The notes beneath the pieces are model-generated. The model did not search any database and was not told where the DNA came from. It was given only the letters and a program-made list of their open reading frames with translations. Positions 1 through 64,000 of a stretch of 64,000 bases of DNA are shown one piece after another. This DNA comes from Escherichia coli (GTDB taxonomy: Bacteria > Pseudomonadota > Gammaproteobacteria > Enterobacterales > Enterobacteriaceae). Numbering within the stretch: position 1 is the first letter of the stretch; the number at the start of each line of letters is the position of its first letter. The stretch lies in the NCBI RefSeq assembly GCF_050920415.1, contig NZ_CP169309.1. One strand, given 5' to 3'. The position numbers and the translations under genes were made by a program.

Positions 1-1187
1 TCAATCGTAAACTGCCCATGCGGCATAGAGAGTGCATGCATACTGTCGGTGATCAGCTGTGCCAACTCATTTGCATAATGCTGGCGTTGCTGGTGTAACG
101 CGCGCGCCGTTTCCAGTGCCTGCTGATGATGTTTCGTTACCGCCAGCGCGAGCGTTTCTTGTGAGTCGGCCTGATTGTCCAGTTGCTGCTGCTCTTCCAG
201 TAGCGACTGGTAATACTGTGGCAATACCTCAGGGCTGACGTGATGTTTACGTGCCAGCGAAATCTGTTTTGAGATGCGCTGTTCAAGTTCAAACAGTCGG
301 TTGGGATCGAGATCCAGACGATCGCAGTAGTGGCGTAGTTCGTCGCTGGCTTCAACAATCTGGATGGTAGCTTCTTCCAGCATATCAAGTACGCCGGACA
401 GTTTGCTGTCCATGCCAATCAATTCGCTCACCAGTTGTTTAGCCGTGTAAAGCTGACTTTGCAGGTTTGCGTCTTCGCCGTCGGCCATTAATGCCAATGC
501 ATTCTGGCTGGTGGTCAGCAATTGACCGCTGTTCGCCAGACGTTTGTACTCTTCGTCGATTTGCTCAAACTCTCCGGGCTGCGGATTAAATTCGTTCAGT
601 TCTTTTAATTGGTATTGCAGCAGCTCCGCACGAGCGGCGCGTTCCTGACTTAACTGTTGATGATGCGCGAGGTCGCGGCAGCTTTGATGCCACAACTGAT
701 AACGTGCGGTCATTTCCTGAAGCAGAGAGGTTTCATTGGCATAGCCATCAAGCAGGAATTTTTGGTGCTCGGGTTTGGTGAGTAATTGATGGGCGTGCTG
801 ACCATGGATCTGAATGAGCAACTGGCCCAGTTCGCGCAGTTGTGACAGTGGAACAGCTGTACCGTTGATAAAACCACGAGAGCGACCATCGCTACTGATT
901 ACGCGACGAAGCAGGCATTCACGGCCATCTTCCAGTTGGTTTTCTTCCAGCCAGCGCAGTGCTGCGGGTGTATCTTTCAGAGAAAAACGGGCGCACAGAT
1001 CTGCGCGAGCAGCGCCGGTACGCACCATGTCGGCTTCAGCGCGACCGCCGAGACAAAGGCCCAGGGCATCTATTGCAATAGATTTACCCGCGCCAGTCTC
1101 GCCGGTGATTACGGTCATGCCGCTGTGAAAATCAATCTCAAGCTCACGAACGATAGCAAAGTTGCTGATGGTCAGTTGTGCCAACAT
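1..1187 (-). CDS. recN: DNA repair protein RecN, N-terminal ~395 codons; 3' end runs off the window
   Basis: Minus-strand ORF from ATG at 1185-1187 translating [36 protein letters not shown] (Walker A); not in ORF track because no stop in window; LexA boxes upstream. Confidence 0.9.
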
Positions 1188-1215
1188 AGTTGTTTTCCTG
1201 TATGAAAAACCATTA

Positions 1216-1253
1216 CTGTTATTGTGTACAGTATAAACTGGTTTTATATACAG
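1216..1253. promoter_or_regulatory. recN: Tandem LexA (SOS) operators in the recN promoter
   Basis: CTGT-N8-ACAG at 1216-1231 and CTGG-N8-ACAG at 1238-1253, 30-70 bp upstream of the recN ATG. Confidence 0.7.
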
Positions 1254-1272
1254 TAAAGAGGCTGGCGTAAAA

Positions 1273-2151
1273 TTAGAATAATTTTTTTGACCAGCCGAGC
1301 TTGGTGCTTAATGTATTGAAATAACTGTAATCTTTCGGATGAATCAGATTCAGATGGTAATCACAGCGACGAATCAGGACATCTTCTCCTTCCTGAATCG
1401 GCAGTGCTATCTGACTGTCGCAACTGATTTCCAGGTCGTTACGGCGATGTGAAAAACGCAGACGGATCGTGCTGCTGCTGTTTATGACCAGTGGTCGTGC
1501 TGACAACGTATGCGGGAACATGGGCACCAGGGTAATCGCATCCAGAGAAGGCGTCAGGATTGGACCGCCTGCCGAGAGAGAATAGGCAGTAGAGCCTGTA
1601 GGTGTCGAAATAATCAGGCCATCGGAACGCTGCGAAAACGCAAAGATCTCGTCGATATATACTTCGAATTCAATCATATGCGCCACTTTTCCTGGGTGAA
1701 GCACCACTTCATTTATCGCGGTGCTGATGCGCTTTTGGCAATCTTGCTGACAGACTTGCGCTTCCAGCAAAAAACGTTTCTCGCTGATGTAGTGACCTTC
1801 CAGCACATCGGCTAATTGTTGCTGAGCGTTATCGGGGTCAAGGTCGGTCAGGAAACCCAGGTTGCCACGGTTGATTCCAATAACTTTAATATCGTAACGG
1901 GCGAGTGTGCGCGCCGCGCCCAGCATATTACCGTCGCCACCAACGACTACCGCGAGATCAGCCAGTTGCCCAATCTCCGCGAGCGTGCCAGTTTTCACAT
2001 TCTTCAGTTGCAGTTCGTGAGCGATTTGTTGCTCAACGATGACCTCGTAACCTTTTGTGCACAGCCAGCGGTAGAGCATTTCATGTGTTGTCAGTGCAGT
2101 AGGGTGCCGTGGGTGTCCCACAATGCCAATACACTTGAAATGATTATTCAT
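1273..2151 (-). CDS. nadK: NAD kinase
   Basis: 292-aa [20 protein letters not shown]... with GGDG motif; conserved position between recN and grpE. Confidence 0.95.
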
Positions 2152-2197
2152 TTTTCCGAGGTCCTTGTTGCGAAGATTGATGACAATGTGAGTGCTT

Positions 2198-2228
2198 CCC
2201 TTGAAACCCTGAAACTGATCCCCATAAT
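2198..2228 (+). promoter_or_regulatory. grpE: sigma32 heat-shock promoter of grpE
   Basis: cccTTGAAA at 2198-2206, 13-bp spacer, CCCCATAAT at 2220-2228; matches sigma32 consensus CTTGAAA-N13-15-CCCCATnT. Confidence 0.6.
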
Positions 2229-2240
2229 AAGCGAAGTTAG

Positions 2241-2867
<627 letters not shown>

Positions 2868-2888
2868 TTTCTGCTTTCGTAATAAATC

Positions 2889-2920
2889 ACGGCCCAGCAT
2901 GCGAATGCCGGGCCGTTTTC
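2889..2920. terminator. Hairpin plus T-run between convergent grpE and yfjD, probable bidirectional terminator
   Basis: cggccc...gggccg stem 2891-2916 followed by tttt 2917-2920. Confidence 0.5.
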
Positions 2921-2921
2921 G

Positions 2922-4208
2922 TTACTCCGCCACACTCTCACGCAGCGGTTTCACAGGAAAAACTTTTACCTGCTTAATCATATTGTCCTGTACATCGAGA
3001 ATATCGATATCGTACTCGCCAATACGCACGCGAGTTCCTGCGACAGGAATCTCTTCCAGTGCCTCAAGAATGACGCCATTAACCGTTCGTGCATCATCTT
3101 CCGGTAGATGCCAGTTAAAGGCTTTGTTGATTTCCCGCACGTTGGCAGTGCCATCGATAATCACCGAACCGTCGTTTTGCGGCGTGACCTCTTCGGCGAG
3201 CGTTGGCGACATCGACGTGGTGAAATCACCAACAATCTCTTCGAGAATATCTTCGACCGTCACCAGACCCTGAATATCTCCATACTCGTTGACGACCAGG
3301 CCGACTTTCTTTTTGTTGCGCTGAAACTTCACCAGCTGCGTGCTGAGCGGCGTACCTTCCGGGACAAAATAGATTTCGTCCGCGGCGCGTAGCATGGTTT
3401 CTTTGGTGAACTCTTTTTTCTCCGACATCAACCGCCAGGCTTCACGCACACGCAGCATACTGATGGCGTCGTCCAGCGAGTCACGGTAGAGCACGATGCG
3501 TCCGTGAGGTGAGTGGGAGAGTTGGCGGAGAATCGATTTCCAGTCATCGTTGATATCAATACCGATAATTTCACTACGCGGCACCATGATGTCATCGACG
3601 GTCATCTTTTCCAGATCGAGTACCGACAGCAGCATATCCTGATTGCGACGGGAAATTTGTGAGCGCGATTCGTGCACGATAGTACGCAACTCTTCTTTGC
3701 TCAAAGAGCCGCTAACCACGATATCGGTTTTGATGCCCATCATGCGCATTAACATTCGGGTAATAGCATTCAGCAACCAGACCAGCGGCATCATCAAAAT
3801 TTGTAGCGGTGCCAGCAGAAAACTACTTGGATAGGCGACTTTTTCCGGGTACAGCGCGGCAATGGTTTTCGGCAATACTTCAGCAAAAACCAGTACGACA
3901 AAAGTTAGTACACCAGTCGCAATTGCCACGCCCGCATCCCCGTACAAACGCATCCCCACAATAGTACCGAGCGCGGAGGCAAGAATATTGACCAGGTTAT
4001 TGCCGATTAACACCAGGCTTATCAGGCGGTCTGGCTTACGCAGCAATTTTTCGACGCGTTTGGCCGAGCGATTACCCTGTTTCGCCATATGCCGCAGACG
4101 ATAGCGGTTGAGTGTCATCATTCCGGTTTCGGACCCGGAAAAATAGGCTGAAATGACCACCATGATGATCAGAATAATGATCAACGTAGTAGTAGAAATG
4201 TGTTCCAG
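2922..4208 (-). CDS. yfjD: CNNM/CorC-family inner membrane protein YfjD (DUF21-CBS-CorC_HlyC); CTG occupies the expected start codon position
   Basis: ORF track gives 2922-4184 (420 aa); frame stays open upstream to an SD aaggag followed 6 nt later by CTG at 4206-4208, giving 428 codons, the K-12 YfjD length as recalled. Confidence 0.85.
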   Translation of the reverse strand: MEHISTTTLIIILIIMVVISAYFSGSETGMMTLNRYRLRHMAKQGNRSAKRVEKLLRKPDRLISLVLIGNNLVNILASALGTIVGMRLYGDAGVAIATGVLTFVVLVFAEVLPKTIAALYPEKVAYPSSFLLAPLQILMMPLVWLLNAITRMLMRMMGIKTDIVVSGSLSKEELRTIVHESRSQISRRNQDMLLSVLDLEKMTVDDIMVPRSEIIGIDINDDWKSILRQLSHSPHGRIVLYRDSLDDAISMLRVREAWRLMSEKKEFTKETMLRAADEIYFVPEGTPLSTQLVKFQRNKKKVGLVVNEYGDIQGLVTVEDILEEIVGDFTTSMSPTLAEEVTPQNDGSVIIDGTANVREINKAFNWHLPEDDARTVNGVILEALEEIPVAGTRVRIGEYDIDILDVQDNMIKQVKVFPVKPLRESVAE

Positions 4209-4228
4209 GGGAAACTCCTTTTCTGGGT

Positions 4229-5095
4229 TTAGCTGATTAACTGCTGGACAATTCGGCTGCCGAAGTAGGCCAGTGTCAGAATGACTGCACCCGCAACGTT
4301 AAACCAGACGACGCGGCGTCCACGCCATCCTTCATGATAATGTCCCCACAGCAGCACAATATAGACAAACCACGCCACGATAGAGAGCACGGCCTTGTCG
4401 ATATTTTCCATGCTAAATAAGTTGTGCATGTAGAACAGGCCAGTGCAAAGAGTGAGCGTTAACAGCACCACGCCAATCTGCGTGATGTGGAACATTTTAC
4501 GCTCGATACTCATCAACGGCGGCATTTCCTGGTTAAACGCCAGCTTCTTGTTCTTCAGTTGGTAATCAATCCACGCCAGTTGTAATGCATACAGAGCGGC
4601 GATAATCAGCGTGGCATAGGAAAAGAGCGATAAGCCAATGTGCACCAGCATCCCAGGCGTTGCTTCCAGATGGGTGATGTATTCATTGGGCATAAAGGTT
4701 GCCAGCGCCAGGTTGATAAGCGCAAAGGCATAGACAATGGGTAGCAGTAACCAGCCACGATTGCGGGAAGCCACGATGGTCATTACCGTACAGATCATCA
4801 AACTGACCAGCGAACCAACGTTCAGTAAGCTGAGGTTTTGTCCGCTATCACCGTCGGGCAAGATGCGGGCTTCCAGAGCGATTGCGTGGCAGACCAGCGC
4901 GATGACCGCAGAAATAATAGCCATGCGCCGCCAGCCGCCGTTTTTTTGCAGCAGACCGGGAACAATCAGCGCAAGACTGACGGAGTAGGCGACAAGCGCG
5001 AGCAGAGCAAAAACGGGCATAGTAATGTCGACAGTTTGAGCAATAAGAAAGAGAAGCAGTATAGCGTCAGGTGAACGCTGCTCCAACCGTTGCAT
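4229..5095 (-). CDS. ypjD: Inner membrane protein YpjD (cytochrome c assembly-like family); true start probably the internal Met at 5020
   Basis: 288-aa ORF; polytopic hydrophobic protein ...MPVFALLALVAYSVSLALIVPGLLQKNGGWRRMAIISAVIALVCHAIALE... Confidence 0.85.
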   Translation of the reverse strand: MQRLEQRSPDAILLLFLIAQTVDITMPVFALLALVAYSVSLALIVPGLLQKNGGWRRMAIISAVIALVCHAIALEARILPDGDSGQNLSLLNVGSLVSLMICTVMTIVASRNRGWLLLPIVYAFALINLALATFMPNEYITHLEATPGMLVHIGLSLFSYATLIIAALYALQLAWIDYQLKNKKLAFNQEMPPLMSIERKMFHITQIGVVLLTLTLCTGLFYMHNLFSMENIDKAVLSIVAWFVYIVLLWGHYHEGWRGRRVVWFNVAGAVILTLAYFGSRIVQQLIS

Positions 5096-5186
5096 AACAA
5101 CAAAGACGCCTTCATGTTATACTGCGGCAAAATACTGATGATGTGTCGCGATTGCGGCCAACCGTTTCCACCCCAGGCGAGAGACA

Positions 5187-6548
5187 ATGTTTGATAATTT
5201 AACCGATCGTTTGTCGCGCACGCTGCGCAATATCAGTGGCCGTGGACGCCTCACTGAAGACAACGTAAAAGATACGCTGCGCGAAGTGCGCATGGCGCTG
5301 CTGGAGGCGGACGTCGCCCTGCCGGTAGTGCGTGAGTTTATCAATCGCGTAAAAGAGAAAGCGGTTGGTCATGAAGTTAATAAGAGCCTGACGCCGGGGC
5401 AGGAGTTCGTCAAAATCGTCCGTAACGAACTGGTTGCGGCGATGGGCGAAGAGAACCAGACCCTGAATCTGGCTGCGCAACCGCCAGCGGTGGTACTGAT
5501 GGCGGGCCTGCAAGGTGCCGGTAAAACAACCAGCGTGGGCAAGCTCGGTAAGTTCCTGCGTGAGAAGCACAAGAAAAAAGTGCTGGTGGTTTCTGCCGAC
5601 GTTTATCGTCCGGCGGCAATCAAACAGCTGGAGACGCTGGCAGAGCAGGTGGGTGTTGATTTCTTCCCTTCTGATGTTGGTCAGAAGCCGGTTGATATCG
5701 TTAACGCGGCGCTGAAAGAAGCCAAACTGAAATTCTACGACGTGTTGCTGGTGGATACCGCCGGTCGTTTGCACGTTGACGAAGCGATGATGGACGAGAT
5801 CAAGCAGGTCCATGCATCGATTAATCCGGTTGAAACTTTGTTCGTGGTTGACGCCATGACCGGTCAGGATGCGGCCAATACGGCAAAAGCATTCAATGAA
5901 GCGTTACCGCTGACCGGTGTGGTACTGACTAAAGTCGACGGCGATGCCCGTGGCGGTGCGGCGCTCTCTATTCGTCACATTACGGGCAAACCGATCAAGT
6001 TCCTCGGTGTTGGCGAGAAAACTGAGGCGCTGGAGCCGTTCCATCCGGACCGTATCGCTTCCCGTATTCTCGGCATGGGCGACGTACTGTCGCTGATCGA
6101 AGATATCGAAAGCAAAGTTGACCGCGCGCAGGCAGAGAAATTAGCCAGCAAGCTGAAAAAAGGTGACGGCTTCGATCTCAACGACTTCCTTGAGCAACTG
6201 CGCCAGATGAAAAATATGGGCGGCATGGCTAGCCTGATGGGCAAACTGCCGGGCATGGGGCAGATCCCGGATAACGTCAAGTCGCAGATGGACGATAAAG
6301 TGCTGGTGCGTATGGAAGCCATCATCAACTCGATGACGATGAAAGAGCGCGCTAAGCCAGAAATCATCAAAGGTTCGCGTAAACGCCGTATCGCTGCCGG
6401 TTGCGGTATGCAGGTGCAGGACGTTAACCGTCTTCTGAAACAGTTCGACGACATGCAGCGCATGATGAAGAAAATGAAGAAGGGCGGAATGGCGAAGATG
6501 ATGAGAAGCATGAAAGGGATGATGCCGCCGGGATTTCCTGGTCGCTAA
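5187..6548 (+). CDS. ffh: Signal recognition particle protein Ffh
   Basis: 453-aa ORF MFDNLTDRLSRTLRNISGRGRLTEDNVKDTLREVRMALLEADV..., GTPase motifs and Met-rich C-terminal M domain. Confidence 0.97.
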   Translation: MFDNLTDRLSRTLRNISGRGRLTEDNVKDTLREVRMALLEADVALPVVREFINRVKEKAVGHEVNKSLTPGQEFVKIVRNELVAAMGEENQTLNLAAQPPAVVLMAGLQGAGKTTSVGKLGKFLREKHKKKVLVVSADVYRPAAIKQLETLAEQVGVDFFPSDVGQKPVDIVNAALKEAKLKFYDVLLVDTAGRLHVDEAMMDEIKQVHASINPVETLFVVDAMTGQDAANTAKAFNEALPLTGVVLTKVDGDARGGAALSIRHITGKPIKFLGVGEKTEALEPFHPDRIASRILGMGDVLSLIEDIESKVDRAQAEKLASKLKKGDGFDLNDFLEQLRQMKNMGGMASLMGKLPGMGQIPDNVKSQMDDKVLVRMEAIINSMTMKERAKPEIIKGSRKRRIAAGCGMQVQDVNRLLKQFDDMQRMMKKMKKGGMAKMMRSMKGMMPPGFPGR

Positions 6549-6606
6549 ATGACCTTATGCGACAGAGTTATTAACTGCTGATTGCATTTTCTCCAGAAAT
6601 CAGTAA

Positions 6607-6933
<327 letters not shown>

Positions 6934-6951
6934 TCTGTCACGGTGGTCATG

Positions 6952-7500
6952 ATGAGCAAACAACTCACCGCGCAAGCACCTGTTGATCCCATCGTTTTGG
7001 GAAAAATGGGTTCGTCTTACGGTATTCGTGGGTGGCTCAGAGTGTTTTCTTCCACCGAAGACGCCGAAAGCATTTTTGACTATCAGCCCTGGTTTATCCA
7101 GAAGGCGGGTCAGTGGCAGCAAGTCCAGCTGGAAAGCTGGAAGCACCACAATCAGGACATGATCATCAAGCTGAAAGGCGTTGACGATCGTGATGCGGCG
7201 AACCTGCTGACGAATTGTGAAATTGTCGTGGATTCATCGCAGCTGCCTCAGCTTGAAGAGGGTGACTACTACTGGAAAGACCTGATGGGCTGCCAGGTAG
7301 TAACCACTGAAGGCTACGATCTCGGTAAAGTCGTCGATATGATGGAAACCGGATCTAATGACGTTCTCGTCATTAAGGCAAACCTGAAAGATGCGTTTGG
7401 TATCAAGGAACGACTTGTACCGTTCCTCGATGGGCAGGTTATCAAGAAAGTCGATCTCACTACTCGTTCAATCGAAGTAGATTGGGATCCTGGTTTTTAA
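6952..7500 (+). CDS. rimM: Ribosome maturation factor RimM
   Basis: [21 protein letters not shown]...; start placed at ATG 6952 to give 182 aa; ORF track begins at GTG 6943. Confidence 0.93.
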
Positions 7501-7530
7501 ACCACCGGATAAACGGTAAAAGACGGCGCT

Positions 7531-8298
7531 ATGTGGATTGGCATAATTAGCCTGTTTCCTGAAATGTTCCGCGCAATTACCGATTACGGGGTAACTGGCC
7601 GGGCAGTTAAAAATGGCCTGCTGAGCATCCAGAGCTGGAGTCCTCGTGACTTCACGCATGACCGGCACCGTACCGTGGACGATCGTCCTTACGGCGGCGG
7701 ACCGGGGATGTTAATGATGGTGCAACCTTTACGGGACGCCATTCATGCAGCAAAAGCCGCGGCGGGTGAAGGCGCAAAGGTGATTTATCTGTCACCGCAG
7801 GGGCGCAAGCTTGATCAAGCAGGCGTCAGCGAACTGGCAACGAATCAAAAATTGATTCTGGTGTGCGGTCGCTACGAAGGTATAGATGAGCGCGTGATCC
7901 AAACCGAAATTGACGAAGAATGGTCAATCGGCGATTACGTTCTCAGTGGTGGTGAGTTACCCGCAATGACGCTGATTGACTCCGTTTCCCGGTTTATTCC
8001 GGGAGTACTGGGACATGAAGCTTCGGCAACGGAAGACTCCTTTGCTGAAGGATTGCTGGATTGCCCGCACTATACGCGGCCTGAGGTGTTAGAAGGGATG
8101 GAAGTTCCGTCAGTGTTACTGTCGGGCAACCATGCCGAGATACGTCGCTGGCGTTTGAAACAGTCGCTGGGCCGTACCTGGCTTAGAAGACCTGAACTTC
8201 TGGAAAACCTGGCTCTGACTGAAGAGCAAGCAAGGTTGCTGGCGGAGTTCAAAACGGAACACGCACAACAGCAACATAAACATGATGGGATGGCGTAA
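7531..8298 (+). CDS. trmD: tRNA (guanine37-N1)-methyltransferase TrmD
   Basis: 255-aa [34 protein letters not shown]... Confidence 0.97.
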
Positions 8299-8336
8299 GC
8301 CCCCGAGATATCAGTTTACCCAGGATAAGAGATTAA

Positions 8337-8687
<351 letters not shown>

Positions 8688-8716
8688 GATTTCGCTTAAG
8701 CGACATCCTGTTAAGA

Positions 8717-8747
8717 AGGGCTGGCCAATTGGCTGGCCCTTTTTTTG
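8717..8747 (+). terminator. Rho-independent terminator of the rpsP-rimM-trmD-rplS operon
   Basis: Hairpin agggctggccaattggctggccct 8717-8740 followed by T6 8741-8746. Confidence 0.55.
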
Positions 8748-8763
8748 TCTGTTTGCTCGTGTT

Positions 8764-9246
8764 TTAAGGGGTTGTAATCACCACTGCGACGCGGCGGTTC
8801 TCGGCGCGACCCTGGGCGGTCTTGTTACTGGCTATGGGATATTTTTTTCCTAAACCCTGTGTGGTGAGATTTCTGCGCGGAATTTGTCCACCCATAGCCC
8901 ATGCATCGGCCACAACATTCGCCCGTTTCAATGATAAGGCTTCGTTGTAACTGTCTTCACCATAGTTGTCGGTGTGTCCATCCATACGGGCATGCGTTAG
9001 CCCTGTCGAGGCCAATTTGGCTGCCATGGTTTGGATCTGTTGCTGGCTTTCCGGGAGCAATTTGTAGTCATTTTTTGCGAACAGAATGGCATCTGATAAT
9101 CCCAGCGACCAGTCGCCGGCGGATTCAGTAAATCCATAAGATTGCATAGCGGCAACTTGCTCAGGAGTAAACTTTCCCTGAGGGGACTGGCAGCCAGTCA
9201 GTACTAGCGAGGTGAAAATCAGGGGTGCTACCAGGTGCTTTATCAT
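8764..9246 (-). CDS. yfiB: OmpA-family outer membrane lipoprotein YfiB
   Basis: 160-aa ORF with lipoprotein signal (LTGC) and OmpA-like C-terminal domain; last gene of yfiR-yfiN-yfiB. Confidence 0.9.
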   Translation of the reverse strand: MIKHLVAPLIFTSLVLTGCQSPQGKFTPEQVAAMQSYGFTESAGDWSLGLSDAILFAKNDYKLLPESQQQIQTMAAKLASTGLTHARMDGHTDNYGEDSYNEALSLKRANVVADAWAMGGQIPRRNLTTQGLGKKYPIASNKTAQGRAENRRVAVVITTP

Positions 9247-9261
9247 ATCGATATATCCTTG

Positions 9262-10488
9262 TTATCTCACCAGCTTTTCGGCACGCTGGTGTTTGGCCTG
9301 ATACATATTGTGATCGGCCAGCTCTTGTAATTTTTCCGCAGAGGCATGCTCAATGGTCATCGCGTAACCAATGCTTAATGTCATGGTGGTCTGATGACCA
9401 TTATGAAGATCAAACGGGCGATTAAAGATTTGTGTCAGTGCTGAGCAAATCCGCTGTACTTCGGATTCCGACTGTACACCAAAGAGGACCATCGCAAATT
9501 CATCGCCGCCTATGCGGTATGCTTTATGTTGCAGCCCGCCAAATTCAGCTAACCGTTTTGCTACCTCAATCAAGACACGATCGCCCGTCGCATGACCCCA
9601 GGTATCATTGATATATTTGAAATTATCGCCATCAAGAAATAGTAACGCCGACGTTTTTCGGGCGTCGGAACTGCTCATCAACGTGTTGATGCCGCTACGA
9701 AACGCAGCCCGGTTCGCCAGCCCGGTTAATGGGTCATGTAGCGCGGTACGTAGCAGCTGCGCATTTTTAGCCTGTAAGCGAAGCTGCCACTCTTCCATTT
9801 CATCCAGCAGACTGTTGAAGTCGAGAGCGAAGCGGTGAAACTCAGCGATACGTTCTTCCGAAACTCGTCGGGAAAAATTGCGGTTGGAACGCACATCATG
9901 TACGACATCGGTGATATTTTTCAGCGCTTCCACCAGGCCATTGTGCAAATGGCGGGTGAGGGTAATTGCGATGCCTGATGCCAGCAGAATACAACCGGTC
10001 AGGACAGCGAGCGAAAACCAGATAAAATGGCTGATCGAGCTGTCGCGAGCGGTTAAGCGTACTTCGCCAATGGTTTCACCATTGTGACGAATCGGCTGAG
10101 TGATGGGGGCAGGGAAGAGCCAGTGGCTTATGAAATTGCTGAAAGTATCGCCTGGATCCTTACGGGTGTAATGCCAGGATGCCAGAATATTTTGCTGCTT
10201 ATCACGCACTTCTGCAGTTGAAAATTGCCCTTGCTTCCCCAGCGCTGCCAGTGTTTGAGTTGCTGCAGGGCCATCGGCAAAAACGACCGCTGCTTCCAGA
10301 CTGTAAGTCATTGTTGCTGCTGTCAGTGCCAGGTTTTTTTGCGCGTACTGTTTCAGAGTCAGCACCGAGGTCACGGAAAGCAGCAACCAGATCAGCATCA
10401 TAGTGATAAATATGCTGGTCATACTGATGTTGCGTAATGCTCTTTTAAACGTGGGGCGCTTATTAAGAGAATTATCGTTATCCATCAT
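9262..10488 (-). CDS. dgcN: Inner membrane diguanylate cyclase DgcN (YfiN), HAMP-GGDEF
   Basis: 408-aa ORF with N-terminal TM segments and C-terminal GGDEF domain (RIGGDEF present). Confidence 0.9.
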
Positions 10489-10996
10489 TTTTCTTCCGTG
10501 CGAGCATTAAGACATCCGGGTTGACCTTTACACCGCTACGCGATAAGGCATCCAGGTTTACGGCAAATCTGACGTCATTATTGTGGATGATCAGACAAAA
10601 GGCGCTACCAATAATGCAATCGGTATTTTGTTCGGCAATTAATAATAACGCCTTTGACGGATATTGTTCGGTTAATTCCATCTGGAATGTCGGTGACTCC
10701 TTGCCAAAATAAAAACCATTGCAGCCTGAAATCATCGCCTCTTGTTGAGTGTGAATGATGACAGGCAAATAAGGCAAAGATGTCGCGGCATTCTCTTGTA
10801 GGGCGGTACTAAAACGTGAAGATGAAAAGATACATAACTTTGGTGGCCCTGATAGCACGGGCCAGCGGGTGTAACTGACAATACCGGAAACCATCATACG
10901 CACGTTTTTCGCAACGTCAGAAGGTTCCTGAGCGAGTATTGGTGCTCCCGTCAGCAGGAGAATCAGCAGTAAGAACAGTCGGTGAGAAAAACGCAT
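10478..10996 (-). CDS. yfiR: Periplasmic repressor of DgcN, YfiR
   Basis: 172-aa ORF with signal peptide [24 protein letters not shown]; overlaps dgcN start by 11 nt. Confidence 0.9.
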
Positions 10997-11145
10997 TCAG
11001 GGATCCTCACCATCTTCGCTCGAAATGCATCGATATTTTTTCAGAATGCTCATTAAAATATCATTCTTTCATGCGTTCGTCATCAATGTGAGAAATAAAA
11101 CACAATGAGTAGAATCTCATGTTTAATTTATTTGTGGGGGTTTAA

Positions 11146-11550
11146 TTAATTTAATCGTATTGTGCTGGCATTTTCATCAGCCCCTTTTTGCCATACTTCA
11201 TGCAGTTGGCTGGCATTTTCAACATTGTTGCAGCTGGCAGGAAAGATTTTACCGGAAAGTCCTCGGGCATAAGTAAAATCGGTCTGGCAAGTTTTCTTTT
11301 GTCCTTCGGCATATCCTTTAAGGTATAGACCGCGATCCGCCTGTGAATCGCTAAATGCATCGTCTTCTTTTATGGCGTTGCCCGATATCGCATCTTCCAT
11401 ACCAACATCATACCAGTCGGTGCTGGTCAAGGTTGGCGCGTGAGTATAAGGATCAATCTGACATCCGCTAACCAGTAAAGCCAACAAGGGGGCGATAAAC
11501 TTTTTCATCATTTCTTTCTCCTTTTTCAAAGCATAGCGGATTGTTTTCAA
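11146..11550 (-). CDS. yfiL: Lipoprotein YfiL (DUF2799); start may be an internal Met near 11511
   Basis: 134-aa ORF with lipobox LLVSGC. Confidence 0.8.
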   Translation of the reverse strand: MKTIRYALKKEKEMMKKFIAPLLALLVSGCQIDPYTHAPTLTSTDWYDVGMEDAISGNAIKEDDAFSDSQADRGLYLKGYAEGQKKTCQTDFTYARGLSGKIFPASCNNVENASQLHEVWQKGADENASTIRLN

Positions 11551-11556
11551 AGGCGA

Positions 11557-11626
11557 TGTAAATTTATTTATACATAAACAAGGGTTAAAAGCGCGAATAA
11601 ATTGCTTGTGTAAAGAAAAATGTACG
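11557..11626. promoter_or_regulatory. aroF: TyrR boxes in the aroF promoter
   Basis: TGTAAA-N6-TATACA at 11557-11574 and TGTAAA-N6-TGTACG at 11609-11626, upstream of the aroF ATG at 11721. Confidence 0.55.
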
Positions 11627-11720
11627 AAATATGGATTGAAAACTTTACTTTATGTGTTATCGTTACGTCATCCTCGCTGAGGATCAACTATCGCAAACGA
11701 GCATAAACAGGATCGCCATC

Positions 11721-12791
11721 ATGCAAAAAGACGCGCTGAATAACGTACATATTACCGACGAACAAGTTTTAATGACTCCGGAACAACTGAAGGCCGCTTT
11801 TCCATTAAGCCTGCAACAGGAAGCCCAGATTGCTGACTCGCGTAAAACCATTTCAGATATTATCGCCGGGCGCGATCCTCGTCTGTTGGTAGTATGTGGT
11901 CCTTGTTCCATTCATGATCCGGAAACTGCTCTGGAATATGCTCGTCGATTTAAAGCCCTTGCCGCAGAGGTCAGCGATAGCCTCTATCTGGTAATGCGCG
12001 TCTATTTTGAAAAACCCCGTACCACTGTCGGTTGGAAAGGGTTGATTAACGATCCCCATATGGATGGCTCTTTTGATGTAGAAGCCGGGCTGCAGATCGC
12101 GCGTAAATTGCTGCTTGAGCTGGTGAATATGGGACTGCCACTGGCGACGGAAGCGTTAGATCCTAATAGCCCGCAATACCTGGGCGATCTGTTTAGCTGG
12201 TCAGCAATTGGTGCTCGTACAACGGAATCGCAAACACACCGTGAAATGGCCTCCGGGCTTTCCATGCCGGTTGGTTTTAAAAACGGCACCGACGGCAGCC
12301 TTGCAACGGCTATTAACGCTATGCGTGCCGCCGCCCAGCCGCACCGTTTTGTTGGCATTAACCAGGCAGGGCAGGTTGCGTTGCTACAAACTCAGGGGAA
12401 TCCGGACGGGCATGTGATCCTGCGCGGTGGTAAAGCGCCGAACTATAGCCCTGCGGATGTTGCGCAATGTGAAAAAGAGATGGAACAGGCGGGACTGCGC
12501 CCGTCTCTGATGGTAGATTGCAGCCACGGTAATTCCAATAAAGATTATCGCCGTCAGCCTGCGGTGGCAGAATCCGTGGTTGCTCAAATCAAAGATGGCA
12601 ATCGCTCAATTATTGGTCTGATGATCGAAAGTAATATCCACGAGGGCAATCAGTCTTCCGAGCAACCGCGCAGTGAAATGAAATACGGTGTATCCGTAAC
12701 CGATGCCTGCATTAGTTGGGAAATGACCGATGCCTTGCTGCGTGAAATTCATCAGGATCTGAACGGGCAGCTGACGGCTCGCGTGGCTTAA
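11721..12791 (+). CDS. aroF: DAHP synthase, Tyr-sensitive (AroF)
   Basis: [30 protein letters not shown]...; ORF track begins 69 nt upstream. Confidence 0.95.
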
Positions 12792-12801
12792 GAGGTTTAT
12801 T

Positions 12802-13923
12802 ATGGTTGCTGAATTGACCGCATTACGCGATCAAATTGATGAAGTCGATAAAGCGCTGCTGAATTTATTAGCGAAGCGTCTGGAACTGGTTGCTGAAGTT
12901 GGCGAGGTGAAAAGCCGCTTTGGACTGCCTATTTATGTTCCGGAGCGCGAGGCATCTATGCTGGCCTCGCGGCGTGCAGAGGCGGAAGCTCTGGGTGTAC
13001 CGCCAGATCTGATTGAGGATGTTTTGCGTCGGGTGATGCGTGAATCTTACTCCAGTGAAAACGACAAAGGATTTAAAACGCTTTGTCCGTCTCTGCGTCC
13101 GGTGGTTATCGTCGGTGGTGGCGGTCAGATGGGACGTCTGTTCGAGAAGATGCTGGCACTCTCGGGTTATCAGGTGCGGATTCTGGAGCAACATGACTGG
13201 GATCGAGCGGCTGATATTGTTGCCGATGCCGGAATGGTGATTGTTAGTGTGCCCATCCACGTTACTGAACAAGTTATTGGCAAATTACCGCCTTTACCGA
13301 AAGATTGTATTCTGGTCGATCTGGCATCGGTGAAAAATGGACCATTACAGGCCATGCTGGCGGCGCATGATGGTCCGGTGCTGGGGTTACACCCGATGTT
13401 CGGCCCGGACAGCGGTAGCCTGGCAAAGCAAGTTGTGGTCTGGTGTGATGGACGTAAGCCGGAAGCATACCAATGGTTTCTGGAGCAAATTCAGGTCTGG
13501 GGCGCTCGGCTGCATCGTATTAGCGCTGTCGAGCACGATCAGAATATGGCGTTTATTCAGGCACTGCGCCACTTTGCTACTTTTGCTTATGGGCTGCACC
13601 TGGCAGAAGAAAATGTTCAGCTTGAGCAACTTCTGGCGCTTTCTTCGCCGATTTACCGCCTTGAGCTGGCGATGGTTGGGCGACTGTTTGCTCAGGATCC
13701 GCAACTGTATGCCGACATTATTATGTCGTCAGAGCGTAATCTGGCGTTAATCAAACGTTACTATAAGCGTTTCGGCGAGGCGATTGAGTTGCTGGAGCAG
13801 GGCGATAAGCAGGCGTTTATTGACAGTTTCCGCAAGGTGGAGCACTGGTTCGGCGATTACGCACAGCGTTTTCAGAGTGAAAGCCGCGTGTTATTGCGTC
13901 AGGCGAATGACAGTCGCCAGTAA
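12802..13923 (+). CDS. tyrA: T-protein: chorismate mutase / prephenate dehydrogenase (TyrA)
   Basis: 373-aa [44 protein letters not shown]... Confidence 0.97.
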
Positions 13924-13965
13924 TAATCCAGTGCCGGGTGGCGTGTTTCACCCGGCACGATTTCA

Positions 13966-15126
13966 TTATGCCGGATCGACTGGTACCACATTCTCGCTTG
14001 GGTAACAGCCCAGGACTTTCATCGAGCGAGTGATTTCACCTAGCTCTTTCAACGCCTGTTGCATTTCCGCTGATTCCAGATTGGCCTGAATATCCAGATA
14101 AAACATCTCTTCCCACGGGTTTCCGTGAATCGGGCGTGATTCCAGACGGGTCATAATCAGATTGTGGTTGCGCAGTACCAGCAACGCTTCAACCAGCGCA
14201 CCAGCTTGTTGTCCGGTCGCCATTAACAACGTCGTTTTCGCCGGAACCTGGTCAGAAACGTTAATGGCTTTACGTGCCAACACCACAAATCGGGTGAAGT
14301 TTTGTCGCTGATTCGCTTCAATATGCTCCAGTACCTGCAAACCGTACAAAGTGCCGCCAGCTTCGCTTCCCAACGCAGCAACATGCGGTGATTTTGCCTG
14401 TGCAACCTTTTCCATTGCCGCAGACGTACTTTCGGTATATTCAATCTTCCAGTGCGGATAACGATTAAGGAATTTGCTGCATTGCTGGAATGGCTGCGGA
14501 TGGCTGTAGACCGTATTAATGGTGGATAAATCAGTAGTGCCGGAGACCAACAAACAATGATCGATAGTTAACGTCATCTCGCCAACAATCGACAAACTGG
14601 TATGTTGCAGCAGATCGTAAACGTCGTTTATGGCACCGGAGCTGGTATTTTCAATCGGTACGACGGCATAGTCGGCCTGGCCGGTTTCCACCTGATTAAA
14701 AATATCGGCAAATTTGGCGCAGCCACTTTCAATGAATTGCTCAAAGTGACGCGCAGCGTACTGACGAGCGGCAAGATGTGAATAGGAGCCTTTGGGGCCG
14801 AGAAAAGCGATGCGTGCTGAGTGCGGATTAATTTTATTGAGATGTTGCTGGAGCAGTGCCTGCTGAGTTAATACGGAATCTTCAATGATGAGCTGGAACA
14901 GGCGAGTAATGTAATGGGCGTCCAGATGGTGCGCTTTACCGAGCGTAATTAATCTTTCCAGCAAATCGCGTTCGCGATCAATATCACGTACCGGGCGATG
15001 AGAGAGCAGTTTGGCTTTTCCCACCTCGACGGCCAGTTCGCGCCGCTCTGCCAGTAATGCTAATAATTTTTCATCCAGCGCGCTGATTTTCTCTCGCAGC
15101 GCCAGTAACGGGTTTTCCGATGTCAT
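13966..15126 (-). CDS. pheA: P-protein: chorismate mutase / prephenate dehydratase (PheA)
   Basis: 386-aa [42 protein letters not shown]... Confidence 0.97.
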
Positions 15127-15148
15127 AGTGTTGCCTTTTTGTTATCAA

Positions 15149-15178
15149 TAAAAAAGGCCCCCCGGTTTGGGAGGCCTT
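15149..15178 (-). terminator. pheA attenuator terminator
   Basis: Minus-strand RNA aaggccucccaaaccggggggccuu followed by U-run, between pheL stop and pheA start. Confidence 0.8.
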
Positions 15179-15224
15179 ATTGTTCGTCTTCGCATTCTGT
15201 TTCACACGACGAAACGCCTCCCAT

Positions 15225-15272
15225 TCAGGGGAAGGTAAAAAAGAATGCGAAGAAAAACGGTGTGTGTTTCAT
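15225..15272 (-). CDS. pheL: pheA leader peptide (15 aa, 7 Phe codons)
   Basis: atgaaacacacaccgtttttcttcgcattcttttttaccttcccctga = [15 protein letters not shown]; too short for the ORF track. Confidence 0.9.
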   Translation of the reverse strand: [15 protein letters not shown]

Positions 15273-15375
15273 GTTTGTTTCCTTAAGTGACTTTAGTACA
15301 GTACCCGTACTGTTTTCACGCTGTCAACAAAAAACGCGCCCGAAGGCGCGTTGGCGATACACTCAATATAAAGGA

Positions 15376-15771
<396 letters not shown>

Positions 15772-15908
15772 TCAAAATGTGTGATGGAAATCTCATAATT
15801 TTGTCACTTTTTGTCAACGAATCTTTTTTGTGAGAAATCGCAGGAAGAGGTGTTTTTTTACTTGAGGAATATCTCAAAGCGAGCCATATTTGATGAGATC
15901 GGTAGTGA

Positions 15909-16688
15909 CTAAATCGCTTCAGTTACACAACTAACAGAATAAAAAAACGGTAGCTCAAGGCTGTAATGCCAGTCAGTTAAGCAACTGACTGGCTCTTTTT
16001 TGGGGCTGTGGGGTATTTCCAGGGCCTCTCCTTTACCACTCTCGGGAAGGCCCTTTCCCTTCTTGTCGGTAATTTCACAAGTTGTCCCATACTTGCAAGA
16101 TCGCGCATCAGCTCCGGTATACGTCCCGGTGAAGCGCATGGCGTCCGTCATCGACGTCAGCAGATGGCTGGTCAGTTCCATCTGGCAGACCATTTTGACC
16201 TGCGGGTAGAGCGCCGGGGTCCCGGTATGTGTCTGGCGAGGGAAGGCTGCATCGTTCTCTGGTGTATCCGGTGTGCGCCAGAACACACCATCGATGGCCA
16301 GCAGGGTCAGGCCGCACCAGTGCGGATGCGGCGTGGCGTTATGCCAGAGCTGCGCTGTTTTCGTGAACACGCGGCGGACAGCCTCACTTCCCAGGCGCTG
16401 GCGGGCCTGAATAACGGCACTGGGGGCAACGAAGGGGCGATTGCCCGGCAGCATGATGTCCAGGCGATTCACAATCTGGTGAAGAGGTTCTTTACGCTCA
16501 AGCGCCATGCCAACAATACACCAGACCATCATTTCGAGGGGAAGACGGCGCTTGCGTAGCGTTACAGTACCTGATTCGGCAAGGCAACGAGAGATGAGTT
16601 CGGGGTCGAGGTAATCCCCCAGAGAAGTCAGTGGGTTACGCAGAGAATCGTAACGGGATACCAAATCAAGGGCCTGTCCAATGAGCAT
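15909..16688 (-). pseudogene. Truncated IS4-family transposase; N-terminal ~175 aa conserved, catalytic region lost or out of frame
   Basis: ORF MLIGQALDLVSRYDSLRNPLTSLGDYLDPELISRCLAESGTVTLRKRRLPLEMMVWCIVGMALERKEPLHQIVNRLDIMLPG... recognised as IS4 transposase N-terminus; ORF reads out through the element end. Confidence 0.75.
15952..15963. repeat. Target-site duplication, left copy
   Basis: agctcaaggctg immediately outside the IS end; identical copy at 16775-16786. Confidence 0.7.
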
Positions 16689-16773
16689 AAAAAAAATCCG
16701 GAAACGAGTGAGCGTTTCCGGATTCTTACACAGGCACTGGATCGGTCAACTGATCCTTAACTGATCGGCATTA
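15964..16773 (-). mobile_element. Internally deleted IS4-family insertion sequence (~810 bp versus ~1.4 kb full length)
   Basis: Imperfect terminal inverted repeats taatgccagtcagttaag (15964-15981) and taatgccgatcagttaag (reverse complement of 16756-16773); flanking 12-bp direct repeats; transposase fragment inside. Confidence 0.8.
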
Positions 16774-16774
16774 C

Positions 16775-16786
16775 AGCTCAAGGCTG
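16775..16786. repeat. Target-site duplication, right copy
   Basis: agctcaaggctg, identical to 15952-15963. Confidence 0.7.
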
Positions 16787-16809
16787 CCGTTTTGTGTTTC
16801 AGGTTTCTG

Positions 16810-17547
16810 TTATGTATTGCTGCTGTTTGCGGCGATGATTTTCGCTACTTTTTCAGCTTGCGCATTCATCTGCATCTGACGGTATGCATTTTCCATCAGC
16901 GGCAGCGCATCACGCGTAGCCTGGGTATCCGGATAGTCGCGCAACATGTCTTCTACGCGGTTAACGACAGCAACCCATGCACCACGTTCTGTATAGTACT
17001 CGGCAACGGAGTATTCATATTTCGCCAGACGATCTTTCAGGAATACCAGACGTTTGGTGGCATCGGTGGTGTACTGACTGTTCGGATAGCCGCGCACCAG
17101 TTTGGAAAAGTCACTAAACGCAGCTCGTGCATGTTGAGGATCGCGATCGCTACGGTCAACGCCAAAGAACCCTTGCAGCGCACTGTCATCCAGCGCCATA
17201 TTGGTCAGGCCACGCATGTACATGACATAATCGATATTCGGATGGGTCGGGTTAAGGCGAATAAAACGATCGATGGCAGCCTGTGCTAACGGCAAATCGG
17301 CGTTTTTATAGTAGGCGTAGATGAGATCCAGCTGCACCTGCTGCGAATACGGACCAAACGGATAGCGATTATCTAACGCTTCCAGTTGCGTTATTGCCTG
17401 TCTCCAGTTACCGTCCTGCAGCTTTTGTTGTGCAGTCGCGTAAATTTCATTTGGCGGATTATCAGGTACTTCTTCCTTTGACCCCGAGCAACCCGCCAAA
17501 AACAGGCTTAGTGTGGCGGCTGCCACCAGATATTTCATGCGCGTCAT
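16810..17547 (-). CDS. bamD: Outer membrane protein assembly factor BamD (YfiO), TPR lipoprotein
   Basis: 245-aa [54 protein letters not shown]... Confidence 0.95.
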
Positions 17548-17681
17548 GACGTTTTGACTTTCCTCAAAATGTAATACGGGAGATTCTCTGTTCCTGCTCC
17601 CGGTTAAGACCAGCTACAATAGCACACTATATTAAACGGCAAAGCCGTAAAACCCCAACGATAAACGAAGAAGCAGTATAT

Positions 17682-18662
17682 ATGGCACAACGAGTACAGC
17701 TCACTGCAACGGTGTCCGAAAACCAACTCGGTCAACGCTTAGATCAGGCTTTGGCCGAAATGTTCCCGGATTATTCACGTTCGCGAATAAAAGAATGGAT
17801 CCTCGACCAGCGCGTGCTGGTTAACGGCAAAGTTTGCGATAAGCCGAAAGAAAAAGTATTGGGTGGCGAGCAGGTGGCCATCAACGCTGAGATTGAAGAA
17901 GAAGCGCGTTTTGAACCGCAGGATATCCCGCTGGATATCGTCTATGAAGATGAAGATATCATCGTCATTAATAAACCACGCGACCTGGTGGTACATCCTG
18001 GCGCGGGTAACCCGGATGGCACGGTACTGAATGCGTTGCTTCATTATTATCCGCCCATTGCCGATGTACCGCGTGCGGGCATCGTCCATCGTCTGGATAA
18101 AGACACCACCGGCCTGATGGTTGTGGCAAAAACCGTTCCGGCTCAGACGCGTTTAGTCGAATCTTTGCAACGGCGTGAAATTACTCGTGAGTATGAAGCG
18201 GTGGCAATTGGTCATATGACCGCTGGCGGTACAGTAGATGAACCAATCAGCCGCCACCCGACCAAACGTACTCACATGGCGGTGCATCCGATGGGTAAAC
18301 CGGCGGTCACTCACTATCGCATCATGGAACACTTCCGTGTGCACACGCGTCTGCGGTTGCGTCTGGAAACCGGACGTACGCACCAGATCCGCGTGCATAT
18401 GGCCCATATCACTCATCCGCTGGTGGGCGATCCGGTTTATGGCGGCCGTCCGCGTCCGCCAAAAGGTGCTTCGGAAGCGTTTATCTCCACGCTGCGTAAG
18501 TTTGACCGCCAGGCGCTTCATGCAACCATGCTGCGTCTTTATCACCCGATCTCCGGCATCGAAATGGAATGGCATGCGCCTATTCCACAAGATATGGTGG
18601 AGCTGATTGAGGTGATGCGCGCCGATTTCGAAGAGCATAAGGATGAAGTGGACTGGTTATGA
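17682..18662 (+). CDS. rluD: 23S rRNA pseudouridine synthase RluD
   Basis: 326-aa ORF with S4 domain and RluA-family motif HRLDKDTTG. Confidence 0.95.
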   Translation: MAQRVQLTATVSENQLGQRLDQALAEMFPDYSRSRIKEWILDQRVLVNGKVCDKPKEKVLGGEQVAINAEIEEEARFEPQDIPLDIVYEDEDIIVINKPRDLVVHPGAGNPDGTVLNALLHYYPPIADVPRAGIVHRLDKDTTGLMVVAKTVPAQTRLVESLQRREITREYEAVAIGHMTAGGTVDEPISRHPTKRTHMAVHPMGKPAVTHYRIMEHFRVHTRLRLRLETGRTHQIRVHMAHITHPLVGDPVYGGRPRPPKGASEAFISTLRKFDRQALHATMLRLYHPISGIEMEWHAPIPQDMVELIEVMRADFEEHKDEVDWL

Positions 18663-19390
18663 GTAAGCTGATTGTCCCGCAGTGGCCGCTGCCAAAAGGT
18701 GTTGCGGCCTGTAGCTCTACCCGTATCGGCGGCGTGAGCTTGCCGCCGTATGACTCGCTCAACCTCGGTGCCCATTGTGGCGATAACCCGGATTACGTCG
18801 AGGAAAATCGTAAGCGACTTTTTGCTGCGGGCAATTTGCCTTCAAAACCGGTCTGGCTTGAGCAGGTACACGGCAAAGATGTGCTTAAGCTTACTGGCGG
18901 ACCTTATGCCTCAAAACGAGCGGATGCCTCTTATAGCAATACGCCCGGCACGGTTTGCGCCGTGATGACGGCTGACTGCCTCCCTGTGCTGTTTTGCAAT
19001 CGAGCGGGAACGGAAGTCGCCGCCGCTCATGCTGGCTGGCGTGGACTGTGCGCAGGCGTGCTGGAAGAGACGGTTTCCTGTTTTGCTGATAATCCCGAAA
19101 ACATTCTCGCCTGGTTAGGGCCGGCAATTGGTCCACGCGCGTTTGAAGTGGGAGCGGAGGTTCGCGAGGCGTTTATGGCAGTAGACGCCAAAGCGAGTGC
19201 AGCTTTCATTCAGCATGGAGATAAATATCTGGCGGATATTTATCAGCTTGCCCGGCAGCGTCTGGCGAATGTTGGTGTTGAGCAAATTTTCGGCGGTGAC
19301 CGCTGTACATACACAGAAAATGAGACATTCTTCTCTTATCGTCGCGACAAGACCACTGGTCGTATGGCAAGTTTCATTTGGCTGATATAA
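18659..19390 (+). CDS. yfiH: YfiH/PgeF (DUF152 laccase-domain protein)
   Basis: 243-aa ORF; start overlaps rluD stop (ATGA). Confidence 0.9.
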   Translation: MSKLIVPQWPLPKGVAACSSTRIGGVSLPPYDSLNLGAHCGDNPDYVEENRKRLFAAGNLPSKPVWLEQVHGKDVLKLTGGPYASKRADASYSNTPGTVCAVMTADCLPVLFCNRAGTEVAAAHAGWRGLCAGVLEETVSCFADNPENILAWLGPAIGPRAFEVGAEVREAFMAVDAKASAAFIQHGDKYLADIYQLARQRLANVGVEQIFGGDRCTYTENETFFSYRRDKTTGRMASFIWLI

Positions 19391-19452
19391 CCTAAAGAAT
19401 CAAGACGATCCGGTACGCGTGATTTTCTTTTCACATTAATCTGGTCAATAAC

Positions 19453-19480
19453 CTTGAATAATTGAGGGATGACCTCATTT
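19453..19480 (+). promoter_or_regulatory. clpB: sigma32 heat-shock promoter of clpB
   Basis: CTTGAA 19453-19458, 14-bp spacer, CCTCATTT 19473-19480. Confidence 0.6.
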
Positions 19481-19519
19481 AATCTCCAGTAGCAACTTTG
19501 ATCCGTTATGGGAGGAGTT

Positions 19520-22093
19520 ATGCGTCTGGATCGTCTTACTAATAAATTCCAGCTTGCTCTTGCCGATGCCCAATCACTTGCACTCGGGCACGACAACCAA
19601 TTCATCGAACCACTTCATTTAATGAGCGCCCTGCTGAATCAGGAAGGGGGTTCGGTTAGTCCTTTATTAACATCCGCCGGCATCAATGCTGGTCAGTTGC
19701 GCACAGATATCAATCAGGCATTAAATCGTTTACCGCAGGTTGAAGGCACTGGTGGCGATGTCCAGCCCTCACAGGATCTGGTGCGCGTTCTTAATCTTTG
19801 CGACAAGCTGGCGCAAAAACGTGGTGATAACTTTATCTCGTCAGAACTGTTCGTTCTGGCGGCACTTGAGTCTCGCGGCACGCTGGCCGACATCCTGAAA
19901 GCAGCAGGGGCGACCACCGCCAACATTACTCAAGCGATTGAACAAATGCGTGGAGGTGAAAGCGTGAACGATCAAGGAGCTGAAGACCAACGTCAGGCTT
20001 TGAAAAAATACACTATCGACCTCACCGAACGAGCCGAACAAGGCAAACTCGATCCGGTGATTGGCCGTGATGAAGAAATTCGCCGTACCATTCAGGTACT
20101 GCAACGTCGTACTAAAAATAACCCGGTGCTGATTGGTGAACCAGGCGTTGGTAAAACAGCCATCGTTGAAGGTCTGGCTCAGCGTATTATCAATGGCGAA
20201 GTACCGGAAGGGCTGAAAGGCCGCCGCGTACTGGCGCTGGATATGGGCGCGCTGGTGGCCGGGGCGAAATATCGCGGTGAGTTTGAAGAACGTTTAAAAG
20301 GCGTGCTTAACGATCTCGCCAAACAGGAAGGCAACGTCATCCTGTTTATCGACGAATTACATACCATGGTCGGTGCGGGTAAAGCCGATGGCGCAATGGA
20401 TGCCGGCAACATGCTGAAACCGGCGCTGGCGCGTGGTGAATTGCACTGCGTAGGTGCCACGACGCTTGACGAATATCGCCAGTACATCGAAAAAGATGCT
20501 GCGCTGGAACGTCGTTTCCAGAAAGTGTTTGTTGCCGAGCCTTCTGTTGAAGACACCATTGCTATTCTGCGTGGCCTGAAAGAACGTTACGAACTGCACC
20601 ACCATGTGCAAATTACTGACCCGGCAATTGTTGCAGCGGCGACGTTGTCTCATCGCTACATTGCTGACCGTCAGTTGCCGGATAAAGCCATCGACCTGAT
20701 CGATGAAGCAGCATCCAGCATTCGTATGCAGATTGACTCAAAACCAGAAGAACTCGACCGACTCGATCGTCGTATCATCCAGCTCAAACTGGAACAACAG
20801 GCGTTAATGAAAGAGTCTGATGAAGCCAGTAAAAAACGCCTGGATATGCTCAACGAAGAACTGAGCGACAAAGAACGTCAGTATTCCGAGTTAGAAGAAG
20901 AGTGGAAAGCTGAGAAAGCGTCGCTTTCTGGTACGCAGACCATTAAAGCGGAACTGGAACAGGCGAAAATCGCCATTGAACAGGCTCGCCGTGTGGGTGA
21001 TCTGGCGCGGATGTCTGAACTGCAATATGGCAAAATTCCAGAACTGGAAAAGCAACTGGAAGCCGCAACGCAGCTCGAAGGCAAAACTATGCGTCTCTTG
21101 CGTAATAAAGTGACCGACGCCGAAATTGCTGAAGTGCTGGCGCGTTGGACGGGGATTCCGGTTTCTCGCATGATGGAAAGCGAGCGCGAAAAACTGCTGC
21201 GTATGGAGCAAGAACTGCACCATCGCGTTATTGGTCAGAACGAAGCGGTTGATGCGGTATCTAACGCTATTCGTCGTAGCCGTGCGGGGCTTGCGGATCC
21301 AAATCGCCCGATTGGTTCATTCCTGTTCCTTGGCCCAACTGGTGTGGGTAAAACTGAGCTTTGTAAGGCGCTGGCGAACTTTATGTTTGATAGCGACGAG
21401 GCGATGGTCCGTATCGATATGTCCGAGTTTATGGAGAAACACTCGGTGTCTCGTCTGGTTGGTGCGCCTCCGGGATATGTCGGTTATGAAGAAGGTGGCT
21501 ACCTGACCGAAGCGGTGCGTCGTCGTCCGTATTCCGTCATCCTGCTGGATGAAGTGGAAAAAGCGCATCCGGATGTCTTCAACATTCTGTTGCAGGTACT
21601 GGATGATGGACGTCTGACTGACGGGCAGGGGAGAACGGTCGACTTCCGTAATACGGTTGTCATTATGACCTCTAACCTAGGTTCCGATTTGATTCAGGAA
21701 CGCTTCGGTGAACTGGATTATGCGCACATGAAAGAGCTGGTACTCGGTGTGGTAAGCCATAACTTCCGTCCGGAATTCATTAACCGTATCGATGAAGTGG
21801 TGGTCTTCCATCCGCTGGGTGAACAGCACATTGCGTCGATTGCGCAGATTCAGTTGAAACGTCTGTACAAACGTCTGGAAGAACGTGGTTATGAAATCCA
21901 CATTTCTGACGAGGCGCTGAAACTGCTGAGCGAGAACGGTTACGATCCGGTCTATGGTGCACGTCCTCTGAAACGTGCTATCCAGCAGCAGATCGAAAAC
22001 CCGCTGGCACAGCAAATACTGTCTGGTGAATTGGTTCCGGGTAAAGTTATTCGCCTGGAAGTTAATGAAGACAGGATTGTCGCCGTCCAGTAA
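19520..22093 (+). CDS. clpB: Disaggregase ClpB (Hsp100 AAA+)
   Basis: 857 aa from ATG 19520: [39 protein letters not shown]...; two Walker A boxes GEPGVGKT and GPTGVGKT. Confidence 0.97.
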
Positions 22094-22097
22094 TGAT

Positions 22098-22125
22098 AAA
22101 ACGAGTCCTTCGGGGCTCGTTTTTG
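22098..22125 (+). terminator. clpB rho-independent terminator
   Basis: Hairpin acgagtccttcggggctcgt followed by ttttt 22121-22125. Confidence 0.55.
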
Positions 22126-22207
22126 TCTATAAATTAGACGGAAAAGACTATATTCAAGATGTTTTGCCTGAAAAATGAGCGAACGATAAAGTTTTTATAT
22201 TTTTCGC

Positions 22208-22235
22208 TTGTCAGGCCGGAATAACTCCCTATAAT
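22208..22235 (+). promoter_or_regulatory. rrn P1 promoter
   Basis: TTGTCA 22208-22213, 16-bp spacer, TATAAT 22230-22235, GC-rich discriminator gcgccacc, AT-rich UP element upstream. Confidence 0.7.
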
Positions 22236-22326
22236 GCGCCACCACTGACACGGAACAACGGCAAACACGCCGCCGGGTCAGCGAGGTTCTCCTGAGAATC
22301 TCGACAGAGAAAAGCAAAAAAAATGC

Positions 22327-22354
22327 TTGACTCTGTAGCGGGAAAGCGTATTAT
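22327..22354 (+). promoter_or_regulatory. rrn P2 promoter
   Basis: TTGACT 22327-22332, 16-bp spacer, TATTAT 22349-22354. Confidence 0.7.
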
Positions 22355-22391
22355 GCACACCCCGCGCCGCTGAGAAAAAGCGAAGCGGCAC

Positions 22392-22404
22392 TGCTCTTTA
22401 ACAA
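22392..22404 (+). promoter_or_regulatory. rrn leader boxA antitermination element
   Basis: tgctctttaacaa in the leader between P2 and 16S. Confidence 0.6.
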
Positions 22405-22535
22405 TTTATCAGGCAATCTGTGTGGGCACTCGAAGATACGGATTCTTAACGTCGCAAGACGAAAAATGAATACCAAGTCTCAAGAGTGAACACGTAATTC
22501 ATTACGAAGTTTAATTCTTTGAGCATCAAACTTTT

Positions 22536-24070
<1,535 letters not shown>

Positions 24071-24241
24071 CCTTAAAGAACTGTTCTTTGCAGTGCTCAC
24101 ACAGATTGTCTGATGAAAAGTGAATAGCAAGGCGTTTACGCGTTGGGAGTGAGGCTGAAGAGAATAAGGCCGTTCGCTTTCTGTTAATGAAAGCTCACCC
24201 TACACGAAAATATCACGCAGCGCGTGATAAGCAATTTTCGT

Positions 24242-24317
24242 GTCCCCTTCGTCTAGAGGCCCAGGACACCGCCCTTTCACGGCGGTAACAGGGGTTCGAA
24301 TCCCCTAGGGGACGCCA
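24242..24317 (+). tRNA. gltW: tRNA-Glu (UUC) in the 16S-23S spacer
   Basis: gtccccttcgtctagaggcccaggacaccgccctttcacggcggtaacaggggttcgaatcccctaggggacgcca, 76 nt, anticodon TTC in context ccctTTCacgg. Confidence 0.97.
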
Positions 24318-24501
24318 CTTGCTGGTTTGTGAGTGAAAGTCGCCGACCTTGATATCGTTAAAGATGACTTACGAGTCATGTTTAAGATATTTGCTCTTTA
24401 AAAATCTGGATCAAGCTGAAAATTGAAACACTGAACAACGAAAGTTGTTCGTGAGTCTCTCAAATTTTCGCAATCAGAAGTGAAACATCTTCGGGTTGTG
24501 A

Positions 24502-27401
<2,900 letters not shown>

Positions 27402-27494
27402 ACAACGCCGAAGATGTTTTGGCGGATTGAGAGAAGATTTTCAGCCTGATACAGATTAAATCAGAACGCAGAAGCGGTCTGATGAAACAGAATT

Positions 27495-27614
27495 TGCCTG
27501 GCGGCCTTAGCGCGGTGGTCCCACCTGACCCCATGCCGAACTCAGAAGTGAAACGCCGTAGCGCCGATGGTAGTGTGGGGTCTCCCCATGCGAGAGTAGG
27601 GAACTGCCAGGCAT
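27495..27614 (+). rRNA. rrfG: 5S ribosomal RNA
   Basis: 120 nt tgcctggcggccttagcgcggtggtcccacctgaccccatgccgaactcag...gggaactgccaggcat. Confidence 0.95.
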
Positions 27615-27626
27615 CAAATTAAGCAG

Positions 27627-27654
27627 AAGGCCATCCGTCAGGATGGCCTTTTTG
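27627..27654 (+). terminator. rrn operon terminator
   Basis: Hairpin aaggccatccgtcaggatggcctt followed by T-run. Confidence 0.7.
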
Positions 27655-27671
27655 CGCTGGTGCGGAAAAAA

Positions 27672-27712
27672 TGCCGGATGCGACGCTGGCTGCATCTTAT
27701 CCGTCCTACGCT
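27672..27712. repeat. REP-like palindromic element
   Basis: gccggatgcgacgctggctgcatcttatccgtcctac resembles the REP consensus. Confidence 0.4.
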
Positions 27713-27938
27713 CCCACATAAGCCAGATTCAACAGCGAATACGGCTTCCCCAACTTGCCCACTTCTATACGTCCTCCATACCTGAATTCTATACTGAAGA
27801 TCCTCAATAACTATTCCCCTGCTAACTAAATTCATGGTTAAGGTTGCATAATTACATGCAACAAATGTATAACATTTTCTTTGCCAAAAAATAACGATAA
27901 CCGATAAAGCATCGGATTACGGCAGGAGACATAATGGC

Positions 27939-29237
27939 ATGACTGAAAGTACTGTAACGGCAGACAGCAAACTGACAAGTAGTGATACTCGTCGCCGCAT
28001 CTGGGCAATTGTGGGGGCCTCTTCAGGTAATTTGGTCGAGTGGTTCGATTTCTATGTCTACTCGTTCTGTTCACTCTACTTCGCCCACATCTTCTTCCCT
28101 TCCGGGAACACGACGACTCAACTACTGCAAACAGCAGGTGTTTTTGCTGCGGGATTTCTGATGCGCCCAATAGGCGGTTGGCTATTTGGCCGGATAGCCG
28201 ATAAACATGGTCGCAAAAAATCGATGTTGTTATCGGTGTGTATGATGTGTTTCGGCTCACTGGTTATCGCCTGTTTGCCAGGCTACGAAACAATCGGTAC
28301 CTGGGCTCCGGCATTATTGCTTCTTGCTCGTTTATTCCAGGGATTATCCGTTGGCGGAGAATATGGCACCAGCGCCACCTATATGAGTGAAGTTGCCGTT
28401 GAAGGGCGCAAAGGTTTTTACGCATCATTTCAGTATGTGACGTTGATCGGCGGGCAACTGCTAGCTCTACTGGTTGTCGTGGTTTTACAACACACCATGG
28501 AAGACGCTGCACTCAGAGAGTGGGGATGGCGTATTCCTTTCGCGTTAGGAGCTGTGTTAGCTGTTGTGGCGTTGTGGTTACGTCGTCAGTTAGATGAAAC
28601 TTCACAACAAGAAACACGCGCTTTAAAAGAAGCTGGATCTCTGAAAGGATTATGGCGCAATCGCCGTGCATTCATCATGGTTCTCGGTTTTACCGCTGCG
28701 GGCTCCCTTTGTTTCTATACCTTCACCACTTATATGCAGAAGTATCTGGTAAATACTGCGGGAATGCATGCCAACGTGGCGAGTGGCATTATGACTGCCG
28801 CATTGTTTGTATTCATGCTTATTCAACCACTTATTGGCGCGCTGTCGGATAAGATTGGTCGTCGTACCTCAATGTTATGTTTCGGTTCTCTGGCAACCAT
28901 TTTTACCGTTCCTATTCTCTCAGCATTGCAGAACGTTTCTTCGCCTTATGCCGCTTTTGGTCTAGTGATGTGCGCCCTGCTGATAGTGAGTTTTTATACT
29001 TCAATCAGTGGAATACTAAAGGCTGAAATGTTCCCGGCACAGGTTCGCGCATTAGGTGTTGGTCTGTCGTATGCGGTCGCCAATGCTATATTTGGTGGCT
29101 CAGCAGAGTACGTAGCGTTGTCGCTGAAATCAATAGGAATGGAAACAGCCTTCTTCTGGTATGTGACCTTGATGGCCGTGGTGGCGTTTCTGGTTTCTTT
29201 GATGCTACATCGCAAAGGGAAGGGGATGCGCCTTTAA
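27939..29237 (+). CDS. kgtP: Alpha-ketoglutarate:H+ symporter KgtP (MFS)
   Basis: 432-aa [46 protein letters not shown]... Confidence 0.95.
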
Positions 29238-29557
29238 TTATGCGCCAACTGCCAGACGGTATAGCCAGTAGTTGCACCGGCGACATCCCAGGTAAAATCT
29301 TTCCAGCTCCAGCCGCTCCCCTCGGGGCGGCTATCCCAAAGTTCTTTTGACGCGCCCAGCCCAACAGAGAACATCAGCCCGAAAGTGGCACTGCGATCGC
29401 GACTCATCCCCTGATGCTGTGAATATTCATTTCCGGCAGCGGAAAGCATCGCCGAGGCGATAAAGTGTTGAGCTTTATCCTGCCCGCTCCAGCTATCGTT
29501 AGCCATATGGCTGCATCCAGAAAGTAACAATAGCGAACAGACAAAAAGAATACGCAA
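29234..29557 (-). CDS. yfiM: Lipoprotein YfiM
   Basis: 107-aa ORF with lipobox LLLSGC; 3' end overlaps kgtP stop by 4 nt (convergent). Confidence 0.85.
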
Positions 29558-29601
29558 AACGTGGCCTCCAAAAACAAACCCCGTACAGGACGGGGTTGTG
29601 A

Positions 29602-30957
29602 TTACAGGATGCGGCTAATTAATCGGTCGATGCGGATACGGCGCAAACGGCGGATAAGTTTACGAACCTTCACCGGATAATCGGCAATGCTTTGCAGATC
29701 GCGGTAGTGCTTAACGATGGTGGTATGCTCGCGGATCAGTTCCAGTTCTTTCTCACGCTGTGGCGCAAGTTCCAGTTGCGGATCGTGAATCAAAATGGCG
29801 TTTTCCAGATCCAGACGCCAGGCGCGTGGGTTCAGGTTATTGCCGGTGATCAGCATCCACTTATCATCAACCCACATCCCTTTCAGGTGATAGGTGTTGT
29901 CGTCGTCTTTCCATAACCGAACCACTAACTGGTCAGTATTGACGTAATACTGCAAACGGCTCAGGAAACGACGCAGATTGATCTCATAGAGATAAGGCAG
30001 TGCACCGATTATCTTGAAAGGTTCATCTTCCGGAATAAAGAAGTCATTCGCAGTTTTATCGCCAACAATAATTTCGACCTTTTTCCCTTCGCGCAGTAAC
30101 TGGATGATATTACGCACAAGGATTGCTGGCAGGTTGAAATATGGTGTACAAATGGTTAGTTTCTGCTCGGCACAAGGCATAAGATGGAAAATGGTCTTGT
30201 TCAACAGACTCGATTTCCCCAGACCTACCAACGGCGTTACGGAAAGCTGATCGTTGTCAGCATCGCCCTGGAAATGATAAGCGGCATCACGCAGCTCCTG
30301 GCGGAACAGACGAATATCGTTCTTGATTTCCGGGCTTTTTGGCCGATTAACATCATCCAGACGATTAACGCCGCGGCCATTCATAATATTCTGTGTAACC
30401 CATTCAAACATAATGTCTGACATCTTACGGTTACGGATCAGATGATAACGGTCGTAGCGATATTTATCGTGCTGATGCAGGTAAACATCGTTCAGGCTGG
30501 CACCGCTATAAAGTACGGTATCGTCGATGATAAAGCCTTTAAAGTGCAGGACGCCAAGGGCTTCACGGGTATTGATTGGAACGCCATAAACCGGAACATC
30601 TACGCCCGGATTTTCCTGCGCCATGCGGCAGTACCAGTCAGCGTTAGTATTAGACGCCGCAGCACCAATGCGTCCACGTTGTGCACGATGCCAGTCGACC
30701 AGCACCCGCACATCCAGTTCCGGACGCTGCCGTTTAGCCTCATACAACGCGTTCAGAATGCCTTTGCCACCGTCATCCTGTTCGAGATACAGGGCGACAA
30801 TGCAAATGCGCTGCTTCGCGCTGGCTATTTTTTCCAGCAGCGTCTCCCGGAAGTCGGCGGGAGCGTAAAAGAAATCGACATCATCAACTGATTGAGAAAT
30901 CTTGGGTAGTTGGGCAAGGTGTTGTTGATGTTTATTACGCTTAAATTTTGACAACAT
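29602..30957 (-). CDS. pssA: CDP-diacylglycerol-serine O-phosphatidyltransferase (phosphatidylserine synthase)
   Basis: [41 protein letters not shown]...; PLD-type HKD motifs. Confidence 0.95.
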
Positions 30958-31070
30958 CACAGTGCATTTCTTCTCTGTTCATTGAAGGGTCCTCTGTGCA
31001 ATGCAGACGACATAAGCGGGCAATAATAACACCAGTCCCGATTAAGTGGTCAACATTTCCAGTACCTTAC

Positions 31071-33731
31071 TCATGATTCCTCGCGCTGGGCAAGATTTAG
31101 CGTAAGCCCAACGATCCCCTCTTCGAGCTGGATATCAACGTTAAACCCGAGCTTGCGGGCCAGCGCCACCATGCCACGATTGTTTGGCATCGTAATACCA
31201 TTCAGACGTTGCAGTCCGTGATCTCGCGTATAGGTAATCAACTTTTCCATTAAGCGTCGACCTAAGCCTAACCCTTTGAGATCCGAGCGAACCAGCACGG
31301 CAAATTCGGCATCGATGTTATCAGGATCGGAGATCGCACGCGTGACGCCGAGGATCTCTTCCGTTTGATCAATACGTCGTACCGCTACAAACGCCATTTC
31401 CCGATCGTAGTCGATCTGCGTCATGTTGGCTAAATCTTCATGGGTAAATTCGTTGATCTCGCTAAAGTAGCGGTAATAAAGATCTTCTTTGGTGACTCGC
31501 GAAATGAATTGCTGAAGCTGTGGCTCATCTTCCGGCAAAATCGGGCGGAACAAGCAACGTTCGCCGTTTTTCAATTCTACCCATTCTTCCAGCTGATGAG
31601 GATAAGGGCGCACAGCCAGGCGACTCTCGTTATCGCCTTCAAACGGAGCGATATCCAGCGTGACATCAAGCGCGGTAAATTCATTGCCGGAAGCCAGCAA
31701 AGGATGAATATCCAGCCTCTGAATCTCCGGACAATCAACAATCAAGTTAGAAACCTGCACCAGTAACTGGCTTAATCCCGCCACATCCAGCGGGCGTAGC
31801 GCACTACGCGCACGAATCTTTTTACTTTTGATCCCCTGAATGACCAGATAACGTGCCAGGTTCATGTTCAGCGGCGGTAGTGCGACGACGGCTTGATCTT
31901 CAGGACGCCACTCCACACCGCCTTCGCCCAGCATGATCAACGGTCCGAAAACCGGATCGTGCTCAACCACTACTCGCAACTCCTGAGCGCCAGCACGGTT
32001 AGCCATACTTTGTACCAGCAGGCCGTGGATACGCGCCTGCGGCCAGGCCATTTTTACGCGATCGAAAATAGCATTTGCGGCTTGCTGGACTTCATTGGCT
32101 GTACGCAAGTAGAGCATGACGCCCTGAACTTCTGATTTATGTGGAATATCCGGCGAGCGTAATTTTAGTGCCACCGGATAACCAATCTGTTCGGCAATAT
32201 GCACAGCCTCGGTGCTGTCAGTGGCAATCCAGGTGGGAAGTGTGTTCATGCCGTACGCTTGCAGGATAGGCTGAACTTCATGGGTATCGAGCGACGTTGC
32301 CCCTTCGACAATGGCCTGTTGCAACAGAAGATGCGCTTCTGCGGTATTAGAGGTCAGATTGCTGGGCAACGCCGGCGTTTCGCGTAGTTGCTTCTGATTA
32401 CGCCGGTACTCCACCATATGCATAAAAGCGGTGATGGTTCCTTCCGGGGTGCGGTAGGTCGGCAGCCCGGCTTCGCTGAATAAACGTCGTGCCTCTTGCG
32501 AGGAGTGCTCGCCGCACCAGTTCGTCAGCAGAGAAACATACTTGCTGCGGGGATGATGCTTTACCGCTTCAATTAATGCATGTGCGCTTTCTGTTGCGGG
32601 AGCAGCGGCGCTGGGCGAATGAATAACCATCAGCGCATCAAAATCCTGACTGTGGAGCAGAATATCCAGCGTTTTAATATAATGCTCACTACTGGCGTCA
32701 TCACGAAGATCGAGCGGGTTAGAGATTGCCACATGTTCTGGCAGTGCATCGCGCAATTTCTGGCAGGTTTCTTCACTGAGCGTAGCCAGCTTGCCATTGC
32801 GTGACCATAAGGCATCCAGCGCCAGTGCGGCAGGTGCTGCACCGTTGCTGATAATCATCAGCCGCTCTCCACGTAGCGGGCGCATATGGCTAAGGGTTTC
32901 GACTGCCGAAAACAGCTCGTGGGTATCCTGTACTCGCAACAAACCGGCGCGCTGAATAGCTGCATCCCAAGCAGGATCCATTCCTGCCGTGGTGTTCAGT
33001 AGTCGTTGCGCCGCCGGGCTACGTCCACTTTTAATCACCAGAATCGGTTTATTACGTGAGGCGCTACGTGCAGCCGAAACAAAACGTCGCGCATCACTTA
33101 ATTGTTCGAGGTAGAGCAGGATTGCACTGGTTTTGCTGTCGCGCGCCAGATAATCGAGCAATTCATCAACGTCGATATCCAGGCTGTCGCCGAGAGCAAT
33201 AAAGTAGGAAAAGCCCATTTCCCGCTGTTGTGCCCAGTCGAGGATGGTATTGGAGACGGCGGCAGACTGCGAAATAAACGCCAGTTTGCCGCGTTTAATC
33301 GGTACAGGCGAAAAGCTGGCATTCAGGCCTTGCCAGGGGGCCAGTAATCCCAGACTGTTTGGCCCCAGCAGACGCATGTTATGGCGCAGGGCGCAGGCGC
33401 GGAGATCTTCGTGTTGCGATACCGGGGCGGAAAGAATAATGCAGGTTTTACAGCCTTTCTCGCCGAGCTCTTCCAGAAGAGCAAGATTGCGGCTGGCATT
33501 GGTACATAAAACCGCAAGATCGGGTGTAAAGGGCAGGCTGGCAATATCCGGCCAGGCCAACACACCCAACACCGCTTTCCAGGCAGGCGTCACCGGGAGT
33601 ACCGGCCCGTTAAATCCCCCCGCCAGCAGGTTACGCATCATCAGATAACCTGCGCGATTGGGTTTCATCGATGCGCCAATTACCGCAATCGATTTTGGTC
33701 GCAGTAATGCTTCCAGTCCTCGCTGACTCAT
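31071..33731 (-). CDS. patZ: Protein lysine acetyltransferase PatZ/Pka (YfiQ)
   Basis: 886-aa ORF with CoA-binding, ATP-grasp and C-terminal GNAT regions. Confidence 0.95.
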   Translation of the reverse strand: MSQRGLEALLRPKSIAVIGASMKPNRAGYLMMRNLLAGGFNGPVLPVTPAWKAVLGVLAWPDIASLPFTPDLAVLCTNASRNLALLEELGEKGCKTCIILSAPVSQHEDLRACALRHNMRLLGPNSLGLLAPWQGLNASFSPVPIKRGKLAFISQSAAVSNTILDWAQQREMGFSYFIALGDSLDIDVDELLDYLARDSKTSAILLYLEQLSDARRFVSAARSASRNKPILVIKSGRSPAAQRLLNTTAGMDPAWDAAIQRAGLLRVQDTHELFSAVETLSHMRPLRGERLMIISNGAAPAALALDALWSRNGKLATLSEETCQKLRDALPEHVAISNPLDLRDDASSEHYIKTLDILLHSQDFDALMVIHSPSAAAPATESAHALIEAVKHHPRSKYVSLLTNWCGEHSSQEARRLFSEAGLPTYRTPEGTITAFMHMVEYRRNQKQLRETPALPSNLTSNTAEAHLLLQQAIVEGATSLDTHEVQPILQAYGMNTLPTWIATDSTEAVHIAEQIGYPVALKLRSPDIPHKSEVQGVMLYLRTANEVQQAANAIFDRVKMAWPQARIHGLLVQSMANRAGAQELRVVVEHDPVFGPLIMLGEGGVEWRPEDQAVVALPPLNMNLARYLVIQGIKSKKIRARSALRPLDVAGLSQLLVQVSNLIVDCPEIQRLDIHPLLASGNEFTALDVTLDIAPFEGDNESRLAVRPYPHQLEEWVELKNGERCLFRPILPEDEPQLQQFISRVTKEDLYYRYFSEINEFTHEDLANMTQIDYDREMAFVAVRRIDQTEEILGVTRAISDPDNIDAEFAVLVRSDLKGLGLGRRLMEKLITYTRDHGLQRLNGITMPNNRGMVALARKLGFNVDIQLEEGIVGLTLNLAQREES

Positions 33732-33762
33732 ATCGGTCTCCCGCAGAAGTGACCGAATGATT

Positions 33763-34461
33763 TTAAACGCTTTCTAACTGTTCTGCTGTGATGCTACCCA
33801 GATGTTGCGTTTTTCCTGCCAGATAGCGTGTTTTAAAGCGGGTGAAATACTCGCCTAGACCTGCCGCCGCTCCGGTATCGCCGGCCATATCTAACAGTGC
33901 GATGGCAACTTCGGCAGTGCAGTATTGGCCTTCAGCCTGGGCTTCACGCAGGCGATAGGCAGATAGCCGGGAAAGATCGACGGAAATGACGGGGAGATTA
34001 TCCAGATACGGACTTTTACGAAACATCTTGCGAGCTTCCGGCCAGGTACCATCGAGCATGATAAACAGCGGTGGCTTACCAGCAGGTGGTGTAAAAATCA
34101 CTTCCCGTTGTTCATTAGCATATGAGGCAGGGAAGACCACCACCGGTTGATAATCCGGGTTTTGTACCAGAGCCAGCAAATCCTGCGAGGGTTCGGTACG
34201 GGACCATTGAAACGCGACGGTATTTGGCAAGATATCGGCAATCAGACGCCCGGTGTTACTGGGCTTCATTGGCTCGGTGTCGAACATCAGCAAACAAAAG
34301 CGACTTTTAGCTTCCGCTGGAGTAATTGTCGAACAGAGACATAATTTCTCTGGCAAAAGACAGCGTTGGCAGCGACGAACGCGATTACCGCGGGCAAGAA
34401 AAGGACGTGTTGCGCGCGCAATACGCTCGGCGCGTAACTGGAGAACAGCGTTTTCGGTCAT
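33763..34461 (-). CDS. tapT: DTW-domain tRNA aminocarboxypropyltransferase TapT (YfiP)
   Basis: MTENAVLQLRAERIARATRPFLARGNRVRRCQRCLLPEKLCLC...DGTW motif; ORF track starts 66 nt upstream. Confidence 0.85.
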   Translation of the reverse strand: MTENAVLQLRAERIARATRPFLARGNRVRRCQRCLLPEKLCLCSTITPAEAKSRFCLLMFDTEPMKPSNTGRLIADILPNTVAFQWSRTEPSQDLLALVQNPDYQPVVVFPASYANEQREVIFTPPAGKPPLFIMLDGTWPEARKMFRKSPYLDNLPVISVDLSRLSAYRLREAQAEGQYCTAEVAIALLDMAGDTGAAAGLGEYFTRFKTRYLAGKTQHLGSITAEQLESV

Positions 34462-34529
34462 AAGAGAGCGTCGAAAAAACGCCATTGTCGCAGAGGAGAA
34501 AACGGGGCACAAGATGCACCCCGACAAGA

Positions 34530-34949
34530 TTAAAGCGATTCGTTCAGCCAGCTATCGAAAGGTGCTTTTGGTACTGCGCCATTAAGCATGTCGACAACCT
34601 GACCGTTTTTGAAAATCATGATTGTCGGAATGCTACGAATACCAAAGCGGCTGCTTAATTCACGTTCAGCTTCGGTATTCACTTTCACAAAGCGCACTTT
34701 ACCGCTACGCTCTTGCGCAACATCTTCAAAAATTGGTGCGAAATTACGGCAGGGGCCGCACCACGGCGCCCAGAAGTCGATCACCACAGGCAGATCATCT
34801 TTCAGCAATTTATCGAGCGTTTCACCGGTCGCATTAATCACCTCTCCGTCAAACAAGTCGTGACCGCAGCGTCCGCATTTTGCCGCATCTTCGATCCGAT
34901 CGTCGGGAATGCGATTGATGGCCTGACAATGGGTACAAACGGTATTCAT
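34530..34949 (-). CDS. trxC: Thioredoxin 2
   Basis: 139-aa ORF with N-terminal zinc-finger cysteines (CTHC, CGRC) and WCGPC active site. Confidence 0.95.
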
Positions 34950-35155
34950 AACTAACCTCGGGATGAGTAAGGAGACTTATCGGCAACGACGCCGGTATGT
35001 TTCTAATATGTTACATATTATCGGGGACATTGTTCCAGACAACAATCTGTTTTATTCAATAGGTATGATAGTCGCAGGCTTTGGTACGAAATCATGGCGA
35101 ACCGCGCGCACTTCGGGTAATCTGCGCGCTTCGCGCAGCGCTGGTGGAGAAAAGC

Positions 35156-36193
35156 ATGAACGATGAGATGAAAGGTAAAAGCGGCAAGGTCAAAGTGATG
35201 TATGTCCGCAGTGATGATGATTCTGATAAACGTACCCATAACCCGCGTACCGGGAAAGGGGGCGGGCGTCCAGGAAAATCTCGTGCCGACGGTGGCCGTC
35301 GCCCCGCCCGCGATGACAAACAAAGTCAGCCCCGTGACCGCAAGTGGGAAGAGTCTCCGTGGCGCACGGTTTCCCGCGCGCCGGGTGATGAGACGCCGGA
35401 AAAGGCCGATCACGGTGGCATCAGTGGTAAAAGTTTTATTGATCCGGAAGTGTTGCGTCGTCAGCGTGCGGAAGAAACCCGCGTCTACGGCGAAAACGCC
35501 TGTCAGGCACTGTTCCAGAGCCGCCCCGAAGCGATTGTTCGCGCCTGGTTTATTCAGAGCGTAACGCCACGTTTTAAAGAAGCATTGCGCTGGATGGCGG
35601 CAAACCGCAAAGCGTATCATGTGGTGGATGAAGCGGAACTGACCAAAGCGTCAGGCACGGAACATCACGGCGGCGTTTGCTTCCTGATCAAAAAGCGTAA
35701 CGGTACAACCGTGCAGCAGTGGGTAAGTCAGGCAGGTGCGCAGGATTGTGTACTGGCACTGGAAAACGAATCTAACCCGCATAACCTGGGTGGCATGATG
35801 CGCAGTTGCGCGCACTTCGGCGTGAAAGGCGTTGTGGTGCAGGATGCGGCGTTGCTGGAATCCGGTGCGGCTATCCGTACCGCAGAAGGCGGTGCAGAGC
35901 ATGTTCAGCCGATTACTGGCGACAACATTGTTAACGTGCTGGATGACTTCCGCCAGGCGGGTTACACCGTAGTGACCACCTCCAGCGAGCAGGGTAAACC
36001 GCTGTTCAAAACCAGTCTGCCAGAGAAAATGGTGCTAGTGCTGGGTCAGGAATATGAAGGGTTACCGGATGCCGCACGCGATCCGAACGATTTGCGCGTG
36101 AAGATTGACGGAACTGGCAATGTTGCCGGGCTGAATATCTCTGTTGCAACCGGCGTTTTGCTTGGCGAATGGTGGCGTCAGAACAAAGCCTGA
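35156..36193 (+). CDS. yfiF: SpoU-family RNA 2'-O-methyltransferase YfiF
   Basis: 345 aa from ATG 35156: [42 protein letters not shown]... Confidence 0.9.
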
Positions 36194-36200
36194 TAAATCA

Positions 36201-36232
36201 GCCGGGTGGCAATTCTGCCATCCGGCGTTTTC
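36201..36232. terminator. Bidirectional terminator between convergent yfiF and ung
   Basis: Hairpin gccgggtggca/tgccatccggc with attc loop and flanking T-run. Confidence 0.55.
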
Positions 36233-36240
36233 CCTTAAAT

Positions 36241-36930
36241 TTACTCACTCTCTGCCGGTAATACTGGCATCCAGTCAATCGGTTTCTCGCCACGTTGTTC
36301 CAGCCACTGATTTGCCAGCACAAAATGATTGCAGCCAAAGAATCCACGATGTGCAGAAAGCGGCGATGGATGCGGCGCTTTCAGTACGTGGTGGCGTTGC
36401 TTATCTATAATCGCCCCTTTCTTTTGCGCATGTGATCCCCACAACAAAAACACCACGCCTTCGCGGTGCTGGTTAATCAGGCTGATGACTTTGTCGGTGA
36501 AGGTCTCCCAACCGAGGCTGGCGTGGGAATGCGCCTGACCTGCGCGAACCGTCAAGACGGTATTGAGCAGCAAAACGCCCTGACGCGCCCAGCTCTCAAG
36601 ATAGCCATGATCAGGGCGGGTAAAGCCGGGAATGGTATTTTCCAACTCTTTATACATATTCAGTAATGACGGAGGAATGGCGATTCCGGGACGAACAGAA
36701 AATGCCAGACCATGCGCTTGCCCGGGGCCATGATAGGGGTCCTGACCGAGGATCACGACTTTGACATCGCCCAACTCGGTAAAGCGAAAGGCGTTAAAGA
36801 CATCTTTTTGTGGTGGATAGATAGTGATGCCGGACTGCCGCTCGCTGGCGACGGTTTGAAGGGTATTAAGGAAATAGGGTTGTTGCTTCTCTTCAGCCAG
36901 CACGTCATGCCAGGTTAATTCGTTAGCCAT
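36241..36930 (-). CDS. ung: Uracil-DNA glycosylase
   Basis: 229-aa [82 protein letters not shown]... Confidence 0.97.
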
Positions 36931-37113
36931 CTCGCTCTCCTGCGAATTTTCAATCCGCCTAGCTTAACTGCTTCTTTCTACAGAACAAAACCAAGCTCAT
37001 TTTTTAGACTTTAATGAGTGCAAAAAAATGTAAATTGGTAAAATTTCACACCCGTATAAGTTGATGTAAAACAATAAAATCCATTTGCGACCACACTTGA
37101 TGCGTGGTTTTTA

Positions 37114-37127
37114 TTGATTTAAATCAA
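37114..37127. promoter_or_regulatory. grcA: FNR-type site in the grcA promoter
   Basis: TTGAT-TTAA-ATCAA perfect FNR half-sites ~110 bp upstream of the grcA ATG. Confidence 0.6.
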
Positions 37128-37234
37128 TGAATCAAGGGTGTTTGAGGAGTATATATACACTCAAGCAACAATGGTTTTACCAATTGGCCGCGACAGGCTA
37201 AACAAATCAAATAATTTTGCCGGGGAGGCATCAC

Positions 37235-37618
37235 ATGATTACAGGTATCCAGATTACTAAAGCTGCTAATGACGATCTGCTGAACTCTTTCTGGCTGCTG
37301 GACAGCGAAAAAGGCGAAGCGCGTTGCATCGTTGCGAAAGCAGGTTTTGCAGAAGACGAAGTGGTTGCAGTAAGCAAACTGGGTGACATTGAATACCGTG
37401 AAGTTCCAGTAGAAGTTAAACCAGAAGTTCGCGTTGAAGGTGGTCAGCACCTGAACGTAAACGTTCTGCGTCGTGAAACTCTGGAAGATGCAGTTAAGCA
37501 TCCGGAAAAATATCCGCAGCTGACCATCCGTGTATCCGGTTATGCAGTTCGCTTTAACTCTCTGACTCCGGAACAGCAGCGCGATGTTATCGCTCGTACC
37601 TTTACTGAAAGCCTGTAA
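37235..37618 (+). CDS. grcA: Autonomous glycyl radical cofactor GrcA (YfiD)
   Basis: 127 aa [61 protein letters not shown]...[29 protein letters not shown]. Confidence 0.95.
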
Positions 37619-37640
37619 GGTTTAAGTAGCAAGTTACTAA

Positions 37641-37671
37641 GCGGAAGAGGGCGACCTCTTCCGCTTTTTTT
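37641..37671. terminator. Bidirectional terminator between grcA and eamB
   Basis: Hairpin gcggaagagggcgacctcttccgc followed by T7. Confidence 0.65.
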
Positions 37672-37673
37672 CA

Positions 37674-38261
37674 TTAACAGAAAATGCGCACCGCGCAATA
37701 GACCAGCAACAACGCCAGCACGATATTTAACTGGCGACCATACTGGCGAAACAATCGCTGAAACAGATGCCCCGCCAGCGCCCAGCACACATTGCCAAAG
37801 GTCCCAATCATTGCCAGCAAAACGCTGACGCCAATCACCCAGCTTAACGCCTGCGTTTGTGGCAGGACAAATGTCGACAGTGCTGTAATGCCGTACAAAA
37901 TAATTTTGACGTTCACAAACTGCAAAGCAAAGCTGGCCCAGAAGCTGATCGGTTTGGCCTGAAGTCCGTCTTCCTTGGTTGGACTGGTAGCGATTTTCCA
38001 CGCCAGCCAGACAATATATGCCGCTCCTGCCCAACTCAAAAGGTGCACCGCTGCCGGGTCAATAACAGCCAGTGAAAATGAAATTCCTGCACACAGTAAC
38101 ATCACAATCAAAAATCCCAGACTCATCCCTGCCAGCACGTGGGTACTCCGACGAAATCCATGCGACGTGGCAGAGCTAAGAGCGAGTATATTGTTTGGTC
38201 CTGGCGTCAGGGCGGTAATCAGGGTGTAGGTCCAAAAAGCACTTAAAAGGGTCGGTGTCAC
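37674..38261 (-). CDS. eamB: Cysteine/O-acetylserine exporter EamB (YfiK), RhtB/LysE family
   Basis: 195-aa polytopic membrane ORF MTPTLLSAFWTYTLITALTPGPNNILALSSATSHGF... Confidence 0.9.
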   Translation of the reverse strand: MTPTLLSAFWTYTLITALTPGPNNILALSSATSHGFRRSTHVLAGMSLGFLIVMLLCAGISFSLAVIDPAAVHLLSWAGAAYIVWLAWKIATSPTKEDGLQAKPISFWASFALQFVNVKIILYGITALSTFVLPQTQALSWVIGVSVLLAMIGTFGNVCWALAGHLFQRLFRQYGRQLNIVLALLLVYCAVRIFC

Positions 38262-38363
38262 TTGTTATCTCCTCTGTTTTGGTAGACAGTACCCGACACA
38301 AAACATTTAAAAAAATGAATGTTTTAACATTCTAAATTCGATATTTTCGATAGGTTTGGGGTT

Positions 38364-39245
38364 ATGGATCTGCGCCGTTTTATTACGCTTAAAACCGTGG
38401 TGGAAGAGGGTTCCTTTTTGCGAGCTTCGCAAAAATTGTGCTGCACACAATCGACGGTGACTTTTCATATTCAGCAGCTTGAACAGGAGTTCTCAGTACA
38501 ATTGTTTGAGAAAATTGGTCGACGCATGTGCCTCACTCGCGAAGGCAAAAAGTTGCTGCCGCACATCTATGAACTCACCAGAGTGATGGATACGCTTCGT
38601 GAGGCTGCCAAAAAAGAGTCTGATCCGGACGGAGAACTGCGCGTTGTTTCAGGCGAAACGCTGCTCTCTTACCGAATGCCGCAGGTGTTGCAGCGTTTTC
38701 GGCAACGTGCACCAAAAGTGCGTTTATCACTGCAGTCGCTGAACTGTTACGTGATCCGTGATGCTCTACTGAATGATGAGGCCGACGTCGGTGTTTTTTA
38801 TCGCGTAGGAAATGATGATGCTCTGAATCGACGAGAATTGGGTGAACAATCGCTGGTGCTGGTGGCTTCACCGCAAATTGCAGATGTCGATTTTACCCAG
38901 CCGGGAAGACATAACGCCTGTAGTTTTATTATCAACGAACCGCAATGTGTCTTCCGGCAGATATTTGAGAGCACGCTGCGCCAGCGGCGGATCACGGTGG
39001 AAAATACCATTGAGCTTATAAGTATCGAAAGCATAAAGCGTTGTGTCGCGGCGAATATCGGAGTTAGCTATCTGCCGCGTTTTGCGGTGGCAAAAGAGTT
39101 GGAGTGCGGAGAATTAATCGAATTGCCTTTTGGCGAACAGTCGCAGACCATTACGGCAATGTGCGCACACCATGCCGGGAAAGCGGTTAGCCCGGCGATG
39201 CACACTTTTATTCAGTGTGTTGAAGAGTGTTTTTTGCCGGGATAA
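38364..39245 (+). CDS. yfiE: LysR-family transcriptional regulator YfiE
   Basis: 293-aa ORF with N-terminal LysR HTH; divergent from eamB. Confidence 0.9.
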   Translation: MDLRRFITLKTVVEEGSFLRASQKLCCTQSTVTFHIQQLEQEFSVQLFEKIGRRMCLTREGKKLLPHIYELTRVMDTLREAAKKESDPDGELRVVSGETLLSYRMPQVLQRFRQRAPKVRLSLQSLNCYVIRDALLNDEADVGVFYRVGNDDALNRRELGEQSLVLVASPQIADVDFTQPGRHNACSFIINEPQCVFRQIFESTLRQRRITVENTIELISIESIKRCVAANIGVSYLPRFAVAKELECGELIELPFGEQSQTITAMCAHHAGKAVSPAMHTFIQCVEECFLPG

Positions 39246-39249
39246 AAAT

Positions 39250-39450
39250 AATGCCGGGCTTAAACCCGGCACCCAACTTGTCGACGAAGTGCGTTTTGTT
39301 CATGCCGGATGCGGCGTGAACGCCTTATCCGGCCTACAAGATCGTGCAAATTCAATATATTGCATGAGCCATGTAGGCCTGATAAGCGTAGCGCATCAGG
39401 CAGTTTTGCGTTTGCCAGCACTTTTAATTCCGGGCTTAAACCCGGAATTA
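39250..39450. repeat. BIME/REP cluster: two inverted REP units bracketed by two copies of the palindrome ccgggcttaaacccgg
   Basis: Palindromes at 39253-39270 and 39428-39449; REP-like gccggatgcggcgtgaacgccttatccggcctac 39304-39337 and inverted gtaggcctgataagcgtagcgcatcaggca 39373-39402. Confidence 0.6.
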
Positions 39451-39453
39451 AGA

Positions 39454-40788
39454 TCACTCTTCTGTCGTTTGCGGTGGTACGCCTGTTCCGCTTGGTTTGC
39501 GTCGCTTACCAATATTTTTGGTATCGCGATGGCGTTTTTTCACCCGTGGCTTCTCTTTCTCTTTAGCCTTTTTCTTCTCGGCGCGTTTTGCCAGTACTTT
39601 CTTCGATGGCTTGCCGGTCTGCTTCTCGCTTGGCGCACGCGTTTTCGGGCGTAACTCATCAATTACGCGAGCTTTAATTGGCTCTTCAATATAACGGCCT
39701 ACTTTGCCCAGCAGCAGATGGTCATGAGCTTCAACCAGTGAAATCGCGGTTCCCTTACGACCAGCGCGAGCAGTACGTCCGATACGGTGTAAATAAGTAT
39801 CGCCACTGCGTGGCATATCGAAGTTAAAGACATGGCTGACATCCGGAATGTCGATACCGCGCGCGGCAACATCAGTGGCAACCAGTACGTTAACGCGACC
39901 TTCGGTCAGACGCTTGATCGCTTCGTTACGCTTGCCTTGTACCATCTCACCTTCGAGATAGCAGTTGTTGATGCCCGCTTCGCGCAGCCAGTTTGCCAAC
40001 TCATGCACACGCTCACGCTTACGCACAAATACAATTGAGCGGGTCGCTTCCGGTTGTTTTAACAGATGCACCAGTAATGCGGTTTTATGTTCCAGGTCAT
40101 CAGCGCGGTAATACCACTGATGAATCTTTTTGCGCTCACGGGTGGATGGATTCGCAGAAACTTCCACCGGATCTTCAAGCAGACGCTCGGCAAAATCCTG
40201 AATGGCATCGCCTTCAAGCGTTGCCGAGAAGAACAGAGTCTGTTTACGCCAGCGCGTTTCGCCCGCAATATGTTCGATATCCTGAGCAAAACCCATATCC
40301 AGCATTCGGTCTGCTTCGTCGAGGATCAGCGTTTCAACCGCGCGGCAATCGAAGTTCTCTTCTTTTATGTATTGCAGCAGACGTCCGGTCGTGGCAACCA
40401 CGATATCCTGGTTTTCGCTGAATACTTCCGCGTGGTTCATATAGGCTACGCCGCCGGTGATGGTGGCGATATCCAGATGCGTATGTTTCGCCAGTTCGCG
40501 GGCATGATCGGCCACCTGCATCGCCAATTCGCGAGTCGGGGTGAGGATCAAAATACGCGGCGGACCGGATTTCTTACGGGGAAAATCGAGCAGGTGCTGC
40601 AACGCTGGCAGCAGATACGCCGCCGTTTTACCGGTGCCTGTCGGCGCAGAACCGAGTACATCACGGCCATCGAGCGCAGGCGGAATGGCGGCAGCCTGAA
40701 TGGCGGTCGGGCGAGTGAAACCTTTATCCTGGAGGGCTTCCAGCAGGCTTTCGTCGAGTTCAAGTTCGGAAAAAGTCGTTACAGTCAT
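39454..40788 (-). CDS. srmB: DEAD-box RNA helicase SrmB
   Basis: 444-aa ORF with DEAD and SAT motifs and Lys/Arg-rich C-terminal tail. Confidence 0.95.
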
Positions 40789-40919
40789 GTTCTACCTCTG
40801 TGTGGGGCGCTGATTATAGACGTTACGGCTGCAATCTTCATCTGTTTGTATGGATATCGCTTCTCGGGTATTGTTCTCACCCGGTGCTATCGCCGTTTTT
40901 CCTGCAAGGTTTTATTTTC

Positions 40920-41657
40920 ATGTCACAGTCTACATCCGTGCTTCGTCGTAATGGATTTACTTTTAAACAGTTTTTTGTTGCTCACGATCGCTGTGCGATG
41001 AAAGTGGGAACGGATGGCATTTTGCTGGGCGCATGGGCACCGGTGGCTGGGGTAAAACGTTGCCTTGATATCGGCGCGGGTAGCGGGTTGCTGGCATTAA
41101 TGCTGGCGCAGCGAACCGATGACAGCGTGATGATTGATGCCGTTGAACTGGAAGGTGAAGCTGCGACTCAGGCGCAGGAAAATATCAACCAGTCCCCTTG
41201 GGCAGAGCGGATTAATATCTATCCGGCGGATATTCAGCAGTGGATCACCCAGCAGACAGCACGCTTTGATTTAATCATCAGTAACCCGCCTTATTATCAG
41301 CAGGGCGTTGAGTGCGCTACGCCGCAGAGGGAACAGGCACGCTATACCACTACGCTTGATCATCAATCGTTGCTAACCTGCGCGGCGGAGTGCATTACTG
41401 AAGAGGGATTTTTTTGCGTGGTGTTGCCAGAGCAGATTGGTAATGGTTTTACTGAACTGGCATTAAGAATGGGCTGGCATTTACGTTTACGGACGGATGT
41501 GGCGGAAAACGAAACGCGACAGCCGCATCGGGTGCTGCTGGCATTCTCCCCACAGGCGGGAGAATGCTATAGCGATCGCTTAGTGATTCGTGGGCCAGAC
41601 CAGAGCTATTCCGAAGCGTACACTGCGCTGACCCAGGCTTTTTATTTGTTTATGTAA
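40920..41657 (+). CDS. trmN6: tRNA1(Val) adenine37-N6 methyltransferase (YfiC/TrmN6)
   Basis: [41 protein letters not shown]...NPPY motif; ORF track starts 120 nt upstream. Confidence 0.9.
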
Positions 41658-43264
41658 AGGTTGTCGGGGGAAAGGATCGATGGGCCAGAGTGAGTGAGCA
41701 ACTCCGGGTAATCCAGCGTGAAATGCAGCCCCCGGCTCTCCTTGCGCACCATCGCACAGCGAACAATCAACTCGGCAACCTGTACCAGATTACGCAGCTC
41801 CAGCAAATTATTTGATACGCGGAAATGGGCGTAATATTCGTCTATTTCCTGCTGAAGCATATTGATCCGCCGCAGGGCGCGTTCCAGACGTTTCGTTGTG
41901 CGCACAATGCCGACGTAATCCCACATAAACAGACGTAGCTCGTGCCAGTTATGTTGAATCACCACCAGTTCGTCAGGGTTCTCAACACGGCTTTCATCCC
42001 ACGGCGGTAACGTACTGACGTCGTGGGCATAAGGCATACGCCTGGTAATATCCTCCGCCGCCGACCAGCCGTAAACCAGACACTCCAGTAATGAATTTGA
42101 GGCCATGCGGTTAGCGCCGTGTAAGCCGGTATAACTCACTTCGCCAATGGCGTACAAACCTTCGACGTCCGTACGCCCATGATCATCAACCATTACACCA
42201 CCGCAGGTATAGTGTGCAGCAGGCACAATCGGCACAGGGCCTTTCGTGAGATCAATCCCCAGTCCCAATAACTTTTCATAAATCATCGGGAAATGCTGAC
42301 GAATAAAATCGGCAGGCTTATGGCTGATGTCGAGATACATACAATCCGCACCGAGGCGTTTCATTTCATGATCAATAGCGCGGGCGACAATATCGCGCGG
42401 GGCCAGTTCGCCGCGCTCATCGAAATCGGGCATAAAACGCGTGCCATCCGGGCGCTTGAGATAAGCACCTTCGCCGCGCAGTGCTTCCGTTAACAGGAAA
42501 TTTCGTGCCTGTGGGTGATAGAGCGCGGTAGGGTGAAACTGATTAAATTCGAGATTGGCGACCCGGCAGCCCGCGCGCCACGCCATAGCAATGCCATCGC
42601 CAGAAGAAATATCCGGATTGGTGGTGTACTGATAAACCTTCGACGCACCGCCGGTTGCCAGCACAACCGCTTTTGCGTGGCAGGTTTCAACCGTTTCTTT
42701 ATTTCGGTTCCATACCCACGCGCCTACAACTCGTCGCGTGCCCGGCAGGCCAATTTTGTCAGAGACAATCAGATCAACCGCGTTGCTGCGCTCCAGCACG
42801 CGAATATTCGGATGGTTCTGCGCCTTGCTCACTAGGGTGGTTTCTACTTCTTTACCGGTGGCGTCCGCAGCATGAAGAATTCGTCGGTGACTATGTCCAC
42901 CTTCACGGGTCAAATGGTAACTTTCTTCGCCATTCGATTGAACGTGGGTATCAAACAACACCCCCTGGTCGATTAACCATTGCACACAGGAACGCGCATT
43001 GCTGGCGACAAATTCAACTGCATGGCGATCACAAATACCAGCACCGGCTATCATTGTGTCTTCCACATGCGAATCAATGCTGTCAGTTTCATCAAACACG
43101 GCGGCAATTCCGCCCTGGGCATAAAATGTTGAACCTTCCGTGACTGGGCCTTTACTTAGAACGATGACATGATGCCGATCAGCCAGACGTAGCGCCAGTG
43201 AAAGCCCGGCAGCGCCGCTACCGATAATCAACACGTCACATGAATGTTCAGGGAGAGTATTCAT
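41642..43264 (-). CDS. nadB: L-aspartate oxidase
   Basis: 540-aa [59 protein letters not shown]... Confidence 0.97.
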
Positions 43265-43561
43265 TTTCTTTGTTTAATTTACTAAACACGGTTTGGTCAG
43301 CATAGCATCATGTTGTGCGATTAAACACCTGCTATTTTAATTTTTGTTACAGAGGCTAAACAGACCGAATCACGGCGACGAGAAAACGAGAAGTTACTGG
43401 CTGGCGAAGGATTAGGTGGTGAAATAAAAAGGCCGTTGGGTTACTCTTCAGGCAGTTAAATGGGCATTTCTACACAGATAATGCGATGTTCAGATTCTGT
43501 AGACTTATAATGATAGATAATGATCCGTCTACAGCATGACAAACAAAAACAGATGCGTTAC

Positions 43562-43589
43562 GGAACTTTACAAAAACGAGACACTCTAA
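43562..43589 (+). promoter_or_regulatory. rpoE: sigmaE-dependent rpoE P2 promoter
   Basis: GGAACTT 43562-43568, 16-bp spacer, TCTAA 43585-43589; matches the sigmaE consensus. Confidence 0.6.
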
Positions 43590-43671
43590 CCCTTTGCTTG
43601 CTCAAATTGCAGCTAATGGAGTGGCGTTTCGATAGCGCGTGGAAATTTGGTTTGGGGAGACTTTACCTCGG

Positions 43672-44247
43672 ATGAGCGAGCAGTTAACGGACCAGGTCCT
43701 GGTTGAACGGGTCCAGAAGGGAGATCAGAAAGCCTTTAACTTACTGGTAGTGCGCTATCAGCATAAAGTGGCGAGTCTGGTTTCCCGCTATGTGCCGTCG
43801 GGTGATGTTCCCGATGTGGTACAAGAAGCTTTTATTAAAGCCTATCGTGCGCTGGATTCGTTCCGGGGAGATAGCGCTTTTTATACATGGCTGTATCGGA
43901 TTGCTGTAAATACAGCGAAAAATTACCTGGTTGCTCAGGGACGCCGTCCACCTTCCAGTGATGTGGATGCCATTGAAGCTGAAAACTTCGAAAGTGGCGG
44001 CGCGTTGAAAGAAATTTCGAACCCTGAGAACTTAATGTTGTCAGAAGAACTGAGACAGATAGTTTTCCGAACTATTGAGTCCCTCCCGGAAGATTTACGC
44101 ATGGCAATAACCTTGCGGGAGCTGGATGGCCTGAGCTATGAAGAGATAGCCGCTATCATGGATTGTCCGGTAGGTACGGTGCGTTCACGTATCTTCCGAG
44201 CGAGGGAAGCTATTGATAACAAAGTTCAACCGCTTATCAGGCGTTGA
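43672..44247 (+). CDS. rpoE: RNA polymerase sigma-E (sigma-24)
   Basis: 191 aa MSEQLTDQVLVERVQKGDQKAFNLLVVRYQHKVASLVSRYV...; ORF track starts 33 nt upstream. Confidence 0.97.
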   Translation: MSEQLTDQVLVERVQKGDQKAFNLLVVRYQHKVASLVSRYVPSGDVPDVVQEAFIKAYRALDSFRGDSAFYTWLYRIAVNTAKNYLVAQGRRPPSSDVDAIEAENFESGGALKEISNPENLMLSEELRQIVFRTIESLPEDLRMAITLRELDGLSYEEIAAIMDCPVGTVRSRIFRAREAIDNKVQPLIRR

Positions 44248-44279
44248 CGATAGCGGGATACTGGATAAGGGTATTAGGC

Positions 44280-44930
44280 ATGCAGAAAGAACAACTTTCC
44301 GCTTTAATGGATGGCGAAACGCTGGATAGTGAGCTGCTTAACGAACTGGCTCATAACCCAGAAATGCAGAAAACCTGGGAAAGCTATCACTTAATCCGTG
44401 ACTCAATGCGGGGTGATACTCCCGAGGTGCTCCATTTCGATATCTCTTCACGCGTAATGGCCGCCATTGAAGAAGAGCCAGTACGTCAACCGGCGACACT
44501 GATCCCAGAGGCCCAGCCTGCGCCGCATCAATGGCAGAAAATGCCATTCTGGCAGAAAGTACGTCCATGGGCTGCACAGCTTACCCAAATGGGCGTAGCA
44601 GCATGCGTATCGCTTGCAGTTATCGTTGGCGTCCAGCACTATAATGGGCAATCTGAAACGTCCCAGCAGCCCGAAACGCCAGTATTTAATACACTGCCGA
44701 TGATGGGTAAAGCCAGCCCGGTTAGCCTGGGAGTACCTTCTGAAGCGACTGCAAATAATGGTCAACAGCAGCAGGTACAGGAGCAGCGTCGTCGCATTAA
44801 TGCTATGTTGCAGGATTACGAACTGCAACGTCGACTCCACTCTGAACAGCTTCAGTTTGAGCAGGCCCAAACCCAGCAAGCCGCTGTACAGGTGCCAGGA
44901 ATTCAAACTTTAGGAACGCAATCGCAGTAA
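44280..44930 (+). CDS. rseA: Anti-sigma-E factor RseA
   Basis: 216 aa MQKEQLSALMDGETLDSELLNELAHNPEMQKTWESYHLIRDSMRGD... Confidence 0.95.
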   Translation: MQKEQLSALMDGETLDSELLNELAHNPEMQKTWESYHLIRDSMRGDTPEVLHFDISSRVMAAIEEEPVRQPATLIPEAQPAPHQWQKMPFWQKVRPWAAQLTQMGVAACVSLAVIVGVQHYNGQSETSQQPETPVFNTLPMMGKASPVSLGVPSEATANNGQQQQVQEQRRRINAMLQDYELQRRLHSEQLQFEQAQTQQAAVQVPGIQTLGTQSQ

Positions 44931-45886
44931 TGAAGCAACTTTGGTTTGCCATGTCATTAGTGACAGGTAGCCTGTTATTCTCTGCTAACGCCTCGGCCAC
45001 TCCCGCGTCCGGGGCGTTATTACAGCAGATGAACCTGGCCAGTCAGTCACTGAATTACGAGCTGTCATTCATCAGCATCAATAAACAGGGTGTTGAGTCT
45101 CTGCGTTATCGACATGCACGCCTCGATAACCGTCCTCTTGCACAATTGTTGCAAATGGATGGCCCGCGCCGGGAAGTGGTACAGCGCGGCAATGAAATCA
45201 GCTACTTTGAACCGGGCCTTGAACCGTTCACGCTTAATGGCGATTACATTGTTGATTCTCTGCCATCGCTCATCTATACCGATTTCAAACGCCTTTCTCC
45301 TTACTACGACTTTATCTCCGTGGGACGCACGCGTATTGCTGATCGTCTTTGCGAAGTCATTCGCGTGGTGGCCCGTGATGGCACACGCTACAGCTACATC
45401 GTGTGGATGGACACCGAATCGAAATTACCGATGCGGGTTGATCTCCTTGATCGCGATGGTGAAACGCTGGAACAATTTCGCGTGATTGCTTTTAACGTTA
45501 ATCAGGATATCAGCAGCAGTATGCAGACGCTGGCGAAAGCAAATCTGCCGCCGCTGCTTTCTGTTCCTGTAGGTGAAAAAGCTAAATTCAGCTGGACGCC
45601 AACCTGGTTGCCACAGGGGTTTAGTGAGGTTTCCAGCAGCCGACGTCCGTTACCGACGATGGACAACATGCCTATCGAATCACGTCTCTATTCCGACGGA
45701 TTATTCAGCTTCTCGGTAAACGTTAACCGCGCTACGCCATCGAGCACCGATCAGATGTTGCGCACCGGACGCAGAACCGTCAGTACAAGCGTACGTGATA
45801 ACGCCGAAATCACCATTGTCGGCGAACTGCCGCCGCAAACGGCGAAACGCATTGCCGAGAATATTAAGTTCGGGGCAGCGCAATGA
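44930..45886 (+). CDS. rseB: Sigma-E regulatory protein RseB
   Basis: 318-aa ORF with signal peptide; start overlaps rseA stop. Confidence 0.95.
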   Translation: MKQLWFAMSLVTGSLLFSANASATPASGALLQQMNLASQSLNYELSFISINKQGVESLRYRHARLDNRPLAQLLQMDGPRREVVQRGNEISYFEPGLEPFTLNGDYIVDSLPSLIYTDFKRLSPYYDFISVGRTRIADRLCEVIRVVARDGTRYSYIVWMDTESKLPMRVDLLDRDGETLEQFRVIAFNVNQDISSSMQTLAKANLPPLLSVPVGEKAKFSWTPTWLPQGFSEVSSSRRPLPTMDNMPIESRLYSDGLFSFSVNVNRATPSSTDQMLRTGRRTVSTSVRDNAEITIVGELPPQTAKRIAENIKFGAAQ

Positions 45887-46362
45887 TCAAAGAGTGGGCT
45901 ACGGTCGTCTCCTGGCAAAACGGGCAGGCGCTGGTCAGTTGTGATGTTAAAGCCTCATGCAGCAGCTGTGCTTCTCGTGTCGGTTGCGGTAGCCGCGTGC
46001 TGAATAAACTTGGCCCACAAACCACGCATACCATTGTCGTACCCTGTGATGAACCGTTAGTGCCGGGGCAAAAAGTGGAATTAGGAATCGCCGAGGGCAG
46101 CCTGCTTAGCTCCGCATTACTGGTTTATATGTCGCCGTTGGTGGGATTATTCCTCATCGCTTCGTTATTTCAGCTACTCTTTGCTTCAGATATTGCAGCA
46201 TTATGCGGTGCGATTCTCGGCGGCGTTGGTGGATTCCTGATTGCACGCGGCTACTCGCGAAAGTTTGCTGCCCGGGCGGAATGGCAACCGATCATCTTAA
46301 GCGTGGCATTGCCGCCAGGCCTTGTGCGATTTGAAACATCTTCGGAAGACGCGAGCCAGTGA
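45883..46362 (+). CDS. rseC: RseC (SoxR-reducing system family)
   Basis: 159-aa ORF; start overlaps rseB stop; last gene of rpoE operon. Confidence 0.93.
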   Translation: MIKEWATVVSWQNGQALVSCDVKASCSSCASRVGCGSRVLNKLGPQTTHTIVVPCDEPLVPGQKVELGIAEGSLLSSALLVYMSPLVGLFLIASLFQLLFASDIAALCGAILGGVGGFLIARGYSRKFAARAEWQPIILSVALPPGLVRFETSSEDASQ

Positions 46363-46559
46363 TTTCACTGGCTTTGTTGCATTTTGCATAACAAATGCGA
46401 GGACGTTTCCAGATACCACAATCCATACCGTATGAACATTTCCTCGCCTCAATGTTGTAGTGTAGAATGCGGCGTTTCTATTAATACAGACGTTAAGCTC
46501 AGAACAGCGACTTCTAAAAGCCTGGTTAACCGGGCATTAAGGCACAATAATCATACTTT

Positions 46560-48359
<1,800 letters not shown>

Positions 48360-48374
48360 CCCTTAGGAGTTGGC

Positions 48375-49349
48375 ATGGCGAATATGTTTGCCCTCATTCT
48401 GGTGATTGCCACACTGGTGACGGGCATTTTATGGTGCGTGGATAAATTCTTTTTCGCACCTAAGCGACGGGAACGTCAGGCAGCGGCTCAAGCGGCTGCT
48501 GGTGACTCACTGGATAAAGCAACGCTGAAAAAAGTTGCGCCGAAGCCAGGTTGGCTGGAAACCGGGGCTTCTGTTTTTCCGGTGCTGGCTATTGTATTGA
48601 TTGTGCGTTCGTTTATTTATGAACCGTTCCAAATCCCGTCAGGTTCGATGATGCCGACTCTGTTAATCGGTGACTTTATTCTGGTAGAAAAGTTTGCTTA
48701 CGGCATTAAAGATCCTATCTACCAGAAAACGCTGATCGAAACCGGTCATCCGAAACGTGGCGATATCGTGGTCTTTAAATACCCGGAAGATCCAAAGCTT
48801 GATTACATCAAGCGTGCGGTGGGTTTACCGGGCGATAAAGTCACTTACGATCCGGTTTCAAAAGAGCTGACGATTCAGCCGGGATGCAGTTCCGGTCAGG
48901 CGTGTGAAAACGCGCTGCCGGTCACCTACTCAAACGTGGAACCGAGCGATTTCGTTCAGACCTTCTCGCGCCGTAATGGTGGGGAAGCAACCAGCGGATT
49001 CTTTGAAGTGCCGAAAAACGAAACCAAAGAAAATGGAATTCGTCTTTCCGAGCGTAAAGAGACTCTGGGTGATGTGACGCACCGTATTCTGACAGTGCCG
49101 ATTGCGCAGGATCAGGTGGGGATGTATTACCAGCAGCCAGGGCAACAACTGGCAACCTGGATTGTTCCACCGGGCCAATACTTCATGATGGGTGACAACC
49201 GTGACAACAGCGCGGACAGCCGTTACTGGGGCTTTGTGCCGGAAGCGAATCTGGTAGGTCGGGCAACGGCTATCTGGATGAGTTTCGATAAGCAAGAAGG
49301 CGAATGGCCGACTGGTGTGCGCTTAAGTCGTATTGGCGGCATCCATTAA
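48375..49349 (+). CDS. lepB: Signal peptidase I
   Basis: 324-aa ORF with catalytic Ser context SGSMMPTL. Confidence 0.97.
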   Translation: MANMFALILVIATLVTGILWCVDKFFFAPKRRERQAAAQAAAGDSLDKATLKKVAPKPGWLETGASVFPVLAIVLIVRSFIYEPFQIPSGSMMPTLLIGDFILVEKFAYGIKDPIYQKTLIETGHPKRGDIVVFKYPEDPKLDYIKRAVGLPGDKVTYDPVSKELTIQPGCSSGQACENALPVTYSNVEPSDFVQTFSRRNGGEATSGFFEVPKNETKENGIRLSERKETLGDVTHRILTVPIAQDQVGMYYQQPGQQLATWIVPPGQYFMMGDNRDNSADSRYWGFVPEANLVGRATAIWMSFDKQEGEWPTGVRLSRIGGIH

Positions 49350-49362
49350 TAGCTTATCTTCG

Positions 49363-49395
49363 TTCACGTTGTCGCCGTTATGGCGACAACGTGAA
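49363..49395 (+). terminator. Perfect 14-bp-stem hairpin downstream of lepB (lepB terminator / rnc leader region)
   Basis: ttcacgttgtcgcc-gttat-ggcgacaacgtgaa followed by ttatttat. Confidence 0.5.
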
Positions 49396-49591
49396 TTATT
49401 TATGAGATAAATCTCCCGTGGCTAACGACATCCCCCGTCGTTGTGTATAGAATATTCCCCCGAAGTTTAAGGTTGGCACCTCCAGGTTGCCACGGCACAC
49501 GAAACAGCGTTGGTCCCCATATACCGGTAAACTGAAACTGCAGCGAAGCAGTTAGCAGAGCCATGTATATCAGGTCTGTTTCGTGTGCTGA

Positions 49592-51204
<1,613 letters not shown>

Positions 51205-51215
51205 GAGTTACTCCG

Positions 51216-51944
51216 ATGGAAGGCTGGCAGCGCGCATTTGTCCTGCATAGTCGCCCGTGGAGCGAAACCAGCCTGATGCTGGACGTCTTCACGGAGGAAT
51301 CGGGTCGCGTGCGTCTGGTTGCCAAAGGCGCACGCTCTAAACGCTCTACTCTGAAAGGTGCATTACAGCCTTTCACCCCTCTCTTGCTACGTTTTGGCGG
51401 GCGTGGCGAAGTCAAAACGCTGCGCAGTGCTGAAGCTGTCTCGCTGGCGCTGCCATTAAGCGGTATCACCCTTTACAGTGGTTTGTACATTAACGAACTT
51501 CTCTCCCGCGTGCTGGAATACGAGACGCGCTTCTCTGAACTCTTTTTCGATTACTTGCACTGCATTCAGTCTCTTGCAGGTGCCACTGGTACGCCAGAAC
51601 CCGCGCTGCGCCGCTTTGAACTGGCACTGCTCGGGCATCTGGGCTATGGCGTCAATTTTACCCATTGTGCGGGTAGCGGCGAGCCGGTAGATGACACCAT
51701 GACGTATCGTTATCGCGAAGAAAAAGGGTTTATCGCAAGTGTCGTTATCGATAATAAAACGTTCACCGGAAGGCAGTTAAAAGCGTTAAACGCGCGGGAA
51801 TTTCCTGACGCAGACACACTGCGCGCCGCGAAACGCTTTACCCGCATGGCGCTAAAGCCGTATCTTGGCGGTAAACCATTAAAGAGCAGGGAACTGTTCC
51901 GGCAGTTTATGCCTAAGCGAACGGTGAAAACACATTATGAATGA
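51216..51944 (+). CDS. recO: DNA repair protein RecO
   Basis: 242-aa [44 protein letters not shown]... Confidence 0.95.
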
Positions 51945-51955
51945 TGAGGATTGTC

Positions 51956-52687
51956 ATGGCTGAATTACTGTTAGGCGTCAACATTGACCATATTGCAACG
52001 CTGCGTAACGCACGTGGTACTGCTTACCCGGATCCGGTGCAGGCGGCGTTTATTGCTGAGCAGGCGGGGGCGGATGGCATTACCGTGCATCTACGTGAAG
52101 ATCGTCGCCACATTACCGACCGCGACGTGCGCATCCTGCGTCAGACGCTGGATACCCGCATGAATCTGGAGATGGCGGTGACCGAAGAGATGCTGGCGAT
52201 CGCCGTTGAAATAAAGCCGCATTTTTGCTGCCTGGTACCTGAAAAGCGCCAGGAAGTCACAACCGAAGGTGGCCTGGACGTCGCAGGGCAGCGTGACAAA
52301 ATGCGCGATGCCTGTAAACGTCTGGCGGATGCCGGGATTCAGGTTTCTCTGTTTATCGACGCCGATGAAGAGCAGATCAAAGCCGCGGCAGAGGTTGGCG
52401 CACCGTTTATTGAGATCCACACCGGTTGCTATGCCGATGCCAAAACTGATGCCGAACAGGCGCAAGAGCTGGCGCGCATTACGAAAGCCGCGACCTTTGC
52501 GGCAAGCCTCGGTCTGAAAGTTAACGCTGGTCACGGTCTGACCTATCACAACGTGAAAGCCATTGCCGCCATCCCTGAGATGCATGAACTGAATATCGGT
52601 CATGCCATTATTGGTCGTGCAGTGATGACCGGACTGAAAGATGCGGTGGCAGAAATGAAGCGTTTGATGCTGGAAGCGCGTGGCTAA
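51956..52687 (+). CDS. pdxJ: Pyridoxine 5'-phosphate synthase
   Basis: 243 aa [53 protein letters not shown]... Confidence 0.95.
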
Positions 52688-53067
52688 TGGCAATATTAGG
52701 TTTAGGTACGGATATTGTGGAGATCGCTCGCATTGAATCGGTGATCGCCCGATCCGGTGAGCGCCTGGCTCGCCGCGTATTAAGCGATAACGAATGGGAA
52801 ATCTGGAAAACGCACCACCAGCCAGTGCGTTTTCTGGCGAAACGCTTTGCCGTAAAAGAAGCCGCAGCAAAAGCGTTTGGCACCGGGATCCGCAATGGTC
52901 TGGCGTTTAATCAGTTTGAAGTATTTAACGATGAGCTTGGTAAGCCACGGCTGCGACTGTGGGGTGAGGCATTAAAACTGGCGGAAAAGCTCGGCGTTGT
53001 AAATATGCATGTAACGCTGGCAGATGAACGCCACTATGCTTGCGCCACGGTAATTATCGAAAGTTAA
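52687..53067 (+). CDS. acpS: Holo-[acyl-carrier-protein] synthase
   Basis: 126-aa [43 protein letters not shown]... Confidence 0.95.
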
Positions 53068-53082
53068 AATAATACCGTTCTC

Positions 53083-53166
53083 TTTAAAAAGTAAAACCCC
53101 CGAACTGGTAAGGAACGGGGGTTTTACTTTACAACTTTAATTTTGTGCAGCACGCACCCTCAATGA
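53083..53166 (-). ncRNA. ohsC: Putative OhsC antitoxin sRNA of the shoB/ohsC type I TA pair (boundaries approximate)
   Basis: Minus-strand unit ending at a strong terminator (hairpin 53091-53127 plus T-run) and containing the reverse complement of 53145-53164, which pairs with shoB 5' UTR segment 53393-53412 (19/20 plus one G-U); candidate -10 cataat upstream on minus strand. Confidence 0.45.
53091..53127. terminator. Bidirectional terminator shared by acpS and the putative ohsC
   Basis: 11-bp stem gtaaaaccccc/gggggttttac, 15-nt loop, T-runs on both strands. Confidence 0.6.
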
Positions 53167-53486
53167 GAGCGATTATGGATCAGTGTGGTTATCTTTTACA
53201 AGCAACTTGCAATCTTTAGTATAAAAACTCGAGCCTTGACGAAGAAATCGATATTGATGGAAAGATTAACGTGACCACCAATTCGTAAGTACATTAAAAT
53301 TGGCTTCGTTATTGGAGATTTTGCTGTGCTTTAAACCATATCACTGAATTCCCCCATTGAAACGAGTGGTGTCGTCAAAGCTCTGGTGTGGAGTGCAGCA
53401 TGCACCCTCAATAACTCGCACGTTCAGATTTGGGGAGATGTAAGGGCTAATCTTAACGGCTGCATTCCTTGTTTAAGGAAAAACGA

Positions 53487-53567
53487 ATGACTGATTGCCG
53501 ATACCTGATTAAACGGGTCATTAAAGTCGTCATTGCTGTTTTACAGCTGATCCTTCTGTTCTTGTAA
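53487..53567 (+). CDS. shoB: Type I toxin ShoB, 26-aa hydrophobic peptide
   Basis: atgactgattgccgatacctgattaaacgggtcattaaagtcgtcattgctgttttacagctgatccttctgttcttgtaa = MTDCRYLIKRVIKVVIAVLQLILLFL; too short for the ORF track. Confidence 0.85.
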   Translation: MTDCRYLIKRVIKVVIAVLQLILLFL

Positions 53568-53760
53568 CACCAGGAAACGTACTTAAGGCGCGTCAGGTTA
53601 ACCAGCCAGGCGCGCCTTTAATAATTAGACGTAAGTGTCGGCGTATATATTATCGGAATTCATTTAATGAATATATTCATTAATGATATTATGGAAATTA
53701 ATATATAACTTTCGCTTTTATACGAGCAAATAAGTAATATCCTGTTCATAGAGCAAAATA

Positions 53761-54057
<297 letters not shown>

Positions 54058-54076
54058 TTATACGCGCATTCTTTAC

Positions 54077-54925
54077 TCAAACCAGTTTTTTCACCAGCGC
54101 TTCACTATGACGAATACGTTCTGGTGCCAGTTCCAGATCCTGCTGAATCAGCGCAATGAACAGTAAATCCGTTAACATTCCCTGAGCGTGACAAGCAGAG
54201 ATTGAAGCACTGTTTGTCGCTTGTTCTTCGGCAATGGTATACAGGCAGTGAGAAGCGCGTTGTTGCAGGGCATTGGGAGTAAAGCCGGTAATCGCCAGTA
54301 CTTTTCCGCCCACTCGCAGCATCTCATCTGCCGCCAGGTTTAACTCGCGTCGTACACCAGTGTAGGAAATGGCTAATAACAGATCGTCAGGGGACGACGC
54401 CTGGACTGTGGCGAGTAGCGCATGCATATCGCGCACTGCGGCGGCATTGAAGCCAATCTTCATCAGCTTCCAGGCAAAGTTTTGCGCCACCAGACCCGAA
54501 GCGCCAATACCGGTCAGAATTATCCGCCGTGCAGAGCGCAACATTGTTACGCATTCATGCAGTTTCTCTTCACTATTAACATTTAGCGTTGCGTACATAG
54601 CGGCAGTATTTTCTTTAATCAGTTTTTCGCCGACCAGCCGTAACGGATCATCACCGCGGATTTGGTTATGAATGGGCACGGAGGGAGATTCCGGCTGGCT
54701 TGCCAGCGCTTCACTCAACGCCAACTTAAGTGCCGGAAAACCTTTATAGCCGAGTTTTTGCGCGAACTTCACGACGCTGGACTGACTGACTCCGGCTTCG
54801 TTGGCCAGTTGCTGAGAGCTTAAATGGCGCGCCGTATCAGGTTGTAGTAGCAAATAGTCCGCCAGTTTTTTATCACTCTGGGCAAGCCCCTGGTAACGCT
54901 GACGGATACGAAGTAAGCCGTTCAT
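54077..54925 (-). CDS. yfhH: RpiR/MurR-family transcriptional regulator YfhH (HTH + SIS domain)
   Basis: MNGLLRIRQRYQGLAQSDKKLADYLLLQPDTARHLSSQQLANEAGVSQSSVVKFAQKLGYKGF...; ORF track starts 72 nt upstream. Confidence 0.88.
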   Translation of the reverse strand: MNGLLRIRQRYQGLAQSDKKLADYLLLQPDTARHLSSQQLANEAGVSQSSVVKFAQKLGYKGFPALKLALSEALASQPESPSVPIHNQIRGDDPLRLVGEKLIKENTAAMYATLNVNSEEKLHECVTMLRSARRIILTGIGASGLVAQNFAWKLMKIGFNAAAVRDMHALLATVQASSPDDLLLAISYTGVRRELNLAADEMLRVGGKVLAITGFTPNALQQRASHCLYTIAEEQATNSASISACHAQGMLTDLLFIALIQQDLELAPERIRHSEALVKKLV

Positions 54926-55133
54926 ATCTTTCCTCGCGATGAAACTATGGCGACAACAGGCAATATGAAACACACGCGAGTGAATTTTATATTCCATTGC
55001 TGTTAATTGCCATGAATTAAAAATTCCAGATAGCCATGATGCAGTCGATTGTTGCCGGAAAAGTGATGATCTATCTGTTAGGCTATGTAGTAGCGAAGAT
55101 TAATCAGGATGTTTCAGTCCAGAGGAGTATGGT

Positions 55134-55769
55134 TTGGCAACTCACGAGCGTCGTGTGGTGTTTTTTGACTTAGATGGAACATTGCATCAGCAGGATATGT
55201 TCGGCAGTTTTTTGCGTTATTTACTGCGTCGCCAACCGCTGAATGCATTACTTGTCCTGCCGTTGTTGCCGGTCATTGCCATCGCGTTATTGATAAAAGG
55301 TCGTGCAGCACGCTGGCCGATGAGTCTGCTTCTTTGGGGATGCACTTTTGGTCACAATGAAGCGCGTTTGCAGGCGTTGCAGGCCGATTTCGTACGCTGG
55401 TTTCGTGACAATGTTACCGCCTTTCCGCTGGTTCAGGAGCGATTAACCACCTACCTGTTAAGTTCCGATGCTGATATCTGGTTGATTACCGGCTCTCCGC
55501 AGCCGCTGGTTGAAGCGGTTTATTATGATACGCCCTGGCTGCCGCGGGTTAATCTTATTGCCAGTCAGATTCAGCGTGGCTATGGTGGTTGGGTATTGAC
55601 GATGCGTTGCCTCGGGCATGAGAAGGTCGCGCAACTGGAGCGTAAAATCGGCACGCCACTGCGGTTGTACAGTGGCTATAGCGACAGTAATCAGGACAAC
55701 CCGCTGCTTTATTTCTGCCAGCATCGTTGGCGGGTAACCCCGCGCGGTGAACTCCAGCAACTGGAATAG
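55134..55769 (+). CDS. pgpC: Phosphatidylglycerophosphatase C (YfhB), HAD family
   Basis: 211-aa ORF with HAD motif I FFDLDGTL. Confidence 0.92.
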   Translation: MATHERRVVFFDLDGTLHQQDMFGSFLRYLLRRQPLNALLVLPLLPVIAIALLIKGRAARWPMSLLLWGCTFGHNEARLQALQADFVRWFRDNVTAFPLVQERLTTYLLSSDADIWLITGSPQPLVEAVYYDTPWLPRVNLIASQIQRGYGGWVLTMRCLGHEKVAQLERKIGTPLRLYSGYSDSNQDNPLLYFCQHRWRVTPRGELQQLE

Positions 55770-55781
55770 AGTAAAGCATAG

Positions 55782-57882
<2,101 letters not shown>

Positions 57883-58047
57883 TTAGTTAATTCTCTGTGT
57901 CGTGCGCATCCCAGCTTGAAAAAACGTAATAATAGTGAAAGGTTTACTCATAAATGAGCGGCATTTTGCGTAAACCAGCGCCAGTTGGCAACTTATTACA
58001 GCCATTGGCGGCACGCGTTGCTAATTCACAATGGTGATTTTATTTCC

Positions 58048-58063
58048 ACGCAAACGGTTTCGT
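58048..58063. promoter_or_regulatory. purL: PurR operator in the purL promoter
   Basis: acgcaaacggtttcgt matches the PurR box consensus aCGCAAACGTTTtCnT, ~80 bp upstream of the purL ATG. Confidence 0.7.
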
Positions 58064-58139
58064 CAGCGCATCAGATTCTTTATAATGACGCCCGTTTCCC
58101 CCCCTTGGGTACACCGAAAGCTTAGAAGACGAGAGACTT

Positions 58140-61100
58140 ATGATGGAAATTCTGCGTGGTTCGCCTGCATTGTCGGCATTCCGAATCAACAAACTGCTGG
58201 CACGTTTTCAGGCTGCCAGGCTCCCGGTTCACAATATTTACGCCGAGTATGTCCATTTTGCTGACCTCAATGCGCCGTTAAACGATGATGAGCACGCACA
58301 ACTTGAACGCCTGCTGAAATATGGCCCGGCACTCGCCAGCCACGCCCCGCAAGGTAAACTCCTGCTGGTGACCCCGCGTCCTGGTACCATCTCTCCCTGG
58401 TCTTCGAAAGCGACCGATATCGCCCATAACTGCGGGCTGCAACAGGTAAACCGCCTTGAGCGCGGCGTTGCTTACTATATAGAAGCCGGTACGCTGACCC
58501 ATGAACAATGGCAGCAGGTGACCGCTGAACTGCACGACCGCATGATGGAAACGGTCTTTTCTGCTTTAGATGATGCAGAGCAGCTGTTTGCACACCATCA
58601 ACCGACTCCGGTCACCAGCGTTGATTTGCTGGGGCAGGGACGTCAGGCGCTAATCGACGCTAACCTGCGTCTTGGCCTGGCACTGGCGGAAGATGAAATT
58701 GACTATCTGCAGGATGCATTCACAAAGCTGGGTCGTAACCCGAACGACATCGAGCTGTATATGTTCGCCCAGGCGAACTCTGAGCACTGCCGCCATAAAA
58801 TTTTTAACGCCGACTGGATTATCGACGGTGAACAACAGCCGAAATCGCTGTTCAAGATGATCAAAAACACCTTCGAAACCACGCCGGATCACGTTCTCTC
58901 GGCTTATAAAGATAACGCCGCCGTAATGGAAGGTTCTGAAGTGGGCCGCTACTTTGCTGACCACGAAACGGGCCGCTACGATTTCCATCAGGAACCGGCG
59001 CATATCCTGATGAAAGTAGAAACCCACAACCACCCAACGGCGATTTCTCCGTGGCCGGGTGCGGCAACCGGTTCCGGTGGCGAAATTCGTGATGAAGGTG
59101 CCACCGGCCGCGGCGCGAAGCCGAAAGCTGGTCTGGTCGGTTTCTCCGTATCCAACCTGCGTATTCCTGGCTTTGAACAACCGTGGGAAGAAGATTTCGG
59201 TAAGCCTGAGCGCATTGTCACCGCGCTGGACATCATGACAGAAGGTCCGCTGGGCGGCGCGGCATTTAACAACGAATTTGGTCGTCCGGCACTGAACGGC
59301 TACTTCCGTACCTATGAAGAAAAAGTGAACAGCCACAACGGCGAAGAGCTGCGCGGGTATCACAAACCGATCATGCTGGCGGGTGGGATCGGCAACATTC
59401 GCGCCGATCACGTACAAAAAGGCGAGATCAACGTCGGTGCGAAACTGGTCGTTCTCGGCGGCCCGGCAATGAACATCGGTCTTGGCGGCGGCGCGGCCTC
59501 TTCCATGGCCTCCGGCCAGTCTGACGCGGATCTCGATTTCGCGTCCGTTCAGCGCGATAACCCGGAAATGGAACGTCGCTGTCAGGAAGTGATCGACCGC
59601 TGCTGGCAGCTTGGCGACGCGAACCCGATTCTGTTTATCCACGACGTCGGCGCAGGCGGTCTTTCTAACGCCATGCCGGAGCTGGTGAGCGACGGCGGAC
59701 GCGGCGGTAAATTTGAACTGCGCGATATCCTGAGCGACGAACCGGGCATGAGCCCGCTGGAAATCTGGTGTAACGAATCCCAGGAACGCTACGTGCTGGC
59801 CGTTGCTGCCGATCAGTTACCGCTGTTTGACGAACTGTGTAAGCGTGAGCGCGCACCGTACGCGGTGATTGGTGAGGCCACCGAAGAATTACATCTTTCT
59901 CTGCACGATCGTCATTTTGATAATCAACCCATCGATCTGCCGCTCGACGTACTACTTGGCAAAACGCCGAAGATGACCCGCGATGTGCAAACGCTGAAAG
60001 CGAAAGGCGACGCGTTGTCCCGTGAAGGGATCACCATCGCTGACGCGGTGAAGCGTGTGTTACATCTGCCGACTGTGGCGGAGAAAACCTTTCTGGTGAC
60101 CATCGGCGATCGCAGCGTAACCGGCATGGTGGCGCGCGATCAGATGGTGGGTCCGTGGCAGGTGCCGGTCGCTAACTGCGCAGTCACTACCGCCAGCCTC
60201 GACAGTTACTACGGTGAAGCGATGGCAATAGGCGAACGTGCGCCAGTTGCACTGCTGGATTTCGCCGCTTCTGCCCGCCTGGCGGTCGGTGAAGCGTTAA
60301 CTAACATCGCCGCTACGCAGATTGGCGATATCAAACGCATTAAACTTTCCGCTAACTGGATGGCGGCAGCAGGTCATCCAGGTGAAGACGCGGGCCTGTA
60401 TGAAGCCGTTAAAGCGGTGGGCGAAGAGCTTTGTCCGGCGCTGGGCCTGACGATTCCGGTGGGTAAAGACTCTATGTCGATGAAAACCCGCTGGCAGGAA
60501 GGTAGCGAAGAGCGCGAAATGACCTCGCCGCTTTCGCTGGTGATTTCTGCATTTGCCCGCGTGGAAGATGTGCGTCACACCATCACGCCGCAGCTTTCTA
60601 CCGAAGATAACGCACTGCTGCTGATTGATCTGGGCAAAGGCAATAACGCGCTGGGCGCAACGGCGCTGGCGCAGGTTTATCGTCAGCTTGGCGACAAACC
60701 GGCAGATGTACGCGATGTCGCGCAACTGAAAGGCTTCTATGATGCGATTCAGGCGCTGGTTGCACAGCGTAAGCTGCTCGCGTATCACGACCGCTCTGAT
60801 GGCGGGCTGGTGGTAACGCTGGCGGAAATGGCCTTTGCTGGTCATTGCGGCATTGACGCGGATATCGCCACTCTGGGTGACGATCGCCTGGCGGCGTTGT
60901 TTAACGAAGAACTGGGGGCGGTGATTCAGGTGCGCGCTGCTGACCGTGAAGCGGTCGAAGCGGTACTGGCACAGCATGGCCTTGCTGATTGCGTCCATTA
61001 TGTTGGGCAGGCGGTTTCCGGTGACCGTTTTGTAATTACCGCCAACGGGCAGACTGTATTCAGCGAAAGCCGCACCACGTTGCGTGTCTGGTGGGCAGAA

Positions 61101-62027
61101 ACTACCTGGCAGATGCAGCGCCTGCGTGACAACCCGGAGTGTGCCGATCAGGAACATCAGGCGAAATCTAACGACGCCGATCCGGGCCTGAATGTGAAAC
61201 TGTCGTTTGATATCAACGAAGATGTGGCAGCACCGTATATTGCCACTGGTGCGCGTCCGAAAGTTGCCGTGCTGCGTGAGCAGGGGGTGAACTCGCATGT
61301 TGAAATGGCGGCAGCTTTCCACCGTGCAGGCTTCGATGCACTCGATGTGCATATGAGCGACCTGCTGGCTGGACGCACGGGCCTGGAGGATTTCCACGCT
61401 CTGGTAGCGTGCGGCGGTTTCTCCTACGGTGATGTGCTGGGTGCTGGTGAAGGCTGGGCGAAGTCTATCCTGTTCAATGACCGTGTACGCGATGAGTTTG
61501 CAACCTTCTTCCACCGTCCGCAAACGCTGGCGCTGGGGGTATGTAACGGTTGCCAGATGATGTCTAACCTACGCGAACTGATCCCAGGTAGCGAGTTGTG
61601 GCCACGTTTCGTGCGTAACACCTCCGATCGCTTTGAAGCGCGTTTCAGCCTGGTAGAAGTGACCCAAAGCCCGTCTCTGCTGTTGCAAGGGATGGTGGGT
61701 TCGCAGATGCCGATTGCTGTCTCTCACGGCGAAGGACGCGTGGAAGTGCGCGATGCGGCGCATCTGGCGGCACTGGAAAGCAAAGGGCTGGTGGCACTGC
61801 GCTATGTCGATAACTTCGGCAAAGTCACTGAAACCTACCCGGCTAACCCGAACGGTTCTCCGAATGGTATTACGGCGGTCACGACTGAAAGTGGTCGAGT
61901 CACCATTATGATGCCGCACCCGGAACGTGTTTTCCGTACTGTCAGTAACTCCTGGCATCCGGAAAACTGGGGCGAGGATGGCCCATGGATGCGTATTTTC
62001 CGCAATGCGCGTAAGCAGTTGGGGTAA
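58140..62027 (+). CDS. purL: Phosphoribosylformylglycinamidine synthase (large PurL)
   Basis: 1295-aa [46 protein letters not shown]... with C-terminal glutaminase region. Confidence 0.98.
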
Positions 62028-62049
62028 GTCGTCAAACTATTGGTTTTGC

Positions 62050-62083
62050 TGCCCGGATGTGGCATTCACGCCGCATCCGGCAT
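62050..62083. repeat. REP-like palindromic element downstream of purL
   Basis: gcccggatgtggcattcacgccgcatccggcat. Confidence 0.4.
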
Positions 62084-62105
62084 TAAACGCCGACCACTAT
62101 CATAA

Positions 62106-62130
62106 GCTCCCAGCTCCGGGAGCTTTTTTT
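62106..62130 (+). terminator. purL rho-independent terminator
   Basis: Stem gctccc/gggagc with 6-nt loop followed by T7 at 62124-62130. Confidence 0.6.
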
Positions 62131-62131
62131 G

Positions 62132-62245
62132 TGTCTGTAAATCACGACAATGGGTGGTTTACTGTGTCGCTTTTTGGCGACATTTAATTGATTGATTTTA
62201 TTTGGGTCTAATAAATTTATCTTAAGGTGTCTCTTTTTAGCGACA
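62132..62245. promoter_or_regulatory. glmY: Three GlrR (QseF) binding sites of the glmY upstream activating region
   Basis: TGTC-N10-GACA at 62132-62149, 62165-62182 and 62228-62245. Confidence 0.6.
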
Positions 62246-62334
62246 CAATGGCTGATTGACACCCAAATAGCGAAGAAGTCATAAATCCATCAAAACAACG
62301 TATAATCAGTACGTTACCAAACTATTTTATTTAT

Positions 62335-62350
62335 TGGCACAGTTACTGCA
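62335..62350 (+). promoter_or_regulatory. glmY: sigma54 promoter of glmY (overlaps a sigma70 -10 cataat)
   Basis: TGGCAC-agtta-cTGCAt with GG at -24 and GC at -12 relative to the transcript start near 62362. Confidence 0.65.
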
Positions 62351-62361
62351 TAATAGTCATC

Positions 62362-62545
62362 AGTGGCTCATTCACCGACTTATGTCAGCCCCTTCGGGAC
62401 GTGCTACATAAAATTCGAATGACGCACAACAAGGTGCCTGCCGTCCAACTTCTGATATCAGCTTAGCTATATCAACCCTCGGGCGAAACGTCGAGTTAGG
62501 CACCGCCTTATTCCATAACAAAGCCGGGTCATTCCCGGCTTTGTT
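62362..62545 (+). ncRNA. glmY: GlmY small RNA
   Basis: agtggctcattcaccgacttatgtcagccccttcgggacgtgctacataaaattcgaatgacgc... recognised as GlmY; terminator hairpin agccgggtcattcccggct 62522-62540 plus T-run; sits between purL and glrK as in K-12. Confidence 0.8.
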
Positions 62546-62603
62546 GTATCTGAACTTCCCCTCGGTTAGCATCAGGCTATTCGCGTCTGACGAGAGTAAC
62601 ACC

Positions 62604-64000
62604 TTGAAACGCTGGCCCGTTTTTCCCCGCTCATTACGACAACTGGTAATGCTGGCATTTTTGCTGATTCTGCTACCCCTGTTGGTGCTGGCATGGCAAG
62701 CCTGGCAAAGCCTGAATGCGCTTAGCGATCAGGCGGCGCTGGTTAACCGCACTACGCTTATTGATGCCCGGCGCAGTGAAGCGATGACCAACGCGGCGCT
62801 GGAGATGGAGCGTAGCTACCGTCAGTATTGCGTGCTGGATGACCCAACCCTGGCGAAGGTTTATCAAAGCCAGCGCAAGCGTTATAGCGAAATGCTCGAT
62901 GCCCACGCAGGCGTACTGCCGGACGATAAACTATACCAGGCATTGCGTCAGGACTTGAACAATCTGGCTCAACTTCAGTGTAACAACAGCGGTCCCGATG
63001 CTGCCGCCGCCGCGCGTCTGGAAGCTTTTGCCAGCGCCAATACCGAAATGGTACAGGCCACGCGCACAGTGGTGTTCTCTCGCGGACAGCAGCTTCAGCG
63101 TGAAATCGCCGAACGTGGGCAATATTTTGGTTGGCAATCGCTGGTGTTATTTCTGGTAAGTCTGGTGATGGTGCTGCTCTTCACGCGGATGATTATCGGC
63201 CCGGTGAAAAATATTGAACGGATGATCAACCGTCTGGGGGAAGGGCGTTCTCTGGGCAATAGCGTTTCGTTCAGTGGACCGAGTGAGTTACGCTCGGTTG
63301 GGCAACGTATTCTTTGGTTAAGTGAGCGCCTGTCATGGCTGGAATCCCAGCGCCATCAATTCTTAAGACATTTATCTCATGAATTAAAAACCCCGCTGGC
63401 GAGTATGCGAGAGGGCACTGAATTACTGGCTGACCAGGTTGTCGGGCCGCTTACGCCCGAGCAAAAAGAGGTGGTGAGCATCCTTGATAGCAGCAGCCGC
63501 AATTTGCAAAAACTGATCGAACAACTGCTTGATTACAACCGTAAACAGGCGGACGGTGCAGTGGAACTGGAGAGTGTAGAGTTAGCACCGCTGGTGGAAA
63601 TGGTGGTTTCTGCTCATAGCCTGCCCGCACGGGCTAAAATGATGCATACCGACGTCGATCTCAAAGCAACTGCTTGCCTGGCGGAGCCAATGCTGCTGAT
63701 GAGCGTACTGGATAATCTTTACTCCAATGCGGTGCACTACGGGGCTGAATCCGGTAACATTTGCCTTCGCAGCAGTTTACATGGCGCGCGGGTTTATATT
63801 GATGTCATCAATACGGGCACACCCATTCCGCAAGAGGAACGCGCCATGATCTTCGAACCCTTTTTTCAGGGAAGCCACCAGCGAAAAGGGGCGGTGAAGG
63901 GCAGCGGTCTGGGATTAAGCATTGCCAGGGATTGTATTCGCCGTATGCAGGGGGAACTGCATCTGGTCGACGAGAGCGGGCAAGAGGTTTGCTTCCGCAT
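62604..64000 (+). CDS. glrK: Sensor histidine kinase GlrK (QseE/YfhK), N-terminal ~465 codons; 3' end runs off the window
   Basis: Open frame from TTG 62604 to window end translating (M)KRWPVFPRSLRQLVMLAFLLILLPLLVLAWQAWQSLNALSD... with HAMP and HisKA/HATPase motifs; not in ORF track because no stop in window. Confidence 0.85.
   Translation, partial: MKRWPVFPRSLRQLVMLAFLLILLPLLVLAWQAWQSLNALSDQAALVNRTTLIDARRSEAMTNAALEMERSYRQYCVLDDPTLAKVYQSQRKRYSEMLDAHAGVLPDDKLYQALRQDLNNLAQLQCNNSGPDAAAAARLEAFASANTEMVQATRTVVFSRGQQLQREIAERGQYFGWQSLVLFLVSLVMVLLFTRMIIGPVKNIERMINRLGEGRSLGNSVSFSGPSELRSVGQRILWLSERLSWLESQRHQFLRHLSHELKTPLASMREGTELLADQVVGPLTPEQKEVVSILDSSSRNLQKLIEQLLDYNRKQADGAVELESVELAPLVEMVVSAHSLPARAKMMHTDVDLKATACLAEPMLLMSVLDNLYSNAVHYGAESGNICLRSSLHGARVYIDVINTGTPIPQEERAMIFEPFFQGSHQRKGAVKGSGLGLSIARDCIRRMQGELHLVDESGQEVCFR

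What the first reader, a model, noticed from the sequence alone, without database searches (positions are those of the whole stretch)
62586..62620. glrK appears to initiate at TTG
The GlrK frame (KRWPVFPRSLRQLVMLAF...) has no in-frame ATG or GTG near the conserved N-terminus; the only plausible initiator is TTG at 62604.
Basis: seen in the sequence. Interest (0 to 1): 0.12.

Follow-up and report, generated by a model that had tools for sequence, protein, structure and literature searches.

The report
glrK starts at a TTG codon
The sensor-kinase gene glrK (qseE) in this E. coli window begins with the less common start codon TTG, as the reference strain K-12 already annotates and as related enteric bacteria also show, so the finding is correct but ordinary.

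Summary
TTG lies at 62604-62606, in frame with GlrK/QseE (459/465 residues identical to K-12 GlrK). K-12 MG1655 annotates glrK (b2556, NP_417051.2) from the same TTG in identical surrounding sequence. NCBI's PGAP pipeline does the same in all six other E. coli genomes checked. At least 5422 of 5425 complete E. coli genomes carry TTG here.

Across 90 Enterobacterales sequences this codon position is TTG (81) or GTG (9), never ATG and never another leucine codon. The coding pattern (third codon positions vary, first and second do not) begins at the next codon.

Some public gene calls use them. They are poor candidates:
- Met16 is Thr/Ile/Val in 18 of 80 species.
- The PRSLxQLV motif upstream of Met16 persists in homologues of about 30% identity.
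- The upstream TTGs sit in the glmY terminator stem, upstream of the published transcription start (25 bp before the start codon).

UUG starts about 3% of E. coli genes. I found no direct initiation-mapping data. Verdict: real, already known, low interest.

The parts
62604..62606 (+). TTG initiation codon of glrK/qseE
   Evidence: Read directly. Same codon as the K-12 annotated start and the PGAP start. The column is TTG 81 / GTG 9 of 90 orthologues.
62592..62596 (+). Weak Shine-Dalgarno-like GAGAG, 7 nt before the TTG
   Evidence: Read directly. An SD-like triplet lies at -16..-5 in 80/80 Enterobacteriaceae sequences. Mean duplex energy with the 16S rRNA 3' end is -3.7 kcal/mol, against -1.7 upstream of codon 16.
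62579..62603 (+). Inferred 25-nt 5' untranslated region of the qseEGF mRNA (transcription start about 62579)
   Evidence: [quoted passage not shown] I mapped that position onto the window. The region folds no better than shuffled sequence (z +1.2).
62567..62572 (+). -10 element TAGCAT of the sigma-70 qseEGF promoter
   Evidence: TAGCAT or a close variant lies 36-39 nt before the start column in 77 of 80 species. A K. pneumoniae transcription start was mapped 7 nt after the same motif (PMC3415461, supplementary file 5). The promoter is described as immediately downstream of glmY.
62544..62549 (+). Possible -35 element TTGTAT (3 of 6 matches, 17-nt spacer), overlapping the glmY terminator tail
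   Evidence: Inferred from spacing only. The consensus scan found no promoter at its threshold, which fits the low promoter activity reported.
62607..62648 (+). Codons 2-15, KRWPVFPRSLRQLV: basic cytoplasmic segment before the first transmembrane helix
   Evidence: Third-position-only variation starts at codon 2. FPRSLRQLV is almost invariant, with 2-7 codons per column. A PRSLxQLV-like motif is kept in homologues down to about 30% identity.
62649..62651 (+). In-frame ATG (Met16): alternative start, rejected
   Evidence: Met is replaced by Thr/Ile/Val in 18 of 80 species, and 12 of 80 have no ATG in the first 30 codons. No SD lies upstream. The codon sits in a 6-bp stem in the predicted fold. 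Some public gene calls of 460 aa use it.
62541..62546 (+). Two upstream in-frame TTG codons: alternative starts, rejected
   Evidence: They lie in the 3' arm of the glmY terminator hairpin (62515-62547, -23.4 kcal/mol, z -8.3). They are upstream of the published transcription start. The region between them and 62604 shows no coding-type conservation.
62362..62545 (+). glmY small RNA gene, directly upstream
   Evidence: Rfam RF00128, 145 bits, at 62362-62509, plus the terminator hairpin. It corresponds to K-12 glmY b4441.
62604..64000 (+). glrK/qseE coding sequence, cut off by the window end (first 465 of 475 codons)
   Evidence: 459/465 residues identical to K-12 GlrK. HAMP, HisKA and HATPase_c domains are present.

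Best explanation
TTG at 62604 is the real, evolutionarily conserved translation start of the sensor histidine kinase GlrK (QseE). The qseEGF mRNA starts about 25 nt upstream, from a weak sigma-70 promoter whose -10 element (TAGCAT, 62567-62572) lies just after the glmY terminator. A weak Shine-Dalgarno-like GAGAG, 7 nt before the TTG, positions the 30S ribosomal subunit. Initiator tRNA reads UUG as formyl-methionine, giving MKRWPVFPRSLRQLV..., a short basic cytoplasmic segment ahead of the first membrane helix. Shown here: the codon, its annotation in K-12, its conservation, and the onset of the coding signature. Taken from the literature: the transcription start. Inferred: that the ribosome actually initiates there. 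A weak promoter, weak SD and UUG together would keep kinase synthesis low.
For: The K-12 annotation starts at the same TTG in identical sequence. PGAP does the same in six E. coli genomes. At least 5422 of 5425 complete E. coli genomes have TTG there. The column is TTG (74) or GTG (6) in 80 Enterobacteriaceae sequences. It is TTG or GTG in 10 further sequences, including Klebsiella-type, Yersinia, Serratia, Xenorhabdus and Pantoea. Internal invariant leucine columns use 3-6 codons each, with TTG at 8.8%. Codon-position entropy switches from non-coding to coding exactly after this codon. The published transcription start is 25 bp upstream of the start codon, and the published His259 numbering matches a TTG start. 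The motif upstream of Met16 is conserved in distant homologues. The initiation region is predicted to be unstructured.
Against: I found no direct experimental mapping of the GlrK N-terminus or of initiating ribosomes. The supplements I could read for four initiation-site or N-terminomics studies do not list glrK, and others were not held. The SD is weak (-3.4 kcal/mol in the window). In Yersinia, Serratia, Xenorhabdus, Buttiauxella, Cedecea and Klebsiella an in-frame ATG lies 3 or 6 codons upstream of the TTG column. Annotators use it there, so the start need not be the same codon in every lineage.
Confidence: 0.93

Rival explanations
1. Translation really begins at ATG 62649 (Met16), giving a 460-residue kinase, and the 15 codons upstream are untranslated leader.
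For: ATG is the strongest start codon. Several public gene calls (Logan, ENA and some NCBI records) give 460-462 aa products starting MLAFLL....
Against: Codons 2-15 show the coding signature, and FPRSLRQLV is conserved with synonymous changes. Met16 is Thr/Ile/Val in 18 of 80 species, and 12 species have no ATG in the first 30 codons. PRSLxQLV persists in homologues of about 30% identity. No SD precedes ATG16, and it is paired in the predicted fold. Losing K2, R3, R9 and R12 would remove the basic stretch before the first membrane helix (inference from the positive-inside rule, my own knowledge).
Confidence: 0.02
2. Translation begins further upstream, at TTG 62541 or 62544, giving a product of about 496 residues that overlaps the glmY terminator.
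For: The frame is open back to 62412. Long forms of 497 and 538 aa exist in public records, for example Citrobacter rodentium ICC168.
Against: These codons lie inside the strong glmY terminator hairpin and upstream of the published qseEGF transcription start. The stretch between them and 62604 varies at all three codon positions. 51 of 80 species have an in-frame stop within 25 codons upstream, and 19 within 9 codons.
Confidence: 0.01
3. Dual initiation: the TTG gives the main full-length kinase, and ATG16 gives a minor N-terminally truncated isoform.
For: In-frame internal starts are used in some E. coli genes (abstract of 10.1101/520783, listed). ATG16 is present in all the E. coli sequences compared.
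Against: Met16 is not conserved across genera. There is no SD, and no data show a second product.
Confidence: 0.04

Closest known systems
glrK (yfhK, qseE; b2556, NP_417051.2) of E. coli K-12 MG1655
   Same: Same gene, same TTG start, and identical sequence from -40 through codon 20. The protein is 459/465 identical. The neighbours match (purL, glmY upstream).
   Different: Only six amino-acid differences further along the protein, and a few base differences in glmY. Nothing differs at the start site.
The class of E. coli genes that start with UUG (about 3% of genes)
   Same: A canonical near-cognate start read by initiator tRNA. It gives lower output than AUG: the three canonical starts span 10-100% of AUG (10.1101/063800).
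   Different: Nothing distinctive. The only notable point is how strictly the weak start is kept across orthologues (TTG or GTG, never ATG).
qseE of Yersinia, Serratia and Xenorhabdus (annotated MISLKRW...)
   Same: The same TTG column, the same downstream KRW..FPRSLRQLV, and in Yersinia and Serratia the same TAGCAT -10 element upstream; the Xenorhabdus contig ends too close to the gene to show it.
   Different: An in-frame ATG lies 3 codons upstream (GAG ATG ATT TCG TTG), where E. coli has GAG AGT AAC ACC TTG. Annotators start at that ATG, so TTG would be Leu4 there.

Membership tests
GlrK/QseE sensor histidine kinase (orthologue of E. coli b2556) | Near-identity to K-12 GlrK over its length | tested here: met
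   459/465 identical with no gaps. The last 10 codons lie beyond the window.
GlrK/QseE sensor histidine kinase (orthologue of E. coli b2556) | HAMP, HisKA and HATPase_c architecture, with the phospho-accepting His259 | tested here: met
   Pfam finds HAMP at 191-243, HisKA at 249-315 and HATPase_c at 361-463. The His of SHELKTP is residue 259 when counted from the TTG, matching PMC6075780.
GlrK/QseE sensor histidine kinase (orthologue of E. coli b2556) | Genomic context purL - glmY - glrK - qseG - glrR | tested here: met
   purL is at 58140-62027 and glmY at 62362-62509. qseG follows in a strain identical to the window over the 701 bases compared and in K-12. The window itself ends inside glrK.
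GlrK/QseE sensor histidine kinase (orthologue of E. coli b2556) | Match to a family-specific curated HMM | tested here: not met
   Among the best 25 NCBIfam matches shown, none is GlrK-specific and none reaches its own cut-off; the matches are CreC, CpxA and other kinases. Identity therefore rests on orthology to K-12, not on an HMM.
Genes initiated at a UUG codon | In-frame TTG preceded by an SD-like element at 5-10 nt, within the transcript | tested here: met
   GAGAG lies 7 nt upstream. The published transcription start is 25 bp upstream.
Genes initiated at a UUG codon | The orthologous column holds only start-type codons, and coding constraint begins immediately after it | tested here: met
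   81 TTG and 9 GTG of 90. The entropy profile is, and the contrast with internal Leu codons is.
Genes initiated at a UUG codon | Direct evidence of initiation (N-terminal peptide, toeprint or initiation-arrested ribosome footprint) | not testable with these tools
   glrK, qseE, yfhK and b2556 are absent from the held supplements of INRI-seq, TRAINSPOTTER and TetRP. The Ribo-RET and eLife supplements are not held.

The most novel reading that the evidence does not exclude
The weak start may itself be under selection. In 90 sequences from at least four Enterobacterales families the start column is TTG or GTG and never ATG, although at least five separate T-to-G changes occurred. It sits behind a weak promoter and a weak SD. 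This could mean that GlrK synthesis must be held low, or be kept sensitive to IF3, to preserve the kinase-to-regulator balance. A related possibility is that the Enterobacteriaceae start moved from an ancestral ATG three codons upstream (still present in Yersinia, Serratia and Xenorhabdus) onto what was a Leu4 TTG codon.
Probability: 0.3. Interest if true: 0.2.

Novelty: already known. Interest (0 to 1): 0.06.

Why it matters
It matters little for biology: UUG starts are a textbook minority class, and this one is already in the reference annotation. The practical value is for annotation. Automated gene callers disagree at this locus, giving products of 460, 475-478, 484, 497 and 538 residues in public databases. 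The long forms wrongly run through the glmY small-RNA gene. The comparative evidence here shows which call is right for Escherichia, Citrobacter, Salmonella and Enterobacter. The strict retention of a weak start codon is a small, testable hint that expression of this sensor kinase is deliberately kept low.

Tried and rejected
1. Direct initiation data. I searched the held supplements of INRI-seq (PMC9825163), TRAINSPOTTER (PMC13245402) and TetRP (PMC4909307) for glrK/qseE/yfhK/b2556 and found no entries. The Ribo-RET preprint and the eLife paper had no held supplements, and the Mol Cell paper is not held.

2. Literature search for 'glrK' with 'start codon', and for 'qseE' with 'TTG'. No paper discusses the TTG start explicitly.

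3. The consensus promoter scan found no sigma-70 site in 62000-62800. The real promoter is too weak for its threshold and was located from the literature and from conservation.

4. NCBIfam scan. Among the best 25 matches shown there was no GlrK-specific model, only generic kinase matches below their cut-offs.

5. The representative-library search mostly returned fragments and homologues of 38% identity or less. It was useful only for showing that the PRSLxQLV motif is ancient.

6. ATG16 and the upstream TTGs were considered as starts and rejected (see the rival explanations).

7. The in-frame near-cognate codons CTG 62550 and ATC 62571 were rejected because they lie upstream of the transcription start and in sequence without coding conservation.

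Full report
WHAT IS THERE. The last 1.4 kb of the window encodes the N-terminal 465 of the 475 residues of the sensor histidine kinase GlrK (also called QseE or YfhK). The translated frame reads ...SDESNT-L-KRWPVFPRSLRQLVMLAFLLILLPLLVLAW..., and the TTG is at 62604-62606. The protein is 459/465 identical to K-12 GlrK and has HAMP, HisKA and HATPase_c domains. Upstream lie purL (58140-62027) and the small-RNA gene glmY. glmY matches Rfam RF00128 at 145 bits over 62362-62509. Its terminator hairpin spans 62515-62547 (-23.4 kcal/mol, z -8.3).

CHECKING THE OBSERVATION. The GlrK frame is open from 62412, after a TAA at 62409. Between that point and 62604 there is no ATG or GTG. There are two TTGs (62541, 62544), a CTG (62550) and an ATC (62571). 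Downstream, the first ATG is at 62649, which is codon 16.

ANNOTATION. K-12 MG1655 (NC_000913.3) annotates glrK b2556 (NP_417051.2) at 2689671..2691098 on the minus strand. Its first codon is TTG, and the surrounding sequence is identical to the window. NCBI's PGAP pipeline starts qseE at the same TTG in a strain identical to the window over the 701 bases compared and in UTI89, an E2348/69 derivative, NCCP15648, UTAK-2 and Eco_23-2678.

E. COLI POPULATION. The locus is present in 5425 of 5426 complete genomes. Four mutually exclusive 41-base queries centred on the TTG matched 4358, 162, 878 and 24 genomes. Megablast needs a 28-base exact word, so each such match must contain the TTG intact. 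That gives at least 5422 of 5425 genomes. The variants nearby are A-to-G at -3, AAA-to-AAC (K2N, in UTI89 and 161 other genomes with the same 41 bases) or AAA-to-AAG at codon 2, and CCC-to-CCT at codon 5.

COMPARATIVE EVIDENCE. A scan of one genome per species returned 80 Enterobacteriaceae loci, of which 79 include the start region.
- With the window added, the start column is TTG in 74 sequences and GTG in 6, and nothing else.
- Per-position entropy shows no codon periodicity upstream. From the very next codon onward, positions 1 and 2 are nearly fixed and position 3 varies. Codons 7-14 (PRSLRQLV) are almost invariant in amino acid, yet each uses 2-7 different codons.
- Thirteen invariant internal leucine columns each use 3-6 codons, and TTG is only 8.8% of them. 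An internal leucine would therefore not stay TTG in 74 of 74 cases, nor alternate with GTG alone.
- Met16 is Thr, Ile or Val in 18 of 80 sequences, and 12 have no ATG anywhere in the first 30 codons.
- 19 of 80 have an in-frame stop within nine codons upstream, and 51 within 25 codons.
- Ten further sequences extend the column to 81 TTG and 9 GTG of 90, with no ATG. They comprise a Klebsiella-type sequence, Yersinia enterocolitica, Serratia rubidaea, Xenorhabdus bovienii, Pantoea septica, one unnamed complete genome and four metagenomic or read-archive contigs.
- Homologues of only about 30-38% identity still carry a PRSLxQLV-like motif just before the first hydrophobic helix. Residues 8-15 therefore belong to the protein.

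TRANSCRIPT AND RIBOSOME SITE. Goepel et al. [quoted passage not shown] Their His259 numbering fits a TTG start.
- This places the transcription start near 62579, 7 nt after TAGCAT (62567-62572). TAGCAT or a near variant lies 36-39 nt before the start column in 77 of 80 species.
- In K. pneumoniae a transcription start was mapped experimentally 7 nt after the same motif (PMC3415461, supplementary file 5).
- The upstream TTGs, CTG and ATC are therefore absent from the primary transcript.
- A GAGAG lies 7 nt before the TTG. An SD-like triplet is present at -16..-5 in 80 of 80 sequences, but it pairs weakly (mean -3.7 kcal/mol, against -1.7 before codon 16).
- The 90 nt from the inferred transcription start fold no better than shuffled sequence (z +1.2), and ATG16 sits in a 6-bp stem.

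HOW IT WORKS. Shown: the codon, its conservation, the onset of coding constraint, and agreement with the reference annotation. From the literature: the transcript 5' end. Inferred: 30S binding at the weak SD, and decoding of UUG by initiator tRNA to give fMet-Lys-Arg-Trp.... The basic residues K2, R3, R9 and R12 before the membrane helix fit a cytoplasmic N-terminus (positive-inside rule, my own knowledge). A weak promoter, weak SD and UUG start together predict low kinase output. The three canonical start codons give 10-100% of AUG output, and UUG starts about 3% of E. coli genes (10.1101/063800).

WHAT IS MISSING. I found no direct initiation mapping or N-terminal peptide for GlrK.

COMPARISON AND NOVELTY. 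This is the known K-12 glrK start, and UUG initiation is a standard minority class. Two side observations are mildly interesting.
- Public gene calls at this locus disagree, with products of 460, 475-478, 484, 497 and 538 aa. The longest run back through glmY.
- Yersinia, Serratia and Xenorhabdus, and also Buttiauxella, Cedecea and Dryocola, carry an in-frame ATG three codons upstream (GAG ATG xxx xxx TTG), where E. coli has GAG AGT AAC ACC TTG. Klebsiella has an ATG six codons upstream, only about 5 nt from the mapped transcription start. The TTG is still strictly kept in these lineages. Either it is the start there too, or the start has shifted between lineages. I could not resolve this.

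VERDICT. The feature is already known and of low interest.

Noticed in passing
window 62567-62572 (and 62544-62549): A motif GTTAGCATC is conserved across genera about 37 nt before the glrK start. It fits the -10 element of the published weak sigma-70 qseEGF promoter. The likely -35 (TTGTAT) overlaps the tail of the glmY terminator, so terminator and promoter share sequence.
   Followed up: yes
public protein records P0006/P0008 (460 aa), P0012/P0015 (497 aa), P0014/P0073 (538-539 aa), P0112 (484 aa), P0085/P0115 (478 aa): Automated gene calls for this kinase disagree on the start. Some use ATG16. Some extend upstream through the glmY terminator, or through most of glmY itself, producing spurious N-terminal extensions.
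   Followed up: partly
L094 (Yersinia), L095 (Serratia), L096 (Xenorhabdus), L092, L097, L090; L067, L069, L074, L077, L079, L060: An in-frame ATG lies three codons upstream of the conserved TTG column (GAG ATG ATT TCG TTG), where E. coli has GAG AGT AAC ACC TTG. This may mark a start-codon shift between lineages, or the ATG may be incidental within the SD region. Not resolved.
   Followed up: partly
L088 683-721 (Klebsiella-type contig); PMC3415461 supplementary file 5: In Klebsiella the annotated ATG start lies only about 5 nt from the experimentally mapped transcription start, while the conserved TTG column with a GAGAC upstream lies 18 nt further on. The Klebsiella annotation may therefore start six codons too early.
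   Followed up: partly
homologues P0138, P0145, P0149, P0173, P0188 and others: A short motif PRSLxQLV immediately before the first transmembrane helix is kept in GlrK-like kinases down to about 30% identity. I know of no assigned function for it.
   Followed up: no
window 62335-62361: TGGCAC-N5-CTGCA, with an overlapping CATAAT, sits just before the glmY 5' end at 62362. This fits the published overlapping sigma-54 and sigma-70 glmY promoters (PMC4152352).
   Followed up: no
window 62362-62545 against K-12: The window's glmY differs from K-12 at four positions, including an A-to-C change in the terminator loop (GGGTCATTCCC against GGGTAATTCCC). Only 18 of 5425 E. coli genomes are at least 99% identical to the window over 62300-63000, so the strain belongs to a minority lineage.
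   Followed up: no
L083, L087 (UTI89 and Eco_23-2678), codon 2: 162 E. coli genomes, among them UTI89, Eco_23-2678 and the type strain DSM 30083, carry AAA-to-AAC (Lys2Asn) immediately after the start codon, together with A-to-G at -3.
   Followed up: partly
window 62104-62125: A terminator-like hairpin with a T-run lies about 80 nt after the purL stop codon. It is presumably the purL terminator.
   Followed up: no
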